From the NCBI GenBank assembly GCA_050015355.1, contig JBEKBO010000017.1, forward strand, positions 359 through 64,358: a DNA stretch of 64,000 bases, in the 5' to 3' direction. This DNA is from Candidatus Korobacteraceae bacterium (GTDB taxonomy: Bacteria > Acidobacteriota > Terriglobia > Terriglobales > Acidobacteriaceae). The position numbers and the translations under genes are program-made. Shown one piece after another: positions 1-64,000 of this stretch (positions within the stretch are counted from its first letter, which is position 1; every line of letters begins with the position of its first letter). The notes beneath the pieces are model-generated. The model was not told the origin of the DNA and made no database searches. It saw only the letters and a list, made by a program, of their open reading frames with translations.

Positions 1-62
1 CCATTCTGGTAGCATTCACGATACACGAACTGGTTGCTAAGAGAAGGTTCAAAGAGGGGGAC

Positions 63-788
63 ATGACTCCAGTAGACAACAAATCACTGGTAGTGGTAAG
101 TGCGCACGCCGCCGATTTCATTTGGCGAGCCGGCGGAGCGATTGCGGTTCATACCAAGCGGCACGGTTACCGGGCGGTTGTGGTCTGCCTGAGCGCGGGC
201 GAGCGCGGCGAGTCGAACGAAGTCTGGGCGGCGGAGCCGAACCTCACCATAGAGGACGTGCGGGAGCGCCGCAAGGTTGAGGCCAGGGCGGCGGCGGAAG
301 TGCTCGGAGCCGAGATCCATTTTTTCGATCAGCAGGACTATCTGCTCTCGCCAAGTTCCAGCATCGTCGAGAGGCTCGTCGACATCTATCGGGACGCGCA
401 GCCGCGTTTCATCCTGACGCATCCTCAGGCAGATCCCGCCAACTGGGATCACGTTACGGCTTGCCGTCTGGCGCTGGAGGCGCGCATGGTGGCTCAGGCG
501 CCGGGGCGGAAGGGCGGCAAGATCATTGCCGCGCCTCAGGTGTATTGCTTTGAGCCGCACCAGACCGAACTCTGTCAATACCGCCCGGATACGCTTCTCG
601 ATATCTCGGAGGTCTGGGAACTCAAGTGGCGCGCGATGCTGTGCATCAAGTCGCAGACCAAGATGTGGCCTTATTACAAGAACGTCGCGGAGCAGCGCGG
701 CAACACCGCGCGGCGGCGGACCGAGCGCAAGATCACGCACGCCGAAGCGTACCAACGGATTTTCCCGAGAACCGTCGAGGAACTCTGA
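63..788 (+). CDS. PIG-L/LmbE-family deacetylase
   Basis: 241-aa ORF. VVSAHAADFxxRAGG near the N-terminus and a later THPQADPANWDH resemble the metal-binding signature of PIG-L/LmbE deacetylases. Confidence 0.7.
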   Translation: MTPVDNKSLVVVSAHAADFIWRAGGAIAVHTKRHGYRAVVVCLSAGERGESNEVWAAEPNLTIEDVRERRKVEARAAAEVLGAEIHFFDQQDYLLSPSSSIVERLVDIYRDAQPRFILTHPQADPANWDHVTACRLALEARMVAQAPGRKGGKIIAAPQVYCFEPHQTELCQYRPDTLLDISEVWELKWRAMLCIKSQTKMWPYYKNVAEQRGNTARRRTERKITHAEAYQRIFPRTVEEL

Positions 789-813
789 GCTGGCAAGTCA
801 CGAAGGCGGGAGC

Positions 814-2118
814 ATGGCAGAAAGCAACGAGAAATACGCGGCCACTGTCGCGGAACAACCGAAGAAGGGGAAGCTGGGTTGGTATTCCGAGCTCTCCGGC
901 CGGGAAAGACTGACCTATTGGGCGTGCTTTGGTGGCCTGGGTCTGGATGCGATGGACACGACCATCTACGCCTTGGTCATGCCGACTTTGATCGCCATCG
1001 TAGGCATCACCAAGCCGCAAGCCGGCATAATTGCTTCGGCCGCCTTGATCGGTTCCGCGGTCGGCGGCTGGCTTGCCGGGATCGCGGCGGACCGCATCGG
1101 GCGCGTGCGCGTGCTGCAGATCACCATCCTGCTGGTGGCGGGCTTCACTTTTCTCTCGGCCTTCACGCATTCCTTCTGGCAGCTTTTCCTGGCGCGAAGC
1201 ATCCAGGGAATCGGCTACGGCGGAGAGGCTGCGGTCGGCGGCGTGCTGATCAGCGAGACCGTGGCTCCCCGCCTTCGCGGACGCGTGGCCGCCTCCGTGC
1301 AGAGCGGGTACGCGATTGGTTACGCGCTTTCCACGGCGATGATGCCGATAATCTTCGGATACTTTTCGCAGGCGATGGCATGGCGGGTGTTCTTCGGTAT
1401 CGGTCTGCTTCCAGCGGTGTTCGTGATGTTCATCCGGCGTTTCGTGCCCGAGTCCACTCTCTATGTTGAATCGCACAAGGAGAAGACGAAGACGGCGCGC
1501 AACTTCTGGGAAATCTTCGTGCCTCCGCATCTGAAGAACACGATCACGGCAACCGTGCTCTCAACCGGCATTCTGGGCGGCGCTTACGTAATGATCACCT
1601 GGCTGCCCACTTATCTTCGAACTGTCTTGCACCTCCGCGTTTCCTCCACTGCCGGCTATCTGGCCCTGAATATCCTGGGCTCTTTCGTCGGCCCGTTCGC
1701 CTACGGCTTCCTGAGCGATTGGATTGGCAGGCGCAAGAGCTTCATGATTTTCCTGTGTTGCCAAGCTACCAACGTGGCGATCTACATGTTTGCGCCCATC
1801 AATGCCGCCACCACGATGGTTCTCGGATTCTTCCTCGGCGCGCTCCAAGGAGGTCTTGCCTCGGGCATGCTGCCCTCATTCTCCGAGCTGTTTCCCACTC
1901 GCATTCGCGCCAGCGGACAAGGTTTTTCGCTGAGCGGCGGCCGCGGTTTCGGCGCCGTGGTTCCGGCGATGGTCGGGGTGCTGGCGGCAACCAGGCCGCT
2001 AGGGCAGGCCATGGGAGTGTGCGCCCTCTCGGCGTATGCCGTGGCGCTCGTCGCCGCTTACCTGCTGCGGGAGACAAAAGGGGCTGATTTGCGGGCTGAA
2101 GCAGCAGTCGGCAAGTGA
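814..2118 (+). CDS. MFS transporter
   Basis: The ORF track gives 526..2118, but the likely start is the ATG at 814 (MAESNEKY), 26 nt after the upstream stop. About 12 hydrophobic segments; an ADRIGRVR motif lies between TM2 and TM3, typical of MFS. Confidence 0.85.
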   Translation: MAESNEKYAATVAEQPKKGKLGWYSELSGRERLTYWACFGGLGLDAMDTTIYALVMPTLIAIVGITKPQAGIIASAALIGSAVGGWLAGIAADRIGRVRVLQITILLVAGFTFLSAFTHSFWQLFLARSIQGIGYGGEAAVGGVLISETVAPRLRGRVAASVQSGYAIGYALSTAMMPIIFGYFSQAMAWRVFFGIGLLPAVFVMFIRRFVPESTLYVESHKEKTKTARNFWEIFVPPHLKNTITATVLSTGILGGAYVMITWLPTYLRTVLHLRVSSTAGYLALNILGSFVGPFAYGFLSDWIGRRKSFMIFLCCQATNVAIYMFAPINAATTMVLGFFLGALQGGLASGMLPSFSELFPTRIRASGQGFSLSGGRGFGAVVPAMVGVLAATRPLGQAMGVCALSAYAVALVAAYLLRETKGADLRAEAAVGK

Positions 2119-2172
2119 TCTGCGGTTGCCGAATGAGGGCGGGCACCGATTGTGTACAGGGAATGAGGTGAC

Positions 2173-3204
2173 ATGGCGAAACATCCATTGCGAGTGCTGG
2201 TGACGGGAGCGGAACTGGTTTCCATCGCAGTCGATAAGCTTTCTTCAATCGGCGCGACCTTGACGATGATGCCGGGCAAGATGACCGAGGAACGACTCAT
2301 CGAAGAGCTTGCCAAGCAACCGGTGCAGGCGATCCTGATGCGCGGAAATCCCCCGGTCAGCCAGGCAGTGTTGGACGCCGCGCCCGAGTTGCGCGTGATT
2401 GCAAAGCACGGAGCCGGCGTCGATTCGGTAGATCTGGCTGCCGCAACCGCGCACGGCGTACTCGTGATGATTGCCGGCGACGCCAATGCCCCCGCAGTGG
2501 CGGAGCTCACCCTTGGGTGCATATTGGCGTTGGGGCGCGACCTTGGTTCGCTTAGCGCTCGTGTCAAGTCGGGCCAGTGGGATCGCGGGAGCTATCACGG
2601 CACGGAGCTGCGGGGCCGCACGCTCGGGCTGATCGGCTTTGGCCGGATCGGGCGGCGCGTGGCAGAGCTGGCTCGATGCTTCGGAATGCGTGTCATTGCC
2701 CTGACTTCCACCCCGACACGCGCAACCAAGGCGCGTGTCGGGGACCCCGGGCGCTCGTCGGAGTCGATCGCTCCGGCGCTCGCGGAAAGAGCAGCAAGCT
2801 TCGAAGCGCTCCTCGCCTCCGCTGACATCGTCAGCCTGCATTGCCCGCTTACTGCCGAAACCCGTGGACTGATGAATCGGAGGGCATTTGCCACGATGAA
2901 GCCGGGAGCTTTGTTCATCAACACCGCCCGTGGAGCACTTGTCGACGAGGCGACTCTGGCGGATGCGCTGACCAGCGGACGGTTGGCGGGAGCCGCTCTT
3001 GACACCCTGACCGAGGAGCCTCCCGCGCCGGGCAATCCGTTGCTGTCGGCTCCGAACCTGATTATCACTCCGCATATCGCGGGGCAGACCGGCGCCGCGG
3101 TGGAGCGCATGGGCGTTGCCGCGGCCGAAAATATCGTCGCCGTGCTTACGGGCGGCGCCGTGGATCGGGCCAATGTCGTCAACCACGGTTTGCTGTCGAG
3201 ATGA
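2173..3204 (+). CDS. D-isomer-specific 2-hydroxyacid dehydrogenase family protein (NAD-binding)
   Basis: 343 aa. GLIGFGRIGRRVA Rossmann motif, then SLHCPLT...NTARG...D...ITPHIAG, typical of the PGDH/GyaR-like family. Confidence 0.85.
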   Translation: MAKHPLRVLVTGAELVSIAVDKLSSIGATLTMMPGKMTEERLIEELAKQPVQAILMRGNPPVSQAVLDAAPELRVIAKHGAGVDSVDLAAATAHGVLVMIAGDANAPAVAELTLGCILALGRDLGSLSARVKSGQWDRGSYHGTELRGRTLGLIGFGRIGRRVAELARCFGMRVIALTSTPTRATKARVGDPGRSSESIAPALAERAASFEALLASADIVSLHCPLTAETRGLMNRRAFATMKPGALFINTARGALVDEATLADALTSGRLAGAALDTLTEEPPAPGNPLLSAPNLIITPHIAGQTGAAVERMGVAAAENIVAVLTGGAVDRANVVNHGLLSR

Positions 3205-3321
3205 CGACCCCACGGCCTGTCGCCGCAGCCTCCCACAGCGGGCGTTGGAATCTCCAGGGAAGGCTGCGTTTACGCAGGAAGAAGGGTTTCTTATTTTTGT
3301 GAACAACAAGGATGGTCATCG

Positions 3322-4338
3322 ATGAGTAAAGCGGGTTATTCGTCTGACGGGCGGCTCAATGTCGCGGTTATCGGGTTGGGCTGGTGGGGAAAAACCATTC
3401 TTGGAGATCTGAAGGACAACTCGAAGGTGCGCGTGACGATGGCGGTCGATGCCGTGCCTGCCGCCGGAGAGTGGGCGCAAGCGCAGGGAGTGAAGTTCAC
3501 GACCGACTACGACGCGGTGCTCGCCGATCCCGCCGTGGGTGCGGTAATTCTCTGCACGCCGCACAGCCTGCACGCCCGGCAGATCGTGGCTGCCGCGATG
3601 GCAAAGAAGCATGTCTTCTGCGAAAAGCCGCTGACCCTCACGCGCTGTGACGCCGTGGCCGCGGTCGAGGCTTGCGAGAACAACAACGTGGTCCTCGGGG
3701 TGGGCCATGAGCACCGCTTCAAGCCCGCGATGCAGGAAGTTTTGCGGGCCGTCAGGGCCGGCGAACTCGGGACTATTCAGGTGACCGAAGCGACTTTGAC
3801 GAATCCGATGAGAGCGATTCCTTCTGGCAATTGGCGCCTCGAAGCGCAGGAACGGCCGGGCGGTACATTGTCCGCCTTGGGAATCCATGGGCTGGATCTC
3901 TCCATTGCGGTCAACGGCCCGGCCAAGAGCGTGCTGGCATACACGGAGTCGCTGATCAGCCCCGTTCAAGACACCCTCGGGTTTCTGATCAACTTCAAAA
4001 GCGGCGCCAAGGGAGTCATCACCTCGGTTGTTGGACCGCCGTTTTCGATTCGTTTCGCGGTCTTTGGCAATAAAGGTTGGATGGAGTTGCACGACAAGGC
4101 CCATCCGCAGGCGCCGCAGGGCTGGACCCTGACTAAGTGCAAGCACGGAGCCCAAGCCGAGCGCGTCGAATACCCTGCAATGTCCATGGTTCGTGCCAAT
4201 GTGGAAGCTTTTGCCGACGCGGTGGCAGGGCGTACTCCTTATCCGGTGACGCACGCCGAGATGGTGGCTAACATCGCCGCCTTCGAAGCCATCGGCAAGT
4301 CAGCCGACAGCGGAGCGATCGTCGCGGTTGTCCCGTAA
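3322..4338 (+). CDS. Gfo/Idh/MocA family oxidoreductase
   Basis: 338 aa. N-terminal VAVIGLGWWGK dinucleotide fold and the conserved FCEKPL motif. Confidence 0.85.
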   Translation: MSKAGYSSDGRLNVAVIGLGWWGKTILGDLKDNSKVRVTMAVDAVPAAGEWAQAQGVKFTTDYDAVLADPAVGAVILCTPHSLHARQIVAAAMAKKHVFCEKPLTLTRCDAVAAVEACENNNVVLGVGHEHRFKPAMQEVLRAVRAGELGTIQVTEATLTNPMRAIPSGNWRLEAQERPGGTLSALGIHGLDLSIAVNGPAKSVLAYTESLISPVQDTLGFLINFKSGAKGVITSVVGPPFSIRFAVFGNKGWMELHDKAHPQAPQGWTLTKCKHGAQAERVEYPAMSMVRANVEAFADAVAGRTPYPVTHAEMVANIAAFEAIGKSADSGAIVAVVP

Positions 4339-4397
4339 AATATGTCAAACGGCCGCGGAAGGCCTGTCTCGGCGAGAACAAGAAAGGGATTTGAAAA

Positions 4398-5351
4398 GTG
4401 AAACACAGAAAGCTGGGGAAATCGGAGCTGCAAGTTTCGGTCGTTGGGCTGGGATGCAACAACTTTGGATTCGTCGCGAACATGGATGTCGAGTCATCGC
4501 GCAAAGTCATCGATAAGGCGATCGAGGTGGGCATCAATTTTTTCGACACGTCGGACAGCTACGGCACCTCGGAAGAGATACTGGGCGAAGTGCTGGGTGA
4601 ACGGCGGAAGAAGATCGTGCTGGCGACCAAGGTGGGAGCGAAGCAGAAGCCCGATGGCGAGAAGAGCGGCGTTTCGCGCAGCTATATTCTGGCCGAGGTG
4701 GAGGAAAGTCTGCGTCGGCTCAGGACCGATTGGATTGACCTTTACCAGATTCACTACCCCGATCCCAAGACTCCGATCGAAGAAACCCTGCGCGCCTTGG
4801 ACGATCTGGTGAAACAAGGGAAAGTCCGCTACATTGGCTGCTCCAACTTCTCAGCCGCTCAACTGAACGAGGCGCAGAAAACCGTCGCGGATAAGAAGCT
4901 CACCAGTCTTGTTTCCAGCCAGGATGAATACAGCCTGTTGGCGCGCACCATCGAGCGCGAGCTGCTGCCGGCGATCGAGCGGCATGGAATGGGAGAGCTT
5001 CCTTACTTTCCGCTGGCGAGTGGGCTGCTTACGGGAAAATACAAGATGGGTCAGCCTGCGCCAACCGGCACACGACTGGAACGGAAACAGGCGTTGGCGG
5101 ATAAGTACCACACTGCCGCTAACCTGGAAAAAGTGGCGCGCCTGGAGCAGTTCGCGACAAAACGCGGCCACACTCTACTGGAGCTGGCATTTAGCTGGCT
5201 ACTCGCGAGACCTGTGGTGGCAAGTGTCATCGCCGGAGCCACCAAGCCAGAACAGATTGAGAAGAACGCCAAAGCCGCGGCGTGGGAGTTGAGCGCCGGG
5301 GAATTGGCGGAGATCGATCGGATCACTCTTGCTGGAGGTCCCGCGCACTAG
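4398..5351 (+). CDS. aldo/keto reductase
   Basis: 317 aa, GTG start. GINFFDTSDSYG, IDLYQIHYPD and YIGCSNF motifs of the AKR superfamily. Confidence 0.9.
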   Translation: MKHRKLGKSELQVSVVGLGCNNFGFVANMDVESSRKVIDKAIEVGINFFDTSDSYGTSEEILGEVLGERRKKIVLATKVGAKQKPDGEKSGVSRSYILAEVEESLRRLRTDWIDLYQIHYPDPKTPIEETLRALDDLVKQGKVRYIGCSNFSAAQLNEAQKTVADKKLTSLVSSQDEYSLLARTIERELLPAIERHGMGELPYFPLASGLLTGKYKMGQPAPTGTRLERKQALADKYHTAANLEKVARLEQFATKRGHTLLELAFSWLLARPVVASVIAGATKPEQIEKNAKAAAWELSAGELAEIDRITLAGGPAH

Positions 5352-5419
5352 GGGTTGCTAGTGTAGTGCGTCAAGCAGATGGGCGTTATTTGAAGGCGGC
5401 TTCGTGCCCTCTTTCGGAT

Positions 5420-5580
5420 GTCATCCTGAGCGAGCCGGGGTCCCCGGCGACGGCCGCTTTTGCCGTTGCTGGGGTGGAGAAGCGAAGGATCTATGCATTT
5501 TTCCTGTGCCGAAATACATAGATTCTTCGCCTCCGCCCGAATAGCTTCTTGCTTCTCAAACGCAACGTGCTCAGAATGAC
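5420..5580. repeat. MITE-like palindromic element, GTCATYCTGAGCG-termini family (copy A)
   Basis: Starts GTCATCCTGAGCG and ends GCTCAGAATGAC (inverted termini). Lies in the convergent gap between the AKR gene and glpD. Contains the GGGGTCCCCG...GCTGGGGTG hairpin module at 5437-5475. Confidence 0.8.
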
Positions 5581-5635
5581 ATCTCCGTTAAGTCATTCGA
5601 CTTGTAACGCACTATCCTAGGTCGATCACCAGTTG

Positions 5636-7297
5636 TTAACCTGCCAACGCCTGCTCGGGCTTCAGGCCGGCCGTGCGCATGGTGCAGGTCAGCTTGAGCG
5701 TATACTCCTGCACCGCCTGCTGGGTCTGCCCGGCCATCCAACCGTGCTCCTGAGCAAGATAAGAGCCCACCAGTGGCGCTGCGGCAATTGCCGAATTCCA
5801 ACTGAACCATTGCAGCCCAATCCGCCGCGCCAGGACGTCTTCGATGGAGGCTGCCATTTCGTAACGAATGCTGTAAACGATCTCCGCCTGGATGCTTGGA
5901 GCGCCTGCCACGATGGGCGCCGCCAGATGCCTGTCCGTCCGCGCCAGTTCGAGAACTTCGACCGCATGGGTCCCGAATTTTTCGCTGAGGTGTTGGGCGG
6001 TGTCCGGGGAGATGTGGAATTTCGGAACCAAGGTGTGCCAAAAAGTTGGTCCGTATCCCTCGGCGCCCGTTAAGCGGAAGTGCTGCGTCTTGCACGGTGA
6101 AACGGCACTCTTCAAGTACTGCTGAACCACATTCACCGCATCCTCGGCCATTGCCCGGTACGTGGTCCACTTACCGCCGAGAACGCTGATGAGTCCGCTG
6201 TCTTGATTCACTTCCACCTCGTGATCTCGAATCAACTTCTTGGTATTGCGCGCATCTCCCGGACTGACCAACGGTCTTAGTCCCGCGATACCGCTCATGA
6301 CCTGATCGATGCTAAAAGGCCGTCTCAAATAACGGTTCAGATGCCTGAGCAAGTACTCCACTTCTTCATGTTTCACCGCCAGTTCATCATCCAGTGCCGC
6401 TTCGTCATCGGTCGTTCCAACCAGAAGCCTGCCCTGCCACGGGATTGCAAAGATCACGCGCCCGTCGTCCGTTTGAGGAATGAGCATCGCATCAAGGCGG
6501 AAGGCCGCCTCCAGGGGAAGCAGAATGTGGATTCCCTTGCTCAGCCGAAGCCGCGGGTGAATGCCGGGATTAGCGAGGCTCCGGACCTGGTCCGAGAATG
6601 GACCTGTGGCATTGACAAAAGCTTTGGCACGCACGGTGAAGCGCTCCTCAGACAATTGGTCTTCCACGTGCGCTTCGCATAGCTTGCCATCTTTGGTTTT
6701 CGCAAAACCGGCGACGCGCGAATAATTGAGCGCGGCTCCTCCGTTCTCGACGAAGGTATTGACGAGCGCAATGCCGTACCTGGCGTCATCGAACTGTCCG
6801 TCTGTATATGCGACAGTCCCCACCAGTCCCGAGGTGTTCAGCATCGGCAGGCGAACCGTGGATTCGTGGACTGAGAGAAAACGGCTAGGGGAAAGCATGC
6901 CTTGCCCGGAAATCCAGTCATAGAGCTTCAGTCCGGCTCTAAAATAATACGCATCGCGGTGGCTGAAGCATGGCACAAGGAGTTCCAGCGGACGAGTGAG
7001 AAACGGGGCATTGTTCAACATCAGCTTGCGTTCACGCAGGGCGCGCCTGACGACACGATATTGGCCGAGATCACAATCCGCAACCGACTGTTGCAGGTAT
7101 CTGACGCCGCCATGCACAAGCTTGGTGGAGGCACTGGAGGTTGCCGAAACAAAGTCGGCGGCGTCCAGCAGAACCGTTCGCAACCCGCGAAGTTCCGCGT
7201 CGAGCGCGCACCCCGCTCCCGTCGCCCCGCCACCGATCACGCAGACATCGAATGTCGTGCTCTTGATATTCTCCATTGCCTCGGAGCGGCTTTTCAT
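5636..7297 (-). CDS. glpD: FAD-dependent glycerol-3-phosphate dehydrogenase
   Basis: FDVCVIGGGATGAGCALDAELRG FAD fold plus STKLVHGGVRYL. Start moved to the ATG at 7297 (MKSRSEAMEN), because the longer ORF (to 7396) runs into the repeated leader element. Confidence 0.9.
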   Translation of the reverse strand: MKSRSEAMENIKSTTFDVCVIGGGATGAGCALDAELRGLRTVLLDAADFVSATSSASTKLVHGGVRYLQQSVADCDLGQYRVVRRALRERKLMLNNAPFLTRPLELLVPCFSHRDAYYFRAGLKLYDWISGQGMLSPSRFLSVHESTVRLPMLNTSGLVGTVAYTDGQFDDARYGIALVNTFVENGGAALNYSRVAGFAKTKDGKLCEAHVEDQLSEERFTVRAKAFVNATGPFSDQVRSLANPGIHPRLRLSKGIHILLPLEAAFRLDAMLIPQTDDGRVIFAIPWQGRLLVGTTDDEAALDDELAVKHEEVEYLLRHLNRYLRRPFSIDQVMSGIAGLRPLVSPGDARNTKKLIRDHEVEVNQDSGLISVLGGKWTTYRAMAEDAVNVVQQYLKSAVSPCKTQHFRLTGAEGYGPTFWHTLVPKFHISPDTAQHLSEKFGTHAVEVLELARTDRHLAAPIVAGAPSIQAEIVYSIRYEMAASIEDVLARRIGLQWFSWNSAIAAAPLVGSYLAQEHGWMAGQTQQAVQEYTLKLTCTMRTAGLKPEQALAG

Positions 7298-7353
7298 CCT
7301 TGGGTCCCCTTTTTCGTCGCAAGTGTGGCAAAGCTTCGTTATCGGGACAAAGC

Positions 7354-7437
7354 AAAAGCCGCCCAAGAGAGGCGGCTTGCATGGGTTGAAATCCATACAG
7401 GAGGCTTCTCTTGGGCGGCTTCTCTAGTCTCTGCCGC
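7354..7437 (-). promoter_or_regulatory. glpD leader copy of an 84-nt element containing an intrinsic terminator
   Basis: Reverse complement of 7759..7842 (82/84 identical by my alignment). In the glpD sense it ends AAGCCGCC-TCTCTTG-GGCGGCTT followed by TTGCTTTG, about 55 nt upstream of the glpD ATG. Confidence 0.7.
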
Positions 7438-7758
7438 GATGTGCAAATAAGTCTACCTTCGAACCGGCAGGCGTAGTCTGTGATGCGCATCACCTGCCGG
7501 CATGCGCGAAGCTCATGTCCGTCTTCGCGGTGCTCCGGAGCCAGACCTTATGAGTATCCCTTTCGCGAAACCGTTGTAGCGAACAGCCATGGTGCCGGGC
7601 GTTCGAGTCCCTTTCGTTTCGGACGTAGGCGCCGCGCGCGCCAAATCAAAAGCGTTATGGAACGAGGCGCCGTGTGTTTCGAGGCGCGCACCTCTTACAG
7701 TGTGATGCTGGTCACAGACACATCGGCTATCCGCGAAGTTAAATGACAATTCAAATTT

Positions 7759-7842
7759 GCGGCAGAGATTAGAGAAGCCGCCCAAGAGAAGCCTCCTGTA
7801 TGGATTTCAACCCATGCAAGCCGCCTCTTTTGGGCGGCTTTT
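7759..7842 (+). promoter_or_regulatory. mgtC/glpP-operon leader copy of the same 84-nt element with an intrinsic terminator
   Basis: Ends AAGCCGCC-TCTTTTG-GGCGGCTT followed by TTCATTT, about 65 nt upstream of the mgtC ATG. Contains two AGAGAAGCC direct repeats. Confidence 0.7.
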
Positions 7843-7906
7843 CATTTCCCTCGTTTCAGTGGCCAGGTGAGCGTCTCTACGCCGTTTGCCGGCAGGAGGG
7901 TCGGAC

Positions 7907-8632
7907 ATGGACATCTTCTTGCATTGGTTGGCGCTGGCGGATCAGCCGCAACACGTGCTGACGCAGTCGATCTTCCGCCTCCTGCTGGCAGCGATTCTTG
8001 GCGGCTGCATCGGGTTTCAGCGCGAGCGGCGCGGCAAGGCCGCCGGCCTGCGGACCAACATGCTGATCTGTGTCGGGTCCGCCACTTTTACCATCCTCTC
8101 GTTATCTCTGGCCAGTACTTTTGGCGGCGACCGCACCCGCATCGCCGCGCAGATCATCTCTGGGATTGGGTTTATCGGCGCCGGCTCCATTCTCCGCGAG
8201 AGGGGAAGCATTACCGGGCTTACGACAGCCGCTACGATGTTTGTTGCCGCCGGGGTTGGAATGGCCGCCGGTGGCGGAATGCCCGTTCTCGCAATGTTTA
8301 CAACCGTGCTTGTCTTGCTGGCACTCAGCGTGTTGGGGAGGTTTGAAACTCAGCGGTTGAAGCTCATCCCCGCGCGCTACAGTCTTGTAGGGAATGATAT
8401 CAAGGACATTATCAGTGTCATCAATACAACGCTCTCTGGCGAACACCGTCTGATCAAGGACATTCGATTGTCATCGAAGGATGGGCACTCGCACGCGCTG
8501 CTGCGGGTGGACGCAACCCAGTTAGAACACGAGCAGATCCTGCGCCAGTTGGAAGCGGCGCCGCGGATTACCCAGTGCGAGCTGCGCACGGGGCCGGCTT
8601 TCGGCAAGGATTCGGAGGGCGACTCGTCATAA
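7907..8632 (+). CDS. MgtC/SapB family membrane protein
   Basis: AAILGGCIGFQRERRGKAAGLRTNMLICVGSA is the MgtC N-terminal signature. The ATG at 7907 is preceded by AGGAGGG at a 6-nt spacing. Confidence 0.85.
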   Translation: MDIFLHWLALADQPQHVLTQSIFRLLLAAILGGCIGFQRERRGKAAGLRTNMLICVGSATFTILSLSLASTFGGDRTRIAAQIISGIGFIGAGSILRERGSITGLTTAATMFVAAGVGMAAGGGMPVLAMFTTVLVLLALSVLGRFETQRLKLIPARYSLVGNDIKDIISVINTTLSGEHRLIKDIRLSSKDGHSHALLRVDATQLEHEQILRQLEAAPRITQCELRTGPAFGKDSEGDSS

Positions 8633-8773
8633 TGGGTCGCGTAGGGTGTTGCTCGGACTCACTGCGGATGGCGTGGGTGCTGTTGCCCAGGGAGATACCT
8701 GTTGCGGTTTACGCCGGGCGGGGTATGATCGAGACGCGAAACATCAAGCTACCGGATTGGAGATGCTGGCGCG

Positions 8774-9400
8774 TTGCAGGCCCGCAAGCTGAAGGACCCT
8801 CCCGGGACGTATCCCGCCGGGACAGGTGAAGTGGTGAAGACACTCGAATCTCTTCTGGAACAGAGTCGCATTATCCCGGCGGTGCGCGACCCGGAACTCT
8901 TGTCGAAGGCGACGGCGGCATCGAGTAAGATTATTTATCTGCTGTGTGGAACGCCTGAGAACATTGGCGAAATGGCGGCGCAGGCAAGTGCCTGTGGCAA
9001 AGTGCCAATTGTAAATCTGGACCTTGTCTCCGGCTTTGCGCGCGACGCCGCCGCGATTGAATTCTTGTCGCGTCGTTGCATACGGGGAATTATTTCCACG
9101 CACCAAGTCCCGCTTCGCGCCGCCCGCGGCTTGGGACTTTTCGCCATACAACGCACATTTCTCCTGGATTCGGCCGCGCTGCAAAGTTCCCTGCGTTCCA
9201 TTGAGCAAGCCCGTCCCGATGCCATCGAGGTGTTGCCTGCGATTGTGGCTCCGTATCTTGTGCGCGAGTTGAATCGTGAACACTCCACACTGCCGGTAAT
9301 TGCCGGAGGCTTAGTACAATCACTCCGTCAGATTCAGGATTTGATAGACCAGGGCGTGAACTCGGTTTCCGTCGGGAACCCCGACTACTGGCTAGTGTGA
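8774..9400 (+). CDS. glpP: glycerol-3-phosphate-responsive antiterminator, GlpP family
   Basis: IIPAVRD..., GIISTH and AIQRTFLLDSAAL...PDAIEVLP...PVIAGG align with B. subtilis GlpP as I recall it (ILPAIR..., AIQRLFLLDSSA..., PDYIEVLP..., PIIAGG). The true start is probably a GTG at 8831 or 8834 rather than the TTG at 8774. Confidence 0.8.
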   Translation: MQARKLKDPPGTYPAGTGEVVKTLESLLEQSRIIPAVRDPELLSKATAASSKIIYLLCGTPENIGEMAAQASACGKVPIVNLDLVSGFARDAAAIEFLSRRCIRGIISTHQVPLRAARGLGLFAIQRTFLLDSAALQSSLRSIEQARPDAIEVLPAIVAPYLVRELNREHSTLPVIAGGLVQSLRQIQDLIDQGVNSVSVGNPDYWLV

Positions 9401-9581
9401 AAACCTGCATGTTGCGAACGCATCCGAACGCGCGGTGAAGCCTGTCAAACTACCCGCGCGGCACTGTCGACAAGGTTTTTGGCGCATTTCCCGATCTGCG
9501 CGATATGCTATGTACGACTGTGGGAGGCGGGTATTCGCCTCCTGTATACAGAAAACAATTTTGCATCAGGAGGGACATGGT

Positions 9582-10706
9582 ATGAGACGGTTTGCAGTGA
9601 TTACGGCCCTGATCGTTGGATTTTTTATCTCTATGCCAGCTACCGCGTTTTCTCAGGCCATCGAGAATGAGTTCTATCTCATCACCCCTGTATCCAAGGA
9701 TGTCCATGATCCGATGTTGAAGGCGTTCGCGGCCTATGCAAAGAAGAAATGGAACGTGGACTTGAAGACCAGCGCCATGCCGCAAGGCACGCCGGTCGCC
9801 TATGGCCAGATCGTGGAGTGGAAGGGAAGACCACAGGCGGACGTCTTCTGGGGCGGCGAGGGGATACTTTTTGACAAGCTGGCAAAGCAAGGGCTGCTTG
9901 AAAAACTACAGGTTCCCGACAAGATGTGGCGCGAGATTCCCGCCGGGATCGGCAAGCCTGTGAGCCTACCTCTCAAGGATCCAAAAAAGTTCTGGGTCGG
10001 AACGATGCTGGAACCGTACGGGATTATCTATCAGCCGAAACTTCTCAAGCGTCTCGGCGTGGAGATTAAAGACTGGGATGACCTTCTCAATCCGAAGCTG
10101 AAAGGCCAGATCGCACAATGCACCCCCGACAGATCCAGCAGCAGCCATGCTTCCTATGAAGTCATTCTCCAAACCTATGGCTGGGCAAAGGGCTGGGAGT
10201 GGCTGACGAAGCTTTCGGCGAACACGGGAATTTTTACAGCTCGCTCCCGCGACGTACCGAATGTGGTGTCCAAGGGAGAATTCGCCGTTGGCTTTGCGGT
10301 GCCGAGCTATATGGCCTTTGCCGAGGTCCTGAATGGTTATGACGTTGCATTCGTCTATCCGAAGAATGCCTATGTGACACCCGAACCCATGGCTGTGTTG
10401 AAGGGGGCGCCTCACGTGAAAGCCGCCCATGCCTTCATCGAATTTTTGTTAAGCGAAGAAGGTCAGAAGCTTGTCTCCTCCATGGGAGTCTATCCGATTA
10501 CCGCCAAGTATAAGGTTCAGGGCCCTGCCGGCTCCAATCAGGAAAAGGCCGTGGCTTTCACCGGCGGGATTCGGTCCTTCTTCGATATTCCGGTCGGCAA
10601 TATTTACAACGACAGTGTTGCCGGCGGGCCGAATCGGGACGAAGAAGTGAATGCCTACTTCCGCAAGGAAATCGCGGAGAAGCATAAGGACCTCGTTAAG
10701 AGATAA
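9582..10706 (+). CDS. ABC transporter periplasmic substrate-binding protein (Fbp/PotD-like type)
   Basis: The ATG at 9582 follows AGGAGGGA. Signal peptide MRRFAVITALIVGFFISMPATAFSQA. Adjacent ABC ATPase and permease genes. Confidence 0.85.
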   Translation: MRRFAVITALIVGFFISMPATAFSQAIENEFYLITPVSKDVHDPMLKAFAAYAKKKWNVDLKTSAMPQGTPVAYGQIVEWKGRPQADVFWGGEGILFDKLAKQGLLEKLQVPDKMWREIPAGIGKPVSLPLKDPKKFWVGTMLEPYGIIYQPKLLKRLGVEIKDWDDLLNPKLKGQIAQCTPDRSSSSHASYEVILQTYGWAKGWEWLTKLSANTGIFTARSRDVPNVVSKGEFAVGFAVPSYMAFAEVLNGYDVAFVYPKNAYVTPEPMAVLKGAPHVKAAHAFIEFLLSEEGQKLVSSMGVYPITAKYKVQGPAGSNQEKAVAFTGGIRSFFDIPVGNIYNDSVAGGPNRDEEVNAYFRKEIAEKHKDLVKR

Positions 10707-10710
10707 CTGC

Positions 10711-11799
10711 ATGCACATCCACCTGAAGGATGTCGTAAAGAGATTTGGCGCCCTGGAAGCGGTAAGTCACGTCTCCCTGGAAATCCGGGACGGTGAGCTA
10801 TTTACCCTTCTAGGGCCGTCAGGTTGCGGAAAAACGACAATCCTGCGGCTTATCGGCGGCTTCCACAAGCCCGATGAAGGAGAAGTGTACTTCGGCGACA
10901 AAGAGGTATCGGCCATTCCCACCTACCAGCGAAACATCGGCATGGTCTTCCAGAACTATGCTCTCTGGCCGCACATGACGATCTTCGACAACGTAGCCTA
11001 TGGTTTGAAGATCAAGAAGATACCCAAGAAGGAGATATCCGAAAAGGTAAACCGGGTGCTTTCCACAGTCAACCTGACGGGACTGGAAAAGCGCTATCCC
11101 GGCCAGCTCTCCGGCGGCCAGCAGCAACGCGTTGCGCTGGCCCGTGCCCTGGTCCTCAATCCTGATGTACTGTTGCTTGATGAGCCTCTTTCCAACCTGG
11201 ACGCAAAGATACGCCTGCAGGTGCGTGCCGAGATCAGGAAGCTACAGAAGGAACTGGGGATTACCTCCATCTATGTGACCCATGACCAGGAAGAGGCCCT
11301 GACCATCTCCGATCGCATCGCAGTCATCGAGCGCGGGAAGATTCAACAAATCGGAGCGCCCAGGGACCTCTACGAGCGGCCGCAGAATCCATTCGTGGCC
11401 GATTTTATCGGCATCAACAACCTGATCGCCGGCGAGGTGAAGCAGGTCGATGAGGCGGCCGGATTGATGGTGGTCCACACTCAGTTCGGGTTGATTAAAT
11501 GTTTGCCGGACAAACAGCTTCGGGAGGGGGATGCGTGCAAGATTTCCGTTCGTCCCGAGGTTGCTTCCATCGGTCTGCCCGCTGAAGCGCATAACGGCAT
11601 GAACGCGATTTGCGGAACGGTAAGCTTCGCCTCCTACATCGGCAACGCTATTCGCTACGACATCGAACTGGACCGGGACACCATCTTCAGAGTTGACGTG
11701 CAGAACCCCAGGAACCAGCAACCGTTCCCGATCAATGAAAAGGTAAGCGTTAGTTTCCCCATTCGAGTAACACTTGGGATCCCTGTCTCAAAGGGCTAG
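10711..11799 (+). CDS. ABC transporter ATP-binding protein (PotA/FbpC/MalK type with a C-terminal TOBE-like domain)
   Basis: Walker A GPSGCGKTT, signature LSGGQQQRVALARAL, Walker B LLLDEPLSNLD. The ATG at 10711 lies just after the SBP stop. Confidence 0.9.
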   Translation: MHIHLKDVVKRFGALEAVSHVSLEIRDGELFTLLGPSGCGKTTILRLIGGFHKPDEGEVYFGDKEVSAIPTYQRNIGMVFQNYALWPHMTIFDNVAYGLKIKKIPKKEISEKVNRVLSTVNLTGLEKRYPGQLSGGQQQRVALARALVLNPDVLLLDEPLSNLDAKIRLQVRAEIRKLQKELGITSIYVTHDQEEALTISDRIAVIERGKIQQIGAPRDLYERPQNPFVADFIGINNLIAGEVKQVDEAAGLMVVHTQFGLIKCLPDKQLREGDACKISVRPEVASIGLPAEAHNGMNAICGTVSFASYIGNAIRYDIELDRDTIFRVDVQNPRNQQPFPINEKVSVSFPIRVTLGIPVSKG

Positions 11800-11814
11800 G
11801 CTAGGAGCCGGAGC

Positions 11815-13524
11815 GTGAATACCGAGGCGGCGGTGGCGACGAGATCACGAATCCGGCCCGATGTGCGTGTTGGAGAAATCCTCGGCTATGCCGGCATCTG
11901 GAGCTTCTTCATCATTTTTCTGATCTATCCCCTCACCCGTCTGTTTTACGACAGTTTCACTACCGATGACGGGATCTTCACCCTGGGGAACTATTACCAG
12001 TTTTTCACCGATGGCTTCTATCTGAGATCGTTTTACAACTCCATGGTACTTGGCGTTGCTTGTGTGATCACCACCTCGGTGCTCGGCATCGCCATCGCGT
12101 TTCTGTTGCTCCGTTACGATTTCCCTGGCAGGAGGCTTTTTTCCTATCTCACCATCATCCCCATGATCATGCCGCCCTTGGTTGGCGTCATGGGCTTCAC
12201 CTTCATCCTGGGGCGCGCAGGGACGGTCAATACCATCCTCCAGGACTATCTGGGCTTTGAGCAGCCTATCAACTTCATGTACGGGATTCACGGGGTGCTG
12301 CTGGTCGAGACTTTGCACCTCTTTCCGCTGATGACGTTGAGTATCGTGGACGCGATGTCAAAGATATCGCCCTCACTCGATGAGGCGGCCGAGAGCGTTG
12401 GCTCCCGGGGGATTCGCAAATTTTGGGATATCACTTTTCCCCTGACCACGCCGGGCTATGTCACCGGCGCGCTGCTGGTTTTCATCTGGACCTTTGCCGA
12501 CTTCGCGACGCCGCTCGTGGTCGGGGTGGATGATCTCCTCGCCTCACAGGCCTACCTGAATATTGTCCAGTTCGTCGACCGCAGGCTGTTCAAGATGGGG
12601 ATCGTGATCTCGGCGATCATGGTCATTCTGGCTATCGTTTTTCTCATCGTTGCCAAGAAGTATGTGGCCATCAAGGATTACAGTTCGCTCTCTTATTCGC
12701 AGATTGAGCGGAAGAAGCTATCGGTTTCATCGCAGTTGGGTGTCGTCGCCTTTCTTGTCGGCGTCCTGATCTTCGCCTTTATTCCTTATTTCGGGATCGC
12801 CCTCGATTCGTTCGGAAAGGGCTGGGCATTGACGCCGTTTCCCGTCAAGTACACGCTTCAGTATTTCGAGCGCGTCTCGGTTGAGACGCCCAAGTTCATC
12901 CTCAACAGCCTCCTCTACTCGGGCATTTCCGTAGCGATCTGCATCGCCGTGGGAGTTTCGGCGGCGTGGGTCATGGCGCGGACCAAACTTCCGGGCAGAG
13001 AAATCCTCGATTCGTTGACGACGTTGATCCTGGCCCTGCCCGGGACGGGAATCGGCGTCGCTTATATGCGCGCCTTTCGCGACCCGCTGCCTTTCATGGG
13101 TATTCCCCTCATCGGGATGTGGGTCGTCATCCCCATCGTCCTTGGTGTGCGACGCCTGCCTTACACGGTGCGGGGGACATTTGCCTCTTTGTTGATCGTC
13201 CATCGTTCCTTCGAAGAGGCAGCCGAAAGTGTTGGGGCAGCCAAAGTCAAAACCTTCAAGGATGTGACCCTTCCCCTCATCTGGAAGGGAGTGCTCACTG
13301 GCGCCCTGTATTCCTTCATTCTTGCGCTGCAAGAGGCTTCCGCCACGCTTCTGCTGGTCGTCCCCGGCCATGAAATGATGACCGTGGGGATCTTTAATTT
13401 TTATATCGGCGGGTCGGTGAATGAGGCGGCGGCCCTGGGGCTCATTCTGATCATTCTTGGCGCGGTTTGTCTGCTGATCATAAACCGGCTCGCGGGGTCC
13501 AGGATGGGGGGCGTTTTTGGCTAA
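11815..13524 (+). CDS. ABC transporter permease, fused two-domain type (FbpB/ThiP-like)
   Basis: 569 aa, GTG start, about 12 TM segments. Two EAA-like loops (DEAAESVGSRGIRKFWDITFPL and EEAAESVGAAKVKTFKDVTLPL). Confidence 0.9.
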   Translation: MNTEAAVATRSRIRPDVRVGEILGYAGIWSFFIIFLIYPLTRLFYDSFTTDDGIFTLGNYYQFFTDGFYLRSFYNSMVLGVACVITTSVLGIAIAFLLLRYDFPGRRLFSYLTIIPMIMPPLVGVMGFTFILGRAGTVNTILQDYLGFEQPINFMYGIHGVLLVETLHLFPLMTLSIVDAMSKISPSLDEAAESVGSRGIRKFWDITFPLTTPGYVTGALLVFIWTFADFATPLVVGVDDLLASQAYLNIVQFVDRRLFKMGIVISAIMVILAIVFLIVAKKYVAIKDYSSLSYSQIERKKLSVSSQLGVVAFLVGVLIFAFIPYFGIALDSFGKGWALTPFPVKYTLQYFERVSVETPKFILNSLLYSGISVAICIAVGVSAAWVMARTKLPGREILDSLTTLILALPGTGIGVAYMRAFRDPLPFMGIPLIGMWVVIPIVLGVRRLPYTVRGTFASLLIVHRSFEEAAESVGAAKVKTFKDVTLPLIWKGVLTGALYSFILALQEASATLLLVVPGHEMMTVGIFNFYIGGSVNEAAALGLILIILGAVCLLIINRLAGSRMGGVFG

Positions 13525-13593
13525 AGTACGTTCAGCTACGAGCAGATTGGTCATTACATTGACCAGCATGGCTATGATAAGGCGGCGGGGTGA

Positions 13594-14406
13594 ATGTCGG
13601 CTGAAATGATCGGCAAAATTCGCTGCTTTGTTCTTGATATGGATGGAACTGTATATCTCGGCAGCCGCTTATTGCCGGGCGCTCTCGAGTTTATAGAGTA
13701 TCTTCGCCAAACTCAGCGCGACTTTCTATTTGTAACCAATAACTCTTCCCGTCATGCCGGATACTACGCGAGTAAGTTGACGAAGTTAGGGATTAATTGC
13801 GACGCCGCTAACATACTGACTTCCGGAGAGGCGACAGCCTTCTATATCAACACCCTGAAAAAAGGTGCGCGAATCTTTCTACTGGGCACTCCCGAGTTGG
13901 AAGAGGAATTTCAAAGTCAGGGATTTACGCTGACCGCCGATGCTCCGGATTTTGTGGTGCTGGGCTTCGATAAAACATTGACCTACGGCAAACTGGTGAC
14001 CGCCTGCGATTGGATCCGCCAAGGCGTCCCATTTATCGCCACTCATCCGGATCTGAATTGCCCCACCGAGTCCGGGTACATTCCGGATTGCGGCGCGATG
14101 GCGGCATTGATTTCGGCATCGACGGGCGTACAGCCCAAAGTGATCGGCAAGCCGCATCGTGAAATCATCGACATGATCTTGCGCAAGAAGGCTTACGACG
14201 CAGAGCAACTGGCGATTGTCGGCGACCGCTTGTACACCGATATGGCCACCGGATTCAATGCCCGTATCTGCACGGTTCTGGTTCTCAGCGGAGAGACAAA
14301 GCCCGAAGATCTGCGCGCAGCCTCCATGCAACCGCAGTATGTCTGCCGCGATCTGGCGGACCTGACCGAACGATTAATGCGAAGCGACACCCAGCCACGC
14401 CTGTGA
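13594..14406 (+). CDS. HAD-IIA family phosphatase (NagD-like)
   Basis: LDMDGTVYLG, FVTNNSS and GDRLYTDM motifs. Confidence 0.85.
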   Translation: MSAEMIGKIRCFVLDMDGTVYLGSRLLPGALEFIEYLRQTQRDFLFVTNNSSRHAGYYASKLTKLGINCDAANILTSGEATAFYINTLKKGARIFLLGTPELEEEFQSQGFTLTADAPDFVVLGFDKTLTYGKLVTACDWIRQGVPFIATHPDLNCPTESGYIPDCGAMAALISASTGVQPKVIGKPHREIIDMILRKKAYDAEQLAIVGDRLYTDMATGFNARICTVLVLSGETKPEDLRAASMQPQYVCRDLADLTERLMRSDTQPRL

Positions 14407-14877
14407 GAGAGTAGATGACTCTGCCCTGCAAAAGCGTCAACTAGGGCAGCCCGTCGCACTAGGGTAGATATCAGAACTGCCGTTACTCGAATTTACTCCT
14501 GCTTTGCAATTTCAGAAATGCACCAGGCCGGCGGCAACCCGTTCCAAGATACTTGAATCATCCAATCCGATGCCTTCGGCTCAGCGCTTCTTAGGGTCGT
14601 CGAATCCAGACCAGGCCAGTGCTGCAAAAGACATGTCCGTGAAGCAGCCCGGCGGGGGCATGGCTGGGCAGGCTTCTTGTGGCGAAGTCTGCCTGATCAC
14701 TTCCGGCTGACACATCCGGGAGCGACTCACTAATTTCTCCACACGGTCAACACTGCGCGTGCCGGGAACTTCGGCTTCGGTCCGAGTCTCCGCCAGCCTC
14801 TCAACTCGCATCCCTCCAAAGCGCGATTCGATAGAATAGTTAAGATCAGTTAAAACCGAAGTCCTGGTTGACTCAAA

Positions 14878-15597
14878 ATGGCAAAGCTACAAGATGAAGT
14901 GACGGCGTTGATCTTCGATACCTGGGGGACAATCGTTGACTGGCGCGGCAGTCTGCTCAATGAGTTATGCGCCTTCGGGCGGCGGATGGATTTGAAGATC
15001 GACTGGGAGCCATTCTTAGAGGAATGGAGAAGCGCGTACGAGCCGGCGAAGCAGAAGGTCAACAGCGGCGAGCTTCCGTGGACGAAGATGGACGTATTCT
15101 ACCGGCAGGCGCTCGTTCAACTCTTAGCCAAGCACAACATCACCGGCCTTGGTGAAGATGACATCGAGCATCTCAATCGGGCTTGGACAAGAACGCGCCC
15201 CTGGCCAGACTCGGTCGCAGGGCTTACGCTCTTGAAGAGGCGGTACGTTCTCTCCCCGCTGTCGAATGCGAGTTTTGCTTGGCTCATTGATATAGCCAGA
15301 TTCGCTGGTCTTCCGTTTGACTGCGTCATCAGCTCGGAAAATGCACGCTGCTACAAGCCCCGTCCGGAAGTTTACCTGACTGCCGTCAATCTGCTCGGCC
15401 GAAAGCCGGATCAAGTCATGTTAGTAGCCGCGCACAACTACGATCTTCGCGCCGCCCGCTCGCTCGGACTGCGGACTGGATTCATTGCGCGTCCGACGGA
15501 ATTCGGTCCGCGTCAAAACAAAGACTTCCAGGCCGAGGAGAGTTGGGACGTGATCGCGGAGGACATGATCGATCTTGCCAGAAAAATGGGAGCGTAA
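14878..15597 (+). CDS. haloacid dehalogenase type II
   Basis: LIFDTWGTIVDW nucleophile motif, SNA, YKPRPEVY and AAHNYDLRAA motifs. Confidence 0.85.
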   Translation: MAKLQDEVTALIFDTWGTIVDWRGSLLNELCAFGRRMDLKIDWEPFLEEWRSAYEPAKQKVNSGELPWTKMDVFYRQALVQLLAKHNITGLGEDDIEHLNRAWTRTRPWPDSVAGLTLLKRRYVLSPLSNASFAWLIDIARFAGLPFDCVISSENARCYKPRPEVYLTAVNLLGRKPDQVMLVAAHNYDLRAARSLGLRTGFIARPTEFGPRQNKDFQAEESWDVIAEDMIDLARKMGA

Positions 15598-15651
15598 AAA
15601 CCGGCGCGCGCGGCGCAATTCGTGGTGCTCTCCTCAGCGCGGCCGACTATC

Positions 15652-16638
15652 TCAGGAGTTTTGTGGACGGCTGAAATCCGGCAGGTGCACGAGGTCTTCT
15701 CGCGGCACGTCTTCCACGGGGTATCCAGCTTTGCGCCAAGCCGCGAGACCGCCGTTGATCACAAATGCATTGAATGCTCTTTCCCGCAGTAAATGCGCCA
15801 CCCGGGCGCTGGTCGCTTCGCGCAGTCAGGTGCAGTACAGATAGATGTCCTTGTCATGGGCGAGGCGCTTGATCTCTTCCTCCAGGTTATTGGGTTCGAT
15901 GCGAATTGACCCCTGGATGCGCGCGGCGCCGGAGTCGTAGTAACCATGACTACGAACATCGACCACAAGGATCTTGTCCGATCCTTCGGAATGAAGCCTC
16001 TTCGCCAGCTCGTCCACTTGCACGCGGGGCACGACGCGGTATATGCGGCCCTTGCGGTAGAGCAGCATGCGATAGACGACGAACGCGCCGATGGCGGCGG
16101 CCATAACGATCCCGACCGCGTGCCCGGCGACTTGAAAACCGCGGGTGAGGACGACAATAAAGTCATGGAAGAGAAACCCGACACCGCCATACCCCAGGAC
16201 CCATAAGCTGATCCCAATGAGATCGAGCAATACAAACTGGGCAAAGGGCATCTTCATGCTTCCGGCCAGCGGTGGAACCATCGCGCTGACGCCGGGGATG
16301 AACTTGGCGATGATCAGCGTTGTCCGGCCACGCTTGTAGAACGACTCGGCGGATCGCAGGATGCAGGTCTCCGGATTCATGGAAACCTTGCACATGAACC
16401 CCAAAAGTCCCCAGCCCATGTAGCGGCCCAGAACGAAGAGCAGCGAATCGCCCAGCAGCATCGCCGCAAGCGCAACGAGAAACACTGCCGGGGCTTTCAG
16501 GGCTCCTGATGCCGCCGCCGCTCCGCTTCCCACCAACGTCAGCGAGGCCGGCACCGGCACCCCGAGCGACCCCACAAAGACGATCGAGGAGATAATGATG
16601 TAGCCGTGTTGCGCAATCCGGGATAATAAGGCGCCCAT
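15652..16638 (-). CDS. DedA-family membrane domain fused to a rhodanese domain, interrupted by an in-frame TGA at 15826-15828
   Basis: ORF 15826..16638 ends ...DKDIYLYCT-TGA. The same frame continues LREATSARVAHLLRERAFNAFVINGGLAAWRKAGYPVE to a TGA at 15652-15654, which is the missing C-terminal half of a rhodanese fold. Confidence 0.75.
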
Positions 16639-16736
16639 AGGGAGGTGATCCTACTTGTTTGCAGGCCCCTGTCTACTGTTCTATTTCTATCAGGTTTGCG
16701 GCCCCGTGTGGGTAGCCGGGGCATTTGGGAGTAACT

Positions 16737-17528
16737 TCAATTCCCAGGTCTGGCTTTTTTTGCCGGGGTGATCTTGGCAACTTTTTTCTGTCCTCCGCCT
16801 CGCAGAGGATCGGCCGGCTGATATCCGAGCCCGGTCGATAATAGCTCCACCAGCTTCGCCAGCACCTTAGTCCTTGCCCAGTACTTGTCGTTTCCCTCCA
16901 CCAGGCACCAGGGCGCCCCACTCGTGCTGGTCTTCACCAGCATCTCCTCGACGGCTTCCGCGTACGCGCCCCACTTGTCGCGATTCCTCCAGTCCTCATC
17001 CGTGAGCTTCCATGCTTTGTAGCCAACAGCTTTGCGCTCTTCGAAGCGTCGAAGCTGTTCCTCGCGGGAGATATGGATCCAGAACTTTGCCAGGATTGTT
17101 CCAAAATCACGCAATTGCCGCTCGAAGGAATTGATCTCCTTGAAGGCTCGCTTCCATTCCGCCTCGGTGGCGAATCCTTCCACGCGCTCCACCAGTACCC
17201 GGCCGTACCAGGAGCGATCGAAGATCGCCATCTGCCCTCGCTCCGGCAGCCGCCTCCAGAATCGGTAAAGATAATGCCGGGTCTTGTCTTCCCCTTGCGG
17301 AGCGCTGATCGGATAGACGACATAGCCGCGCGGGTCCAGTTTTTCGGTAACTCGCTTGATGACGCCGCCTTTGCCGGCCGCGTCCCAGCCTTCGAACAAG
17401 ACGATCACGGGACGCTGTTGCAGGTAGATCTGGTATCCAAGCTCACGGAGTTGAATCTGCCGCCGCGCCAGCTCGCGCACGTAGGCCTCGCGATCGAGCG
17501 TGCGGGTCAGATCCATTCTTTCCAGCAT
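16737..17528 (-). CDS. polyphosphate kinase 2 family protein
   Basis: VIVLFEGWDAAGKGGVIKRV Walker A-like motif and the FDRSWYGRVLVERV lid motif. Confidence 0.9.
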   Translation of the reverse strand: MLERMDLTRTLDREAYVRELARRQIQLRELGYQIYLQQRPVIVLFEGWDAAGKGGVIKRVTEKLDPRGYVVYPISAPQGEDKTRHYLYRFWRRLPERGQMAIFDRSWYGRVLVERVEGFATEAEWKRAFKEINSFERQLRDFGTILAKFWIHISREEQLRRFEERKAVGYKAWKLTDEDWRNRDKWGAYAEAVEEMLVKTSTSGAPWCLVEGNDKYWARTKVLAKLVELLSTGLGYQPADPLRGGGQKKVAKITPAKKARPGN

Positions 17529-18331
17529 TAGAGTTTCCCTTTGCCCAAGGACTCCATGGCCGCGCGCAGATCGGCGTCGCGTGGCATTCCCTCCGCAGCC
17601 TGGGTCAGAGGCGGCGCGTTCGCCCCCAAGCGCTTTTCCATGGCGGTAATGATGGTCTCAAATACCTTCTTCCGCGCGTGCCATTTCGATGTCGCCTCGA
17701 CGATGGTCCATGGCGCATATTCCGATTCGGTCAGCTCCAGCATTTCCTCGATCGCCGCCAGGTACTTCTCATATTTCTTGTGGCGGTTCCAGTCGGCTCG
17801 CGTCACACGCCAAGCTTCCAGCGGGTCTGCTTCGATCATCCGGAAGCGCCTGCTCTGCTCTTTTTTGCTGATGTGAAGAAAAAGCTTCAAAATGGCGGTG
17901 CCGTCGTCGGCCAGCATGCGCTCAAACTCGACGATGTCGCGAAGAGCCTCCCGCACCGCTTTTTCCGGGACCGCGCGCTCGACGCGCTCCTCCAGCACGC
18001 GGGAGTACCAACTGTGATCGAAGAGGACCATCTCCCCCCGGTTCGGAACTTTCAGCCAGAACCGCCATAGCCAGGGCCGCTGCTGCTCGTAAGTGCGCGG
18101 AGCGGTGATGGGGTAAAGCTTGAAACCGCGAGGGTCCAATCTTTGAGTCAGGGTGCTGATCGTCGTACCTTTGCCGGAGGCATCCCAACCTTCGATGATC
18201 ACAACGGTAGAGACACCCTGGTCCCAGCATGCCTTCTCCAGATCGTAGAGGCGCCGCTGCAGGCCCGGCAGAGCGCGCTTGTATTCTTCCCGTGACAGCT
18301 TTTTCTTCTTCAGGTTAATGTTTTCTAACAT
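17528..18331 (-). CDS. polyphosphate kinase 2 family protein
   Basis: VVIIEGWDASGKGTTIS and FDHSWYSRVLEERV. Start placed at the ATG at 18331 (MLENINL). The stop overlaps the downstream PPK2 start (TAATG). Confidence 0.9.
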   Translation of the reverse strand: MLENINLKKKKLSREEYKRALPGLQRRLYDLEKACWDQGVSTVVIIEGWDASGKGTTISTLTQRLDPRGFKLYPITAPRTYEQQRPWLWRFWLKVPNRGEMVLFDHSWYSRVLEERVERAVPEKAVREALRDIVEFERMLADDGTAILKLFLHISKKEQSRRFRMIEADPLEAWRVTRADWNRHKKYEKYLAAIEEMLELTESEYAPWTIVEATSKWHARKKVFETIITAMEKRLGANAPPLTQAAEGMPRDADLRAAMESLGKGKL

Positions 18332-18544
18332 CGCTGGAAGCTGCCCGCTAAGCTGCGCCGCACCAAAACTTGAATACAGGATTGTACACGCGTTACAGCG
18401 CCCCATCGGCCATAATCAGCGGTCCCAACATGTCTGCCCGGAACGTCTGCCCCAACACGCGCAAACGCGGCGCGTGCCGGGGACCCCCAGAACCGGGCAG
18501 AGCACGGCGCCGTAGCTAGAGTAGTGTCCCGAAAGTTGAGGACA

Positions 18545-18693
18545 CAACTCAGGTGTCATGCTGAGCGCAGCGAAGCATACCAGGAAACTGTCCCACCCCG
18601 CGCCGCCATGGGCTTTTTGATGAAATCCTGCGGCTGCCCTTCAGCCCCATGCCGCGCTGGGATTCTTCGCTCCCCTCGGTCGCTCAGAATGAC
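18545..18693. repeat. MITE-like palindromic element, GTCATYCTGAGCG-termini family (copy B)
   Basis: GTCATGCTGAGCGCAGCGAAGC...GGTCGCTCAGAATGAC. Collinear, with a high match by eye, with copy D at 57280..57481. Confidence 0.8.
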
Positions 18694-18736
18694 ACCCCAA
18701 CCATTTATTTTATTACGCGAACTTCCGAGACAGACC

Positions 18737-19297
18737 CTAGGGAAGGGAAGTCAGAGTTCCCCCACTCCGCAACCGGCGTTCGGCATCGTCGTCGGCATAT
18801 GCGGCGACGATCTCGCCATGGTAGAACCGGTGGAAATCTCCCTTAGGGTAGCATTGGTCGCGCACGGATTGCGCCAGTGCTTCCGGTACCAAGTCGTTGC
18901 GGTGCAGAATCCGGCATTCGTAATGCACAACGCACTCCTTGATGATCGGCGATCGCACCTCCCGGCTTGGAAGCGGCGTTAACTGGGACTCTTTGAATTT
19001 GTCGTGCTCTCGTCCCGATATCTTTCCGCAGTGCGCCGCGGCTGCCGAAAGCTCCGCGGGAGGCACATTGACGGTGAAGTCGCTGATCTGTTCCAGCCGG
19101 CTGTAACTATGCCGAGAGGGTCTCACCAGCACGGTGAATACGGGGCGAGACCAGACTGTCCCGATCATTCCCCAGCCAATGGTCATCACATTGGGCTTGC
19201 CGTCTGCTCCCATCGAAACCAGTAACAAGCCATCTTCCCGCAATCGCTGCATGGTCAGGGCAAATAGATCCGTGTACTGTATCTGGACTTTGGGCAT
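18737..19297 (-). CDS. flavin reductase-like, FMN-binding domain protein
   Basis: NVMTIGWG...FTVLVRPSRHSY...FTVNVP pattern of the flavin reductase/DIM6 family. Start placed at the ATG at 19297 (MPKVQIQ). Confidence 0.75.
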   Translation of the reverse strand: MPKVQIQYTDLFALTMQRLREDGLLLVSMGADGKPNVMTIGWGMIGTVWSRPVFTVLVRPSRHSYSRLEQISDFTVNVPPAELSAAAAHCGKISGREHDKFKESQLTPLPSREVRSPIIKECVVHYECRILHRNDLVPEALAQSVRDQCYPKGDFHRFYHGEIVAAYADDDAERRLRSGGTLTSLP

Positions 19298-19590
19298 CTT
19301 GCGTTTCCACCTCGAAGAAAGTCGGGAATTCGCTGACATTATGCCAGCCGTCCCCGCGGATTTGAAAACTTGACTCGGCAAACTCCTGCGGAAGACGTAA
19401 CGTTGCCGGGGTATGCCGCACGCCACGCCGCGTTTTCCGGTTGCATATGTTAGAACGGCAATTTACATATTGTAATCGAGTCAAGTAGTATTCTGGTCGC
19501 TCGCCGCAAGACAAAGATTATCAGACTTGAGCAACAGCAGCGGCCCTCAACTGGCTTGGCCAGGCTGCTGACTAAGGGAGCCCGCATCAG

Positions 19591-20340
19591 ATGATTCAAA
19601 TGAAACGTTTTGTGGAGCGCTGTGCGGTTGTAACCGGCGGCGCCTCTGGCATCGGGCTGGCAATTTCCGAGCGGCTGCTGGCGGAAGGCGCTCGCATTGC
19701 CGTCTGGGACGCGGATGGCGCCCGGCTTCAGGACCTCAAGCATCGCCTCGGGGCTGCGGTGGTTACGACGACTGTGGATGTCGCCGATGCAGGTGACGTC
19801 GAACGCGCGGCGCGTGAGGCCATTGGCGCACTCGGGAAAATCGACATTCTGATCGCGAATGCCGGCATTACCGGGCCCAATGCACCCACCTGGGAGTATC
19901 CGATCGAAGCCTGGAAGCGCGTCATCGAGGTCAATCTGAATGGCGCGTTCTTTTGCAGCCGGGCGCTGGTTCCGCACATGCTGAGCCGGGGCTATGGACG
20001 GATCGTAAACCTCGCTTCCATCGCTGGAAAAGAAGGCAATCCTAACGCGCCGGCCTACAGCGCATCGAAAGCCGCGGTCATCGGCCTGACGAAATCGCTG
20101 GGCAAGGAACTGGCGAAGTCGGGCATCACCGTCAATTGCGTCACGCCCGCCGCGGTCCGCACGCCTCTCTTTGAGCAAATGACGGAGCAGCATATTCAGT
20201 ACATGCTCTCCCGAATACCGATGGGACGCTTTGGCACTACGGACGAGGTCGCTTCTCTCGTCGGCTGGCTGGCCAGCGAAGAGTGCTCATTCTGTACGGG
20301 CGCGGTTTTCGATATATCGGGGGGCCGCGCCACCTATTAA
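19591..20340 (+). CDS. SDR family oxidoreductase (FabG-like)
   Basis: TGGASGIG, NAGI and YSASK catalytic motifs. Confidence 0.9.
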   Translation: MIQMKRFVERCAVVTGGASGIGLAISERLLAEGARIAVWDADGARLQDLKHRLGAAVVTTTVDVADAGDVERAAREAIGALGKIDILIANAGITGPNAPTWEYPIEAWKRVIEVNLNGAFFCSRALVPHMLSRGYGRIVNLASIAGKEGNPNAPAYSASKAAVIGLTKSLGKELAKSGITVNCVTPAAVRTPLFEQMTEQHIQYMLSRIPMGRFGTTDEVASLVGWLASEECSFCTGAVFDISGGRATY

Positions 20341-20434
20341 GAGCGGCGCCCCAGTCTAGGCGTAGGCAATGTATCTCCTTCACTGAAAGTTCAGGCAAGG
20401 GGAGTTCGAAGGCCCTGAAAGGGATGGTGCCAAG

Positions 20435-21235
20435 ATGAAGACTTCAGTACCAGGCAAAGAACTGTTTCGCTTGGACGGAAAATTCGCCGTCATCACCGGC
20501 GGCGCGAGTGGCATCGGCAAGGCGATCGCGGAGAGATTCGCGATGAGTGGCGCCCGCGTGTGTATCCTGGATGTGAATCAAGGCGAAGCCGAGGCAGTCG
20601 CCGGCCAGATTGCGGCGGCGGGAGGACAGGCAAGCGCCTTGGCCTGCGACGTATCCAATCACGAGCAGGCTAAGCGGGTCTTCGAGGAGATTTTCCGCGG
20701 CGGGAGAGTTCATGTCCTGGTGAACAATGCTGGTATCGCGCATGTAGGGAAGCTCGAAACGACGCCGGAAGCCGACTTTGACCGAATCATCGCGGTCAAC
20801 GTCAAAGGTGTCTACAACTGCATGCGGGCCTGTATCGGACACATGAAGGACAGCGGGGGCGGCGTGATCTTGAATATGGCGTCGATTGCCGGCACCATTG
20901 GCCTCGCCGATCGGTTTGCCTACTCGACCAGCAAGGGCGCCGTAGTGGCCATGACCTACTCGGTGGCGAAAGACTACTTGCCCCACAACATACGCTGTAA
21001 TTGCATTTCACCGGCGCGGGTCCGGACGCCATTCGTCGAAGGCTTTGTCCGCAAGAATTATCCTGGCCGCGAACAGGAAATGTTTTCGAAGTTGGCGGCG
21101 GCGCAACCGATTGGCAGGATGGGCGAGCCGGAAGAAGTCGCGTTGCTTGCTCTCTTCTTATGCTCGGATGAGGCGTCATTCCTGACTGGCGTGGATTACC
21201 CACTTGACGGCGGCTTCGTGAACCTGCGCGGCTGA
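20435..21235 (+). CDS. SDR family oxidoreductase
   Basis: TGGASGIGKA, NNAGI and YSTSKGAV motifs. Confidence 0.9.
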   Translation: MKTSVPGKELFRLDGKFAVITGGASGIGKAIAERFAMSGARVCILDVNQGEAEAVAGQIAAAGGQASALACDVSNHEQAKRVFEEIFRGGRVHVLVNNAGIAHVGKLETTPEADFDRIIAVNVKGVYNCMRACIGHMKDSGGGVILNMASIAGTIGLADRFAYSTSKGAVVAMTYSVAKDYLPHNIRCNCISPARVRTPFVEGFVRKNYPGREQEMFSKLAAAQPIGRMGEPEEVALLALFLCSDEASFLTGVDYPLDGGFVNLRG

Positions 21236-21285
21236 TGCGCAATGTACAACTGCGGCTCGCTGCCGCCCCATAGGAGGGTTCGGAG

Positions 21286-22281
21286 ATGTTACTAATTCAA
21301 TTCAAGGATCAACGAGGCAACCGCTATGTCGGCCGTCTCGAACAGAACGGCAAAGTGCGGCCGGTGAGCGGCGCGGAATCCACCTATAAGCTGGCGGTTG
21401 AGGCCATCGCACGCGGCTGCGGCCTCAAGGAACTCGTGGACGAGCGGCTCCATGGCGCGGAGCAAGATTACGACCAACTCCTTGCCGATGGCAGCATATT
21501 GCCGCCGCTCGATCATCCGGACCCGGCTCATTGCATCGTCACTGGAACCGGCCTGACCCATTTGGGCAGCGCCGATACGCGCGATGCCATGCACAAGAAG
21601 GTGAGCGGCGAAATCGAGACGCTCACCGATAGCATGAAGATGTTCCGCATGGGGCTGGAAGGCGGCAAACGGAACGACGGCAAGCCTGGCATACAGCCGG
21701 AGTGGTTCTACAAGGGCAGCGGATCAATTCTGCGCGGTTGCGGACAGCCGTTGGTGATGCCCGATTTCTCGCAAGACGGCGGCGAGGAGCCCGAGATTGC
21801 CGGGCTCTATGTGATTGCCGCGGACGGTACACCGTATCGGCTCGGCTTCGCTCTCGGCAACGAATTTTCCGACCACGTGATGGAGCGTCAAAATTATCTC
21901 TGGCTCGCTCATTCGAAGCTGCGGCAATGTTCGGTTGGACCGGCGCTGCGAACGGGCGCGCTGCCCGACCATGTCGAAGGCGTCTCGCGCGTGCTGGCTG
22001 TCGACGGACGCGTCCGCTGGGAGCGTCCGTTCCTGAGCGGAGAGGCCAACATGTCACACTACGTCGGCAACCTCGAGCATCATCATTTCAAGTACGCATT
22101 GTTCCGCCGTCCCGGCGACGTGCACGTCCATTTCTTCGGCACGGCGACGCTGAGCTTCGCCGATGGGGTGCGGGTGCAGCCCGGCGAGATATTCGAGATC
22201 GAAGCGGAAGGATTCGGCAGGCCACTGCGTAATGCGCTGGCCGTGAAGCCTGCGCCGGATGCGCGCATCGCGGTACTTTGA
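21286..22281 (+). CDS. GguC/AraD1-like protein (FAH superfamily)
   Basis: 331 aa. The N-terminus (MLLIQFKDQRGNRYVG...STYKLA) and overall length resemble GguC/AraD1 proteins from my recall. No motif-level proof. Confidence 0.55.
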   Translation: MLLIQFKDQRGNRYVGRLEQNGKVRPVSGAESTYKLAVEAIARGCGLKELVDERLHGAEQDYDQLLADGSILPPLDHPDPAHCIVTGTGLTHLGSADTRDAMHKKVSGEIETLTDSMKMFRMGLEGGKRNDGKPGIQPEWFYKGSGSILRGCGQPLVMPDFSQDGGEEPEIAGLYVIAADGTPYRLGFALGNEFSDHVMERQNYLWLAHSKLRQCSVGPALRTGALPDHVEGVSRVLAVDGRVRWERPFLSGEANMSHYVGNLEHHHFKYALFRRPGDVHVHFFGTATLSFADGVRVQPGEIFEIEAEGFGRPLRNALAVKPAPDARIAVL

Positions 22282-22336
22282 GCGAAACGCTTCCCGTGAA
22301 GCTTGATAGCTCGGGGTATGCCTATTCCGAGATCGC

Positions 22337-22834
22337 TTATTCGAACGCCGAATAATCGGTCAAAGCTTCTTGAGCTTCTTCGGTCAGGTTATGCACCGCC
22401 AATCTGGTTTCGTGGACCATGTAGACGCAACCGGCGACCAGCGCCGTGACTGCAAAGACGCCAATCGCAAGTGCGATTACGGCTATTGCCCGGAACACGA
22501 GTTGATTGCCGAAGTATGCCGACGCCGCGCCGATCACCGAGATCAGCGCTGAAGCCGCCAGCCCTCCAAGCGCCGCATACAAGAGGCGCAGGGCCTTGAC
22601 GAGAAACTGAGCGCGCCTCTGCAACCGTTCGAGTTGACGCACACGCGATCCATATTGCGGGCTGCCCTGTCGAAACTTCGGCATCGCTTCGGTCAGGGCG
22701 CGCGTTCTATCCACAACGCGTGCAATGCGGGTGCCGATTCCCAGACACAGCACGGAGCAGGCGTTCGTCAGAACCGCTGGAGCGACGATGGCGGTGAGTA
22801 CGGCGAACGGGTTTTCGTGTAAAGGCGCACTCAT
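22337..22834 (-). CDS. DUF2721-like membrane protein
   Basis: 165 aa with two hydrophobic blocks flanking a charged helical linker. Family assignment is from recall only. Confidence 0.5.
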   Translation of the reverse strand: MSAPLHENPFAVLTAIVAPAVLTNACSVLCLGIGTRIARVVDRTRALTEAMPKFRQGSPQYGSRVRQLERLQRRAQFLVKALRLLYAALGGLAASALISVIGAASAYFGNQLVFRAIAVIALAIGVFAVTALVAGCVYMVHETRLAVHNLTEEAQEALTDYSAFE

Positions 22835-22861
22835 AAAGCAATGATCCTAGCAGGCATGTGC

Positions 22862-24235
22862 CTACACAGGTTCGTCCAGTTTGGTTTCCATATGCTGGAT
22901 CGCCGCATAGGGATAGATGGCGACGCGCGCATCTCCCTTATGGCGTGCCTGTAGCTGCGTGATCATGTCCGCCCAGGTCGAGGCAAAGACCGCGTTGGAC
23001 GGGAACTTGAGCATCTGCCGCTTATCCATGTACTGCGAATACACGATCAGTTGCGTATTGCCGGGAAAGGGCTCTCGCGGTGCGGCCACTGTGTCAAGAT
23101 AGGTTCTGCCGTTCATGCCGGCCCGGCGCGCCTCCCAATAGTGCATGGCGCTGAGCCCTTGAGGATGCTGGAGAATCAGCACGCTCGTGCCGCCTTCCCG
23201 CACGGTGGAAGCCCATTTATACCTGCCGCCCTGTGTGCTCTGCGGATAGGTATTACAAATCACGATGTCCGGATTGGGAACCGCTTTGGTCTGGTAGTGC
23301 TGCACGGCTGCCCGGCAGGCCGCACGGTGTGCCTCAACGATCTCGCCGGCAAACACGTGCGTCACCTGGCGCTTCCCGTTGTATAGAATCTGCACGCTGA
23401 AATCGACGTTAGCCAGGCGCGCTGCCTCGTCCATGTCAAGGCGGACTTCGTTCTTAAACATCGAGATGACGCCGGCGGGCGGGCGAGTCAGCCGCTTCAT
23501 GACGACCTCGTGGTTGTAACTAACCGTCTCGAAGCCCGTCACGCCTGGCAGGATCGCTTTGGCGCCGCCGCCATATCCGGCAAACGCGTGCGCCTTGACA
23601 CCGCTGATGGTCACGCGAACATCGGCCGCGGCAAAGGTCCGGTTAATCTTCACCAAGTTGCCGTGGGCGGTTGCGCCAATCTCTTTCAAGTTATCCCAGG
23701 TGTTATGGTTCACCCAGGCAAAGCGCCGTAGCAGATTGCTGCCAAGCTTGCGGACAACCTCGTCCTGTTCCAGATTGCGGTGCGTACCATATGAGCCGAG
23801 AAAAACAATGCGATTCTCGGGGATGCCGGCGGCCAGAAGTTCTTCCACAACAATCGGCGCAACCGCATAGGTCGGCGTCGGACGGGTGAGATCGTCGAAG
23901 GTAATCACCGCCGATTTCTTTCCCGCCGCAAGGTCGCGCAGTTGGCGCGTGCCGATGGGCTTTTGAATGCGGCTGAGAATCTCGTCATGCTCCAGCACAG
24001 GCGCATTGTGCCCAAGCATTGGCTGCAGCGTGATCTCCCAGTTCGCGGGGAAGTCGAGGCGCTCTTCGATATCCCCGAAGTGCTCATGCGTCGGTATGAC
24101 TACCTGGCGCGCTTTTCCTTTGAGGGCAGGGACACTCTCCGCGAGAAGCATCCCCGGAGCCATGGCCGTGCCAATCAGCTTAGCAGCGGCAACAGACTTA
24201 ATCCCGTTCTGCAAGAACACTCTGCGACTGATCAT
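22862..24235 (-). CDS. LarA-like (lactate racemase N-terminal domain/DUF2088) protein with a Tat-type signal
   Basis: The ATG at 24235 is preceded by GGGAGG. N-terminus MISRRVFLQNG...AMAPGMLLAES. FDDLTRPTP, GTHR and HAFAGYGGGAK motifs resemble the LarA nickel-pincer cofactor site. Confidence 0.7.
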   Translation of the reverse strand: MISRRVFLQNGIKSVAAAKLIGTAMAPGMLLAESVPALKGKARQVVIPTHEHFGDIEERLDFPANWEITLQPMLGHNAPVLEHDEILSRIQKPIGTRQLRDLAAGKKSAVITFDDLTRPTPTYAVAPIVVEELLAAGIPENRIVFLGSYGTHRNLEQDEVVRKLGSNLLRRFAWVNHNTWDNLKEIGATAHGNLVKINRTFAAADVRVTISGVKAHAFAGYGGGAKAILPGVTGFETVSYNHEVVMKRLTRPPAGVISMFKNEVRLDMDEAARLANVDFSVQILYNGKRQVTHVFAGEIVEAHRAACRAAVQHYQTKAVPNPDIVICNTYPQSTQGGRYKWASTVREGGTSVLILQHPQGLSAMHYWEARRAGMNGRTYLDTVAAPREPFPGNTQLIVYSQYMDKRQMLKFPSNAVFASTWADMITQLQARHKGDARVAIYPYAAIQHMETKLDEPV

Positions 24236-24519
24236 TTCTTTACCTCCCGCGGTGGGTTTCGGTGGCCAAGATTGCAAATCCAGTCACAAACCCGTTGCGT
24301 CAGCAGCGCACACAAATGACTTGCTCTGGTGTAACGGCAGGAGCATAGAACGATCGGGGAAGAGAGGCAAGAGAATGTCTGGACGAATGAGCCGAAATTT
24401 CCGTTTTGGCATGCCTTTTATGGTTTGCAACTCTTTCCGCGGGGAGTGGTCATGGCTGGCCGGTTCATCGTCGATACTGGTGTCGCGTCCCAGGAAATTC
24501 GCGCAATATCCCTTTGGAG

Positions 24520-24671
24520 TGTCATTCTGAGCAAGTACCGCGAGCGAAGTTGAGGCGTTGAGGCGGCGTCTGAGCCGCCTGCCGAAATCCTGAGCGGAGC
24601 GAAGGAACTCGGAAGCCGGGAGCGGCGCGGGGTGAAAGTCTCCTGGGATCCTTCGCTTCGCTCAGGATGAC
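24520..24671. repeat. MITE-like palindromic element, GTCATYCTGAGCG-termini family (copy C)
   Basis: GTCATTCTGAGCAAG...CGCTTCGCTCAGGATGAC. Contains the roughly 60-nt module GAAGTTGAGGCGTTGAGGCGGCGTCTGAGCCGCCTGCCGAAATCCTGAGCG, also found at 57397-57458 (inverted) and 59299-59359. Confidence 0.8.
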
Positions 24672-24708
24672 ATCCTGGGACTTATGCAGCGAACTTACGG
24701 GACAGGTC

Positions 24709-25488
24709 CTAGTCGCCACGTTCGTAGGACAACGATTCTGCTGACACGTGCCGGCCGAGGCTGGAACGGTCCACCAGGAAGGCACGCTCAAGCAGGTCGG
24801 GCCGCAGCACTTCAGCCGCGGGGCCGGCGATCGATACAGCCTCGGGTGTGAGCAGAATCACCGACGAAAAATTTTCGCGAACGAGAGCGAGATCGTGCAT
24901 CGCGGCGATGATGGTGATGCCACTGTCATTCAGTGTCCGCAGCAATCCCATCAGTTCAATTTGACGTCCGAGATCGAGGTGTTGCGTAGGCTCGTCGAGC
25001 ATCATTACCTTGGGCTGCTGGGCCAGCCCGATGGCGATCTTCACCCGTTGTCGCTCGCCGCCCGATAGATCCGAATATGCGCGCTCGCGCAGGCCCAGGA
25101 TATCGACCGCTTGCATTGCGCTCTCGACGACTTCGAAATCGCGGGCGGAGGGGCCGGCGAAGCGCCGCAGGTGCGGCACACGTCCTTGAGCTACGATTTC
25201 TTCCACTTGAAATGCGAATGGGACATCGAGGTGCTGGGGGACGAGCGCCGCATAGCACGACAGCTCGCGCCGGCTCCACGACTCCAGCCCGCGCCCCTGC
25301 AAAAGGACCGTACCCGATGTTGGGCGGAGAAGGCCGGCAACGATTTTCAGCAGTGTGGTCTTACCGACGCCGTTTGGGCCCACCAGCGCAATCATCTCCC
25401 GCTCTTCGATACGAAAGTTCAGATCGTCGAAGATAGCGCGCTCTCCGTGCGTGAAACGCACGTTGCGGAACTCGATCACGGCAGGCAC
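24709..25488 (-). CDS. btuD: ABC transporter ATP-binding protein, FecE/BtuD type
   Basis: GPNGVGKTT, LSGGERQRVKIA and MMLDEPTQHLD motifs. The symbol rests only on the upstream B12 riboswitch. Confidence 0.8.
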   Translation of the reverse strand: MPAVIEFRNVRFTHGERAIFDDLNFRIEEREMIALVGPNGVGKTTLLKIVAGLLRPTSGTVLLQGRGLESWSRRELSCYAALVPQHLDVPFAFQVEEIVAQGRVPHLRRFAGPSARDFEVVESAMQAVDILGLRERAYSDLSGGERQRVKIAIGLAQQPKVMMLDEPTQHLDLGRQIELMGLLRTLNDSGITIIAAMHDLALVRENFSSVILLTPEAVSIAGPAAEVLRPDLLERAFLVDRSSLGRHVSAESLSYERGD

Positions 25489-26510
25489 TAGGGGGAAGAT
25501 CTCCTTTTCTTCTGATTCAAAAGATAAAGAAACGCCGGACCGCCGATGAAAGCCGTCAGCAGTCCCACGGGGATCTCAGTTGGCGCAAACGCCGTGCGGG
25601 CAATCGTGTCGGCTACGATCAGAAACATCGCGCCGCTCAAAGCAGCCGCCGGTAAAAGCCGAAAATGGTCCGGCCCGAGAATGATTCTCAGGACATGCGG
25701 CACCAGCAGGCCGACAAACCCGATCAGGCCGCCCAGCGACACCGCCAGCGCAGTCAGAACCGAACCGATGACCACAACCAGAATTCGAATCTGGCCGACG
25801 CGCACTCCGAGCTGTTCGGCATATTCTTCACCCAGCGCGAGCGTGTTCAGTTGGCGCGCCAGCGGAATCGCCAGCACGAGCGCTGAGAGTTCAACCACGG
25901 TGATGATCAAAACCTGCGTCCAGGATGGAACGCCGACCTCTCCATGCAGCCAGGCTGTGAGTACGCGAATTCCCGGATTCGATGCTTCTTTCCCGAGTTC
26001 AAGGGCCGACGTGGCGGCGTTCAGCATGGTGCCGATAGCGAACCCCGCAAGCAGCATGTTTTCGACTGCGAATTTCCCGCCGGCCCGCGCCAGACTCCAT
26101 ACCACGGCCATGGTCAGCAGCGAACCCGCGAATGCCAGCAACGCGGTGGCGCTGATTCCGGCAATCGACATCGTCGGCACCAGAAACACGGCGACTGCTC
26201 CGCCCAGTGCCGCGCCGCCCGAGGCGCCCAGAACGAAAGGATCAGCCAAAGGGTTACGGAACAGGCCCTGGAACAGGACTCCGGTCGCCGACAACCCCGC
26301 GCCTACCAGTCCCGCGGCTATGACTCTTGGAAGACGGAGGGTAAACAAAATGATGCCTGCATCCCCGGCCTCGGCCGGATGCAGCAAAGCACGAATCACC
26401 GAGGCGAAGGGCACCCGGACCGCTCCCAGGCCCGCCGAAACCACTCCCGCCACCAACAGCGAGACGGCCAGCGTTACCAGTGTCGAAGATGTTTTCAAGC
26501 GGCGTCGCAT
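25488..26510 (-). CDS. btuC: FecCD/BtuC-family ABC permease
   Basis: 340 aa, about 9-10 TM segments, typical FecCD layout. Start/stop overlap with the ATPase gene. Confidence 0.85.
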   Translation of the reverse strand: MRRRLKTSSTLVTLAVSLLVAGVVSAGLGAVRVPFASVIRALLHPAEAGDAGIILFTLRLPRVIAAGLVGAGLSATGVLFQGLFRNPLADPFVLGASGGAALGGAVAVFLVPTMSIAGISATALLAFAGSLLTMAVVWSLARAGGKFAVENMLLAGFAIGTMLNAATSALELGKEASNPGIRVLTAWLHGEVGVPSWTQVLIITVVELSALVLAIPLARQLNTLALGEEYAEQLGVRVGQIRILVVVIGSVLTALAVSLGGLIGFVGLLVPHVLRIILGPDHFRLLPAAALSGAMFLIVADTIARTAFAPTEIPVGLLTAFIGGPAFLYLLNQKKRRSSP

Positions 26511-26551
26511 GCTGAATTCAGCTTACAAGATATCCTGCACACTCCCCGGTC

Positions 26552-27508
26552 TTATCGTGTTCCACGCAGGTTCAGTGAACTTGCCGGCAGCGCATGGATT
26601 TGACGAGCGAAGTCCTCCAGCGCGTCGAACGCCACGGGACTGGGAAATTGCAAGCGATCATCGATACGAATGACGCGCCCCAGACGAACCGCGTCGAACG
26701 AGTCCCATCCGGCTCGTTGCCGCATTTCATTGAGCCCAAATGGCGAGTCTTTCAACACCAGCACGTAATCCGGCTTCCTGGAAATCATGGCTTCCAGGCT
26801 GACCCGCAGCCAATCCTGGGCCAGGTCGCGCGTAATCGGGCGTGCTCCGGCCACGGAAATCAATTCGGTGATAAACGCTCCACGCCCCGCCGTAATACAG
26901 GGATCAAGTGAAAGAACCAGGAAAACGGAAGGTCCGCGTCCGGCTTGCGCCGCCAGGGAACGCACTCTGCGCTCTCGCGCCCGCAGTTGCCCGATGAGTG
27001 AAGCCGCTTCATGCTCACGTCCGATCGCCAGGCCAATACTGGAAATCGAGTGATACAGCCCCGCGAGGCCCCTATCGCTCACGAGAAAAACCGGAATGCC
27101 AATACGCTCGATTCCCTGCACGGTCTCGGAGCTGTTCAAAGTTGCGACAGCGATTGCCAAGTCGGGATGCAAAGAGGCAATTTTTTCCAGTGACGGATGT
27201 AAAAGATCACCAACGCTTGGCTTCTCACGCGCTGCTTGCGGGGGATAGTGCGTGTAATCCGTGATGCCGGCAATGTCGTCACTGCCTCCGATGGCATACA
27301 CGGTATCCGTAATGCTCGGCGTGAGGCAGATGACGCGATGAACATGGTCCGGGACGGAAACGCTACGGCCCAGGTCATCCATCACCAGTCGGGCCGCCGG
27401 GGCGGACAGCGACAACACAAGCAGGATTGCCGCGCACGCGCAGGCCTTTTTCAGCGCGACGATTCCTCTGCAATGCGCCGTAACGCGTGGGTGGAATCTT
27501 CCGAACAC
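26552..27508 (-). CDS. btuF: periplasmic binding protein, BtuF/FhuD-like (cobalamin or Fe-siderophore)
   Basis: GTG start; signal-like ALKKACACAAILLVLSLSAPAA. ICLTPSITDTVYAIG and the PDLAIA motif of class III SBPs. First gene after the B12 riboswitch. Confidence 0.75.
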   Translation of the reverse strand: MFGRFHPRVTAHCRGIVALKKACACAAILLVLSLSAPAARLVMDDLGRSVSVPDHVHRVICLTPSITDTVYAIGGSDDIAGITDYTHYPPQAAREKPSVGDLLHPSLEKIASLHPDLAIAVATLNSSETVQGIERIGIPVFLVSDRGLAGLYHSISSIGLAIGREHEAASLIGQLRARERRVRSLAAQAGRGPSVFLVLSLDPCITAGRGAFITELISVAGARPITRDLAQDWLRVSLEAMISRKPDYVLVLKDSPFGLNEMRQRAGWDSFDAVRLGRVIRIDDRLQFPSPVAFDALEDFARQIHALPASSLNLRGTR

Positions 27509-27629
27509 ATCTTCTCCGCAAACTCGGTCAGGCGGGATTTCCGTAAGGGCGGCTTCCTTAGACCTCGTCTCGGTCGCCGGAGATGCTCGTCGGCTCTCCC
27601 ATCGAAGCCGAACTGGCCATGGACACGTA

Positions 27630-27785
27630 TCTGGCCGGTCTCCTGACTTGCGCGTCGGCGGTGCGAACCACCTTCCCAGAGAACAGCTACTCCAGTGGCT
27701 TTAATTGTTCGCACCTCAGCGCTCACAGTTGCGGGGCAGTGGCGGCATCTCACCGCGCTTCCCTTTGCCAGATGCGCTGTTATAG
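27630..27785 (-). ncRNA. cobalamin (B12) riboswitch
   Basis: Minus strand reads ...GGCAAAGGGAAGCGCGGTGAGATGCCGCCACTGCCCCGCAACTGTGAGC...AAAGCCACTGGAG...GGGAAGGTGG...AGTCAGGAGACCGGCC. It contains the GGGAA/GGTGAGA core, GCCACTG, and a B12 box (AGTCAGGAGACCGGCC), about 120 nt upstream of the SBP gene start. Confidence 0.85.
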
Positions 27786-27939
27786 CTCCAATCATGCGGA
27801 GGTGTCAATCAGAACCGCAAGGGCCGTGATGCGCGAATCGCCTGCCCGGTTTCGACATGCCGGGGGATTCGATCCGTTCATGAAAGCGAGAGGCCAAGCG
27901 CGATGCCTGGCCTCTTGAGTCTTGGAACTGGACGCGGGA

Positions 27940-30900
27940 TCAGAACTGAATGTCGAACTGCTCCTGGTGAAGCGGGGCGTCGCTCTTAACCAGAATCGGA
28001 CGACGGACGAGTTCCTCCATCTCGGTCAGCCACCTGCCATTGTTTGACTTCAGCTCTTTCGCCACCTCGGGATTGACCCTCAGGGTGATGTCGGCGGCCT
28101 GGATGTGCGGACGAATCTTACGCATCTCCGAGTAGATTTCATTGCACACCGTGCTGACCGACTTGACGAACCCCGTGGCCGCGCAGTACGGACAGGGCGA
28201 ACCCAGCGTGCGCTCCAGCGACTGCTTGACCCGCTTGCGCGTGATCGCCACCAGTCCGAAATCATTGAACTGCAGAACCTTGGAGGGTGCGCGGTCAGAC
28301 TCGAGCGCCACTTCCAGCGTCTGCATGACTTTCTGCCGGTTCTTGCGCTCGTCCATGTCGATGAAGTCGATGACGATGATGCCGCCGAGATCACGCAGCC
28401 GGATCTGCCGCACGATTTCCTTGATGGCATCGCAGTTCGTCTTGACAATCGTGTCTTCCAGGCGAGCCGTTTTGCCGACATACTTGCCGGTGTTGATGTC
28501 AATGGCGACCAGCGCTTCGGTCTGGTTGATGACGATGTAGCCGCCACTCTTGAGCCAGACCTTCGACTTCAACGACTTGTTGATTTCTTCCTGGATGCCG
28601 AACTGCTCGAACAGCGGAGTGGGCTTGGTGTAAAGCTTAATGCGCCGCACCAGGTTCGGTTGGAAGCGCGAGGCGAAGCGCACGACTCGTTCGTATTCCT
28701 GCTCGGTGTCGACCCAAATCAGCGAAAAGTTCTCCGTAACCTGATCGCGCAGAATGCGCTCGACCAGGTTCAGATCGTGATAAATCAGCGCCGGAGACTT
28801 GCTGTTGTCGGCGCGGCTGCGGATCTCGTTCCACAGGTGCTTCAGGAAGCGGATGTCGGCGCGCAGCTCGTCTTCCTTGATGCCGGCGGCCGCGGTACGG
28901 ACGATGAATCCGCCGTGGCCGTTTTCGCGCTCGCTGGTCACAATGCGCTTCAGGCGCTGGCGCTCGTCGTCAGAGCTGATCTTACGCGACACGCCAACAT
29001 GGTTCACCGTCGGCATGTAGACCAGGAATCGGCCCGGCAGTGCAATGTGGCTGGTGATGCGGGCGCCCTTCTTGCCGATGGGTTCCTTGGCGATCTGAAT
29101 CAGAACCTCTTGTCCTTCCTTGAGCAGGTCGCTGATCAGCGGCACCTGGCGCGGAGCATCACGGCGTCCGCGCATGGGCGGTCGTCCACGGCGTCCACGG
29201 CGGTCGCGCCCGCCACGGTCGGGATACGCGCGCTCGCTGCGCTGCTGGTAGCCGGCGGTCGCCCCCGGCGCGCGCAGCTCGGCTCGCCCACCGTCGCTCA
29301 ATTCCCGAGGTCGATCGGAATCCTCGTCTTCTTCCTCGTCGGCCAACTCGGGCTCGGCCAGAATTTCCGATTCCTCGAACTCATCGGCGTCTTCCGGATC
29401 GAAGTCGTACTCGGATTCGTCCAGCGCATGCTCCTCGCCGGTTTCGCGAACGGTCTGTCCGAGCAAGTCGCCGTTGGCAGTTTCAGCCAGGCGATCGAAC
29501 ACCTGTTCTTCCATCTCCTGATGGCCTTCGGTGTTGAAGCTTTCGGCGTAGGAAGGCATGTCTGTCTCTTCCTCGTCGAGTTCTTCGTGTACCACCGGAC
29601 CGCCCTCAGGCGAATAACTGCCGGCCTGGGGAGTTGCGGCGTGTTCGTCGCGCGCGGAACCCTGAGGCTCGGCCGGTTGAGCCTCCTGAATTGTCAACGG
29701 CGTCGGTAAGTACTCCCCATCTCCAGCCGGAGTTACCAGTGGTTCGTCGGCGGCGCGAGATGTCCATTGCTTTTTCTGATCAGCCTCCGCCTTGACCTCT
29801 TCACGTTCCGGCCTTGGCACTATAACCGGAGCCGCATCGTCATGGGGCTCGCCGACAGCGCGTGTGGCTTCGTATTCAGTATGGTTAGGCGCGATTACCG
29901 GCGCGCTCGACTTCTCATCCATAACGCGATCCACCGGCGCGGTGGGCTGGCGATAAGGCAGCAGTTCTGCCTCAAAGATCCCAGCGTCAGCGACAGTGTC
30001 CGGCGCAGCTTCGGAAACAGCGGCCGTATTTGCGGGGGCAACGTCAGGCGTAGCGGTCGTCGTCACGGGCACCGTCCGTCCGCCCGCTTCCGGCTCGGGA
30101 GCGCTGGCCGGTTCGGTGGCGGCGCTGTCCGTGTCAAAGTGCCTGGCCTCAGCCGGCGTCACCTCGGCGTGCGTCGCGGGGCCGGATTCCGGCTTACGGT
30201 ACTTGGAGATCGACTCTCCGGGCAGAACAATGGGCGTGTAATTTTCCGGCAGGGAATACTCTTCCCGCGGTTCACGTTCGCGGTCGCGTTCACGACCACG
30301 GTCACGGTCACGGCCGCGATCACGGCCGCGCTCGCGATCTCCGCGTCCGCGTCCGCGGAAGTCGTCGCGGTGCGATGGGAACTCCTGACGCGGCTCCGGC
30401 GGCCGTTCACTCCCTTCCCGTGGCCCGGCGTCTGCGCCGCGGCTGTAGCGGGCGATGGACTCGCCAGGCAGCACTATCGGCGCGTAGTCGGCAGGCATGC
30501 CCTGGTAGTTCACCGGCTCTTTGTCGACGGCGGTAGCCTCCGGCATCAACTGTTCTTGCTGAACGGCGGCAGGAATCTCCGGCTCGACTTCTTCGGGTGC
30601 GGCAGATGGGTGCGGCTCGCCGGGAGCCGCCTCCGCCGACGAACCTGCGGGCTGCGATTCGGGCCCGCGCTCGCGACCTCCGCGGCGTCCGCGGCGTCTC
30701 CGGCGGCCCCGCCAGCGGTGCGCTCCTTCCACATCCTGGGGTTCCGCGCCCGCGCTTTCGGTTTCAGCCGCCTCGGCGGGCTCATCGGCCTCGTCAGCGA
30801 ACTCTTCTTCCTCGGTCTCCTCCGGTTCCGGCCCGGCAGGCGCGGCCTCGGCGGAGGACTGCTTCACTTCGGCGAATACCGGTCGGATCGGCACTTCGCC

Positions 30901-31155
30901 AAACTCCTCCTCGTCCTCCTCACCTGCGAAATCGAGGAAGTCGGAGACATAGAGAAAAGCGTCGCGTTCCAGGCCAACATCGACGAAAGCCGATTGCATG
31001 CCGGGAAGCACGCGCGTGACGCGTCCTTTGTAGATCGAGCCCGCGAGGGTGTACTCATTTTCACGTTCGAAGTACACCTCGGCGAGCTGGTCGTCTTCGA
31101 CCAACGCAACTTTGGTTTCGTGGGGGGTTGAAGAAACGTACAATTCCTTGTTCAT
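27940..31155 (-). CDS. rne: ribonuclease E/G family endoribonuclease with a very large internal low-complexity insertion
   Basis: N-terminal S1 start (GSIYKGRVTRVLPGMQSAFVDVGLERDAFLYVSDF). After about 600 disordered residues comes LKEGQEVLIQIAKEPIGKKGARITSHIALPGRFLVYMP, then a DNase I-like core (AIDINTGKYVG, IIVIDFIDM) and a CPYCAATG zinc link. Confidence 0.9.
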   Translation of the reverse strand: MNKELYVSSTPHETKVALVEDDQLAEVYFERENEYTLAGSIYKGRVTRVLPGMQSAFVDVGLERDAFLYVSDFLDFAGEEDEEEFGEVPIRPVFAEVKQSSAEAAPAGPEPEETEEEEFADEADEPAEAAETESAGAEPQDVEGAHRWRGRRRRRGRRGGRERGPESQPAGSSAEAAPGEPHPSAAPEEVEPEIPAAVQQEQLMPEATAVDKEPVNYQGMPADYAPIVLPGESIARYSRGADAGPREGSERPPEPRQEFPSHRDDFRGRGRGDRERGRDRGRDRDRGRERDREREPREEYSLPENYTPIVLPGESISKYRKPESGPATHAEVTPAEARHFDTDSAATEPASAPEPEAGGRTVPVTTTATPDVAPANTAAVSEAAPDTVADAGIFEAELLPYRQPTAPVDRVMDEKSSAPVIAPNHTEYEATRAVGEPHDDAAPVIVPRPEREEVKAEADQKKQWTSRAADEPLVTPAGDGEYLPTPLTIQEAQPAEPQGSARDEHAATPQAGSYSPEGGPVVHEELDEEETDMPSYAESFNTEGHQEMEEQVFDRLAETANGDLLGQTVRETGEEHALDESEYDFDPEDADEFEESEILAEPELADEEEDEDSDRPRELSDGGRAELRAPGATAGYQQRSERAYPDRGGRDRRGRRGRPPMRGRRDAPRQVPLISDLLKEGQEVLIQIAKEPIGKKGARITSHIALPGRFLVYMPTVNHVGVSRKISSDDERQRLKRIVTSERENGHGGFIVRTAAAGIKEDELRADIRFLKHLWNEIRSRADNSKSPALIYHDLNLVERILRDQVTENFSLIWVDTEQEYERVVRFASRFQPNLVRRIKLYTKPTPLFEQFGIQEEINKSLKSKVWLKSGGYIVINQTEALVAIDINTGKYVGKTARLEDTIVKTNCDAIKEIVRQIRLRDLGGIIVIDFIDMDERKNRQKVMQTLEVALESDRAPSKVLQFNDFGLVAITRKRVKQSLERTLGSPCPYCAATGFVKSVSTVCNEIYSEMRKIRPHIQAADITLRVNPEVAKELKSNNGRWLTEMEELVRRPILVKSDAPLHQEQFDIQF

Positions 31156-31751
31156 GGTTGCTCCGGGCTCGCGGAACCGGCATGGACTCGAGATCCCGGC
31201 AAATGCAATGCAGTTGCCCGGGTGCTCACGGCCCGCGTCGAGTTAGCGAGCGTCACCGGAAGTGGAATAGGCAGGTCAGTCTTGAAGTTCGGTGGACCGC
31301 TCCGTCACGCCTAAGTGCTACGGCGTGGTGATGGAGAAGGGCCGGGGACCACACGGGTGAAGCTGTGTGGAGATTCCGCCAACACGCTTGCTCCCCAATT
31401 CGTCGGAACATCCGCTTCCGCCGGCGATGCCGGCCACAGACTCCGATGAAGTGAGCAAGTATTCATGTCAGCCGAAATTGCATCAATCTTCTGCACCGAA
31501 ACACTACGTCGCGCCTTCAGGGTTTGTGGCCACACGCTCATTGGCAAAGCCGTATGGCCATGCCAAACAAGGGGCCGTTACCCGCCCCGGGCAACGTTCC
31601 TTCAATCCTGTCGGCCCTTTTCCTCTGGCCGGCGAGTGCCCTTCTTGCGAAGAGCGGTAAAAATCTTGACCTTTAATGTTAGTCGGGGCCGGGCTCAGGT
31701 CCTGAGCACCGCCGCCGAAATTCTTAGGCCGCTTTGCCTTCAGCAAGCATG

Positions 31752-32846
31752 CTAATTCACGAAACGGCGCATGCGGACGTTCATCACGATTCCGAGCGCC
31801 AAGAATGTAAATAGCACCGACGAGCCACCATAGCTCATCAACGGCAGCGGAATGCCGGTCACAGGCATAAAGCCGACCACCATTCCTACATTGACCAGCA
31901 CATGAAACGTAAGAACCGCCACAACGCCCATCACGATGAACGTTCCAGCACGATCAGGCGCAGTTTGAGCGTTGCTGATCAAACGCATCAACATCAGGAA
32001 GTATAACAGTAAGACGAAGGTCGCGCCGACGAAACCGTGCTCTTCCGCCCAGGCGGCAAAGATAAAGTCGGTGTGGGGCACCGGCAGGAACTGCCCCTGG
32101 GTTTGCGTGCCCTTGGTCGCTCCCTTGCCCCAGAGCCCGCCGGAGCCGACCGCAACCAGCGACTGGTTCACCTGGTATCCGGAGCCTCTGGCATCCGCCT
32201 CCGGATCCATGAAGCTCGTCAAACGGACCTTCTGGTAGGGCTTTAGCCCGTAATGCCAGACGGCAGGCATCAGGATGCCGGCAATCAGCAGCAGAATCAG
32301 GGCATGCTTGGCCCGCATCCCGCCCAGAAACAACCCCATGATAGCTACCGGGACGTAGGTGAGCGCGGTGCCCAGATCGGGCTGCTTCAGAACCAGCAGC
32401 ATCGGAACCCCGACGATCATGCCCGCCTTCACCAGCTCGCGAAACGGCAATTCACGTTCGTTGTAGTCGGCAAAATACTTGGCGATGGCAAGTATCAGGA
32501 TCAGCTTGACCCACTCCGAGGGCTGAAAATGCGCTCCCCCGGGCATCAATATCCAGCGCCGCGCGCCCAGGTACTTGCGCCCGAAGACAAGCACCGCTAC
32601 CAGCGACACGATGGCAATCCCATACATCCACGGTACATTTTCAAGCAGCACCTGGTAGTTCACCATGCTGAGGATCACCATCAGGACCAGTCCGGCGGAT
32701 ATCCAGTAGATCTGCCTGACGTGCATTCCCTGAAATTTCGTGTTCAGGGTTGCGCTGTAAATTTCGAGCACGCCGAGCGCGCAGATGAGAACCACGATCA
32801 GCAGCAGCACCCAATCGAAATCGCGGAAGCGGATATAGCGTCTCAT
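31752..32846 (-). CDS. rodA: rod shape-determining protein RodA (SEDS family)
   Basis: FtsW/RodA/SpoVE pattern (QPSEWVKL..., DLGTAL, HTDFIFA, GIPLPLMSYGGSS). The ATG at 32846 overlaps the mrdA stop (ATGA). Confidence 0.9.
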   Translation of the reverse strand: MRRYIRFRDFDWVLLLIVVLICALGVLEIYSATLNTKFQGMHVRQIYWISAGLVLMVILSMVNYQVLLENVPWMYGIAIVSLVAVLVFGRKYLGARRWILMPGGAHFQPSEWVKLILILAIAKYFADYNERELPFRELVKAGMIVGVPMLLVLKQPDLGTALTYVPVAIMGLFLGGMRAKHALILLLIAGILMPAVWHYGLKPYQKVRLTSFMDPEADARGSGYQVNQSLVAVGSGGLWGKGATKGTQTQGQFLPVPHTDFIFAAWAEEHGFVGATFVLLLYFLMLMRLISNAQTAPDRAGTFIVMGVVAVLTFHVLVNVGMVVGFMPVTGIPLPLMSYGGSSVLFTFLALGIVMNVRMRRFVN

Positions 32847-35002
32847 CGCGGGGAGCCGCTCCTGGCAGGAGATTCGATAATGGCAAGGACGCCGGGGACA
32901 TAGTCCCATGGTCGCCGTGCATTCTCCGCAAAAGCCTCCATGCCGGGCGCCGCCACCGCCGGGTGGAACTTTGTCCCCTCGGCAATGTGGAAGCGCGCGC
33001 CGCGCAACTCGTCCGCCGTGCCGCCCCACATGCCTGTCATCTCAGCCGGTTTCGGCTTAGCGGTTGTCTCCGGAACGTGCTTGGTTGGTCCGGGCTTGGC
33101 CGTCTCAGCTCCACTAGATTCGGGAGTGGTGGCAGGTTTCGATGCGGGTTTCTGTTCGTTTCCCGTGGCCGCGGCCACGTTCACCTGCTGGGCGCGCTTC
33201 TTTTCCACGTAAGCCTTGACGACCTGAGCGGCAATACGCGCCGCCAGGTACCCATGCTCACCGCCTTCGACCAGAATGACAACCACGATCTCGGGATTGC
33301 GACGCGGGGTGACGCCCACAAACCAGCCGTTATCCTTGAAAGCCGATTTGTTGGACACCTTGGCCTTCATCGCGTTGGAAATCGTTTGCGCCGATCCGGT
33401 TTTGCCGGCGAAGTCGATGCCGTTCAGATGCGCGCTGGGCGCCGTGCCGCCAGGGTTTACCACTTCGGCCAGGGCATCGGTGATCATGTTCCAACCCTCG
33501 CTGTCGATGGGAATCCGCTTCTCTTCGGTGTAGTTCACCATTTGCAGGTATTGCGGCGGCAACTGCTCGGGAAAGGCCACATGCGGCCGGCGCAAAGACC
33601 CATCCGAAGTGATGGCGCCGACGGCGCGCATCAGTTGCACGGGAGTGGTCGCTACCGCGCCCTGGCCAATGCCGACCGAGATGGTTTCGCCCGCGAACCA
33701 CTTCTGCTTGTAATTCTTGATCTTCCACTCTTCGCTGGGCATGACGCCGCTGATTTCCTGCGGCAGATCGATGCCGGTTTTCTGGCCGAGTCCAAACATG
33801 GTTGCGTACTTGGCGATGCGCCCGATGCCAAGCCGTTCCGCTAGAGTATAGAAATAAGTGTCGCAGGACTGATAAATGGCCTTGAAAAGCGTAACCGAGC
33901 CGTGCCCGCTCTTCACCCAGCATTTAAAGAAACGCCCGTAGAACGTGCCACCGCCGCCACAATGGATGTGCAGGGTCTGCGAAATGCCCTCCTGCCACCC
34001 GGCAACCGACATGATGACCTTGAAAACAGAACCCGGGGCGAGTTGCGCCTGGATGGCTTTGTTCAGCAGAGGCTTGGCCGGGTCCGTCAGCAGGTCGTTC
34101 CATTCCTTGCGCGAGATGCGGACGGCGAAGGCGTTGGGATCAAACGCCGGACGGCTCACCATCGCCAGCACTTCTCCGCTGCGGGGATCCATCGCCACGA
34201 CCGCGCCGTTCTTGACTCCTAACGCCTCTTCAGCGGCGATCTGGAGATCGATATCGATGGTCAGCTTGAGTTGCTTGCCGGGAACGGCTTGCTTGTCGCT
34301 GAGTTCGCCTACTTCCTTGCCGCGACTGTTGACCAGCACACGCCGCGAACCGTTCTGACCCATGAGGATGTCGTTGTAGTACTTCTCGACCCCAGACTGC
34401 CCGACAATATCCCCCACGCTATTGAACTGGAACTGAGACTGGTTCAGCATCTCATCGCTGACTTCGCCGACGTAGCCGATCAGGTGGGCGGCGAAGCCGT
34501 TTTTCGGGTAGAGCCTGCGGTGGACGGTGATGGTGTCGAGTTCAGGATACTCGTTGCGGTGCGACTCGATAAACGCCAATTCGTCGGGCGTAACGTCGTA
34601 TTTCAGAAAGATGGGAGTGAAGCCTGGCATTGCCGCAACCCGCTTCAGGCGCTGGCGCAGCTCCGCCGGATCAAGATGCAAGCCGGCGGCGATGCCGTCG
34701 AGATCGGCGTCGAGATTCGTCTGCCTTTGATCGCGCAGCAGCAGCGCCGAAAACGACGGATAGTTGTCGACAATGATGCGGCCTTCACGATCGAGAATCT
34801 TGCCGCGCGGCGCCAAAATGGGGACTTCGCGGACGCGGTTCATCTGCGCCTGCTGGTCATACTTTTCCTGGTGAATGATCTGCAAGCGCCAGAGCCCAAA
34901 AGCGAGCAGAATGAAGATCGCCAGGATTCCGTACTGGACACCAGTGAGCCGAATTTGGGGAACTTTTTCTTCGCGCCCGAACATCGATTGTAACTGCCTC
35001 AA
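32843..35002 (-). CDS. mrdA: penicillin-binding protein 2 (elongasome transpeptidase) with a roughly 113-aa C-terminal extension
   Basis: PGSVFK (SxxK), SCD (SxN-type) and KTGSAQ (KTG) motifs, with an N-terminal TM anchor. Confidence 0.9.
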   Translation of the reverse strand: MRQLQSMFGREEKVPQIRLTGVQYGILAIFILLAFGLWRLQIIHQEKYDQQAQMNRVREVPILAPRGKILDREGRIIVDNYPSFSALLLRDQRQTNLDADLDGIAAGLHLDPAELRQRLKRVAAMPGFTPIFLKYDVTPDELAFIESHRNEYPELDTITVHRRLYPKNGFAAHLIGYVGEVSDEMLNQSQFQFNSVGDIVGQSGVEKYYNDILMGQNGSRRVLVNSRGKEVGELSDKQAVPGKQLKLTIDIDLQIAAEEALGVKNGAVVAMDPRSGEVLAMVSRPAFDPNAFAVRISRKEWNDLLTDPAKPLLNKAIQAQLAPGSVFKVIMSVAGWQEGISQTLHIHCGGGGTFYGRFFKCWVKSGHGSVTLFKAIYQSCDTYFYTLAERLGIGRIAKYATMFGLGQKTGIDLPQEISGVMPSEEWKIKNYKQKWFAGETISVGIGQGAVATTPVQLMRAVGAITSDGSLRRPHVAFPEQLPPQYLQMVNYTEEKRIPIDSEGWNMITDALAEVVNPGGTAPSAHLNGIDFAGKTGSAQTISNAMKAKVSNKSAFKDNGWFVGVTPRRNPEIVVVILVEGGEHGYLAARIAAQVVKAYVEKKRAQQVNVAAATGNEQKPASKPATTPESSGAETAKPGPTKHVPETTAKPKPAEMTGMWGGTADELRGARFHIAEGTKFHPAVAAPGMEAFAENARRPWDYVPGVLAIIESPARSGSPR

Positions 35003-35197
35003 TCTTAAAACCGCGAATTCATGGAACCAATGGAACGTTCCACCTAATTCTACCCCGATTGTGCCTACGGCAATGCCTCGAAGGTACTACGGCGGACAAG
35101 GAAAGACACTTGAATGGCCGCATTCGTCAGCCATGCTCCGTGCAAGCCAATCCAGGGCCCGAAGCCGATTCGGAGTGCACCGTAGTCTCTTTGACGC

Positions 35198-36226
35198 TTA
35201 CGATCCAACGAACCTGGCGTATAGGCTGCGGGCGACTCCCGTGTCGGTCGTGCCCTTTATGATGGCCCGCCCATCGGGAAAGAGCGTCAGCTCGTAGGGG
35301 TCGCGCCAGAACTTGAGCACGAACTCGTTATGGCGCACCGTACCGTGTGGCAGCAGCAGTTGCTCCATCTCGCTGAAGTCGATTGGCCGATGGCGCTCGT
35401 GGATTTGCACGGAATTGCGGCCACACATGGTGATGTGCGGCCTGGCTTCGCCGGAGAGGTGGATAAAATCTTCTTCGTCACAGGCGCGGCAACCGGGGCG
35501 CGGATGATCGGCAACGATCTCGGTACGATCGTTATTCCATACGTCCAGCGAGAGCAGGCTGCGCCGCAGCTTGTCGCGGGCGCCCACCAGAAACTTCAAC
35601 GTTTCGGTGACGGTGATCGACGCCAGGGCATTCACCGCCGAATTCAGAATGCCCGATGTGTCGCAGGTCTCCACCACGCCGCGCGGCGAATCCGGAAAGA
35701 TGCAGGCAAGGCACGCCGTCTCCTGCGGTAGCACGTTCATGGTGAGTCCGTAGCTGCCAACCGCCGCCGTATAGATCCAGGGCCGCTTGAATTTCACCGC
35801 GAAATCATTGATCAGATAGCGGGTTTCGAAGTTGTCGGTCCCGTCCAGGATGATGTCCGCTCCGTTCAGCAACTCCTCGGCGTTGGCCGGAATCAAGTCC
35901 TCGACCCGGGCATCGACCTCGATTTCGGAGTTGAAGCTATGGATTTTGCGGGCGGCGGCCACAGCCTTGGGCAAAGATTCCGCGGCATCGGCCTCGTCGA
36001 ACAGCACCTGCCGCTGTAAGTTGCTGGATTCTATGTAGTCACGGTCGATGATCCGCAGATAGCCTACCCCGGCGCGCGCCAGCAGGGAACTGAGGGCCGA
36101 TCCGGTGGCGCCGCACCCGACAATGACGGCCCGCCCCTGGCCCAGCTTCTTCTGGCCTTCAGCGCCGATGCCGCGAAACAGAATCTGCCGCGAATAACGA
36201 TCCTCGAATTTCGTTTGTGATTTCAT
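35198..36226 (-). CDS. ThiF/MoeB-family adenylyltransferase (E1-like)
   Basis: Start at the ATG at 36226 (MKSQTKFEDRYSRQILF). GCGATGSALSSLLARAGVG nucleotide fold, and CLAC...CRAC cysteine pairs. The C-terminal tail resembles the Bacillus-type ThiF/MoeB extension. Confidence 0.85.
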   Translation of the reverse strand: MKSQTKFEDRYSRQILFRGIGAEGQKKLGQGRAVIVGCGATGSALSSLLARAGVGYLRIIDRDYIESSNLQRQVLFDEADAAESLPKAVAAARKIHSFNSEIEVDARVEDLIPANAEELLNGADIILDGTDNFETRYLINDFAVKFKRPWIYTAAVGSYGLTMNVLPQETACLACIFPDSPRGVVETCDTSGILNSAVNALASITVTETLKFLVGARDKLRRSLLSLDVWNNDRTEIVADHPRPGCRACDEEDFIHLSGEARPHITMCGRNSVQIHERHRPIDFSEMEQLLLPHGTVRHNEFVLKFWRDPYELTLFPDGRAIIKGTTDTGVARSLYARFVGS

Positions 36227-36341
36227 GATTTTAGCCGGAAACCATTTATTATAAGTGAGCTGACACGCATAGTCAGGGCCTTGAGGGATAGATGTCTGGC
36301 ACCGGGAATGAGAGTTTCTGCTGCGAGCAGAATCACTGCTC

Positions 36342-39300
36342 ATGAAGGCAACTTCAGTGTGCGACGACAGGCCGGGTGAAAAGGGCGTCTCTTTGCTGGC
36401 CAGAGCCGCATCGCCCATCAGGCTCCTGGTGTTTCTGTCCGCTGTCTGCCTCGCCACTGCCGCCGCTCAGGATCGGAATACTCCGCCTCCGCCGAACGCC
36501 AATCAGCCGCCAACGTCGCAAGCGACGATTCAGAAGCTGCCTGCGGGATTTGTGGCCCGCGTCGAGTTGCGCGGTACCGCCATGGGGACGGCGCCCTACG
36601 TCGTCGCTTTGATCGAGCAGAATCCCGGCACCGCCGTGGACCGCGATGCCATTCGCCGGAGCATTCGGCGGCTTTATGAGACGCGGCTGTTCGAAACCAT
36701 CGATGTTGTCTGGCAACCCGCCGAAGCCGGGCAGATCAATCTTATCTTCGAAACCACGCCCAGGTACTTCTGTGGATCGCTTTCGGTCGATGGTTTACCC
36801 AAGGATGGGCCGCGCCTGAATGAAATGATTGCCTCGGCCAGCCTGGAGCTCGGGACTCACTACTCGCCGGAACGGATCTCGCAGACCCTGGAGCGCATGC
36901 ACCGCCTGCTGGAAGAACACGGCTACTATCAGGCCCAGCTCACTTACCAGGAGTTTCCGGTTCCCGCGCTGCAGCAGATGAACGTCAAGTTCCATGTTGT
37001 TCCGGGCAGCATAACGCACGTCGGCCGGGTGACTCTCGCGGGCGATTCCGACCTCGCTCTCGACGACATCGAAGACTTCGCCGACATTCGGCCCGGCGAC
37101 AAGGTTCAGAGGGGCCAGATTCAACGTGCTCTCCAACGGCTGCGCAAGCGCTTCCAAAAGGGCAGGCGCTTGACGGCGCAGGTCGGAATCGCCCATTCGT
37201 ACAACGCGGCAAACAATACCCTCGACTACACCATCGAGGTGCGGCGCGGGCCCGAGGTCCACATCATGACCGAGGGCACGAAGTTAACCCGGGGCCAGTT
37301 GAAGAGATATGTCCCGGTCTTCCAGGAGGGGGCGGTCGACGAGGACCTGCTCAACGAGGGACGCCGCAATCTGCGGGATTTTTTCCAGACCGAGGGGTTT
37401 TTCGACGCGAAAGTCAACGTGCGGGAAGAGCGGGAAGACGGCGCCGTCAAAGTCGTCTATCAGGTGGATCGCGGCGCGAGGCATAGTCTGTTCGGCATCA
37501 GGATAGAAGGCAACAAATACTTCGACAGCCGAACCATACGCGAGCGCTTGTCTCTACAGCCGGCAAGTTGGATGCAGCCGCATGGCCGTTTCAGTCAGGC
37601 GATCCTCGCCGTCGACGTTTCGGCGATCAAAAACCTTTACGTGGCGAACGGGTTTCCTAAGGTGGAGGTCGTGGCGAATGTCGTCGACGACTATGAAAGC
37701 GATCCGCGACGATTGTTCGTCGATTTCCGGATCGTGGAAGGGCAGCAGATGCTGGTGCGGAGTCTCACGATCGCCGGAAACAAGGCTTTTCCGACGGAGC
37801 TGCTCCAACGCAATCTTTACATTGTGCCCGGCCAGCCGTATTCAGAGATGAACGTCGCCACCGATCGCGATACCCTGGTCAACTTCTATTTCAACAATGG
37901 ATTTCCCCAGGTGCAGTTCGAAGTTACCGCGAAACCGAGTGAGACCGATCCCCGGCGTATCGATGTCGCCTATAAGATCACTGAAGGTGAACGAATTTAC
38001 GTCGAGAATGTGGTTGCTTCGGGACTGGTGCATACGCGGCAGAGCGTGGTGGACCGCCGGTTCAGCATCCGTGACGGGGAGCCGCTCGACCAGGCGAAGA
38101 TGGTCGAGACGCAATCCCGCTTGTACGACCTCGGAATTTTCAACGAAGTGAACATGGCGGTGCAGAATCCCGGCGGGCAAATCGACCATAAGAACTTGCT
38201 CTATCAAATCCAGGAGGCCCGGCGCTACACGGTTCAGTTCGGCGGCGGTATAGAATTCTCAACCGGCAATCAGCCTGGCAGCAACCCTCAGGGGAATACC
38301 GGCGTTAGTCCCACGGTATCTTTCAATGTCACGCGCATCAATTTTCGCGGGCGAGACGAGTCGCTGATCCTTAGGACGCAAGTAGGGGAACTGATCAAGC
38401 GCGTTCTGCTCAGCTTCGACCAGCCGCACTGGTTCGATCTGCCCAAGTGGCATTTCACAGCCACGTTTTTATACGACAATACGCGCGACGTGAATACGTT
38501 CACGGCGCAGCGGCTGGGCGGCTCGCTTCAATTGGAGCAGCGTGTTTCGCGCGCCAACCGTCTGTTTTATGCTTTCAGCTACCGCCAAGACAAAGTTGAT
38601 CCGAGCAGCTTTCCGGCCGGCTTCAGCCAGGACCTGCTGAATATCTATGCCGTTCCGGTGCGTATCGGAATGCCTAGCGTCACCTTCGTCCGGGATACGC
38701 GTGACGATCCGGTCGACTCGACCAAAGGAATTTACACCACGGCGGATTTTGGCGTAGCGACAGGAGCCTTGGGCTCGGAGGCGAACTTCGGGCGTGTGCT
38801 CGTGCAGAATACAACCTATCATCGCTTCCGGAACAAATATGTCTTTGCGCGCTCAACCCGCATCGGGGTCGAATCGCCTTACAACACCTCCAGCGTGGTC
38901 CCCCTGCCGGAGCACTTTTTCGCCGGCGGCAGCACTTCCTTGCGAGGATTCGCCGTCAACCAGGCGGGACCGCGCGATCAGTTTTCAGGGTTTCCGGTCG
39001 GCGGGAACGCCATGTTTGTCAATAACCTGGAGCTGCGTGCTCCGCCCGTGCGCTTGCCGCTCGTCGGTCCGGGATTCAGTTTCGTTGTCTTTCACGACAT
39101 GGGGAACGTCTTCGACACCGCCGACCACATGTGGAGCAATCTGTTGCGCTTCTCGCAACGTAACCAGCAAGGCTGCAGAAGCCTGACGTCACCATGCGAT
39201 TTCAGCTACATGTCGCAAGCGCTTGGCGGCGGAGTACGCTACCATACGCCGATCGGACCTTTGCGGCTCGATTTTGGCTACAATCTAAATCCGGCGTACT

Positions 39301-39377
39301 TCGAGGTACAGCCTGGACCGCATATCGAGCAGGTGCGGCACTTTAACCTCTTTTTTAGTATTGGGCAGACGTTCTGA
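36342..39377 (+). CDS. BamA/Omp85-family outer membrane protein (multiple POTRA repeats plus a C-terminal beta-barrel)
   Basis: 1011 aa, signal peptide, repeated POTRA-like units (...I.I.G....), and a barrel ending ...HFNLFFSIGQTF with a terminal aromatic residue. Confidence 0.85.
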   Translation: MKATSVCDDRPGEKGVSLLARAASPIRLLVFLSAVCLATAAAQDRNTPPPPNANQPPTSQATIQKLPAGFVARVELRGTAMGTAPYVVALIEQNPGTAVDRDAIRRSIRRLYETRLFETIDVVWQPAEAGQINLIFETTPRYFCGSLSVDGLPKDGPRLNEMIASASLELGTHYSPERISQTLERMHRLLEEHGYYQAQLTYQEFPVPALQQMNVKFHVVPGSITHVGRVTLAGDSDLALDDIEDFADIRPGDKVQRGQIQRALQRLRKRFQKGRRLTAQVGIAHSYNAANNTLDYTIEVRRGPEVHIMTEGTKLTRGQLKRYVPVFQEGAVDEDLLNEGRRNLRDFFQTEGFFDAKVNVREEREDGAVKVVYQVDRGARHSLFGIRIEGNKYFDSRTIRERLSLQPASWMQPHGRFSQAILAVDVSAIKNLYVANGFPKVEVVANVVDDYESDPRRLFVDFRIVEGQQMLVRSLTIAGNKAFPTELLQRNLYIVPGQPYSEMNVATDRDTLVNFYFNNGFPQVQFEVTAKPSETDPRRIDVAYKITEGERIYVENVVASGLVHTRQSVVDRRFSIRDGEPLDQAKMVETQSRLYDLGIFNEVNMAVQNPGGQIDHKNLLYQIQEARRYTVQFGGGIEFSTGNQPGSNPQGNTGVSPTVSFNVTRINFRGRDESLILRTQVGELIKRVLLSFDQPHWFDLPKWHFTATFLYDNTRDVNTFTAQRLGGSLQLEQRVSRANRLFYAFSYRQDKVDPSSFPAGFSQDLLNIYAVPVRIGMPSVTFVRDTRDDPVDSTKGIYTTADFGVATGALGSEANFGRVLVQNTTYHRFRNKYVFARSTRIGVESPYNTSSVVPLPEHFFAGGSTSLRGFAVNQAGPRDQFSGFPVGGNAMFVNNLELRAPPVRLPLVGPGFSFVVFHDMGNVFDTADHMWSNLLRFSQRNQQGCRSLTSPCDFSYMSQALGGGVRYHTPIGPLRLDFGYNLNPAYFEVQPGPHIEQVRHFNLFFSIGQTF

Positions 39378-40093
39378 TGAAGATTCTGGCATTGATATTC
39401 GCTCTTGTTTTTTTGTTTTCCGCCCTGGCCTCGGCCAGCGAGCCGGTCGATCGCATCGTGGCAACCGTCAACGATGATCCCGTGCTTGCCAGTGACGTGG
39501 AGGATGCTATCCGCGTCGAGGCATTTATGCAGGGCAGGGCAGTCGCGGAGATTCCCCTGGCAGATTACCGGGCAGCAACGGATCGGCTGATCGATCGGAC
39601 GCTGATCCGGCAGCAGGTGACCAGCGGGTACATTCCGCCGGTCCAACAGGTGGAATGGCGCATGGCCCAGGTGCGGGCGGCGTTTCCAGCGGCAAAGTCG
39701 GACGCGGCATGGCGAGACCTGCTGGCCTCCTATGGAATTCAGGAGCAGCAACTGCGTAAAAGCGTCGAAGAACAGGTCCAACTGATGCAATTTGTCGACG
39801 CGCGGCTACGCCACATGGTTAGCGTGTCCCGTGCCGAAGTGGAGGACTACTACAAGCAGAAGCTGCTCCCGGAGTTGAGCCGGAAGGGAGCCGTAGCCGA
39901 GCCGCTGGCTAACGTACAATCCGAGATTCACGAACTTCTGTTACAGGGGAAAATCGACGCCCAGCTTAATGCCTGGCTTGCCAGCCTGCGAGAGCAGGGG
40001 AACGTGCGAATTCTGCGCTCTGCGGTGGAAGCCGCAACCGGCTCCGGCGGCGACTCAAGTGCGATGTCCTTCTCCGCCGTAGTTGGACGATGA
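39377..40093 (+). CDS. SurA N-terminal-domain-like periplasmic chaperone (no PPIase domain evident)
   Basis: Signal peptide MKILALIFALVFLFSALASA, then VDRIVATVNDDPVLASDVEDA, typical of the SurA N-domain. Start overlaps the bamA-like stop. Confidence 0.6.
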   Translation: MKILALIFALVFLFSALASASEPVDRIVATVNDDPVLASDVEDAIRVEAFMQGRAVAEIPLADYRAATDRLIDRTLIRQQVTSGYIPPVQQVEWRMAQVRAAFPAAKSDAAWRDLLASYGIQEQQLRKSVEEQVQLMQFVDARLRHMVSVSRAEVEDYYKQKLLPELSRKGAVAEPLANVQSEIHELLLQGKIDAQLNAWLASLREQGNVRILRSAVEAATGSGGDSSAMSFSAVVGR

Positions 40094-43000
40094 TGATCCG
40101 CCAAACCGGTTTCGCGGGAGGTCATGGTTCCGGATACTCCAACTCCGGAACCGCTCTAATTGCCGCGCTTGCCGGCCTTGTCGTGCTTGCCCTCTCTCTC
40201 TGCGCCGGTTGGTATCTTAACAGCGCTTTCTTTCACGAGCGCATGCGGCAGAAGCTGGTATTCGCGCTGCAATCGGTCACCGGTGGCGCCGTCGAAATCA
40301 GAAGCTTCCAATGGCGCCTGTCCCGACTCGAATTCGACGTTGACAACCTCACCATTCATGGACTCGAAGCTGCCGGCGAGCAGCCCTACGCGCATGTCGA
40401 TCATCTCCGCGCGCGACTGAAAATTCTCTCGATATTGCGGCGGGAAATAGCACTGCGGGAGCTTTCTCTCAGTCGTCCCATCATTCACATTCTGGTCGAT
40501 GCCGACGGCCGCACGAATCAGCCTTCTCTGCCCATCGGCGGAAATAAGAACGCGGTCCAGGCGCTGTTCAACCTGTCGATGGAGCGACTGCAACTCAGTG
40601 ATGGCTGGCTCCTGTGGAACCAGCGCCGTATGCCGCTCGATTTCTCAGCCGATGATTTTTCGCTGACGATGACCTACGTGAAGGATGCGAGCAGGTATGA
40701 CGCGCAAGCTCGCGTCGGCAAGCTCCAACTTCTGACTGCGGGCTATCAACTTCCCATGGCTCAGGGACAGGCGGAGTTTAGTCTCTATCCGGACCACGCG
40801 ACACTCAACTCGCTGAGAGTTTCCGTCGGTCACTCGCTGCTTGAGGCGAACGGAACCCTGACAAACTGGAACGATCCGGTCTTGACCGCACTCTACAAAG
40901 TTGCTGTCGACACCGCTGAGGCGGCCGCGATGGCGGGACCCATCAGCGCACGGGCGGCGTCGGACTCGCCTCTGCGCCAGTTCAGCGGAGGAGGGCTCGA
41001 AGTCTCTGGCAGAGGCGTATTCTCGCGGCAATCGTTTACCTCCTCGGGCAAGGCCATCTTCAAAGGCGTGGCTTGGACGGCTGGTCCGCTCGTTATCAGG
41101 AACCTCACGGGCGGACTGGAGTTTTCGGCAGATCTCGAAAGCATTACCGTGCCTCATCTATTTGCCGCGGCGCTAGGCGGCTCCGTGACTGGGCAGGCGG
41201 AAATATCGCACTGGTTCGTACCAGCGGCGCCCAGCGGCAAGGGCGGTCGCGGGAGGCCAGCGGAGGAGCAGGGCACTGCGAACTTTATCCTTCGCTCGCT
41301 TTCCCTGAAGGAGATTTCGGCCTCCCTTCCAAGGCGCGCGCAGGAGTCGCTGAACCTCGGTGGGCGGGTCAACGGCAAGGTCGCAATGGTCTGGCACGGT
41401 TCGCCGCAGAAAGCCGATACCAGATTCAATCTCGATGTCGCTCCGCCGCCGCTGATCGTGCCAGGGGAAATTCCGCTATCGGCACATCTCGAGGCCACCT
41501 ACTCAGGGTCCAGACGGTTGCTTGCAATCGCAACTTTGAGCGCCGAGAGCAAAGCAACCCGCCTGCAAGCGAGCGGCAATCTCGGAGGCATCGCCGGCAA
41601 TCTGCGGTTTGCGATCAACACCGGCAACCTTGGCGAGATTCAGCCGCTTCTGGCGCAACTGCCGGTGCTTCCCAAGACGCTGCCTCTCGAGTTGGCTGGT
41701 GCCGCGTCCATCAGCGGAACTGCCTCCGGCACTTTTTCCGCTCCGCTGGTTGCCGCGCATCTTGAGCTGCATGATTTCACCACCGCCATTCCTCGTGGCG
41801 GGGAGCAACCGCCGTCTGTCCAAGCGAAACCGCCGAAGCGGGCAAGCCACATGCTCGGAGCGCTGTCGGTTTTTCGCTCCACGAAGATTGCAACCGCCCT
41901 CCCGGCGACGGGGCCCCCGACACGCGCCGAAGTTGCGCGTGGTGGGGTGAAGGACGAGCCTGCTCCTCTCCGCCTTCACTGGGACGAGGCTCAAGCAGAC
42001 GTCTTCTACTCTCCGCAGTCGATTTCGGTGCGGCATGCAAAGCTGCGCCGAGGGCCGGCCGAGATCGATTGGGAGGGGAGCTCCTCGTTGCTGAAAGGCC
42101 AATTCGCGGAATCGTCGCAGCTTCACGGCCGTTTGCAGGTTCGCGACGGAGAACTCGCCGATTTGCAATCGATAATCGGAACGAACTACCCCATCCACGG
42201 CAGGCTGGATACCGCCTTGCAAATCGACGGTCCCCTTCATCAGTTGAACGGAACGGGACATCTCACGCTGGCGAACGTCGTGGCCTATGGGCATGCGGTT
42301 CGTTTGGCCGGCGCCGATTTGAAGTTCGAGGGCAGTGATCTCAAGATCCAGAATCTGGTTGCGGCCAATGATTGGGGCAAGGTGACTGGCGGAGGCGAGT
42401 ACAACGTTTCCAGCAAGCAGTTCAGCTTTCTGCTTCACGGGGCTAACCTTCAACTGGAGCGAGTCCGCCAACTGCAAGTCAGGAGGGTGCACATCCAAGG
42501 AGCGCTCGGATTTGAAGCGCAAGGTTCGGGCACGGCGGAAACTCCCGTAATCAACGCCGCTCTTCGACTGCGTGACCTGGTTGTCAACGGAGAGCGCATT
42601 GGCGACTTCAACGCCGTCGCCGTCACCCATGGCGCGGACCTCACGCTGACCGCACGTTCAGCGTTCCAGAACGCCGCGGTTGCACTCGATGGAAGCATCC
42701 ACCTGCGAGGCGAAATGCCGATGCAAGCCAAACTGGTGGCCAGCAATCTCGTCCTCGATCCGTTGATCAAAAGCTTCTTTCCGGCCGGACATGCGGCTCA
42801 CGCCGTACTTGACGGCGAGATTCTGGTGCAGGGCGACGCCCGCTCGCCGCTCTCACTTAGCGCGGAAGTCAATATCCCAAGAGTTCAAGGAGAACTGGAA
42901 GGCCTTCCCGTTCGCAATGCCGGCCCAATTCTCCTGCACATGCGGGATCAGGTGGTAACCGTCGATCAGTTTCGCCTCGAAGGGCAGCAGACCCACTTTG

Positions 43001-44325
43001 TCGAGATTCACGGACAGGTCCACCCCTCCGGCGACCAGCGTTACCATCTTGATGCTGACGGCAAGATCGATTTGAAGCTGTTGCAAACGCTTGCACCCGA
43101 TCTCAGCTCGCGGGGCGTCGCCGACCTCACCCTTCGAGTTCGCGGCACCATTCCCAGGCCCTCCTTGAGCGGGCAGGTGCGCATTACCGAAGGTGCCGTT
43201 TCCTACATCGATCTACCGAACGGCTTAAGCAACATCAACGGCGTCCTTGCCTTTAATCAGGACAGATTGCAGGTCCAGGAACTCACGGCTGTTACCGGAG
43301 GTGGCCGCCTCAAGCTGGGCGGTTCGGTCAGTTACGCGCAGGAGATCGTCTTCAACCTGACCGCCGAAGGCCACGATATTCGCCTGCGATATCCCGAGGG
43401 CATAAGCTCCGGTGTCGACGCCAGCCTGGCGTTTTCCGGTACTACCAGCAACGCGCTGCTTTCGGGCGAAGTGACCGTCAGCCGGCTCGCCTTGAATCCG
43501 CAGTTCGATTTCGCAAGTTACCTCATCAAGACACAGCTTGTGTCTGCCCCGGCCAATCCCAAAGCCCCGGCCAACAATGTAAAGCTTGACGTGCGGGTAG
43601 TTTCTACTCCGCAGCTCCAGGTGCAGACTTCACTGGCAAGGGTCACCGGCAATGTGAGCCTGCACATCCGCGGATCAGCCGCGCGGCCCTCGGTTTTGGG
43701 GCGAATCGGCATTCTGGAAGGCAATATTACGCTTGCCGGCACAACCTACCGGCTCGATCGCGGCGATATTTCCTTCACCAACCCGGTCAGTATCGATGCC
43801 AACATCGACATCGAGGCATCCGCCCGCGTCCGCGATTACGACATCACGTTGGGTTTGCAGGGGCCGCTCAGTCGCATGAACATGACGTACAGATCTGACC
43901 CACCGTTATCGTCGTCGGACATCATCTCATTGCTGGCGCTGGGGCGAACCCGCGAAGAAGAAATCGCGCAGCTTCCCGGTTCAACGCCGGGCGCGTCCAA
44001 TCTCACCGAGTCGGCCTCAACCGCCATTCTGGGAGAGGCTCTCAACTCGGCGGTGAACAGCCGCCTGCAGAAGTTGTTCGGCGTGAGCCGAATCAAGATA
44101 GATCCCAATGTTGCCGGCCAGCAAAGTGGGGCGAATGCCCGCCTGACAATCGAGCAAACGGTCTCCAATCGCGTCACCTTGACCTACATCACAAACCTCG
44201 CTCAATCGGCGCAGCAGATCTTACAATTTGAGTATTACATCACGCCGAGCATATCGCTTGTCGGAGTGCGGGATCAGAACGGCGTGGTAGGCTTCGACGT
44301 CTTTGTGCGCCGCCGGAAGCGCTGA
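40090..44325 (+). CDS. tamB: translocation and assembly module protein TamB (AsmA-like, DUF490 C-terminus)
   Basis: 1411 aa with an N-terminal TM anchor, a long beta-rich body and a C-terminal ...LTYITNL....QFEYYITPSISLVGVRDQNG... DUF490-like end. ATGA overlap with the preceding gene. Confidence 0.8.
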   Translation: MMIRQTGFAGGHGSGYSNSGTALIAALAGLVVLALSLCAGWYLNSAFFHERMRQKLVFALQSVTGGAVEIRSFQWRLSRLEFDVDNLTIHGLEAAGEQPYAHVDHLRARLKILSILRREIALRELSLSRPIIHILVDADGRTNQPSLPIGGNKNAVQALFNLSMERLQLSDGWLLWNQRRMPLDFSADDFSLTMTYVKDASRYDAQARVGKLQLLTAGYQLPMAQGQAEFSLYPDHATLNSLRVSVGHSLLEANGTLTNWNDPVLTALYKVAVDTAEAAAMAGPISARAASDSPLRQFSGGGLEVSGRGVFSRQSFTSSGKAIFKGVAWTAGPLVIRNLTGGLEFSADLESITVPHLFAAALGGSVTGQAEISHWFVPAAPSGKGGRGRPAEEQGTANFILRSLSLKEISASLPRRAQESLNLGGRVNGKVAMVWHGSPQKADTRFNLDVAPPPLIVPGEIPLSAHLEATYSGSRRLLAIATLSAESKATRLQASGNLGGIAGNLRFAINTGNLGEIQPLLAQLPVLPKTLPLELAGAASISGTASGTFSAPLVAAHLELHDFTTAIPRGGEQPPSVQAKPPKRASHMLGALSVFRSTKIATALPATGPPTRAEVARGGVKDEPAPLRLHWDEAQADVFYSPQSISVRHAKLRRGPAEIDWEGSSSLLKGQFAESSQLHGRLQVRDGELADLQSIIGTNYPIHGRLDTALQIDGPLHQLNGTGHLTLANVVAYGHAVRLAGADLKFEGSDLKIQNLVAANDWGKVTGGGEYNVSSKQFSFLLHGANLQLERVRQLQVRRVHIQGALGFEAQGSGTAETPVINAALRLRDLVVNGERIGDFNAVAVTHGADLTLTARSAFQNAAVALDGSIHLRGEMPMQAKLVASNLVLDPLIKSFFPAGHAAHAVLDGEILVQGDARSPLSLSAEVNIPRVQGELEGLPVRNAGPILLHMRDQVVTVDQFRLEGQQTHFVEIHGQVHPSGDQRYHLDADGKIDLKLLQTLAPDLSSRGVADLTLRVRGTIPRPSLSGQVRITEGAVSYIDLPNGLSNINGVLAFNQDRLQVQELTAVTGGGRLKLGGSVSYAQEIVFNLTAEGHDIRLRYPEGISSGVDASLAFSGTTSNALLSGEVTVSRLALNPQFDFASYLIKTQLVSAPANPKAPANNVKLDVRVVSTPQLQVQTSLARVTGNVSLHIRGSAARPSVLGRIGILEGNITLAGTTYRLDRGDISFTNPVSIDANIDIEASARVRDYDITLGLQGPLSRMNMTYRSDPPLSSSDIISLLALGRTREEEIAQLPGSTPGASNLTESASTAILGEALNSAVNSRLQKLFGVSRIKIDPNVAGQQSGANARLTIEQTVSNRVTLTYITNLAQSAQQILQFEYYITPSISLVGVRDQNGVVGFDVFVRRRKR

Positions 44326-44401
44326 GCCATGGCGGCATAAATCGTATCCGCGCACGGGGCCCCTCGGCGAACCCCGCTCGCTGGGGTGAGGACCCGCCTT
44401 C

Positions 44402-45073
44402 ATGCCAATGGACCACTTCAGCCCGGCCGATCCGTTCGTCAACGCGAGACTCCGGATGGTCGCGGAACAACTCCGCGATCGCGGTATTCGCGATGAGCGC
44501 GTGCTGCAGGCCATGGCAACCGTTCCGCGCCACGAATTCGTACCGCGGGAGGACTGGGGCGAAGCCTACGAGGACCACCCGCTCCCCATCGGCGAAGGCC
44601 AGACGATATCGCAGCCCTTCATCGTCGCGTTCATGATCGAAGCGCTCAGTGCCGAAGCCGGCGATACGGTACTGGAGATCGGAACAGGAACAGGATATGA
44701 GGCGGCGGTGCTCTCGCGCCTCGCGACACGTGTGTTGACCGTGGAACGGGTTGCGTCGCTCGCCATGCGGGCCCAGGCAAACTTTGCCCGGCTGGGATAT
44801 AGCAACATCGAAGTCAGTGTAGGAGACGGGAACCAAGGACTGCCGCTCTCGGCGCCATTCAAGCGGATCATTGTGGCTGCTGCCGCTCCCGCGGTGCCTG
44901 AGCCTTTGCTCCAGCAGCTCGATGAAAACGGGACGCTCGTCTTGCCTGTCGGCAGCGCCGATTTGCAGGAGTTGCAGGTGCTACGCAAGGCCGGCGGCCA
45001 AATCACCGCGACCAACCTCGGCGGATGCCGCTTCGTGCCGCTGATTTCCGAGGCGTCATCCCGACCGAAGTGA
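44402..45073 (+). CDS. pcm: protein-L-isoaspartate O-methyltransferase
   Basis: GQTISQPFIVA and the VLEIGTGTGYEAAVLS SAM motif. Confidence 0.9.
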   Translation: MPMDHFSPADPFVNARLRMVAEQLRDRGIRDERVLQAMATVPRHEFVPREDWGEAYEDHPLPIGEGQTISQPFIVAFMIEALSAEAGDTVLEIGTGTGYEAAVLSRLATRVLTVERVASLAMRAQANFARLGYSNIEVSVGDGNQGLPLSAPFKRIIVAAAAPAVPEPLLQQLDENGTLVLPVGSADLQELQVLRKAGGQITATNLGGCRFVPLISEASSRPK

Positions 45074-45124
45074 CGAGCGCCAGCGGCCGGAGTAGCCAGG
45101 CTGCCTACCCGACACGGCGCTTTC

Positions 45125-45760
45125 TCACCCGGTAGCTCGCGGAGCCCCTGCCAGGCCGCCAGACTCTTCGTCTGAGCGCTCGACGGCCATGCGTATCAGC
45201 TTCCACAACTCGTCCTTGCCCATGCCGGTTTTGGAGGAAAACGGCAGAATCTTGTCGACGCCGAGCCCCTGCCGCATCTTTTCCAGCGCGGAGTGCAGGC
45301 GGGAACCAACTTTGTCGGCTTTGGTCGCAACTACAAGCAAGGGACGGTCCACATGCTGCAAGAACTCAATCAGTTGCGCGTCGTTCTTCTGCGGTGGAAC
45401 ATTGGCGTCAACCAGGCAAAGGCAAAGCGCCAGCGTCGGCCGATGCGCCAGATACGGATCGACAAAGCCCTGCCAACGGTTGGTAATTTCGCGTGGAACA
45501 CGCGCGTAGCCGTATCCGGGCAGATCCACAAATAGCAAATCCGGCTTCGGATGTCCTGGCCAGCGCACTTCAAAGAAATTGATCGCTTGGGTGCGGCCCG
45601 GCGTGTTGCTGGTCTTGGCAATCTTCACTGCGGCGAGCGCATTGATCAGGCTGGACTTGCCCACGTTCGACCGGCCCAGAAACGCGATTTCCGGCACACT
45701 CGCGGCAGGGAATTGCCGTTCATCCAGTGCGCTTAAGAGAAACCGTGTGTGGACCTTCAT
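45125..45760 (-). CDS. engB: ribosome biogenesis GTPase YihA/YsxC
   Basis: GRSNVGKSSLINAL (G1), DLPGYGYA (G3) and TKADK (G4). Start placed at the ATG at 45760 (MKVHTRF). Confidence 0.9.
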   Translation of the reverse strand: MKVHTRFLLSALDERQFPAASVPEIAFLGRSNVGKSSLINALAAVKIAKTSNTPGRTQAINFFEVRWPGHPKPDLLFVDLPGYGYARVPREITNRWQGFVDPYLAHRPTLALCLCLVDANVPPQKNDAQLIEFLQHVDRPLLVVATKADKVGSRLHSALEKMRQGLGVDKILPFSSKTGMGKDELWKLIRMAVERSDEESGGLAGAPRATG

Positions 45761-45970
45761 CCAGCCAACTCCACCAGGGTTTAGACCAGATTCGCGGAAG
45801 GTATCCCCCGCGAAGGAGCCGGGCGTACGGGGCCCCCGGCAAACGCTTGGCGTCTGCTGGGGTGACATTCTGCCCGGCGTTGCTGGCACTAACTACATCA
45901 ACCCTGAACTGCACATTTAGATGCGGGCCTATCGCTTGAGCACAACGGGATCGGAAGTACACGAGCTGCG

Positions 45971-46042
45971 AAGAAAAAGCCCGCCGCGTTGGCCTCAACG
46001 ATCATAGATCAAATCTCGTCTGAGGCGCCGCTTCGGCGGGCT
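45971..46042 (-). terminator. rho-independent terminator downstream of lon
   Basis: Minus strand: GCCCGCCG...GCCTCA...TGAGGC...CGGCGGGC long hairpin followed by TTTTTCTT. Confidence 0.55.
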
Positions 46043-46056
46043 CGATAGAAACTTTG

Positions 46057-48462
46057 TTACTGCCGCGCGGTCGGCTGAGCGGGCACGGTAGGCGGCGGCG
46101 ACAGCGCAGGCGCCTCTTCGGCAGACTCGGGCAACGAGCGTTCGAGTGCGACCTGCAAAACCTGGTCCATATGGTCCACAAAGTGAAACTTCATGGCATT
46201 ACGCAGATTCTCCGGCACTTCCGCCATATCCTTCTCATTGTCCTGCGGCAGAATCACTTCCATAATGCCGGCGCGATTCGCCGCCAGCAGCTTTTCCTTA
46301 AGCCCGCCGATCGGCAGCACCTTGCCGCGAAGCGTGATCTCGCCGGTCATGGCGACGTCGCGCCGCACAGGGATCCGGCTGAGGGCGCTGGCAATCGCGG
46401 TGGCCATGGTGATGCCCGCCGAGGGGCCGTCTTTCGGGATCGCGCCCTCCGGCACGTGGATATGAATATCGATGTTGCGGTAGAAGTCGTGGTTCAGACC
46501 GAGTTGCTGCCACCGCGAGCGGATGTACGTGATCGCCGCCTGCGCCGATTCCTGCATGACATCGCCCAGTTTGCCGGTTAGCAGCGGCTTGCCGCCTTTG
46601 CCTTCCACCACGGTTACTTCCGTTGACAGGATCGAGCCGCCAACCTCGGTCCACGCCAACCCCGTAACCAGGCCGATCTCGCTCTTCTCGTTGACCGCCG
46701 TGTCGCGGAAGCGCATCACGCCCAGGAAGTCCTTGATGGTTTCTCCGGTAACTGCGATCGAGTAGCCTTGACCGTCCTTCACCACCCGGCGCGCCACCTT
46801 GCGGCATATGTTGCCGATTTCCCGCTCCAGGTTACGGACCCCGGCCTCGCGCGTGTAATAGCGGATAATTCCGGTGATCGCATCGTCGGTGAAGCTGATG
46901 TTCGGCTCAGTCAGTCCGGCCTGCTCGCGCTGCTTCCTCACCAGGAAGTGCTTGGCGATTTCGAGCTTCTCCGGCTCCGTGTAGCCGTGCAGCCGCAGCA
47001 CTTCCATGCGGTCCTGCAGAGCGGCGGGAATCGTGTGCAACACATTCGCCGTAGCGATGAAGAACACCTGCGACAAATCGTATTCGACGTCCAGGTAGTG
47101 ATCGATGAACATGTAATTCTGTTCCGGATCGAGCACTTCCAGCAGCGCCGATGACGGATCGCCGCGGAAGTCCGCGGACATCTTGTCGACTTCGTCGAGC
47201 ATGAAGACCGGATTCTTCGTGCCGGCCTTCTTCATCATCTGGATGATCTGTCCGGGCAGCGCGCCGATGTAGGTGCGCCGATGACCGCGAATCTCCGCCT
47301 CATCACGAACTCCGCCCAGCGACATGCGCACGAACTTGCGCCCCGTTGCCTTGGCAATACTCATGCCGAGCGAGGTCTTGCCGACCCCGGGAGGTCCGAC
47401 GAAACAGAGAATCGAACCCTTTGGGTTCTTCACCAACTGCCGCACCGCCAGGAACTCGAGAATGCGGTCCTTGATCTTTTCCAGTCCGTAATGATCTTCG
47501 TTCAGTATCTTCTCGGCGAACTCGATGTCCCGCACTTCCTTTGACTTCTTCTTCCAGGGCACGGCCAGCAGCCAGTCCAGATAGTTGCGGGAGACGGTGG
47601 ATTCGGCCGACATCGGAGGCATCGCCTCCAGCTTCTTGAGCTCCTGTTGCGCCTTTTCGTGAACGTCCTTCGGCATGCCGGAGTTGTCGATCTTCTTCTT
47701 CAGCTCGTCGAACTCGCTTTTTTCGCCGCGCCCGAGTTCCTTCTGGATCGCCTTGATCTTCTCGTTAAGGTAGTACTCCTTTTGCGCGCGCTCCATCTGC
47801 CGCTTCACTCGCGACTGGATGGTGCGATCCATGTTCAGCTTCTCGATCTCGATGTCCAGCACGTCGAGGACACGGTTCAGACGGTCGGCGGGATCGAAGA
47901 TCTCCAGCAGCTCCTGCTTCTCTTCTATCGTGAGCTGGAGGTTGGCGGCGATGGTGTCGGTCAGCTTGGCAATATCGTCCGGCCGGACCGTGGCGGCCAT
48001 GGTTTCGTAGTTGAGAGACTGGCACAGCTTTACGTATTGCTCGAACTGCGAAATCACGCGCTGCATGGCGGCTTCGATCTGCGGCGTCACCTCGGTCGTG
48101 CTCTTCACCGTACGGACGGCCGCCTCGAGATAGCCCTCCACCTCGGTTACCTGCAACGTCTTGCCGCGCTCGAGCCCTTCGACCAGCACCTTGATGTTCC
48201 CGTCGGGGAGCTTGAGACTCTGGACGATGTTGACGACCGTGCCCACCTGGTAGATCTCGTTCGGCTTTGGCTCGTCAACGCTGGCATCGTGCTGCGTCGC
48301 CAGGAAAATCCTCTTGTCGTGGGCCAACGCCTCTTCCAGCGCCCGAACGCTCGATTCACGCCCCACGACGAACGGCGTCATCATAAACGGAAAGATGACG
48401 ACGTCCCGGATGGGCATCATCGGCAGCTTTTTGGTCTCGAATTTTTCTTTGGCAGAACTCAC
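46057..48462 (-). CDS. lon: ATP-dependent protease Lon (LonA)
   Basis: GPPGVGKTS Walker A, the proteolytic PKDGPSAGI motif, and an N-terminal LON domain. Confidence 0.95.
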
Positions 48463-48763
48463 TCGGTACAGCTCCCTGTTTGTGGCCCGACTTCAACTCC
48501 ACTCCGGGGCCCACGGCTAGTTTGAGCCTACTACATGAGACATCCTACGGCAACAACTGGCCTTGACTGTAATATCGCCGGAGATACAGCCCTGATTGTT
48601 TCGATGATGAATTCTGATTCGGGAAGGCTCTGACCAGGAAATTTTTCCCCAAACCTTGGGCAACTGACCTTTAGTAATGACCACAAACAGGGAGCATCGC
48701 CGCCGCAGCCAGAAAAGGGCTTGCACGAAGCAAGCCCTTGGTCCGGACAGGAGGCGAAACTGA

Positions 48764-50041
48764 TTAACCCGCTTTTTCCAGCATGGCGATGGCCAAGTCG
48801 CGTTTTTCGACCATCTCGCGAGTCACTTCAAAATCTTTCACTTTTTTCTGGCTCGGCAGATGATACATCAGGTCAAGCATCAGCTCTTCCAGTATCATTC
48901 GCAGTCCGCGGGCGCCCACCTTGCGCAGCGTGGCCTCGTGAGCGATGCTTCGCAGAGCATCGGCGGTGAAGCAAAGCTTGACGTTTTCAAACTCGAACAG
49001 CCGCTGGTACTGCTTGGTGATCGCGTTGCGCGGCCGGGTCAGGATTTCGACCAAAGCATCCTCATCCAGGTCGTCAAGAATCCCCATCACCGGCATGCGG
49101 CCCACAAATTCAGGAATCAGCCCAAACTTGATCAGATCCTGTGGTTCGGCCTTGCGCAGCAATTCGCTGTCGCGCTTGGCGGCGCCGACCAGCTCCTGCT
49201 GGCCGCCCCCCTGAGCTTCGTCGGCGCGGAATCCCATCGCCCGTTTTCCGACGCGCCGGCCGATCACCCGTTCCAGCCCAACAAATGCGCCGCCGCAGAT
49301 AAACAGGATATTGGTCGTATCAACCGGGGTGAATTCCTGGTGCGGATGCTTGCGCCCGCCCTGCGGGGGGACGTTGGCGACCGTGCCCTCAAGAATCTTC
49401 AGCAAAGCCTGCTGCACGCCCTCGCCGCTCACGTCGCGGGTAATCGAAGGGTTCTCGTCCTTGCGCCCGATCTTGTCGATTTCATCGATATAGATGATTC
49501 CGGTTTGAGCCCGCGCCACGTCGCCGTCGGCTGACTGGAGCAGCTTCAGGATGATGTTCTCGACGTCTTCGCCGACGTATCCCGCCTCGGTAAGCGTGGT
49601 CGCGTCAACAATGGCGAAGGGCACGTCGAGCATCTTGGCCAGGGTTTGCGCAAGCAGCGTCTTGCCGGTGCCGGTCGGACCGATCAGCAGTATATTCGAC
49701 TTCGAGAGCTCGATATCGCTGTTCCGCTGTTTGTTCATGTAGACGCGCTTGTAGTGGTTATAAACCGCCACCGAGAGCTTTTTCTTCGTCTGTTCCTGGC
49801 CGATGACGTACTCGTCGAGAAAGGCTTTTACCTCGTACGGCTTGGGCAATTGACTCGGAGCGGCGGAAGGCTGAGCTTCGCTGCGGTCGTCCTCAAGAAT
49901 CGAATTGCAGACCGCGACACATTCGTCGCAGATGTATGCCCGTGGGTAGTCGCTGGGGGAAGAGATTAACTTGGCGACAGCGTCCTGAGATTTGTGGCAG
50001 AAGGAGCATCGCAAAACTTCATCGGAACCTGACCGTCTCAT
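48764..50041 (-). CDS. clpX: ATP-dependent Clp protease ATP-binding subunit ClpX
   Basis: N-terminal zinc-binding CSFC...[12 protein letters not shown] Walker A and the IGF-like GFR loop. Confidence 0.95.
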
Positions 50042-50346
50042 TTGACTCCTCGATACTTACCATGCACTTGCCGATCTCTTGCTTCGCCTGGTTCGCCATG
50101 CTGTGCGGAAACGCTCCCGCCTCAATTCGTGCCATCGCGCAACCAGCATCCCCACATCAGCGCCGCTGTCACGCCGCTGGGGTCCATCGCTGATCTTCCA
50201 CGCTGATCCAGGCTGGCCTATTGAACTACAACTTTGCTCCCAATGGAAGTCTCCATTGTTGCACTATTGCTGGACTTAGGTAACTACCGTAACTACCCGA
50301 CCCGGGAAGGCAGCGCAATACCCTAGCGATGCTTGAACGCAATACC

Positions 50347-50937
50347 TTAGCGATGCTTGAAAATGATCTCGTCAATCAGTCCGTACTCCTTGGCCTGCTG
50401 AGAATTCATGATGAAATCGCGCTCCACGTCGCGCTCGACCTTCTCCAGCATCTGGCCGCTGTGCTTGGCCAGCAACTGGTTGGTGAGCTCACGCATGCGG
50501 AGAATTTCACGCGCCTGTATATCGATATCGGTCGCCTGGCCGGAGATGCCGCCGCCCATAATGAGCGGCTGATGAATAAGAATGCGTGACGTCGGCAGCG
50601 CAAACCGCTTTTTCGCGGCGCCGCCCGACAGCAGCAACGCAGCCATGCTCGCCGCCTGCCCGATGCAAATGGTCACCACGTCGGGCCGGATGAACTGCAT
50701 CGTGTCGTAGATCGCCATGCCGGCCGTAATCGAGCCGCCCGGCGAATTGATGTAGAGCGATATGTCCTTTTCGGGATCTTCCGCCTCCAGGAAAAGCAAT
50801 TGGGCAATGATGAGATTAGCCACCTGGTCGTCAATCGGAGTCCCGAGAAAAATAATGTTGTCCCGCAACAGGCGGGAGTAAATGTCATACGCGCGCTCGC
50901 CCCTGCTGGTTTGTTCCACTACCATGGGCACAAGCAT
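50347..50937 (-). CDS. clpP: ATP-dependent Clp protease proteolytic subunit ClpP
   Basis: GQAASMAA (Ser), IHQP (His) and RDF (Asp) catalytic motifs. Confidence 0.95.
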
Positions 50938-51045
50938 TGGTTCGCTCCTTTATTATCGTCAATGCGCCCCCCGCCACGGTCGCGACATCGAAAGGCGTCG
51001 GCGCGTTCAATCCTGCTCGGCTGAAACGGCTTGCAGGGAGCCGCC

Positions 51046-51083
51046 GGGGTCCCCGACAAGCCTGCTGTTGGCTTGTTGGGGTG
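51046..51083 (+). repeat. GGGGTCCCCGAC...GTTGGGGTG hairpin element (intergenic copy, clpP-tig spacer)
   Basis: GGGGT-CCCCGACAAGCC-TGCTGTT-GGCTTGTTGGGG-TG: a 12-bp stem with one G.T pair. Confidence 0.75.
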
Positions 51084-51213
51084 TAAGCCGCCGATTCCAG
51101 CCCGGCGCCCCGATACATAATACTAGCGATTCACTGCCTCCGGGGAATCCTGCCGGATACGCAGCTCCCGTTCCGGAACTCCCCGCTCGTGGTTTTACTC
51201 CAGCAAAAAACTA

Positions 51214-52503
51214 TTATCCCGCCCTGCCATACAGCATTTCTAAAGTCTTATCGTTCCTGATCCGTGCCCGTATACGGTCGACCGAGCCGTTCTCCTCCAG
51301 CCGTTTACGGACGACTTCCACCGTCTGCTGCATCTGCTTGGAGAGAGATTCGATCTCTTTATCAAGCTCTTCGTCGCTGACCTCGACGGTTTCCAGGTCG
51401 GCAATCTTATCGAGCAGTAAAGATGCCTGAACTTCGCGGCGTGCAGCCTGCCGCTGGCCTTCGCGTAAACTGCCCAGGTCCATGCGCTTCAGATCCTCGG
51501 TCCGCATTCCCTGTGCGGCCAAGGCGCGCAGGCCCCGCTCCAGCCGGGTGTCAATCTGCTGCTCGACCATCGACTCGGGCACGGCGATGTCAAACTTGGT
51601 CACCAAGTCCTGCACCAGCTTATCCTTGGCCCGATGCTCCTCTTCCTGCTGCTTACCCGTTTGGATGCTCTCCCGGATACGAGTTTTCAGATCCTCCAGC
51701 GACTCGAACTCGCTCCCGACTTCCTTGGCAAAGCCGTCGGTCAGCTCCGGCGTACTCTTACGTTTGATGCTCTTTATTTTGACTTCGTAGTGAATCGTTT
51801 TGCCTGCCAGCCGTTTGTCCGAAAAATCCTGCGGGTAGGTGACGTCAAAGCGGCGCTCCTCGCCCGCTTTGGCGCCGCGCAGGTTGTCGCTGAACTCCTT
51901 CATCGTGGCGCTGCCGCCGATCTCCACCAGCACGTCGTCGACGTTCATCGGCTTGGCGTCGGCTTCCTGCGACGTTCCGCTGAACCCGGCCTGGGCATAG
52001 TCGCCGTCCTGGAGCGGGCGCTCCTCTTCCACGTTTTCGTAGGTCGCATGTCGCTCGCGAAGGTTCCCAAGTGCCTGCTCGACCTCTTCGTCGGTCACCG
52101 AGATTTCATTCTTTTCAGGACGAATCTCCTGGTAACCGGTGACATCGATCTCCGGCAAGACCTCGAAACTCGCCTTGAAACGCATCGGTTTGCCTCCGGC
52201 CAAATCGATGTCGGTCACCTGTGGCTGCGAAACCGGAACCAGGTGCTGCTTTTCGGTTTCCTGCCGGAAGTAACGCGGAACCAGGTGCTCGACCAGTTCG
52301 CTCTTGATGTCTTGGCTGAAGCGCTGGCGAATGATGGCGGCCGGAACCTTGCCCCGCCGGAAGCCCGGGACCCGGGCATGCTTCTGAAACTCGCTGATAA
52401 CCGACTGTTCTTCTTTTTCCACCACATCAGCGGGGATTTCGACGGAAACCTCTCGCTGACAGGGGTTAGGACTTTGGTTCTTGCTATCTTCTGTTGAATT
52501 CAA
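51214..52503 (-). CDS. tig: trigger factor
   Basis: 429 aa, with FRRGKVP ribosome-binding signature GFRRGKVPAAII. TTG start as given by the ORF track. Located upstream of clpP-clpX-lon, as in many bacteria. Confidence 0.9.
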   Translation of the reverse strand: MNSTEDSKNQSPNPCQREVSVEIPADVVEKEEQSVISEFQKHARVPGFRRGKVPAAIIRQRFSQDIKSELVEHLVPRYFRQETEKQHLVPVSQPQVTDIDLAGGKPMRFKASFEVLPEIDVTGYQEIRPEKNEISVTDEEVEQALGNLRERHATYENVEEERPLQDGDYAQAGFSGTSQEADAKPMNVDDVLVEIGGSATMKEFSDNLRGAKAGEERRFDVTYPQDFSDKRLAGKTIHYEVKIKSIKRKSTPELTDGFAKEVGSEFESLEDLKTRIRESIQTGKQQEEEHRAKDKLVQDLVTKFDIAVPESMVEQQIDTRLERGLRALAAQGMRTEDLKRMDLGSLREGQRQAARREVQASLLLDKIADLETVEVSDEELDKEIESLSKQMQQTVEVVRKRLEENGSVDRIRARIRNDKTLEMLYGRAG

Positions 52504-52832
52504 GGAAGTGCCTTCAGATCAGTGTAAAGTGTGCGCCAAAAAGGCTGGCCACCTACGGCTCGCGCCGGGACTCCAGGTTCGCGCCCAGTGCAGCCGACGC
52601 AAGCCAAGGAAAAACAGCGAAAAAACAGTTTAAGAGAGGCAACCGAACCCGGTCAAACCCGTCCACCCAGGAGGTAACTCCTGTTTCCTTGCGGAGCCGG
52701 TTGAACGGACTACTCCCCTTGCCTATTGTACGCGTCCGTGGACTGATGGCTGCCGATTGGCGGCCCGTATTTGTCATGCGAACCTTCGGCCTGCTGGACG
52801 CTTAACGTCAAGCACGCTGATACGAGGTGTTT

Positions 52833-53039
52833 ATGAGCTCCACCAGCAAGCCCCCGGGGAACCCCGAGGCCCCGAACTCCTCCCCGACCGAAAACCTCCC
52901 CACCGAATTCACCGACCTGTTTATCAAAGGGGTGCAACGCGCGGCTGAAATGCAAAAAAGCTCGCTGGACGCCGCCGCGCAGCAAAACGCGATGCTCGAT
53001 GCCGCAACAAGATCGCTGAAGAAGCCGCCCAAGCCGTAA
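52833..53039 (+). CDS. small hypothetical protein (helical, phasin-like composition)
   Basis: 68 aa from the ATG at 52833, followed 32 nt downstream by a clear terminator. No family assigned. Confidence 0.4.
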   Translation: MSSTSKPPGNPEAPNSSPTENLPTEFTDLFIKGVQRAAEMQKSSLDAAAQQNAMLDAATRSLKKPPKP

Positions 53040-53070
53040 CCCCCGGCGGAACTGTTTTCTGCCCAACGAG

Positions 53071-53107
53071 AAGGCCCACCCTGACGGGGATGGGCCTTTT
53101 GCTTTCC
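53071..53107 (+). terminator. rho-independent terminator
   Basis: AAGGCCCA-CCCTGACGGGGA-TGGGCCTT followed by TTGCTTT. Confidence 0.7.
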
Positions 53108-53199
53108 GTGCTCTGCGTCATCTTGCCGGATTCAGATTTCAGGTCAAAACAAAAGGCGCTGCCATATTGACAACGCCTCAGAGTTCAACAACCGAATGA

Positions 53200-54289
53200 C
53201 TACGGGCAGATGCCTGACGGGTAGCACACGTGGGCCTTGTTCTTGTCCCAAGTGTTGCAAGTGCCGTCTGTATCGCCGCATCCCTCGCCCACGGTGGCGT
53301 CGTACAGATCGTAGTTCGGGTTCCCTTTCGCCGTGTTCTGGGTGAGTTTGTTTGGCGCATGGGGTTTTAGGTCCGCTCCGTTGGGTGTATCTAACCAAAT
53401 CCCATTTTCGCCGTTGCCGTTGGCGGTGTTGCCCTTGAAGGTGTTATTGGTATCGCCCCCTCCCAGGTAGATGCCATACTGAGTGTTGCCGCTGAAGTCG
53501 TTGTCGGAGATGTCGCTGCCATCGACATACTGGTCGTAGTAGCCGCATATGCAATTCGTCACTTTGTTCTTCGTGACCGTAAGTTTCTTGGCGGACTCGG
53601 GATAGATCCCAATGTCATTGCAACTGATGATTTGATTTCCGCTGATGACATCCCCGCTGGTAGTGAAGTCGTAGATCGCGGTGCTGGCTCCAGTGAACTT
53701 GTTGTTGGTCACTTGGCAACCGTCGCAGTCCACGATAAATACAGCTTGCCAGTCGTTATTGAAGATCGAGTTCGAGACCCGGTTCGAGTTTTTGTTGGAG
53801 TAAATACCGAAGTAGAGAAAGTTGGAGCAGTTGTTGACCTCGAGGGTCGACCCAGTTGTACTTGCCGTTGAGGACGATTCCGCTATTTCCTCCGAGGCTG
53901 CAGTTGACGACCGCTGAGCCGGGCTTGCCCTCGCCCTTGATCTTGAGGTAATCGGTATTGCTTACCGAGCCGCCCGCGTACTGTCCCGGGCAGACTTTGA
54001 TCAAGGTGTAAGGCTTGGCGGCTGCTACCGCGTCAGTCAGTTGGCTGTAGGACGACGGTTCAGAGCAGCCAACATACAGGGTGTGCTTCGTTTGGAAGTC
54101 GGTTGCAACAGCAGTTAGGCTGAGCAAGAGTACAAGGCTCAACGGTGACAACCAGTATCGGTGGATGCGATGTATGGCTAGCTCCTCTTGTGTCGGAAGG
54201 TGGGTTATCGGTCGAACGCCAAGGGGGAACTGCAAGGGAAGGGGAACAGCCCGGGCGTACAAGTCTGAAGGGTAGGATGTCTGCTTCAA
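53200..54289 (-). pseudogene. secreted right-handed parallel beta-helix repeat protein, split by a 1-nt frameshift near 53845-53856
   Basis: ORFs 53756..54289 and 53200..53733 are two halves. The downstream frame stays open upstream to ...STLEVNNCSNFLYFGIYSNKNSNRVSNSIFNNDWQAVFIVDCDGC. Skipping one G in the GGG run joins ...GIVLNGKYNW to STLEVNNC.... The N-terminal start is uncertain. Confidence 0.6.
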
Positions 54290-54485
54290 GTTCCGGGGGT
54301 GGCTTGAACCAGAGCTGTCTCAGGAATTTTCGTGCTTAGTTCGGATACTGAGAGACTTATTTTATAAACCTGGTCGAGAGTTGCCGCCCCGAGATGTTTA
54401 ATGGCCCAGAGCGGTGGGCTCCCCCGGAGCCTTGCAGCGGGCTTCAGACCTGAGGGAACTGTGCGGGAGAGCCTAGAATAGGTTC

Positions 54486-55217
54486 ATGCCGTCTGCCCTG
54501 CATGTCATCAATAGTGAAGTGATTCTTTGCCGGCGCTGCCCGCGTCTCGTCGAGTTCCGCGAAGCCGTCGGACGCGAAAAGCGCCGCGCCTATCTCGATC
54601 ACGATTATTGGGCCAAGCCGGTTCCCGGCTTCGGAAATCCTGGGGCCAGGGCAGTCATCCTCGGGCTCGCGCCCGGAGCACACGGCAGCAACCGCACTGG
54701 CCGTCCATTTACCGGCGATTCCTCAGGACGCTTCATGTACCCAATCCTGCACCGCATCGGCTTCGCGTCGCAGCCTAATGCCGACAGCCGCGACGACGGA
54801 CTGCGCCTGCTGGACGCCTACATTACCGCCGCCGTGCGCTGCGCTCCTCCGGATAACAAGCCGTCTCCGGGTGAAATCGCCAACTGCGCACTTTTTCTCG
54901 ACCGCGAATTGCAAGCCCTGAAGCGGATGAAAGTCCTCGTCGCTCTGGGCAGGATCGGCTTCGATGCCTACCTGAATCATCTGAAAAGGGTCGGTGTGCT
55001 GACGAGCAAGAGCGCTTACAGCTTTGCTCACGGCGCCACCTACACCATGCCTAACGGAGTCATCCTGCTGGCTTCCTATCATCCTTCGAACCAGAACACT
55101 GCAACCGGGAAGTTGACGGTTGCGATGTTCGAGCAGATATTCCTGACCGCTCGCAAACTGGCGTCCACTCCGGTGGCGGATGACCGCTTGCGTTGCGAAT
55201 CTCATCGAGTTCGATAA
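54486..55217 (+). CDS. uracil-DNA glycosylase, family 5 (UdgB-like)
   Basis: CRRCPRL, then GLAPGAHGSNRTGRPFTGD, which has the family 5 signature (no catalytic Asp/Glu of family 4), and the SYHPSNQN motif. Confidence 0.8.
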   Translation: MPSALHVINSEVILCRRCPRLVEFREAVGREKRRAYLDHDYWAKPVPGFGNPGARAVILGLAPGAHGSNRTGRPFTGDSSGRFMYPILHRIGFASQPNADSRDDGLRLLDAYITAAVRCAPPDNKPSPGEIANCALFLDRELQALKRMKVLVALGRIGFDAYLNHLKRVGVLTSKSAYSFAHGATYTMPNGVILLASYHPSNQNTATGKLTVAMFEQIFLTARKLASTPVADDRLRCESHRVR

Positions 55218-56913
55218 TTGCCGCCCACTCGCCGCCCGAGGATTGCTCCCAGACAATGCGGCCGTGCAGCAGCGCAGCCACAATCGCCGGCGAAAGATCG
55301 TGGTGATGGTCGAAAAAACGCTCTTCCATCCGGTTCCACCACGCCAAATGGCCGAGCGGGTTTGCCGCAGGATCATACTTGGTGGAGAACACGAAGGCGA
55401 CATCGAAGGCTTGCCGTTGCTGCGCTGCCTTGAACACCTCCGGGGCGGTGAAGTTCGTTATCCGCACCACCGCGAGAGGACTGGAAACGTAGCCGAGAAA
55501 GGGCCGGTTCAGCTCGTCGGAAGCGGGCCAGGCGGTCAGAATCCGATCGTGCGCGTAGTGCCGCTCCAAATAAGCGGCGGCTTGCACGTGCAGGCGGACG
55601 AAGCGCGCGTAGGTGAGGTTATCTTCCGGGGCGATTCTCCAGGGCGCGCTCATCACCAGCGCCAGCACGAAAGCCGCCGCACAGGCCGCGCACCAGGCCC
55701 GCCAGAGTGATATCGGGCGTCGCCAGGGTCTCTGGTACGCGCCCTGGTCGTGCGTCCCCTGGTTGCGCGGGTTGGGGTAGAGTTCCGCAACCCCGAGGAT
55801 AATCGCCAGGGGAATCACCGGAATCATGTAGCGCGCCAGCTCCGCCCCGCCTACGAACGACAGCGCCAGCACATAGGCCGCAATCAGCACGCAAAAGATG
55901 GCCTGCACGCGGCGCTCGATGACCGGCCCGCGTCCGTCGGGCGCTAGCCGCAGTCTCCACACGATCAGGGCGGGGATGGTCAGCAGGAACAGGTTCATGC
56001 ATCCCGCCGCATCCCACAGGCGCATCAACCCCGTCAGCGGAATGCGTAGAGGTTGGAAAGCGCTCCACACGTTGTAAGACAAATACTCTGCGTTGAAGAC
56101 CCGGCTGGTTTGCCGATAATGATAGGCGTACCACGCCAGCAGCGGAACTCCGGCCAGCAGTTGCGCGAACGCCGCCGCCACCGGTAGTTGCGCGTGGTGG
56201 GGTGAAGGCTCCTGCTTCGCTCCGGGGTCCCCGACAAGCCCTTTGTTGGCTTGTTGGGGTTGCAGAGCGGCGCGGTCTCGCAGATAGCCAACAATCTCCC
56301 AGAGAAAAAACGCCAGGGGAGTGATGAATGCCGTTTCCTTGGACAGCGTGGCTAAAGCGGAGAAGCTGATTGAACCCAGGCGCCGGCCCGTGATGTAGAA
56401 GTAGACGGCCCACGCGGTAAAGGCGAATGCCCCGATATCGAGCTGGAGCAGGGAACTCTGCGCGAAGATTACCGGATGAAGCGCCGTCAGCCCGAGGGCT
56501 GCCAGCGCCACCTGCCGGTTAGCCACGCGCTCCGCCAGCCGATAAAACCCAAGCAGCCCGAAGGCGGCCAGCATCAACATGGCCGTGCGCGTCACTGCCG
56601 GCGCAAAGTTGCTGAGCTTCCACCACATCGCAACCCAGAGCATCACCAGCGGGGGATGCGCATTGGAGAGCGTAGTCTGCGGAATCAGCGTTCCGTGCAG
56701 CAGAATGTCGCGGGCGGCCGGCACGAAATAACCGGCCTCGTCGGAGAAATAAGGCAGCCGCAGCAGGGGCGCGTGCAGGATAAAAATCGCGCAAAAGATC
56801 AGGGCGAAGTCAAAACCCGGCGGAAGCCACAGTGTGCCCGGGCTGGCCGCGACTTCGCCGGTTGGCCTCACCTGCGCCGAAGGGGGCAAAGCGCTTTGCG
56901 GCTCCCGTTCCAT
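55060..56913 (-). CDS. ArnT/GT39-like polytopic membrane glycosyltransferase
   Basis: 617 aa with about 11 TM segments. The N-terminal loop PYFSDEAGYFVPAARD resembles the DE(x) motif of GT-C enzymes. Contains a repeat-derived in-frame insert at 56224-56260. Confidence 0.65.
   Translation of the reverse strand: MEREPQSALPPSAQVRPTGEVAASPGTLWLPPGFDFALIFCAIFILHAPLLRLPYFSDEAGYFVPAARDILLHGTLIPQTTLSNAHPPLVMLWVAMWWKLSNFAPAVTRTAMLMLAAFGLLGFYRLAERVANRQVALAALGLTALHPVIFAQSSLLQLDIGAFAFTAWAVYFYITGRRLGSISFSALATLSKETAFITPLAFFLWEIVGYLRDRAALQPQQANKGLVGDPGAKQEPSPHHAQLPVAAAFAQLLAGVPLLAWYAYHYRQTSRVFNAEYLSYNVWSAFQPLRIPLTGLMRLWDAAGCMNLFLLTIPALIVWRLRLAPDGRGPVIERRVQAIFCVLIAAYVLALSFVGGAELARYMIPVIPLAIILGVAELYPNPRNQGTHDQGAYQRPWRRPISLWRAWCAACAAAFVLALVMSAPWRIAPEDNLTYARFVRLHVQAAAYLERHYAHDRILTAWPASDELNRPFLGYVSSPLAVVRITNFTAPEVFKAAQQRQAFDVAFVFSTKYDPAANPLGHLAWWNRMEERFFDHHHDLSPAIVAALLHGRIVWEQSSGGEWAAIIELDEIRNASGHPPPEWTPVCERSGISARTSQPSTSRLQCSGSKDDRKPAG
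56224..56260 (+). repeat. GGGGTCCCCGAC...GTTGGGGT hairpin element (inside the ArnT-like CDS)
   Basis: GGGGT-CCCCGACAAGCC-CTTTGTT-GGCTTGTTGGGG-T. Translated on the minus strand as QPQQANKGLVGDPG. Confidence 0.75.
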
Positions 56914-56929
56914 TGCTCCGGAAACCGCT

Positions 56930-57220
56930 CTAGTGGACTGGCCCAGGTGCCATCTTCGGGTCGAGCTTGATCTCCCCGAACGCCTGCTCGTAATTGGCGA
57001 CGTTTTGCTGTAGCAGCCCGGCCAACGCCTTGGCCTGCTGCGGACTCAGGTAGATCGCCTGAAAATTCTGCACCTCGACATGTGTCTCGCTGGGCTGGAG
57101 CGTGCCGAAGACGAGAAAAAAATCCCAGACGTTCACGCGCACCTGCACGCTGTTGGCGTAGCGCTCGCGATAATCCGCCGTGTTGGTGATGCGAATATCC
57201 TGTTGCTGCACATAAGTCAT
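56930..57220 (-). CDS. DUF3467 domain protein
   Basis: 96 aa. YANSVQVRVNVWDFFLVFG matches the DUF3467 core as I recall it. Confidence 0.65.
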   Translation of the reverse strand: MTYVQQQDIRITNTADYRERYANSVQVRVNVWDFFLVFGTLQPSETHVEVQNFQAIYLSPQQAKALAGLLQQNVANYEQAFGEIKLDPKMAPGPVH

Positions 57221-57279
57221 GAATGGTCGTCCTGCGTGCGCAGTTGCGCTAGGGTGCGGTGTCCCGGAAATACTACTCT

Positions 57280-57481
57280 GTCATGTTGAGCGCAGCGAAA
57301 CATCCCCGGGAAACTGTCCCACTCCGCGCCGCTCTGGGCTCTTTGATAAATTCCTTCGGCTGTGCCTCAGCTCACGCCGCGCTGGGATTTCGGGTTCCTT
57401 CGCTTCGCTCAGGATTTCGGCAGGCGGCTCAGACGCCGCCTCAACGCCTCAACTTCGCTCCCTCTGGTCGCTCAGAATGAC
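57280..57481. repeat. MITE-like palindromic element, composite copy D (copy-B-type backbone with a nested 60-nt module)
   Basis: GTCATGTTGAGCGCAGCGAAAC...GGTCGCTCAGAATGAC. Positions about 57397-57458 are the reverse complement of the module at 24545-24606. Confidence 0.8.
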
Positions 57482-57535
57482 ACCCCTAAACCTTTATTGC
57501 CCGAATTTGCGGAACGCACACCAGTTCGCGAAAGA

Positions 57536-58522
57536 TCAAATCATCTGCGTGCCCCACAGATCGTGCAGATGCAGCACGCCCTGGACCCGGCCTTCGCCGT
57601 CTACGACGACGAGAGAAGTGATCTTCTTTTGCTCCATGACCTCCAGGGCCGCGGTGGCGAACTCGTCCGGCGAGATCGTTTTCGGTGTCCGGGTCATGCA
57701 TTCGCCCGCCGTCAGGTCGAGAATCTCTTTGCCGCGGCGTTCAAGCAGGCGGCGCAAGTCGCCGTCGCTGATAACACCGGCGAGGATATCGCCTTCCACC
57801 ACGGCCGTCATGCCGAGCTTCTTGCTCGACATCTCGAAGATCGCGTCGGCCATGCGCGCCCGCGGCGAAATCCTCGGGATTGCGTCGCCGGTATGCATCA
57901 GCGCCGACACTCGCATCAGCCGCTTGCCGATCTTCCCGCCCGGATGCAGGTTGGCGAAGTCCTCTTCCCGGAAGCCGCGTTTCTCGGCAAGCGCGACGGC
58001 AATGGCGTCGCCCAGGGCGAGCATCGCCGTGGTGGAGGTGGTAGGCGCCAGCCCTAGCGAGCAGGCCTCTTTGGCAACCGAGCAGTCGAGGGCGATGTCG
58101 GCGGCCTGCGCCAGCGAACTGCGGCTGCCATTCGGCGGGTAGAGCGGGTCGCAGGTAAAGCTGATGAGCGCGATGCCGAGCCTTTTGATGTTCGGCAGCA
58201 GCTCGATGATCTCCTCGGTTTCGCCGCTGGCCGAGAGCGCGATTACGATGTCGCCGCGCACGATCATGCCCAGATCGCCATGCAGCGCTTCGGCCGGATG
58301 CAGGTAGAGCGCCGGTGTCCCGGTCGAGCTGAGCGTGGCGGCGATCTTGCGCGCGATCAGGCCGCTCTTTCCCAAGCCGGTCACAACCACGCGCCCCGCG
58401 CAGCCGGAAAGCAGTTCCACGGCGCGGCAAAACGTCCCGGCCATGGGGCCGTCGATGCGGTCGGCCAACTGCCGCAAGGCTTCCGCTTCCATGCGAACGA
58501 CATTTGCGCCAGTGCGATTCAT
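57536..58522 (-). CDS. kpsF: arabinose-5-phosphate isomerase (KpsF/GutQ family: SIS plus 2 CBS domains)
   Basis: GRVVVTGLGKSG SIS motif, SASGETEE, and C-terminal tandem CBS domains. Start at the ATG at 58522 (MNRTGANV). Confidence 0.9.
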   Translation of the reverse strand: MNRTGANVVRMEAEALRQLADRIDGPMAGTFCRAVELLSGCAGRVVVTGLGKSGLIARKIAATLSSTGTPALYLHPAEALHGDLGMIVRGDIVIALSASGETEEIIELLPNIKRLGIALISFTCDPLYPPNGSRSSLAQAADIALDCSVAKEACSLGLAPTTSTTAMLALGDAIAVALAEKRGFREEDFANLHPGGKIGKRLMRVSALMHTGDAIPRISPRARMADAIFEMSSKKLGMTAVVEGDILAGVISDGDLRRLLERRGKEILDLTAGECMTRTPKTISPDEFATAALEVMEQKKITSLVVVDGEGRVQGVLHLHDLWGTQMI

Positions 58523-58631
58523 GGAAAGACGAATAGTACCAGATCGCCCGCCAGCCGCGCCGCCAAACATGCCATGGAAAGTCCGTGTTTTTTGTTTGGC
58601 GCGCCTTTGCCGCTACAGGTAAGCTGACTAG

Positions 58632-59315
58632 GTGGAACGCCAGATGAAAGAGATGAGAGCCCTTGCCCGCAAACCTGCTGCTATAATACTTTGCCTGCTG
58701 CTCTTGGCCGCGGCCAGCTTCGCCGCATCCGACGGGCGCTCGCTCGATCGCGGCACCAATGAACTTGGCTTCTGGGCCGGGTATTCGCCAAACAATCCGA
58801 CGTTGATCGGCATCACCACCGACCGCCCTTTTTTCGAGCTGAATTTTCAGTATGCGCGGGTGCTTGTCGCCCGCGACAACTGGGCCCTGAAGTATATGGT
58901 CGAGATGGTTCCGGTGGCCGTCATAAGCCAGCCGCGGCAGGTCAATGTGGTGCAGGGAAATCTGGTGGTGCAGGTCGACGCCGCCGGCACCAAGCGTGCC
59001 ATTTACGGAGGAGGCGCTTCTCCCATAGGGTTACAGGTGAACTTCCGCCGCCATCGCATGTTTCAGCCCTACATCAACGGGACGGCGGGCGTCCTGTATT
59101 TCGCCGAGCAGGTTCCGGTGAGCGGATCGTCGCAGTTTAACTTCGGGGTCGGCTGGGGAGCGGGCGTGCAGATCTGGCATCGGGAGAACCAGTCCGTCAG
59201 TATTGGCTACAAATTCCACCATATTTCCAACGCCAACTCGGCCGACAGAAACCCGGGCGCAGACTCCAACCTGCTCTACGCGGGCTATAGTTGGAGTTGG
59301 AAGTTGAGGCGTTGA
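58632..59315 (+). CDS. PagL-like acyloxyacyl hydrolase / lipid A deacylase outer-membrane beta-barrel
   Basis: Signal peptide, with GYKFHHISNA (His-x-Ser-Asn) near the C-terminus as in the PagL family. Alternative ATG starts at 58644 and 58653. Confidence 0.65.
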   Translation: MERQMKEMRALARKPAAIILCLLLLAAASFAASDGRSLDRGTNELGFWAGYSPNNPTLIGITTDRPFFELNFQYARVLVARDNWALKYMVEMVPVAVISQPRQVNVVQGNLVVQVDAAGTKRAIYGGGASPIGLQVNFRRHRMFQPYINGTAGVLYFAEQVPVSGSSQFNFGVGWGAGVQIWHRENQSVSIGYKFHHISNANSADRNPGADSNLLYAGYSWSWKLRR

Positions 59316-59430
59316 GGCGGCGTCTGAGCCGCCTGCCGAAATCCTGAGCGAAGCGAAGGACCTCGCCTCCCAGCACAGCAGGAGGTTTCGCCTTGGTGGC
59401 CCACATTTGCCTGCTGTTGGCTAATGTGGG
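59299..59430. repeat. partial repeat cluster (60-nt module plus a variant hairpin module)
   Basis: 59299-59359 matches 24545-24606. 59394-59428 is a CCCACATTTGCC-TGCTGTT-GGCTAATGTGGGG hairpin related to the one at 51046-51083. Confidence 0.7.
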
Positions 59431-59443
59431 GTATTCTTAGCGG

Positions 59444-59944
59444 CTACGTGCTGCTCTTCGGCGGTTTCCACTGATTCAGGAATTCGACAATCTGCTGCGG
59501 GTCGAGCCGGCGGGCGGATGAGAACTGCCCATCCCGCTGGCTACTCAGCAGGCGGCCGCGCTCCGACAGCACGGCGATAGCCGGAATCCCTTTTTTCAGC
59601 GGAATCTGGTATTGCTCCGCCAAGTCGACGTTCTTGGCATACCTTCCCTCGCCTTCGCCGGTATCCACGTGCACCACGATGAAATTGTTCTCCACCAGCG
59701 CCTTGATCGGCTCCTGGTGGAAGCGATAGTCGAGCGCGTGACAATCGGGACACCAGTTGGCGCCAAACACGAGAAGAATCCGCTTGTGCTCCCGCCCGGC
59801 TTCACGGACCGCCTTGTCGATCTCCGCTTTGGCGTTGGCCTCAGGATCGTAGAGCTTGGGGTTAAACGTGATCTGAGCCGCGGCAGCGGCCATCAGCAAC
59901 AGAAGAGAAATTGCAATCGTCGTCGTACGCCGCATAAACACCAC
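59444..59944 (-). CDS. secreted thioredoxin-fold protein
   Basis: Signal peptide, then the FGANWCPDCH CxxC motif. Confidence 0.75.
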   Translation of the reverse strand: MVFMRRTTTIAISLLLLMAAAAAQITFNPKLYDPEANAKAEIDKAVREAGREHKRILLVFGANWCPDCHALDYRFHQEPIKALVENNFIVVHVDTGEGEGRYAKNVDLAEQYQIPLKKGIPAIAVLSERGRLLSSQRDGQFSSARRLDPQQIVEFLNQWKPPKSST

Positions 59945-60078
59945 TCCCGCAGCTATGGTACATGAAACAAAGCGAGGGCCTCAGATTCGCTGACCCGTCC
60001 CCGACATCCCATCTCCGGTTTGACCCCGCCGCGCCCTCACCCTAAAATCAAAGATTCAGAACAGGAACACGACGCACT

Positions 60079-61566
60079 ATGGCGCTCCAACTCTATAACA
60101 CGCTCTCCGGCAAAGTTCAGGAATTCAAACCCAGCCAGGACAACCTCGTCCGCATGTATGCCTGCGGGCTCACCGTTTACGATTACGGCCACATCGGCAA
60201 CTTCCGCACTTTCATCGCGGTCGACGTGCTGCGCCGCTTCCTGCTGCAAAGCGGTTACAGCCTCAAGCACGTCATGAACATCACCGACGTTGACGACAAG
60301 ATCATCCGCAACGCCATGCAGAAGGGTGTGCCGATCGCCGACTACACCGCCAAGTTCACCCAGGCTTTCCTGGACGACATGCAGACGCTCAGTCTGCAAT
60401 CGCCGGAAAAGCTGGTGCGGGCGACCGAGCATATCCCGGAGATGGCGCACTTTATCGCCAATCTGGTCGCCAAGGGCAACGCCTACCGCACCGACGAAGG
60501 CTCGTACTACTTCCGCATCTCCAGCTTCCCGCAGTACGGCGAGCTCAGCAAGAAGGACTTCGCCGGCATGACCGACGGCGCGCGCGTCGACGTCGACGAG
60601 TACGACAAAGACAATGCGCGCGACTTCGCCCTGTGGAAGGCCCCGAAGCCCGGCGAGCAGAGCTGGGACACCGAGATCGGCCCCGGGCGTCCGGGCTGGC
60701 ACATCGAGTGCTCCACCATGAGCATGGAGTACCTCGGCGAGAGCTTCGACATACACCTCGGCGGCGAGGACCTGATCTTTCCGCATCACGAAAATGAGAT
60801 CGCGCAGTCGGAGGCGCTCACCGGCAAGGAGTTCGCGCACGTCTGGGTGCACTCGCGCTTCCTGCTGGTCGAAGGCGAGAAGATGTCCAAGTCGCTCGGC
60901 AACTTCTACACCTTGCGCGACCTGGTGCTCATGGGCCACAAGCCGTCTTCCATTCGTTTCCTGCTGGCCTCTGTTCCTTACCGCAAGCAGCTTAACTTTA
61001 CCTTCGACGGACTGAAGCAGGCGGCTGCCTCGGTGGATCGTCTGCGCAACTTCAAGCTGCGTCTGGAAACCGAGCAACTCCCCGAAGGCACGAACCAGGC
61101 CGTTTCCGCGATGGCCGCCGAAACCGTCGCTGCCATGCGCGCCGCCATGGAAGACGACCTCAACACGGCACAGGCCCTGGGAGCCATGTTCGACATGGTG
61201 CGCGACGTGAACGCCGCCGCCGACAAGGGCGAGGTGCACAAAGGCGACGTGCCGGCGATGCTACAGGCGCTCGCCCGCTTCGACGAGATCTTCGCCGTGC
61301 TGGCCGACGATGACGCCGCCAAGATCCGCCGCGTGGTGGAGTGGGCCGAAGCCGAAGGCTTGCGCGACAAAATCTCAGCCGAAACCCGCGAACTGGCCAA
61401 AGCAGCCGCGCTCACTGACGCCCAAATCGAAGAGCTGGTAGCCAGGCACACCGCCGCGCGCAAGGCCAAAGACTTCAAGACCTCCGACGCGCTTCGAAAT
61501 CAACTGGCCGAGCAAGGCGTGATTCTGGAAAACACCAAAGACGGCGTGCGCTGGAAGAGAAAGTGA
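60079..61566 (+). CDS. cysS: cysteine--tRNA ligase
   Basis: HIGN (HIGH-type) and KMSKS motifs, with a WHIECS zinc site. Confidence 0.95.
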   Translation: MALQLYNTLSGKVQEFKPSQDNLVRMYACGLTVYDYGHIGNFRTFIAVDVLRRFLLQSGYSLKHVMNITDVDDKIIRNAMQKGVPIADYTAKFTQAFLDDMQTLSLQSPEKLVRATEHIPEMAHFIANLVAKGNAYRTDEGSYYFRISSFPQYGELSKKDFAGMTDGARVDVDEYDKDNARDFALWKAPKPGEQSWDTEIGPGRPGWHIECSTMSMEYLGESFDIHLGGEDLIFPHHENEIAQSEALTGKEFAHVWVHSRFLLVEGEKMSKSLGNFYTLRDLVLMGHKPSSIRFLLASVPYRKQLNFTFDGLKQAAASVDRLRNFKLRLETEQLPEGTNQAVSAMAAETVAAMRAAMEDDLNTAQALGAMFDMVRDVNAAADKGEVHKGDVPAMLQALARFDEIFAVLADDDAAKIRRVVEWAEAEGLRDKISAETRELAKAAALTDAQIEELVARHTAARKAKDFKTSDALRNQLAEQGVILENTKDGVRWKRK

Positions 61567-61638
61567 AGTAAGTTTCAGGGCTTCAAGCTGTGATTTTCGT
61601 CGGTGCTCGCCGGCGCATCCACATCGCTGCAAAAGCAA

Positions 61639-61662
61639 CAGGCGGCAACAATTTGCCGCCTG
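61639..61662. terminator. 10-bp perfect hairpin, possible terminator
   Basis: CAGGCGGCAA-CAAT-TTGCCGCCTG. A T-rich run (TTGCTTTT) occurs only in the minus-strand orientation. Lies 73 nt after the cysS stop. Confidence 0.4.
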
Positions 61663-62072
61663 CTCGACCCTGCTTCCCAGGAGACTTTCCCTGTGAACGC
61701 CCTGTTAATAAATCATAGCCGATCTTCCCGGCAAAATGCGCGTTTAGTTTTTGCGTAGTTTTCGCGACATTTTTCTCAAACTATTCTCCTCGTAAATTCA
61801 GCAGCTTAGCTTCCAAGTAGCACGGAACGGGGTTGACAGGGTTCCACTCGTGCCTGCCGAACGCAATTCCTCATTGGTATATCCAAGAATTTCCTAGGGA
61901 ATGTCATGGCGACCGGAGCGCCGAGCGCCGGTAGAGAAGCAAGAAGCTGTTCGGGCGCGGAGTGGAGCCACCCTTTGTTTTTTTGCTGTAGGGACAAGTA
62001 GGAACAAAAGATGGCTCGACTTCGCTCGCCATGACAGTCTGAGTTTATTTCGGATATTTCACTCGTGCCGCT

Positions 62073-63812
62073 CTAGCCCTCCTTGCCGCTCGCGGTTGTC
62101 GCCTCAGATGCGACGCGCTGCCGCAGCGCGCGCTTCAGAAACTTGCCGGTCGAAGTTCGCGGAATCGCATCCATGAACATATACCGGTCCGGCAACCACC
62201 ATTTGGCAAACTTGTCGGCGATAAAGCGTTCGATTTCTTCCGCGCTCGCCGTCGCTCCCTGCTTCAGAACGATGCACGCCAAGGGACGCTCGTCCCACTT
62301 AGGGTGCGGCACGGCGATCACGGCTGCTTCGGCCACCGCCGGGTGACCCATGATGGCGTTTTCCAAATCCACCGAGCTGATCCATTCGCCGCCGGACTTG
62401 ATCAGGTCCTTGGTGCGGTCGCATATCTTGATGTAGCCGTCGGCGTTGATGGTGGCCACGTCGCCGGTACGCAGCCAGCCGTCGGCGGTGAACTTTTCCG
62501 GATCGTGCGCGCGGTTGTGATAACGGCCGGTTACGAAGGGGCCGCGCGCCTGTAGTTCTCCCATGGTTTTGCCATCGCAGCACACCTCTTTGGCGCCGTC
62601 GCCCACCACGCGCAGATCGACGAATGGCAGCGCGGTTCCCTGCGTGGAGCGCACCGCGTAGCGCTCGTCTTCGGGCAGATCCCGCATGTGAGCCCGCAGC
62701 CGCGAGATCGTGCCCACGGGCGACAACTCGGTCATGCCCCAGGCGTGAACCACCTCGATGCCCAGCCGGTCAAAACCGCGGATCATCGCCTCAGGCGCGG
62801 CCGAGCCGCCCACCAGCAGTTGCAGCCCGGGAGCGAATTTATGCTTGCCGCCATCGCGCTCCAGCAGTTGCAGCAGGGCCAGCCACAGGGTCGGCACGCC
62901 CGCCGCGAAGGTCACCTGCTCGCGTTCGATCAGGTCCAGCAGGCTCTCGGCGTCCAGGTGTGGCCCTGGAAACACCAGCTTGCTGCCCACCATGGCGAGC
63001 GCGTGCGGAATCCCCCACGAGAGCACGTGAAACATCGGCACCACCGGCATCACCGTGTCGCGTTGCGACGCCCCCATCGAGTCGGGCAGCAGGATACTGA
63101 AAGCGTGCAGCACGATGGAGCGATGCGAATACACCACGCCCGGCGGACGCCCGGTCGTTCCCGAGGTGTAGCACATCGCCGCCGGCTCGTTCTCATCCAG
63201 TTCGGGGTAACAGAACTCCGCGCCGCTTGCCTTCGCAGCGCTTGTCTCATTACCCCCGGGAGCTTCGTTCGCCGGGGCTCCCGCGCTCTTGAGCAACTCC
63301 TCATAACTCTCATAGCCGGGAGGAATTGGCTTGCCGGTAAGCGGCACCACGAAGATCCGCTCCAGGGTGGGCGGGGTCCCCGACGCGCCCGTATTTGGCG
63401 CGTTGGGGTGAAAAGTCACGCGATCCTTAAACAGCTCGAACAGCGGCAACAGCACGTCATCGACAATCAGAAACCGGTCCTGCGCGTCATTGACGATGTA
63501 AGCGATTTCATCAGGATGCAGGCGCAGGTTCAGGGTGTGCACCACTCCGCCCGCCACCGGCACTCCAAAGTATGCTTCCAGGTGCGCGTAGTGGTTCCAC
63601 ATCAGGGTAGCCACGCGGTCGCCCCGCTTCAGCCCGGCCTGCGTCAAGGCCATGGCCAGCGCCCGCGCCCGCCGGTAGAAGTCGCCGTACGAAGTGCGGT
63701 GCAGAGAGCGGTCGGGCAGCCGCGAAACAATCTCGGAATTGGCGAAGTACCGGCCCGCACGTTCCAGCAGGTGCGGCAGCGTCAACGGATAGCTCATCAT
63801 GGTCGATTGCAT
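62073..63812 (-). CDS. AMP-dependent acyl-CoA synthetase (fatty-acid--CoA ligase family)
   Basis: YTSGTTGRPPGVVYSH AMP-binding motif, GWLRTGD, and DRTKDLIKSGGEWIS. Start placed at the ATG at 63812 (MQSTMMSYPL). Contains a repeat-derived in-frame insert at 63373-63410. Confidence 0.85.
   Translation of the reverse strand: MQSTMMSYPLTLPHLLERAGRYFANSEIVSRLPDRSLHRTSYGDFYRRARALAMALTQAGLKRGDRVATLMWNHYAHLEAYFGVPVAGGVVHTLNLRLHPDEIAYIVNDAQDRFLIVDDVLLPLFELFKDRVTFHPNAPNTGASGTPPTLERIFVVPLTGKPIPPGYESYEELLKSAGAPANEAPGGNETSAAKASGAEFCYPELDENEPAAMCYTSGTTGRPPGVVYSHRSIVLHAFSILLPDSMGASQRDTVMPVVPMFHVLSWGIPHALAMVGSKLVFPGPHLDAESLLDLIEREQVTFAAGVPTLWLALLQLLERDGGKHKFAPGLQLLVGGSAAPEAMIRGFDRLGIEVVHAWGMTELSPVGTISRLRAHMRDLPEDERYAVRSTQGTALPFVDLRVVGDGAKEVCCDGKTMGELQARGPFVTGRYHNRAHDPEKFTADGWLRTGDVATINADGYIKICDRTKDLIKSGGEWISSVDLENAIMGHPAVAEAAVIAVPHPKWDERPLACIVLKQGATASAEEIERFIADKFAKWWLPDRYMFMDAIPRTSTGKFLKRALRQRVASEATTASGKEG
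63373..63410 (+). repeat. GGGGTCCCCGAC...GTTGGGGTG hairpin element (inside the acyl-CoA synthetase CDS)
   Basis: GGGGT-CCCCGACGCGCC-CGTATTT-GGCGCGTTGGGG-TG. The inner stem differs from the other copies by compensatory changes. Translated on the minus strand as HPNAPNTGASGTPP. Confidence 0.75.
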
Positions 63813-64000
63813 CTGGTTCCCCCACAAACACCCGCTGGCAAGATTTGGTGTGCACCAGCGTTTGGCCGCGTATCTTACAGCCTGAAGCCGATCCGCGCAA
63901 TCCCATGCCGCCCGGAATCGCGAAAGCGGTTGCCGGTGCCCCGCATCTGCCGCAGTTAGCAGATGTGGGAACTCCCCGGCAAATGCCTGAGCTGGTGCCC

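Follow-up and report, generated by a model that had tools for sequence, protein, structure and literature searches.

A candidate GlpP-type terminator leader in two inverted copies between glpD and mgtC of an acidobacterium

The window analysed here, a stretch of 64,000 nucleotides from a Candidatus Korobacteraceae bacterium, contains a locus for glycerol-3-phosphate metabolism. The gene glpD for an FAD-dependent glycerol-3-phosphate dehydrogenase is encoded on the reverse strand (5636-7297). Its product carries the Pfam domains DAO and DAO_C and scored 323 bits with the NCBIfam glycerol-3-phosphate dehydrogenase models, which is below their cut-off. An identical gene call of 553 amino acids was present on 24 metagenome contigs. 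On the forward strand follow a gene for an MgtC/SapB-family membrane protein (mgtC, 7907-8632; Pfam MgtC, 2e-36, and NCBIfam) and glpP (8831-9400, alternative TTG start at 8774). The glpP product is a homologue of the glycerol-3-phosphate-responsive antiterminator (PF04309 G3P_antiterm, E = 4e-47) and matched PDB 3KTS, the GlpP of Listeria, at 2.6e-22; its homologues in Korobacteraceae and Bryocella bear the name G3P-responsive antiterminator. Downstream of glpP, Pfam and gene-call annotation assigned genes for an SBP, an ABC ATPase, a fused permease and a HAD protein. Independent gene calls on metagenome contigs matched this gene set. The host is a peat acidobacterium.

A repeat search of the window returned two inverted-repeat arms of 89 nt at 7349-7437 and 7759-7847, which are 96% complementary and separated by 321 nt. 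A first-pass annotation of the same DNA had described the repeat as 7354-7437 and 7759-7842 with 82 of 84 positions complementary. This was confirmed, and the arms extend to 89 nt with the two further mismatches within the outer 5 nt. Within the arms, a core of 51 nt occurred exactly twice in the window, while none was expected from 100 shuffles. Each arm by itself is a near-palindrome of about 70 nt (I2 on the right, I3 on the left). The left copy is read on the reverse strand from a 5' GCGGC (7437-7433) to a U-tract (7357-7349) which ends 52 nt ahead of the ATG of glpD. The right copy is read on the forward strand from GCGGC (7759-7763) to a U-tract (7839-7847) ending 60 nt ahead of the ATG of mgtC. 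The covariance model R1 matched the left copy at 7336-7445 (reverse strand, 112 bits) and the right copy at 7751-7860 (forward strand, 105 bits).

Long, near-perfect inverted repeats around a short non-coding centre are reminiscent of a MITE, and hairpin-forming arms in intergenic DNA are shared with REP-type repeats. In addition, a genuine dispersed repeat with three copies exists elsewhere in the window. Yet a mobile origin of the 499-bp unit as a MITE, with its 89-nt arms as terminal inverted repeats, is in our view highly improbable, and so is membership of the arms in a dispersed REP-like family. The element was found only twice in the window, its outer ends (CGGGAC on the left, CCCTCG on the right) lack a target-site duplication, its orientation to the downstream gene is fixed and its position is conserved across species. 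The centre carries two conserved outward promoter-like blocks (see below), and a plasmid collection gave no match for the locus (megablast) or for one arm (blastn). Orthologous copies upstream of glpD were present in the related loci L011, L012 and L015-L024, whereas the second copy upstream of mgtC was restricted to L016, L017 and L020; the others (L011, L012, L015, L018, L019 and L021-L024) have a single copy at the same place ahead of glpD. L011, L018, L019 and L021 lack the second copy and keep the first, so that relatives differ by the presence of mgtC together with one leader and not by that of the entire 499-bp unit. The first-pass annotation had named a MITE, recurring at many unrelated loci, as the alternative to its own reading. 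Further copies in the related loci, which amount to about 1.07 Mb, were found only in leaders of glycerol genes (L029 16059, L033, L035, L036 463), and those of the metagenome scan described below also lie in such leaders.

The minimum free energy fold of both leaders was one long hairpin followed by UUUUC or UUUUG, with z = -4.6 and -4.9. In the right copy hairpin and U-tract span 7772-7847 on the forward strand with the base of the 5' arm GCCGCCCAAGAGA (7777-7789), the 3' arm UCUUUUGGGCGGC (7826-7838) and the tail UUUUCAUUU (7839-7847); in the left copy they span 7349-7424 on the reverse strand with the U-tract UUUUGCUUU (7357-7349). Both assignments are based on the near-palindromes, the folds and the covariation of the stem, and in both copies the GC-rich hairpin stands directly before the U-tract as in intrinsic terminators. 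In the alignment 95.4% of the cells of the stem were paired and 11 of 16 pairs showed compensatory changes, which was reached by none of 500 shuffles. As a control, slid pairings were only 39-58% paired. A U-tract followed the stem in more than 90% of the sequences with at least 90% T in those columns.

The first-pass annotation had assigned termination to a shorter local hairpin, AAGCCGCC-N7-GGCGGCTT with a T-rich tract. Such a hairpin is indeed present as AAGCCGCC-N7-GGCGGCUU at 7818-7840 (forward strand) with its mirror at 7356-7378 (reverse strand), and a terminator scan flagged both. It is not the conserved terminator, however. It is missing from the close relatives L011, L012, L015, L019, L021 and L022, and the inner AAGCCGCC is exchanged for AAGGCGC, AAGTGGCC, AAGCTACT or AAGACACC in L011, L015, L019 and L021. 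Judged by this comparison the short hairpin is lineage-specific. The sequence also contains the two direct repeats AGAGAAGCC reported earlier (7771-7779 and 7785-7793), and AAGCCGCCCAA is complementary to TTGGGCGGCTT as described. Thus the second pairing proposed for the 3' arm does exist, but the supposed competitor, the distal pairing of AAGCCGCCCAA with TTGGGCGGCTT, is part of the long hairpin and as such the conserved terminator. Short and long hairpin use one and the same 3' arm. In the window copies, sequestration of the base of the long stem could leave the inner AAGCCGCC free to pair with this arm; if the short terminator could still form in this way, antitermination would be weakened unless the upper stem wins.

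Four parts of the module are conserved, namely the block resembling a promoter, a helix of 5 bp (GCGGC/GCCGC) with the loop AGAGA-N3-7-AGAGA, the long terminator hairpin and the U-tract. As the 3' strand of the 5-bp helix is at the same time the base of the terminator stem, the arrangement is that of a classic antiterminator. The likely antiterminator is formed by the 5' flank GCGGC and the GCCGC with which the terminator 5' arm begins, and not by the helix of the first-pass annotation. The candidate GlpP-binding hairpin of the right copy (7759-7781, forward strand) consists of GCGGC (7759-7763) and GCCGC (7777-7781) around a loop of AGAGA (7764-7768), UU and AGAGAA (7771-7776). By itself it folds with -8.0 kcal/mol and makes up 98% of the ensemble. 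The candidate of the left copy (7415-7437, reverse strand) folds alone at -8.3 kcal/mol and has GCGGC (7437-7433), AGAGA (7432-7428), CU, AGAGAA (7425-7420) and GCCGC (7419-7415). A stability of about -8 kcal/mol is thus available before the 3' arm of the terminator exists.

Nearly every one of the 78 aligned sequences kept columns 9-13 paired with columns 31-35. Columns 9/35 held GC in 39, GU in 26 and AU in 7 sequences, columns 10/34 CG in 75, UG in 2 and UA in 1, and columns 13/31 CG in 69, UG in 5 and UA in 4. Two of the five pairs are invariant and the covariation comes from few lineages. Neither the pair-count nor the pair-type measure of the 5-bp helix exceeded that of shuffled alignments (112/500 and 95/500).

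Upstream of both copies we found promoter-like blocks. The block of the mgtC leader (7701-7750, forward strand) is conserved in L016, L017 and L020; it has a palindrome TGTGATGCTGGTCACA at 7701-7716, a box TCACAGACA at 7712-7720 with a -35-like CAGACA and a -10-like TTAAAT at 7739-7744. The block of the glpD leader (7446-7494, reverse strand) has GGTGATGCGCATCACA at 7494-7479, TCACAGACT at 7483-7475 and a -10-like TAGACT at 7455-7450. The distance from the palindrome centre to GCGGC is 49 nt in the left and 50 nt in the right copy. Of 83 elements, 49 had TCAC[AT]GAC at a distance of 37-48 nt upstream of GCGGC, where 0.003 were expected, and 72 had a TAnnnT hexamer 6-22 nt upstream. From these positions we infer that transcription starts near GCGGC in both copies. 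The first-pass annotation had made its reading dependent on a transcription start within the 321-bp centre, and the blocks ahead of both copies would provide one for each direction. That the centre is an invertible promoter switch was rejected, for its orientation was the same in 10 metagenome assemblies of independent origin and in three related species.

An alternative reading is that the 5' flank with the AGAGA repeats is a DNA operator for a transcription factor, situated right after the promoter, with the hairpin being an ordinary attenuator, an RNA-stability element or an insulator. As direct repeats the boxes would suit an operator; they lie no more than about 25 nt from the presumed start, and a palindrome resembling TGTGA-N6-TCACA constitutes a second conserved DNA element just upstream of them. 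On the other hand, the five positions flanking the boxes stay complementary through two-sided changes, which matters only for RNA, the stem covaries strongly, and glpP, a homologue of an RNA-binding antiterminator, is the only consistently adjacent regulator gene. An operator thus appears very unlikely.

The distribution of the module was examined by a covariance-model search, as proposed in the first-pass annotation. The element was present in almost all glpP loci of 50 species-level genomes; R1 matched there in the sense orientation, either shortly after glpP or ahead of glpD. Besides Acidobacteriota, the hosts comprised a single Verrucomicrobiia MAG (58 bits) and Rhodospirillales/Alphaproteobacteria, in which three of four loci (L058-L060) scored 23-28 bits. 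Because the genome loci were gathered around glpP, linkage to glpP is biased in that set. The only context-free set came from a metagenome scan with an exact pattern, itself derived from glpP-linked copies. Among 241 million records the pattern was found in 84 stretches, 33 of which were true elements according to the covariance model. In 28 of the 33, glpP was located upstream, 27 times within about 60-150 nt and once (L125) about 1 kb away; downstream of these elements were oprB-glpK, glpK or a glpA-like gene. An unlinked copy (L088) lies ahead of a Dak1 gene for dihydroxyacetone kinase (dhaK). At the Rfam gathering threshold no family matched the leaders and the sole match in the window was a cobalamin riboswitch; at an E-value threshold the best matches in the region were generic miRNA-hairpin models far below their cut-off. 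There was no Rfam family for the Firmicute glpD leaders either.

GlpP control of leaders is established in Bacillus subtilis. The 5'UTR of its glpD renders foreign promoters GlpP- and glycerol-dependent, and induction via this leader is abolished by deletion of glpP (PMC9604022). According to reviews, GlpP with bound G3P binds an antiterminator (PMC7430163). The B. subtilis 5'UTR reads ACGGUC-CUGAGAUGAGGAGA-GACCACAGC...GUGGUCUCUUUUU, that is ACGGUC-CUGAGAUGAGGAGA-GACC plus terminator. Two purine boxes of the type (U/A)GAG(G)A are situated 5' of the base of the terminator 5' arm and overlap it, as in the leaders described here, a likeness of layout that was aligned by eye. By inspection, tandem purine boxes also abut the terminator in three other Bacillaceae glpD leaders beside glpP. 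Further features in common with the B. subtilis system (glpD, glpFK and glpTQ leaders) are a PF04309 gene adjoining the target, the position in a 5' leader right after the promoter, glycerol-catabolic genes and a long GC-rich terminator with U-tract. By inspection, a short helix closes the boxes in both, ACGGUC...GACC in B. subtilis and GCGGC...GCCGC here. In contrast, the Firmicute leaders have an extra conserved segment AAGUUAAUA that is missing here. Also unlike in B. subtilis, the hosts are Acidobacteriota, Verrucomicrobiia and Alphaproteobacteria, the regulated genes include those for an OprB-family porin and an MgtC-family protein, a glpA-like gene and dhaK, and the leader is duplicated in inverted orientation. 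R1 scored at most 7.4 bits on Firmicute glp loci with filters off (true glpD leader of L150), so that homology at the sequence level cannot be claimed.

Alternatively, the leader may be a conditional terminator that responds to something other than GlpP, either as a riboswitch to which glycerol-3-phosphate or glycerol binds directly or through another RNA-binding protein. The conserved 5' part is small, yet no smaller than the smallest known aptamers, and the lack of an Rfam match would be compatible with an undescribed class. Against this stand the 28 of 33 context-free copies downstream of glpP, the simplicity of the conserved hairpin, whose open loop carries the purine boxes in a way typical of protein sites, and the layout shared with the B. 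subtilis glpD leader, where induction is lost with glpP. We therefore regard another reader as unlikely, if somewhat less so than an operator. About as improbable as the operator are constitutive hairpins that stabilise the 5' end of the mRNA or, as bidirectional terminators, insulate divergent promoters without a ligand-dependent switch. A stabilising role has a precedent in B. subtilis, where the mRNA produced by read-through is also stabilised by the hairpin of the glpD leader (Glatz et al. 1996, cited in PMC7430163). Moreover, R1 also matched on the reverse strand, since the nearly palindromic hairpin folds on both strands. But the orientation of the element is always that of the downstream gene, a strong terminator with U-tract between promoter and gene means silencing unless it is relieved, and a plain stabiliser needs neither a conserved asymmetric 5' flank nor boxes.

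The logic of the GlpP-type leader that we favor is also that of the RAT-terminator of BglG, SacY and LicT, in which a 5' hairpin stabilised by protein shares nucleotides with the terminator 5' arm so that both are mutually exclusive. The proteins differ, as those antiterminators have a CAT domain with PTS-controlled PRDs, while PF04309 is TIM-barrel-like. RAT differs in sequence and structure; the element is unrelated to it in sequence, and no CAT-PRD antiterminator was encoded among the neighbouring genes. Another resemblance is to HutP and TRAP with their repeated NAG triplets. The purine-rich repeats CAG, GAG, UAG, GAG and AAG are found within GCAGAGACUAGAGAAG beside or inside the terminator, and HutP also destabilises a terminator (PMC2425495, PMC7430163). 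Yet these are other proteins, and here just two boxes are present in a hairpin loop.

An mgtC-glpP operon, as assumed in the first-pass annotation, is doubtful. L011 lacks mgtC and the second copy and still has the same region upstream of glpP. In the mgtC-glpP spacer of the window a promoter-like site, TTGCGG-16 nt-TATGAT, can be read from the sequence at 8702-8729 (forward strand), and L011 has a matching block TTGCGA-16-TATGAT ahead of glpP. Hence glpP probably has its own promoter in the spacer. A derivation of mgtC in the window from the glpD-mgtC operon of L012 was rejected as the MgtC proteins are barely alike (E = 0.04). The second leader copy may have originated when mgtC came under the same control in a sub-lineage, and gene conversion would keep both inverted copies alike; the two copies evolve in concert.

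A further observation of the first-pass annotation was an 11-mer of the leader, GCCTCCTGTAT. It occurs at 7395-7405 (reverse strand) and 7791-7801 (forward strand) and, as had been stated, recurs in the glpP-SBP spacer at 9537-9547 (forward strand). In relatives, leader and spacer copies do not co-vary: L021 has GCCTCCTGCAT in the leader and GCCTCCTGTAG in the spacer. The 11-mer sits in the apical part of the hairpin, which is unconserved beyond close relatives. The spacer had no AGAGA boxes, no U-tract and no match to the covariance model. We rejected the 11-mer as part of the motif and with it a second GlpP site in the spacer.

Taken together, with a probability of about 0.78 each copy is a 5' mRNA leader whose intrinsic terminator is conditional and of the GlpP type, the second copy having arisen when mgtC came under this control. 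The core of the first-pass annotation, a terminator leader as candidate GlpP target, is supported by the comparative evidence, the covarying stem and the B. subtilis layout. Because the module is located beside glpP and ahead of glycerol genes in several phyla, it is, as far as genome comparison can tell, most likely the RNA target of GlpP. The following course of events is proposed. A promoter with the conserved TCACAGAC(A) box would start transcription a few nucleotides ahead of GCGGC. In the default state the long hairpin (GCCGCCCAAGAGA...UCUYUUGGGCGGC), rich in GC and followed by UUUU, would halt the polymerase some 55-60 nt short of the start codon. With glycerol-3-phosphate, GlpP would bind to the short 5' hairpin GCGGC-[AGAGA-YU-AGAGAA]-GCCGC, which takes up the first five nucleotides of the terminator 5' arm; if not engaged in this hairpin, the second purine box would pair with the U-tract. 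If the short hairpin is held closed, the 3' GCGGC-UUUU would remain unpaired, the upper stem would no longer abut the U-tract and polymerase could read through. Binding of GlpP, dependence on glycerol-3-phosphate and read-through at these leaders are thus predicted.

To our knowledge, GlpP antitermination has been studied in Bacillus subtilis only, and in the literature we could reach no definition of the RNA recognition element of GlpP was found. Starting from this locus, some 80 distinct examples were collected, which represent three or more additional phyla and now provide a consensus sequence and a specific, testable structure model. In this model the hairpin that displays the two purine boxes is a competitor for the terminator base. 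We see even odds that this 30-nt hairpin is a general recognition element of PF04309 GlpP proteins, with a short GC helix, its 3' strand shared with the terminator base, around a loop that holds two (A/U)GAG(G)A boxes, common to Firmicutes, Acidobacteriota, Verrucomicrobia and Alphaproteobacteria. It would then be an uncatalogued family of cis-regulatory RNA, whose regulon in bacteria of Gram-negative type would extend from glpD and glpK to outer-membrane OprB porins, dhaK and an MgtC-family protein. Here the module would have been copied to a second promoter, the copies being kept identical by gene conversion. The GlpP leader already serves as a glycerol-inducible part in Bacillus, and orthogonal versions of so compact (about 90 nt) and portable a module could become useful tools. 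Concerted evolution of a regulatory RNA has a clean natural example in the inverted pair. For the Acidobacteria, which are abundant and poorly studied soil bacteria, the data predict a glycerol regulon comprising OprB porin, glpK, glpD or glpA, dhaK and the MgtC-family protein.

A repeat search of the window found an inverted repeat with two 89-nt arms (7349-7437 and 7759-7847) that are 96% complementary and separated by 321 nt; the first-pass annotation had described reverse-complementary arms (82/84 in narrower coordinates), with which the search agrees. The window has exactly two occurrences of a 51-nt core of the arms, where chance predicts zero. Each arm is a near-palindrome of ~70 nt, and its sense-strand RNA is predicted to fold into a single long hairpin with UUUUG or UUUUC after it, at energies far lower than those of shuffled sequence (z = -4.9 and -4.6). 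The left copy (-) precedes glpD (5636-7297, -) and the right copy (+) an MgtC-family gene (7907-8632, +); a PF04309 GlpP homologue (8831-9400, +) and then ABC transporter and HAD phosphatase genes follow. These flanking genes, as first annotated, were borne out by a domain search and by gene calls made independently for 24 metagenome contigs, all from peat and soil and all carrying an identical glpD. The nearest named GlpP homologues are those of Candidatus Korobacteraceae and Bryocella, which places the source organism among the uncultured Terriglobia (Acidobacteriota). The AGAGAAGCC repeats and an 11-mer reported earlier were also seen in the window. The 12-mer GCGGCTTTTCAT is present at 7286-7297 and 7834-7845, so that glpD codons 1-4 (ATG AAA AGC CGC, -) are the reverse complement of the end of the right-copy 3' arm with its U-tract, probably by chance.

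Flank, loop, 5' arm, 3' arm and tail of 78 distinct copies were placed in an ungapped alignment. The consensus 5' half was (C)GCGGC-AGAGA-N3-7-AGAGA(A/G)-GCCG(C/U)CC(A/G)A, and the 3' half, after a variable apex, U(U/C)GG(G/A)CGGC-UUUU. In the terminator stem 95.4% of cells were paired and 11 of 16 pairs showed changes on both sides; the arm pairs include GCCGCCCAA/UUGGGCGGC, GCCGUCCGAAG/CUUCGGACGGC, GCCAUCUAUUGGGA/UCCCAAUAGAUGGC and ACCGCCCAAGA/UCUUGGGCGGU. None of 500 shuffles reached any of five measures. As a control, sliding the partner by 1-3 columns reduced pairing to 39-58%. On this comparative evidence the conserved stem with its U-tract is a real RNA hairpin, i.e. a predicted intrinsic terminator. 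The shorter hairpin proposed at first, AAGCCGCC-N7-GGCGGCTT with a T-tract, is present and shares its 3' arm with the long one, but it uses the inner AAGCCGCC, which in loci of close relatives is replaced by AAGGCGC (L011), AAGTGGCC (L015), AAGCTACT (L019) or AAGACACC (L021). Because the inner AAGCCGCC varies even among close relatives, the short hairpin lies outside the conserved mechanism.

The 5' flank GCGGC can pair with GCCGC, the five nucleotides that open the terminator 5' arm. As long as the 3' arm is still to be transcribed, the resulting 5-bp helix is what the nascent RNA is predicted to form (-8.3 and -8.0 kcal/mol for the window copies, ~98% of the ensemble). Its loop presents both AGAGA boxes. 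Since the 3' strand of the helix is the terminator base, helix and terminator are mutually exclusive. All five pairs are retained in virtually all aligned sequences: the two central ones are invariant, while 9/35 is GC in 39, GU in 26 and AU in 7, 10/34 is CG in 75, UG in 2 and UA in 1, and 13/31 is CG in 69, UG in 5 and UA in 4. Cell-based measures beat the shuffles (0/500); pair-count and pair-type measures in the 78-copy alignment were not above them. Covariation, contributed by few lineages, lends the candidate helix modest support.

Related loci each carried one copy only, upstream of glpD: L011, where GlpP is 91% identical to that of the window and glpD and glpP are divergent with mgtC absent between them, and L012 (76% identity), where the operon is glpD-mgtC(DUF4010)-...-glpP. 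In both the hairpin apex differs and the 5' flank, stem base and T-tract are retained. A GlpP-alignment scan with one genome per species yielded 50 loci, almost all of which were matched on the sense strand by a covariance model made from 22 element copies. In Korobacteraceae the element lies upstream of glpD; in most Acidobacteriaceae/Terriglobia it follows glpP, with ~60-130 nt from the stop codon to GCGGC. A Verrucomicrobiia MAG gave a match of 58 bits, and three of four Rhodospirillales/Alphaproteobacteria loci (L058-L060) gave weaker ones of 23-28 bits. The downstream gene is usually an OprB-family porin, then glpK. Some of these loci have additional copies, in front of a glpA-like dehydrogenase gene (L029) or of more porin genes.

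Because these 50 loci had been gathered around glpP, we added a context-free test, in which 241 million metagenome records were scanned for exact matches to a degenerate version of the 5' motif. Of 84 stretches found, 33 held the full element by the covariance model; the remaining ones, many from gut metagenomes, were chance matches without the hairpin. glpP lay upstream of 28 of the 33 elements, at ~60-150 nt in 27 and ~1 kb off in one (L125), and the genes 3' of these 28 were oprB-glpK, glpK or glpA-like. One copy with no glpP within reach (metagenome locus L088, 1646-1755, +) precedes a Dak1-domain dihydroxyacetone kinase gene (1813-2868), so that the predicted regulon takes in the dihydroxyacetone branch as well. 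A DJ-1/PfpI gene lies upstream of this copy.

A mobile or dispersed repeat such as a MITE, which the first-pass annotation had named as the competing explanation, was rejected: in relatives, the 50 loci and the metagenomes the copies sit in glpP or glycerol-gene contexts. The leader differs in kind from a true dispersed repeat of the window, at least 52 nt long, with three copies at unrelated places (24546-24597, -; 57405-57456, +; 59300-59351, -). Its sequence, ...TCGCTCAGGATTTCGGCAGGCGGCTCAGACGCCGCCTCAACGCCTCAACTTC, contains a GC-rich hairpin GGCGGCTCAGACGCCGCC, and the repeat may represent a REP/MITE-like family in the source genome.

The combination of mgtC with a second, inverted leader copy was seen only in the window and three other loci (L016, L017 and L020), and close relatives (L011, L015, L018, L019, L021) are without it. 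In the apical part, which is unconstrained, identity of the two copies within a genome is 97% in the window, 97% in L016 and 98% in L020, against 63-92% between genomes; L017 is an exception with 81%. In L020 both copies have a common insertion that is absent elsewhere. Homogenisation covers the functional element, beginning at GCGGC and reaching a few nt past the U-tract. By these comparisons the copies show concerted evolution, most simply by gene conversion between the two inverted copies. Inversion of the centre between the repeats left no sign in related species or metagenome assemblies. The right-hand leader probably controls mgtC at least. The mgtC-glpP operon first annotated is doubtful; glpP probably has its own promoter, because its upstream region, with TTGCGG-16-TATGAT at 8702-8729, is shared with L011.

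The boundary of the inverted repeat lies exactly at GCGGC, and sequences further in differ between the copies, each side having its own upstream block conserved among the four two-copy species. Both sides have a CRP/FNR-like palindrome resembling TGTGA-N6-TCACA, centred 49-50 nt upstream of GCGGC (right, 7701-7716, +, TGTGATGCTGGTCACA; left, 7494-7479, -, GGTGATGCGCATCACA). Of 83 copies, 49 have a TCAC[AT]GAC half-site 37-48 nt ahead of GCGGC (background 0.003 per 70 nt) and 72 have a TAnnnT hexamer 6-22 nt ahead of it. We infer a sigma-70-type promoter whose -35 would overlap the regulator site and whose start would lie a few nt before the motif; a simple promoter consensus scan did not flag these sites. 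The boxes suggest that a further regulator acts on these promoters at the DNA level, possibly in catabolite control. Such a box also occurs upstream of the element in many other loci.

The spacer between glpP and the substrate-binding protein gene (SBP) contains a conserved hairpin, GGAGGC(G)-N6-8-(C)GCCUCC, ~30 nt before the SBP start (window 9523-9547, 9568-9575; L011 ~6835-6853; L012 ~6688-6707; L021 ~10660-10680). AGAGA boxes and a U-tract are absent from it, so it is not a leader copy. There is complementarity between its 3' side with flank (GCCUCCUG) and CAGGAGG, the Shine-Dalgarno region of SBP, so the hairpin could be an anti-SD/anti-anti-SD arrangement. In B. subtilis the glpF and glpT leaders contain SD-sequestering RNA thermometers (PMC10573289). 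In the window, the genes after glpP (9582-14406) encode an ABC transporter resembling PhnS2/T2/U2, with all matches below NCBIfam cut-offs, and a phosphatase of the HAD-IIA type; in L011 (322-3867), eutB/eutC for ethanolamine ammonia-lyase and an MFS gene come after glpD. Taken together, these neighbours hint that glycerophosphodiesters, e.g. glycerophosphoethanolamine, are used and not free glycerol.

The GlpP protein of B. subtilis, together with glycerol-3-phosphate, lifts termination in the glpD, glpFK and glpTQ leaders (PMC9604022, PMC10573289), and it is said to bind an antiterminator and stabilise the mRNA (PMC7430163). The glpD 5'UTR confers glycerol inducibility on foreign promoters (PMC9604022). 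Its sequence (AGUUAAUAAGAACGGUCCUGAGAUGAGGAGAGACCACAGCACCAAAGUG...CACUUUGGCUGUUGUGGUCUCUUUUUC; Table S4 of PMC9604022) has the layout seen in acidobacteria. Two purine boxes, in B. subtilis UGAGA and GAGGAGA, lie in a loop on a short helix, in B. subtilis GGUC/GACC, whose 3' strand together with the second box makes up the base of a long terminator. Three more Bacillaceae glpD leaders beside glpP, reached via the Listeria GlpP structure 3KTS, have the 5' parts GUC-AGGAGA-UA-AGGAGA-GACC (L150), GAUC-UGAGGA-UU-UGAGG-GAUC (L152) and ACGGU-UAGAGA-AUC-GAGAGA-CC (L153); ACGGUUAGAGA of L153 is an identical string in acidobacterial L053. Helix sequence varies among them while complementarity is retained. 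The alignment was visual and guided by the model, and the covariance model of the acidobacterial copies did not score these leaders; we therefore claim the same architecture, with homology unproven. No Rfam family covers either group of leaders. The sole Rfam match in the window at the gathering threshold was a cobalamin riboswitch aptamer (RF00174, 27616-27787, -, 92 bits, E = 1.6e-21).

The 5' flank is also complementary to a segment just past the U-tract: ACGGU/ACCGU in the B. subtilis glpD 5'UTR, GCGGCAGAGAU/GUCUCUACGCCGU in the mgtC copy (7759-7769 with ~7873-7885), and UUCGGC/GCCGAA or GUGGC/GCCAC in other copies, including Acidobacteriaceae tails. This outer helix would form in read-through transcripts only and might be connected with the mRNA stabilisation reported for the leader.

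We favor the view, with a probability of about 0.78, that the leader is a GlpP-type conditional terminator. By default, transcription would end in the leader, ~55-60 nt short of the start codon. In the presence of glycerol-3-phosphate, GlpP would keep the 5' hairpin closed via the purine boxes and so deprive the terminator of its five basal pairs and the A/U-tract pairs; the leftover upper stem would be separated from the U-tract and polymerase would read through. For this specific helix model we put the odds only a little above even. The core of the first-pass interpretation, a leader with a terminator that is a candidate GlpP target, was right and its structural detail wrong. The leader is probably a known type of switch newly placed in further phyla. 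It supplies a consensus that can be put to use, and a model open to testing, for a protein-RNA interaction that has so far been poorly defined.

Follow-up and report, generated by a model that had tools for sequence, protein, structure and literature searches.

The gene occupying positions 15652–16638 on the minus strand of the window (that is, the whole 64,000-nt stretch of DNA that was analysed, from a soil acidobacterium) almost certainly encodes a 328-residue inner-membrane selenoprotein, in which a UGA at codon 271 is predicted to be read as selenocysteine (Sec) through SelB and a hairpin in the mRNA. Sequence comparison indicates that this TGA (15826–15828) is very probably a Sec codon, and not a recent nonsense mutation; if it is read as Sec, then the real product has 328 residues rather than the 270 that are listed in databases. 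The first-pass annotation had left a choice between a Sec candidate and a very recent pseudogene. The first half of that proposal gained from the Sec machinery of the genome, from an alignment column shared by Cys and TGA, and from conservation, while the second half did not survive, given TGA forms down to 31% identity, an intact downstream frame and the observed pN/pS.

Minus-strand translation reproduced the reading frame that had been described at the outset. An open reading frame begins with ATG at 16638 and runs for 270 codons (15826–16638), ending in ...DKDIYLYCT immediately before the TGA at 15826–15828; the same frame then continues for 57 stop-free codons, LREATSARVAHLLRERAFNAFVINGGLAAWRKAGYPVEDVPREDLVHLPDFSRPQNS, until a second TGA at 15652–15654. 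Translation and the frames of relatives both placed the true stop at this second TGA, giving a read-through gene of 328 codons plus stop (15652–16638). Pfam located a VTT/DedA membrane domain at residues 39–154 (16177–16524, minus strand; PF09335, with 56 bits where the gathering threshold is 33.9) and a rhodanese domain at residues 208–303 (15730–16017, minus strand; PF00581, 42.2 bits against 22.2). The joint between the two is formed by the last long helix and an Arg/Lys-rich linker, ...YRMLLYRKGRIYRVVPR, which corresponds to a helix at residues 172–201 in the AlphaFold2 model (16036–16125, minus strand). It had been claimed that the TGA splits the rhodanese domain of a DedA-rhodanese fusion, and this was upheld: the TGA lies inside a single Pfam rhodanese domain that spans it, and the downstream frame would therefore be the missing half of that domain, rather than a chance open frame.

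The AlphaFold2 model of the read-through product (mean pLDDT 78.7) was entirely helical for residues 2–201. The active-site region was modelled as a strand (264–269), a loop (270–274) and a helix (275–286), an arrangement that, as predicted, is the canonical active-site cradle of rhodaneses. In the model, Cys269 (codon TGC, 15832–15834, minus strand), which supplies the Cys of a C-x-U motif, closes the central beta-strand. Foldseek matched the C-terminal domain to the rhodanese structures 3nhv, 3ilm, 6mxv, 1gmx and 5hbo, with a probability of 1.00 for the first four.

The DedA part scored 37.7 bits to the equivalog for the undecaprenyl-phosphate transporter UptA and 45.9 bits to the PRK10847 DedA equivalog, where the cut-offs are 300 and 236 bits respectively. 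A separate observation concerned residue 23 (16570–16572, minus strand), in the first membrane segment, which was Glu in at least 90% of 51 homologues (VFAEAIGLPVP), Gly in the protein studied here and in its genus (VFVGSLGVPVP), and Met in two divergent copies from the same genus (G004 and G010). The column may or may not correspond to the essential Glu of E. coli YqjA, and the Gly found here may matter if the DedA domain carries out proton-coupled transport.

A search of approximately 5.8 billion proteins returned two kinds of homologue. Entries that were 79–99% identical, one of them named 'VTT domain-containing protein' by NCBI, were every one exactly 270 aa long, and are therefore truncated at the same codon. 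Full-length homologues (321–324 aa, 60–72% identical) read YCTC-x-REATSA across this region, with an invariant Cys271 beneath the TGA; for one such Cys form the DNA was checked and had a genuine TGC at position 271. Cys269 was invariant in alignments of 23 and of 51 homologues and stands two residues before position 271, which defines the C-x-U motif. The solved rhodanese 6mxv has its catalytic Cys in the TGA column (C-GGGFR-S versus U-LREAT-S). Codon 271 (15826–15828, minus strand) was thus aligned, both with the Cys of homologues and with 6mxv, to the catalytic-Cys position, and on these alignments U271 opens the active-site loop, taking the place of the Cys on which ordinary rhodaneses form a persulfide. 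The earlier expectation that the TGA would fall in a Cys column was confirmed, since orthologues have either Cys or the same TGA there. The motif given in the first-pass annotation, YC(T/S)CPNEA(S/T)SA, was wrong for the orthologues, with their YCTC-x-REATSA, and right for distant paralogues at 29–37% identity; in both groups the column is Cys wherever it is not TGA. The consequence is a systematic annotation error, as the close entries found in NCBI, JGI and ENA all end at residue 270, which discards that half of the rhodanese domain in which the active site lies.

A genuine termination at this codon would leave a 270-residue DedA protein carrying a rhodanese stub, with the downstream sequence retained as a small ORF or an RNA element. 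This is very unlikely, albeit the best of the alternatives. Gene callers and NCBI do annotate the 270-aa form, and a same-frame ORF of 49 codons (15652–15801) could begin at a GTG at 15801; against this, half a rhodanese fold on either side of a stop is unlikely to be functional, the two parts together make up a single Pfam domain and, by AlphaFold2 and Foldseek, a single rhodanese fold, and the homologues with Cys are single full-length proteins. The stop, moreover, falls exactly in the catalytic Cys column, and the TGA forms co-occur with selA, as described below.

The TGA was widespread. Thirty of 61 related genomes had a homologue with TGA in the column of position 271, and the TGA persisted down to 31% protein identity, including paralogues that are 31–37% identical. 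A tblastn scan using one genome per GTDB species identified at least 580 relatives, counting Sec and Cys forms together; among the best 80 of these, all from metagenome-assembled genomes (MAGs) of Acidobacteriota (Terriglobia, Acidiferrales), 73 loci had TGA, five had TGC and two could not be parsed. In all, more than 100 independent assemblies carry the TGA, and it is not therefore an error of a single assembly. The frame downstream remained unbroken for 46–59 codons, as far as the expected C-terminus, in all 28 TGA forms examined. Non-synonymous and synonymous differences were compared among 25 orthologues: pN/pS was 0.371 for the 60 codons before the TGA (pS = 0.73), 0.343 for the first 11 codons past it (pS = 0.25) and 0.315 for codons +12 to +52 (pS = 0.63). 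Judging by these substitution patterns, the region past the TGA is translated, and the purifying selection acting on it matches in strength that acting before the TGA.

These observations bear directly on the idea of a recent pseudogene, in which a fresh nonsense mutation changed TGC or TGT to TGA in a Cys-type gene whose frame has not yet decayed. Only one base need change, Cys-type homologues exist, and an open frame of 57 codons is not very improbable by itself in GC-rich DNA. Nonetheless, the same TGA recurred in 30 relatives and, among the 80 closest species (the best 80 of at least 580), in 73, the downstream frames were intact, and the TGA forms were not one recent clone, since their synonymous differences reached a pS of approximately 0.6–0.7; they also occurred only in selA-positive genomes (37 of 37). 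The pseudogene was rejected on the conservation of the TGA, the intact downstream frames and a pN/pS past the TGA of 0.32 against 0.37 upstream (both rounded), and its probability is very small indeed. An intact frame under selection, combined with a shared TGA, likewise disposes of a one-off assembly error.

A Sec codon requires Sec machinery, and the first-pass annotation had reported that selA, selB, selC and selD were lacking from the window. This was accurate; the window contains no tRNA gene, and the sel genes lie on other contigs. A genome-wide check, which the annotation had proposed, recovered the complete set in the source genome (96.6% complete, 229 contigs): a tRNA-Sec with anticodon UCA (66.8 bits), selA (550 bits), selB (380 bits) and selD (378 bits). 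The SelD of this genome is a selenoprotein itself, with an in-frame TGA (VKAAG-U-ASKLSP; G000:C98:2137-3057, L015, outside the window). Its mRNA hairpin has 8 bp and begins 13 nt past the UGA, so that the distance from UGA to loop is the same as in the DedA-rhodanese gene.

Across genomes, selA was present in all 37 TGA-form genomes that were tested, comprising 30 relatives and seven controls from GTDB. Five genomes lacked selA but had a homologue (G013, G029, G034, G061 and G065), and every one of them had TGC or TGT instead; Cys forms were found also in four selA-positive genomes. For the association between selA and the TGA or Cys state, a one-sided hypergeometric test without phylogenetic correction gave p ~ 9e-5. 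When 74 Sec and 55 Cys sequences were placed on one tree (129 in all), at least 13 changes of label were needed, of which at least eight were forced by well-supported branches; the mean for shuffled labels was 41.8. As reconstructed from this tree, the repeated switching between Sec and Cys is the kind of exchange typical of selenoprotein families.

The hairpin that had been noticed after the UGA, GCGCC-CGGGU-GGCGC, was present as described: its loop is separated from the UGA by 21 nt and has G as its second base. This SECIS-like element occupies 15795–15809 on the minus strand, nt 17–31 past the UGA, where GCGCC (15809–15805; nt 17–21) pairs with GGCGC (15799–15795; nt 27–31) around the loop CGGGU (15804–15800; nt 22–26). 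The loose geometry of bacterial SECIS elements places the apical loop 16–37 nt after the UGA, with a G in it, and the observed loop position and sequence agree with this. Third-position entropy among 28 TGA forms was lowest, out of 322 five-codon windows, at codons 277–281 (AGC GCC CGG GTG GCG), where it was 0.18 bits against a median of 1.42; these 15 nt are the exact hairpin stretch. RNAalifold recovered the hairpin as the consensus of 27 distinct sequences. In the 73 Sec-form loci among the best 80 of at least 580 GTDB loci, the stem was paired at five of five positions in every case, with just four changes, each one-sided and each a G-U wobble, and the loop was either CGGGU (48 loci) or CGUGU (25 loci).

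Amino acid sequence was affected too. Arg at +8, the codon for which supplies the loop, was found in 74 of 74 Sec forms versus 29 of 55 Cys forms. The Cys forms of selA-less genomes had broken stems and free third positions. Among the best 80 of at least 580 GTDB loci, five base pairs were still possible in two of the five Cys-form loci; the conserved peptide S-A-R-V-A also favours part of the hairpin sequence. As far as these alignments indicate, the SECIS hairpin fixes both the synonymous sites and the Arg codon of S-A-R-V-A, and is a natural example of dual coding. The stem is short, at 5 bp, and no compensatory double changes were seen in it among the TGA-form sequences compared, because the stem is nearly invariant. 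Single-sequence folding of 15760–15831 gave a stability no better than shuffled sequences (z = 0.54), with another pairing as the minimum-free-energy fold; such folding is uninformative for a SECIS element of 5 bp, and the comparative evidence was therefore relied upon. An Rfam scan of 15500–16000, with E up to 10, returned no SECIS match and just one chance snoRNA hit, which is uninformative also, since Rfam is not known to include a model for bacterial SECIS elements.

Read-through without selenium, in which a tRNA for Trp, Cys or Gly decodes the UGA as a near-cognate or a suppressor, would equally yield a full-length protein. The base directly after the UGA here is C, a context in which bacterial UGA codons are leaky. 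However, the genome has complete Sec machinery, the distance between hairpin and UGA equals that in its own selD, strict nucleotide constraint on the hairpin was confined to the TGA forms, and the selA-less genomes all have Cys codons; decoding without Sec is, like the pseudogene, a highly improbable account. The chance that the true codon in the source genome is TGC or TGT, and that the TGA arose through an assembly or sequencing error, is negligible: the window does come from an assembly of 229 contigs and some related MAGs have frameshifts in the gene (G006, G008), yet the TGA and its flanking bases are identical in seven other orthologue-bearing assemblies of the same genus (G001, G002 and G005–G009), the TGA recurs in dozens of other genera, and the genus-specific SECIS sequence is intact.

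The frameshifts just mentioned are single-base insertions that break the gene upstream of the TGA, at G006:C10:80303-81149 (L042) and G008:C16:16520-17414 (L025). Both are same-genus MAGs of lower completeness, and the frameshifts probably reflect indels introduced during assembly, not a real loss of the gene.

If the codon is read as Sec, then expression would follow the established bacterial pathway. A ribosome arriving at the UGA of codon 271 would encounter SelB-GTP with Sec-tRNA(Sec), bound to the mRNA hairpin GCGCC-CGGGU-GGCGC 17 nt downstream; after insertion of Sec, translation of 57 more codons would complete the rhodanese fold. In the predicted product, a long helix with an Arg/Lys-rich linker joins an N-terminal DedA/VTT membrane domain to a rhodanese domain. 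The rhodanese domain is probably cytoplasmic, going by the positive-inside rule as applied to the linker, YRMLLYRKGRIYRVVPR. By analogy with the chemistry of rhodaneses, the most likely reaction would have two steps: the selenolate would attack a donor of sulfane sulfur or selenium, or else some other oxidised substrate, so taking up sulfur or selenium or becoming oxidised itself, and Cys269 would then resolve the adduct through a Se-S bond (a selenenylsulfide). Overall, the protein might serve as a membrane-tethered module for sulfur or selenium transfer, or for redox chemistry, that acts with the DedA domain.

A more specific proposal, which we consider unlikely though conceivable, is that the DedA-rhodanese is a membrane-coupled chalcogen relay. 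The DedA domain would import or present a species of selenium or sulfane sulfur, and the cytoplasmic C-x-U rhodanese would trap that species in a Se-Se or Se-S adduct before passing it to a further acceptor, of which selenophosphate synthetase is one example. Selenite resistance has been connected with a DedA protein (Ledgham 2005, as cited in PMC10127716). Were the relay real, it would be a selenoprotein feeding the cell's own selenium or persulfide economy, and a frequent neighbouring gene for a CYTH-domain protein (at 46 of the best 80 of at least 580 loci; see below) might mark a further partner reaction.

Gene neighbourhoods were inspected around the same loci. In the window, two polyphosphate kinase 2 (PPK2) genes, identified by Pfam, lie directly upstream on the same strand (16737–18406, minus strand), the nearer ending 98 nt before the DedA-rhodanese start codon; this adjacency was seen at three of the best 80 of at least 580 related loci, within the genus only. 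At 46 of those 80 loci, a gene for a CYTH-domain protein (a triphosphate tunnel metalloenzyme with the N-terminal motif EIEIKFR) lies downstream on the same strand, 20–140 nt past the end of the matched gene among the loci listed (L069:2490-3059 and 45 others among L055–L134). The CYTH gene was absent from the 64,000-nt window. Both neighbours are enzymes of phosphate polymers, which may or may not be meaningful. Neighbourhood was set aside as a clue to function, given that PPK2 is confined to the genus and that CYTH is common yet absent here.

Two further sets of sequences were observed in related genomes. Distant DedA-rhodanese paralogues (29–37% identity, CT-U-PNEATSA), with a TGA and the same hairpin, were present in G012, G017, G018, G022 and G037 (L045, L051, L052, L046 and L044 respectively), and Cys-type members of this paralogue group (G013, G015, G029 and G034) read CTCP(N/S)E. 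Stand-alone rhodanese ORFs with one in-frame TGA were found at G017:C20:220634-220969 (L135), G042:C50:126427-126744 and G043:C54:31960-32283; these had open frames of 120–153 aa and scored 73–101 bits to the NCBIfam profile NF041203, below its cut-off. By sequence, they are probably single-domain Sec rhodaneses of the same bacterial group.

Taken as a selenoprotein, the DedA-rhodanese extends the bacterial selenoproteome by an architecture that is embedded in the membrane. Around the source gene the Sec form predominates, being found in 73 of the 80 closest species (the best 80 of at least 580). The family offers a handle on the role that a rhodanese fusion has for DedA proteins, and on the preference for selenium at a sulfur-transfer site.

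Set beside known systems, neither the recoding mechanism, which is canonical, nor the Sec site is new; the fusion to DedA has no entry in the selenoprotein catalogues searched. The best NCBIfam match was NF041203 (rhodanese_LYCAU, 'rhodanese-related (seleno)protein'), which aligned over profile positions 17–125 of 126. It shares the motif L-Y-C-x-U (here LYCTU, residues 267–271), in which Sec lies in the active-site loop and the Cys comes two residues before it. The differences lie in score and architecture: the DedA-rhodanese scored 87.8 bits, or 83.4 in the genome scan, where the cut-off is 115, a value that no sequence reached in any of 37 related genomes, and the profile, from its length of 126 positions, should describe a stand-alone domain, whereas the rhodanese here makes up the last third of a membrane protein of 328 residues. 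Membership was rejected on the score and on the DedA/VTT domain (residues 39–154) ahead of the rhodanese. The rhodanese selenoprotein with a CxU motif appears as 'form 3', or COG0607 form 2, in the reviews PMC13188914 and PMC9312934, neither of which mentions DedA, VTT or PF09335; a full-text literature search for DedA with selenoprotein gave no paper whose title or abstract described a protein of this kind. TsoB (NF045694) is comparable in being a Sec-containing rhodanese fused to another part, but that part is DsbD-like rather than DedA, its motif is UxxxxU with two Sec (PMC13188914), and the protein studied here scored just 24 bits to it against a cut-off of 805.

Cys-type DedA-rhodanese fusions (COG0586 DedA with PF00581) have the same two-domain architecture, and differ in having Cys at 271 and no constrained hairpin, where the present protein is predicted to have Sec. 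A study of DedA subfamilies recorded the DedA-rhodanese fusion and called its link to undecaprenyl-phosphate transport unclear, with no mention of selenocysteine (PMC10127716). YgaP of E. coli (PDB 5hbo) likewise places a rhodanese fold at the cytoplasmic membrane (Foldseek rank 47, TM-score 0.67, target-normalised), but its catalytic residue is Cys, not Sec, and it has neither a C-x-C/U pair nor a DedA domain. Its domain order is also the opposite of that in the DedA-rhodanese, with an N-terminal rhodanese followed by two C-terminal helices. At the level of the mRNA, the closest parallels are E. coli fdhF and the selD of the source genome, in which an in-frame UGA is likewise followed by a hairpin with G and U in its apical loop; the selD hairpin has 8 bp and a 3-nt loop, while that of the DedA-rhodanese, to which SelB is predicted to bind, has 5 bp and a 5-nt loop.

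Follow-up and report, generated by a model that had tools for sequence, protein, structure and literature searches.

GTCAT hairpin pairs carried in IS630-type miniature transposons of an acidobacterial genome, and their probable relationship to the Ssn nuclease system

Introduction

Duplication of a TA dinucleotide at CTAG is a signature of the IS630/Tc1-mariner elements. Bacterial MITEs derived from such elements include, for example, Nezha in the cyanobacteria, and the Correia elements of Neisseria likewise duplicate TA.

A second system with which the repeats described here can be compared is that of the Ssn nucleases, first described only in 2025. The Neisseria repeat, NTS, has the sequence CGTCATTCCCGCGMAVGCGGGAATCYRG (Chenal et al., Nat Commun 2025, PMC11893778), and its nuclease SsnA is a 94-residue single-domain GIY-YIG protein (cd10448) that binds the NTS only as single-stranded DNA and cuts it a few nucleotides upstream; RNA, double-stranded DNA and the reverse strand are not substrates (PMC11893778). 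The three bases before the stem weigh most heavily for cutting, and the C that follows the stem weighs most for binding (PMC11893778). Homologs of Ssn are found across phyla with an Ssn-related motif nearby in 71% of cases and on both sides in 42%, and the motif family includes the Neisseria dRS3 repeat; the IS-like arrangement NTS-ssnA-NTS and its parallel with the REP/RAYT systems were noted by the same authors (PMC11893778).

Here we describe a family of repeats with GTCAT and ATGAC ends in an acidobacterial genome. The repeats are real mobile mini-elements, in which a GTCAT core is the cargo of IS630-type miniature transposons, and from their sequences and gene associations the core units appear to be a divergent motif class of the known Ssn/SRM system.

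Results

Repeats in the window and across the genome

The window, by which we mean the whole 64,000-nucleotide stretch that was analysed, lies on contig C17 of a 4.96 Mb assembly with 229 contigs and 58.6% G+C; this genome is designated G000, and the congeners compared with it include G001 to G006, G008 and G009. An earlier note on this DNA had described four full copies of an interspersed repeat (A to D, none of which is assigned a strand) and a degenerate fifth. All five exist, with small shifts of coordinates: the core of copy B begins at 18555 rather than at 18545, and the fifth copy, placed previously at 61904, spans 61903–62035 (also unstranded). Instead of being degenerate, the fifth is a complete representative of a large sister subfamily, that of the GTCATGGCG type, a doublet of the form GTCATGGCGA...TCGCCATGAC with a module in its left unit.

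The sequence GTCATNNTGAGCG, with at most one mismatch, occurs 11 times in the window compared to an expectation of 1.43, and none of 100 shuffles reached 11. A genome-wide pattern search yields 295 strict termini and about 131 head-to-head pairs lying 80–400 bp apart, with size modes of 80–100 and 120–160 bp; the genome contains 318 closed hairpin units, and the GTCATGGCG-type sister subfamily has 190 heads. The termini are thus enriched well beyond the window copies, and the earlier extrapolation to hundreds of copies per genome was of the right order of magnitude. The copies are dispersed elements and not pieces of a single duplicated region, as seen from orthologous sites in congeners that are without A, B or C, and the description of a modular and non-autonomous family was right. 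The statement that the window contains no transposase stands for the two families searched, with no PF13358 or PF01797 match of the genome being located on the window's contig.

Organization of the window copies

Copy A has a core of 161 bp (5420–5580) composed of an inverted pair of GTCAT hairpin units, the left at 5420–5491 and the right at 5521–5580, with a TATGCAT...ATACATA central hairpin between them and an extra 55-nt module at the tip of the left unit. The core is enclosed by IS630-type ends (5361–5419 and 5581–5617), such that the full composite occupies 257 bp (5361–5617), with TA at 5359–5360 and again at 5618–5619. It is present in G000 and in the relative whose flanks are the most similar, G006, and absent from the orthologous site in G002, G008 and G009 (i.e. 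present in two of the five genus genomes compared); these empty sites are too diverged for the junction or a target duplication to be read. The G006 ortholog is without the left-tip module and has a different module, of 46 nt, in its right unit, and the modules that differ between the two orthologs sit at the tips of the unit hairpins.

Copy B provides the clearest insertion. The full composite of 219 bp (18519–18737) is flanked by a TA target-site duplication at 18517–18518 and 18738–18739; the empty site in five congeners reads ..cTAgggaaggg, and G000 has cTA[GAGTAGTGTCCCG...GACAGACCC]TAgggaaggg. A different subfamily member occupies the same TA in G002. In the core of copy B, of 139 bp (18555–18693), about 60 nt of central sequence separate a left unit of the GC type (GTCATGCTGAGCGCAGCGAAGCATA) from a right unit of the TC type (..CGCTCAGAATGAC), and the left unit has an A in place of the C that the family conserves after the stem. 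The same left-GC/right-TC arrangement is seen in the ssn cassette of G005 (L227), and the sequence between the two units is similar to the 5′ leader of the G000:C106 and G008 cassettes (see below). The best relative of copy B within the genome is just 87% identical, and no donor copy was found.

Copies B and C were found in G000 only among the congeners compared. Copy C is a composite of about 231 bp (24479–24709, the left boundary being approximate) with the junction CTG/G...CC/TA, slashes marking the boundaries, and a 151 bp core (24521–24671) consisting of an inverted unit pair and an additional module of about 60 nt. It is absent in G002, G005 and G006, where the empty site reads ..aaTActggtcgcc; its ends are of the type referred to below as F2 (GTGTCGCGTCCCAGGAAATTCGC and GCGAACTTACGGGACAGGTCC), and the duplication is imperfect, with TG on the left versus TA on the right. 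Copy D also has F2-type ends (GGGTGCGGTGTCCCGGAAATAC and the reverse complement ACTGGTGTGCGTTCCGCAAATTCG) and spans about 270 bp (57252–57521, the right boundary being approximate), with TA at 57250–57251 on the left; several congeners also hold an element at this site, with differing module content. The 202 bp core of copy D (57280–57481) is of the B type, enlarged by a module of about 60 nt. Copies B and D are collinear, as had been noted.

IS630-type outer ends

The GTCAT and ATGAC 13-mers, earlier described as the termini, are not the ends of the mobile unit. Sequence conservation runs 35–60 nt past both GTCAT...ATGAC ends, as an inverted repeat, and the empty-site boundaries also lie 35–60 bp further out, at IS630-type inverted repeats at CTAG. 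Three families of outer ends can be recognized: F1, in which TA is followed by (A/G)CAGGCTGCTGAAAAAC...; F2, with CTAG.GT..TGTCCCGGAAGTTCGCGCAATAA...; and F3, with CTAGTGTAGTGCGTCACAAGTCGAATAACTTA.... A logo built from 88 F2 and 10 F3 ends starts at CTAG, and is random exactly upstream. The search for target-site duplications gave none abutting GTCAT...ATGAC at 3–8 nt, with matches of 1–2 nt at chance level (5 and 9 of 130), and a clean TA duplication at the outer ends of copy B alone, by comparison with the five empty sites. Copies A, B and C, each of which is polymorphic for insertion between close relatives, reached their present sites as shell plus core.

We screened the PF13358 (DDE_3) transposase loci of the genus for matching ends. 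An IS630-family element of G002 (L163) is 1165 bp long, contains a 382-aa ORF with a PF13358 match, and has a TA duplication on both flanks; its structure is gcTA/GTGTAGTGCGTCATACAGATTGACGTTTATTCAAGG.../TAgc (the start also being given as TA/GTGTAGTGCGTCATACAGATTGACGTT.../TA). At the left it shares about 50 nt of homologous sequence with the corresponding end of copy A, GTGTAGTGCGTCAAGCAGATGGGCGTT... (gcTA/GTGTAGTGCGTCAAGCAGATGGGCGTTATTTGAAGG), and at the right it agrees with the F3 consensus end over the first 13 nt of the latter. For the F2 type present on copies B, C and D, a merely related end was found (L169). The proposed search for a cognate IS or RAYT thus succeeded for an IS630-family element with matching ends in a congener, but the RAYT (Y1) genes are unlinked to the repeats: none of the eight PF01797 matches in the genome has GTCAT units within 1.5 kb, and we have rejected a RAYT/Y1 transposase as the partner, with 0 of 8 such genes flanked by units. 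In the G000 assembly no full-length IS with F1, F2 or F3 ends was found, the candidate pairs of ends 1–3 kb apart enclosing ordinary genes, and a tblastn search of the assembly with the G002 transposase returned nothing. The sole IS630 copy in this genome lies at the edge of a contig, and the one end that can be seen is of a different kind. An IS630 element of G004 that is flanked by GTCAT units was considered as the parent element and rejected, being an IS inserted at a TA inside one of the repeats.

Shells and cores are separable, since the F1 shell is also found with unrelated and quite different interiors. Among 129 pairs, 30 have no recognized shell and 55 have a shell on a single side, and the copies in other phyla (see below) are without these acidobacterial shells; shells therefore cannot be the sole way in which the pairs spread.

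Structure of the GTCAT hairpin units

The unit consensus is (T)GTC-ATxyT-GA-[GC-GNA-GC or larger tip]-GA-Ay'x'AT-C, and the variable stem positions covary. Among some 336 units that close with GAA..AT, the xy and y'x' dinucleotides are perfectly complementary in 316, which fall into the stem types CC/GG (182), TC/GA (79), GC/GC (48) and GT/AC (7). The N of the GNA loop is free (C in 53, A in 30, T in 20 and G in 7), and tips vary either by nested GA-bracketed extension steps or by inserted hairpins of 23–55 nt. The positions outside the stem are strongly constrained, with C following it in 313 of 317 units and T preceding GTC in 298 of 317. In 88 of 131 pairs the two units do not have the same stem, although each remains self-complementary, and the conserved structure is therefore the local hairpin and not arm-to-arm pairing. 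A nearest-neighbour model predicts that a whole pair folds as single-stranded DNA into one long hairpin, with an isolated unit reaching only −2.7 kcal/mol, and the predicted folds of the elements are strong (z of −3.8 to −7.1). A hammerhead-like core, suggested by CUGA...GAA motifs, was rejected by inspection, as the would-be core segment pairs as the 5-bp stem. The window has no Rfam match at the gathering threshold, and copy B gives nothing meaningful at E values up to 10.

The units extend well beyond this genus. Among the matches listed, the exact 25-mer GTCATCCTGAGCGNAGCGAAGGATC is present in more than 120 species genomes from more than 10 phyla (including Acidobacteriota, Chloroflexota, Bacteroidota, Bacillota, Planctomycetota, Verrucomicrobiota, Gemmatimonadota, Nitrospirota, Omnitrophota, Patescibacteria and Proteobacteria), mostly as inverted pairs, and it also occurs in 64 viral-contig stretches. 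A literature search by exact repeat sequence, by spurious peptide and by GIY-YIG-family association found no report of these elements. They account for the spurious ORFs of the ..VILSEAKD.. kind that are common in Acidobacteriota and other phyla.

GIY-YIG nuclease genes between inverted units

At least three small GIY-YIG genes are present in the G000 genome, each placed precisely between a pair of inverted units that are of its own type. The cassette at G000:C107:2374-2725 has the organization GTCATCCTGAGCGAAGCGAAGGATCTGC-ORF-GCAGATCCTTCGCTACGCTCAGGATGAC, with the stop codon inside the final ATGAC; that at G000:C158:151-568 is of the GTCATGGCG type, which is the unit type of the window doublet at 61903–62035; and that in G000:C106, which is cut by the contig end, is of the GC type found in copies B and D. 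Of the 29 homologs in the genus, about 27 lie between units in this manner, and the four unit types match the doublet subfamilies. Metagenomic homologs were recovered at 80 loci, 67 of them usable, and with a criterion of a GTCAT head and a stem of at least 5 bp they are bracketed on both sides in 29 of the 67 and on one side in 14; their stems covary widely (ATCCT, ATTCC, ATTCCCGC, ATCCCCGC, ATCTC and others). At the cross-phylum 25-mer loci all four of the GIY-YIG ORFs found touch units, among the matches listed. In a sample of 151 genomes of the phylum the gene is present in 8 of 12 with units versus 16 of 139 without, a descriptive figure given the non-independence of relatives. Six of seven genomes with at least 10 units have the gene, and G054, with 18 units, shows none.

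The nuclease ORF of 102 aa matches PF01541 only, and residues Y5, Y15, G17, H29, E62 and N81 are invariant in 29 homologs. An AlphaFold model (pLDDT 93) has the GIY-YIG fold, and its nearest solved structures are UPF0213 BH0048 (1zg2, the nearest PDB entry), the Slx1 nuclease domain and the UvrC N-terminal domain.

Homologs that are 54–58% identical to this protein (L291, L313, L315 and L341) have flanking sequences that fit the published NTS consensus. None of the units described here matches the published SRM pattern, HGTCWYN(0-2)YYVSBRHN(0-5)WNVSBRGN(0-2)RNCYNB, which has zero matches in the window and 38 genome-wide versus 44–57 in shuffles; 12 of the 80 metagenome loci contain any match to it. 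Membership of the Ssn system rests on architecture and protein homology because no unit fits this pattern.

Gene-less pairs and cassettes

Both units of a cassette and its inner stems (GGATCTGC...GCAGATCC) are retained in the pairs that have no gene, and those of the B/D type have in addition about 60 nt resembling the cassette leader. With both cassette ends and part of the leader kept, gene-less pairs are most likely miniature deletion derivatives of cassettes, as judged from these sequence comparisons. In G008 a B-type pair and a cassette are arranged in tandem, with a common 10-nt flank and a common 45-nt unit.

The orthologous site between the housekeeping genes rseP and ispG catches the locus in every state: empty, solo hairpin, full cassette and inverted cassette. 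G004 shows a bare spacer of 19 nt, and in G009 nothing but shell remnants is present. A solo unit occupies the site in G000 and G001 and a full cassette in G002 and G008, whereas in G003 the cassette is inverted in place and in G005 the insert is larger. The C107 cassette of G000 is at a different locus from its 82%-identical copies in G002, G003 and G008. A clean empty site for a core without a shell was not found, the sites in G117, G129 and G153 (of another genus) being too diverged and the rseP–ispG site being layered with remnants.

Discussion

The composites described here have moved, their units have a defined and covarying hairpin structure, and those units bracket GIY-YIG genes. We regard it as probable that they are best explained as two-layer composites, with an IS630-type MITE shell on the outside and, inside, an inverted pair of divergent SRM hairpins tied to Ssn nucleases. 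The outer layer is a miniature IS630/Tc1-mariner-type transposon with inverted ends of about 22–60 nt starting at CTAG, moved by an IS630-family transposase supplied in trans; an element with matching ends is present in a congener, and none was found in the G000 assembly. The inner layer is an inverted pair of small DNA hairpins that probably correspond to divergent SRM/NTS sequences, putative single-stranded DNA binding sites of Ssn. By analogy with the Neisseria enzyme, the units would fold locally when the DNA becomes single-stranded, as during replication, repair, conjugation or transformation, and a resident Ssn may recognize the unit and cleave a few nucleotides 5′ of its GTC head; an inverted pair would then be cut once per strand, immediately beyond its two ends. 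Carriage inside IS630-type shells is, we infer, one route by which the motif has spread in this genus.

A broader proposition, which we put forward tentatively and with some doubt, is that SRM-ssn-SRM cassettes form a selfish-DNA class of their own, centred on a single-stranded DNA nuclease that is specific for both structure and sequence, with gene-less pairs that multiply in genomes, cross phyla, and partly insert into or are carried by IS630 MITEs. The crossing of phyla is suggested by the exact 25-mer found in more than 10 phyla among the matches listed and by its presence in viral contigs. If correct, this would answer the question raised in the description of Ssn of how the motifs reach hundreds of copies (PMC11893778).

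A related but distinct explanation, which we think unlikely, is that the cassette is itself an autonomous mobile element, that gene-less pairs are REPIN-like non-autonomous copies multiplied by the GIY-YIG nuclease, and that the IS630 shells are incidental neighbours or preferred landing sites, the palindromic centres of MITEs offering a hairpin tip. The IS-like architecture, for which the analogy with insertion sequences was raised by Chenal et al. (PMC11893778), a ratio of gene-less to gene copies of about 50 to 1, the differing locations of the C107 cassette and its relatives, the in-place inversion in G003, the unshelled pairs in this genome, in many phyla and in viral contigs, the modules gained or lost at the hairpin tips of orthologous copies, and the existence of shells with other cargo are all consistent with it. 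However, strand-transfer activity is not known for the hydrolytic GIY-YIG domain, no clean empty site or target duplication is definable for an unshelled core, the three copies with readable empty sites have all moved as shell plus core, and G054 is rich in units without having the gene.

A role at the RNA level, as a terminator, an mRNA 3′-end stabiliser or a processing site, is improbable as the explanation for retention of the elements. They are almost always intergenic and have strong predicted folds, and there is some excess between convergent genes (35 observed compared to about 25 expected from intergenic length). With crude gene calls the full placement is 50 tandem, 35 convergent and 21 divergent, against predictions of about 54, 25 and 27, and placement near gene 3′ ends is barely above the expectation from intergenic length; the earlier note had proposed terminators or mRNA stabilisers from positions at gene ends, an idea that finds no support here. 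There is moreover no hairpin-plus-T-run site in A, B or C on either strand, no Rfam match, and 21 of 106 copies lie between divergent genes; the elements are near-palindromic, and both strands therefore fold in the same way. The Neisseria enzyme shows no binding to RNA (PMC11893778).

Lastly, that these are plain IS630-derived MITEs whose GTCAT core is functionless filler from one ancestral copy would fit the TA/CTAG ends, the empty sites and the matching full-length IS in a congener, but is highly improbable, being largely refuted by the covariation of the stems, by the exact 25-mer common to more than 10 phyla among the matches listed, and by the units bracketing nuclease genes, and the same units also being found in three unrelated shell families and outside any shell.

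This genome illustrates a concrete dispersal route for the motif, inside miniature transposons that insert at TA and are not the same from one sister species to another. The natural covariation indicates the parts of the hairpin that matter, namely the GTC head, a 5-bp stem of any sequence, the tandem GA and the C after the stem. Surveys that use the published SRM pattern undercount the Ssn system in soil phyla, because that search pattern cannot see the motif class of this genome.

Comparison with known systems

Comparison with three described systems emphasizes the composite nature of these repeats. First, they share with the IS630/Tc1-mariner MITEs a small size, terminal inverted repeats, insertion at TA in CTAG, the lack of a transposase of their own, and an intergenic location. 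They differ in that the interior is not a remnant of a parent IS, but a nuclease-recognition-type pair of hairpins that also exists without a shell.

Secondly, the REP/REPIN-RAYT and BIME systems likewise comprise short hairpins with a conserved 5′ tag, inverted doublets as the unit, mosaics with other modules, and a low-copy enzyme gene flanked by its own hairpins (PMC3116915, PMC2817692, PMC3733652). In contrast to REP/REPIN-RAYT, the enzyme here is a GIY-YIG hydrolase and not a HUH Y1 transposase, and the tag is GTC(AT) rather than GTAG or CGTC.

Thirdly, the correspondence to the Ssn system includes the nuclease, a single-domain GIY-YIG protein of about 90–100 aa with Tyr, Tyr and Glu at positions matching the mutated Y6, Y17 and E64, and the bracketing of its gene by inverted hairpin repeats in an NTS-ssn-NTS-like arrangement. 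The GTCAT head, the stem-loop and the C immediately after the stem correspond to the positions critical for cutting and binding in Neisseria (PMC11893778), and in both systems there are hundreds of repeats per genome, nearly all of them intergenic. The differences are in the motif, with a 5-bp stem (ATxyT), tandem G-A pairs and a GC-GNA-GC mini-hairpin or a larger module here compared to the 7–8-bp TCCCGCG stem of the NTS; in the dominant form, here a tight inverted pair of 80–200 bp; and in the setting, with many pairs inside IS630-type MITE shells and an acidobacterium as the host. What is new here is therefore the motif variant with its covariation, its invisibility to the published pattern, the tight doublets, and carriage in IS630-type MITEs that varies between sister species.

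Independent insertions at the site of copy A

The site orthologous to window ~5350-5640 holds, in the congeners G002 (locus L209) and G009 (L210), a remnant of a GTCATGGCG-type right unit (..GGTGGCTCGACTCCGCTCGCCATGAC..), and at this same site the genome under study (G000) carries the composite element copy A. This intergenic region has therefore received independent hits. The window also contains a cobalamin riboswitch at 27616-27787 on the minus strand (Rfam RF00174, 92 bits).

Transposase genes and elements with related ends

The only clear IS630-family transposase gene of G000 is that of locus L141 (contig C47, 29463-30512), which extends almost to the end of the contig, only a few bases short of it; the IS lacks its 5' end. 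A T8 slippery run lies between the two frames of this transposase, and the visible end of the IS, TAGCGTCTTAAGTAATTGCGCATAAT, bears only a loose resemblance to F2, one of the three families of IS630-type outer ends (shells) that surround unit pairs. In G004 (L144:1307-2530, contig C5), a GTCAT element of the GC type is interrupted at a TA by an IS630-family element, 1051 bp in length and with a transposase frameshifted into two ORFs. Eight Y1_Tnp (PF01797) matches are present in G000 (L001-L008), six of them with E < 1e-8, and GTCAT units are associated with none of the eight.

G000 additionally contains a separate MITE family that has the same ends as the F1 shells and an unrelated interior of ~95 nt. 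Its members read CTAG|CAGGCTGCTGAAAAAC...GTTTTTCAGCAGCCTG|CTAG, with examples in contigs C1 (~122-250), C32 (~37967-38095) and C15 (~16376-16435), and a 55-bp minimal form is also present.

Variation of units and cassettes

At the tip of many units the GNA loop is replaced by a ~55-nt hairpin module (CCGGGGTCCCCGG..GCCG-TTTT-CGGC..CTGGGGTGG), as at window 5433-5484 and in contig C29 of G000 (~16720-16800); its presence varies between the orthologous copies of G000 and G006. Directly upstream of full units there are short tandem arrays of truncated heads, each consisting of TGTCATCCTGAGC and a further 5-40 nt, both in loci from other phyla (L031, L045, L083 and L088) and in G002 (L232:1409-1460). 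Such arrays might have been left behind where the unit head was cut and repaired repeatedly.

The ssn cassette, a small GIY-YIG nuclease gene between two inverted units, is reversed in orientation in G003 (L237) relative to G002 (L232) and G008 (L236), with the same flanking genes. This inversion fits either recombination between the inverted terminal units of the cassette, or its re-insertion.
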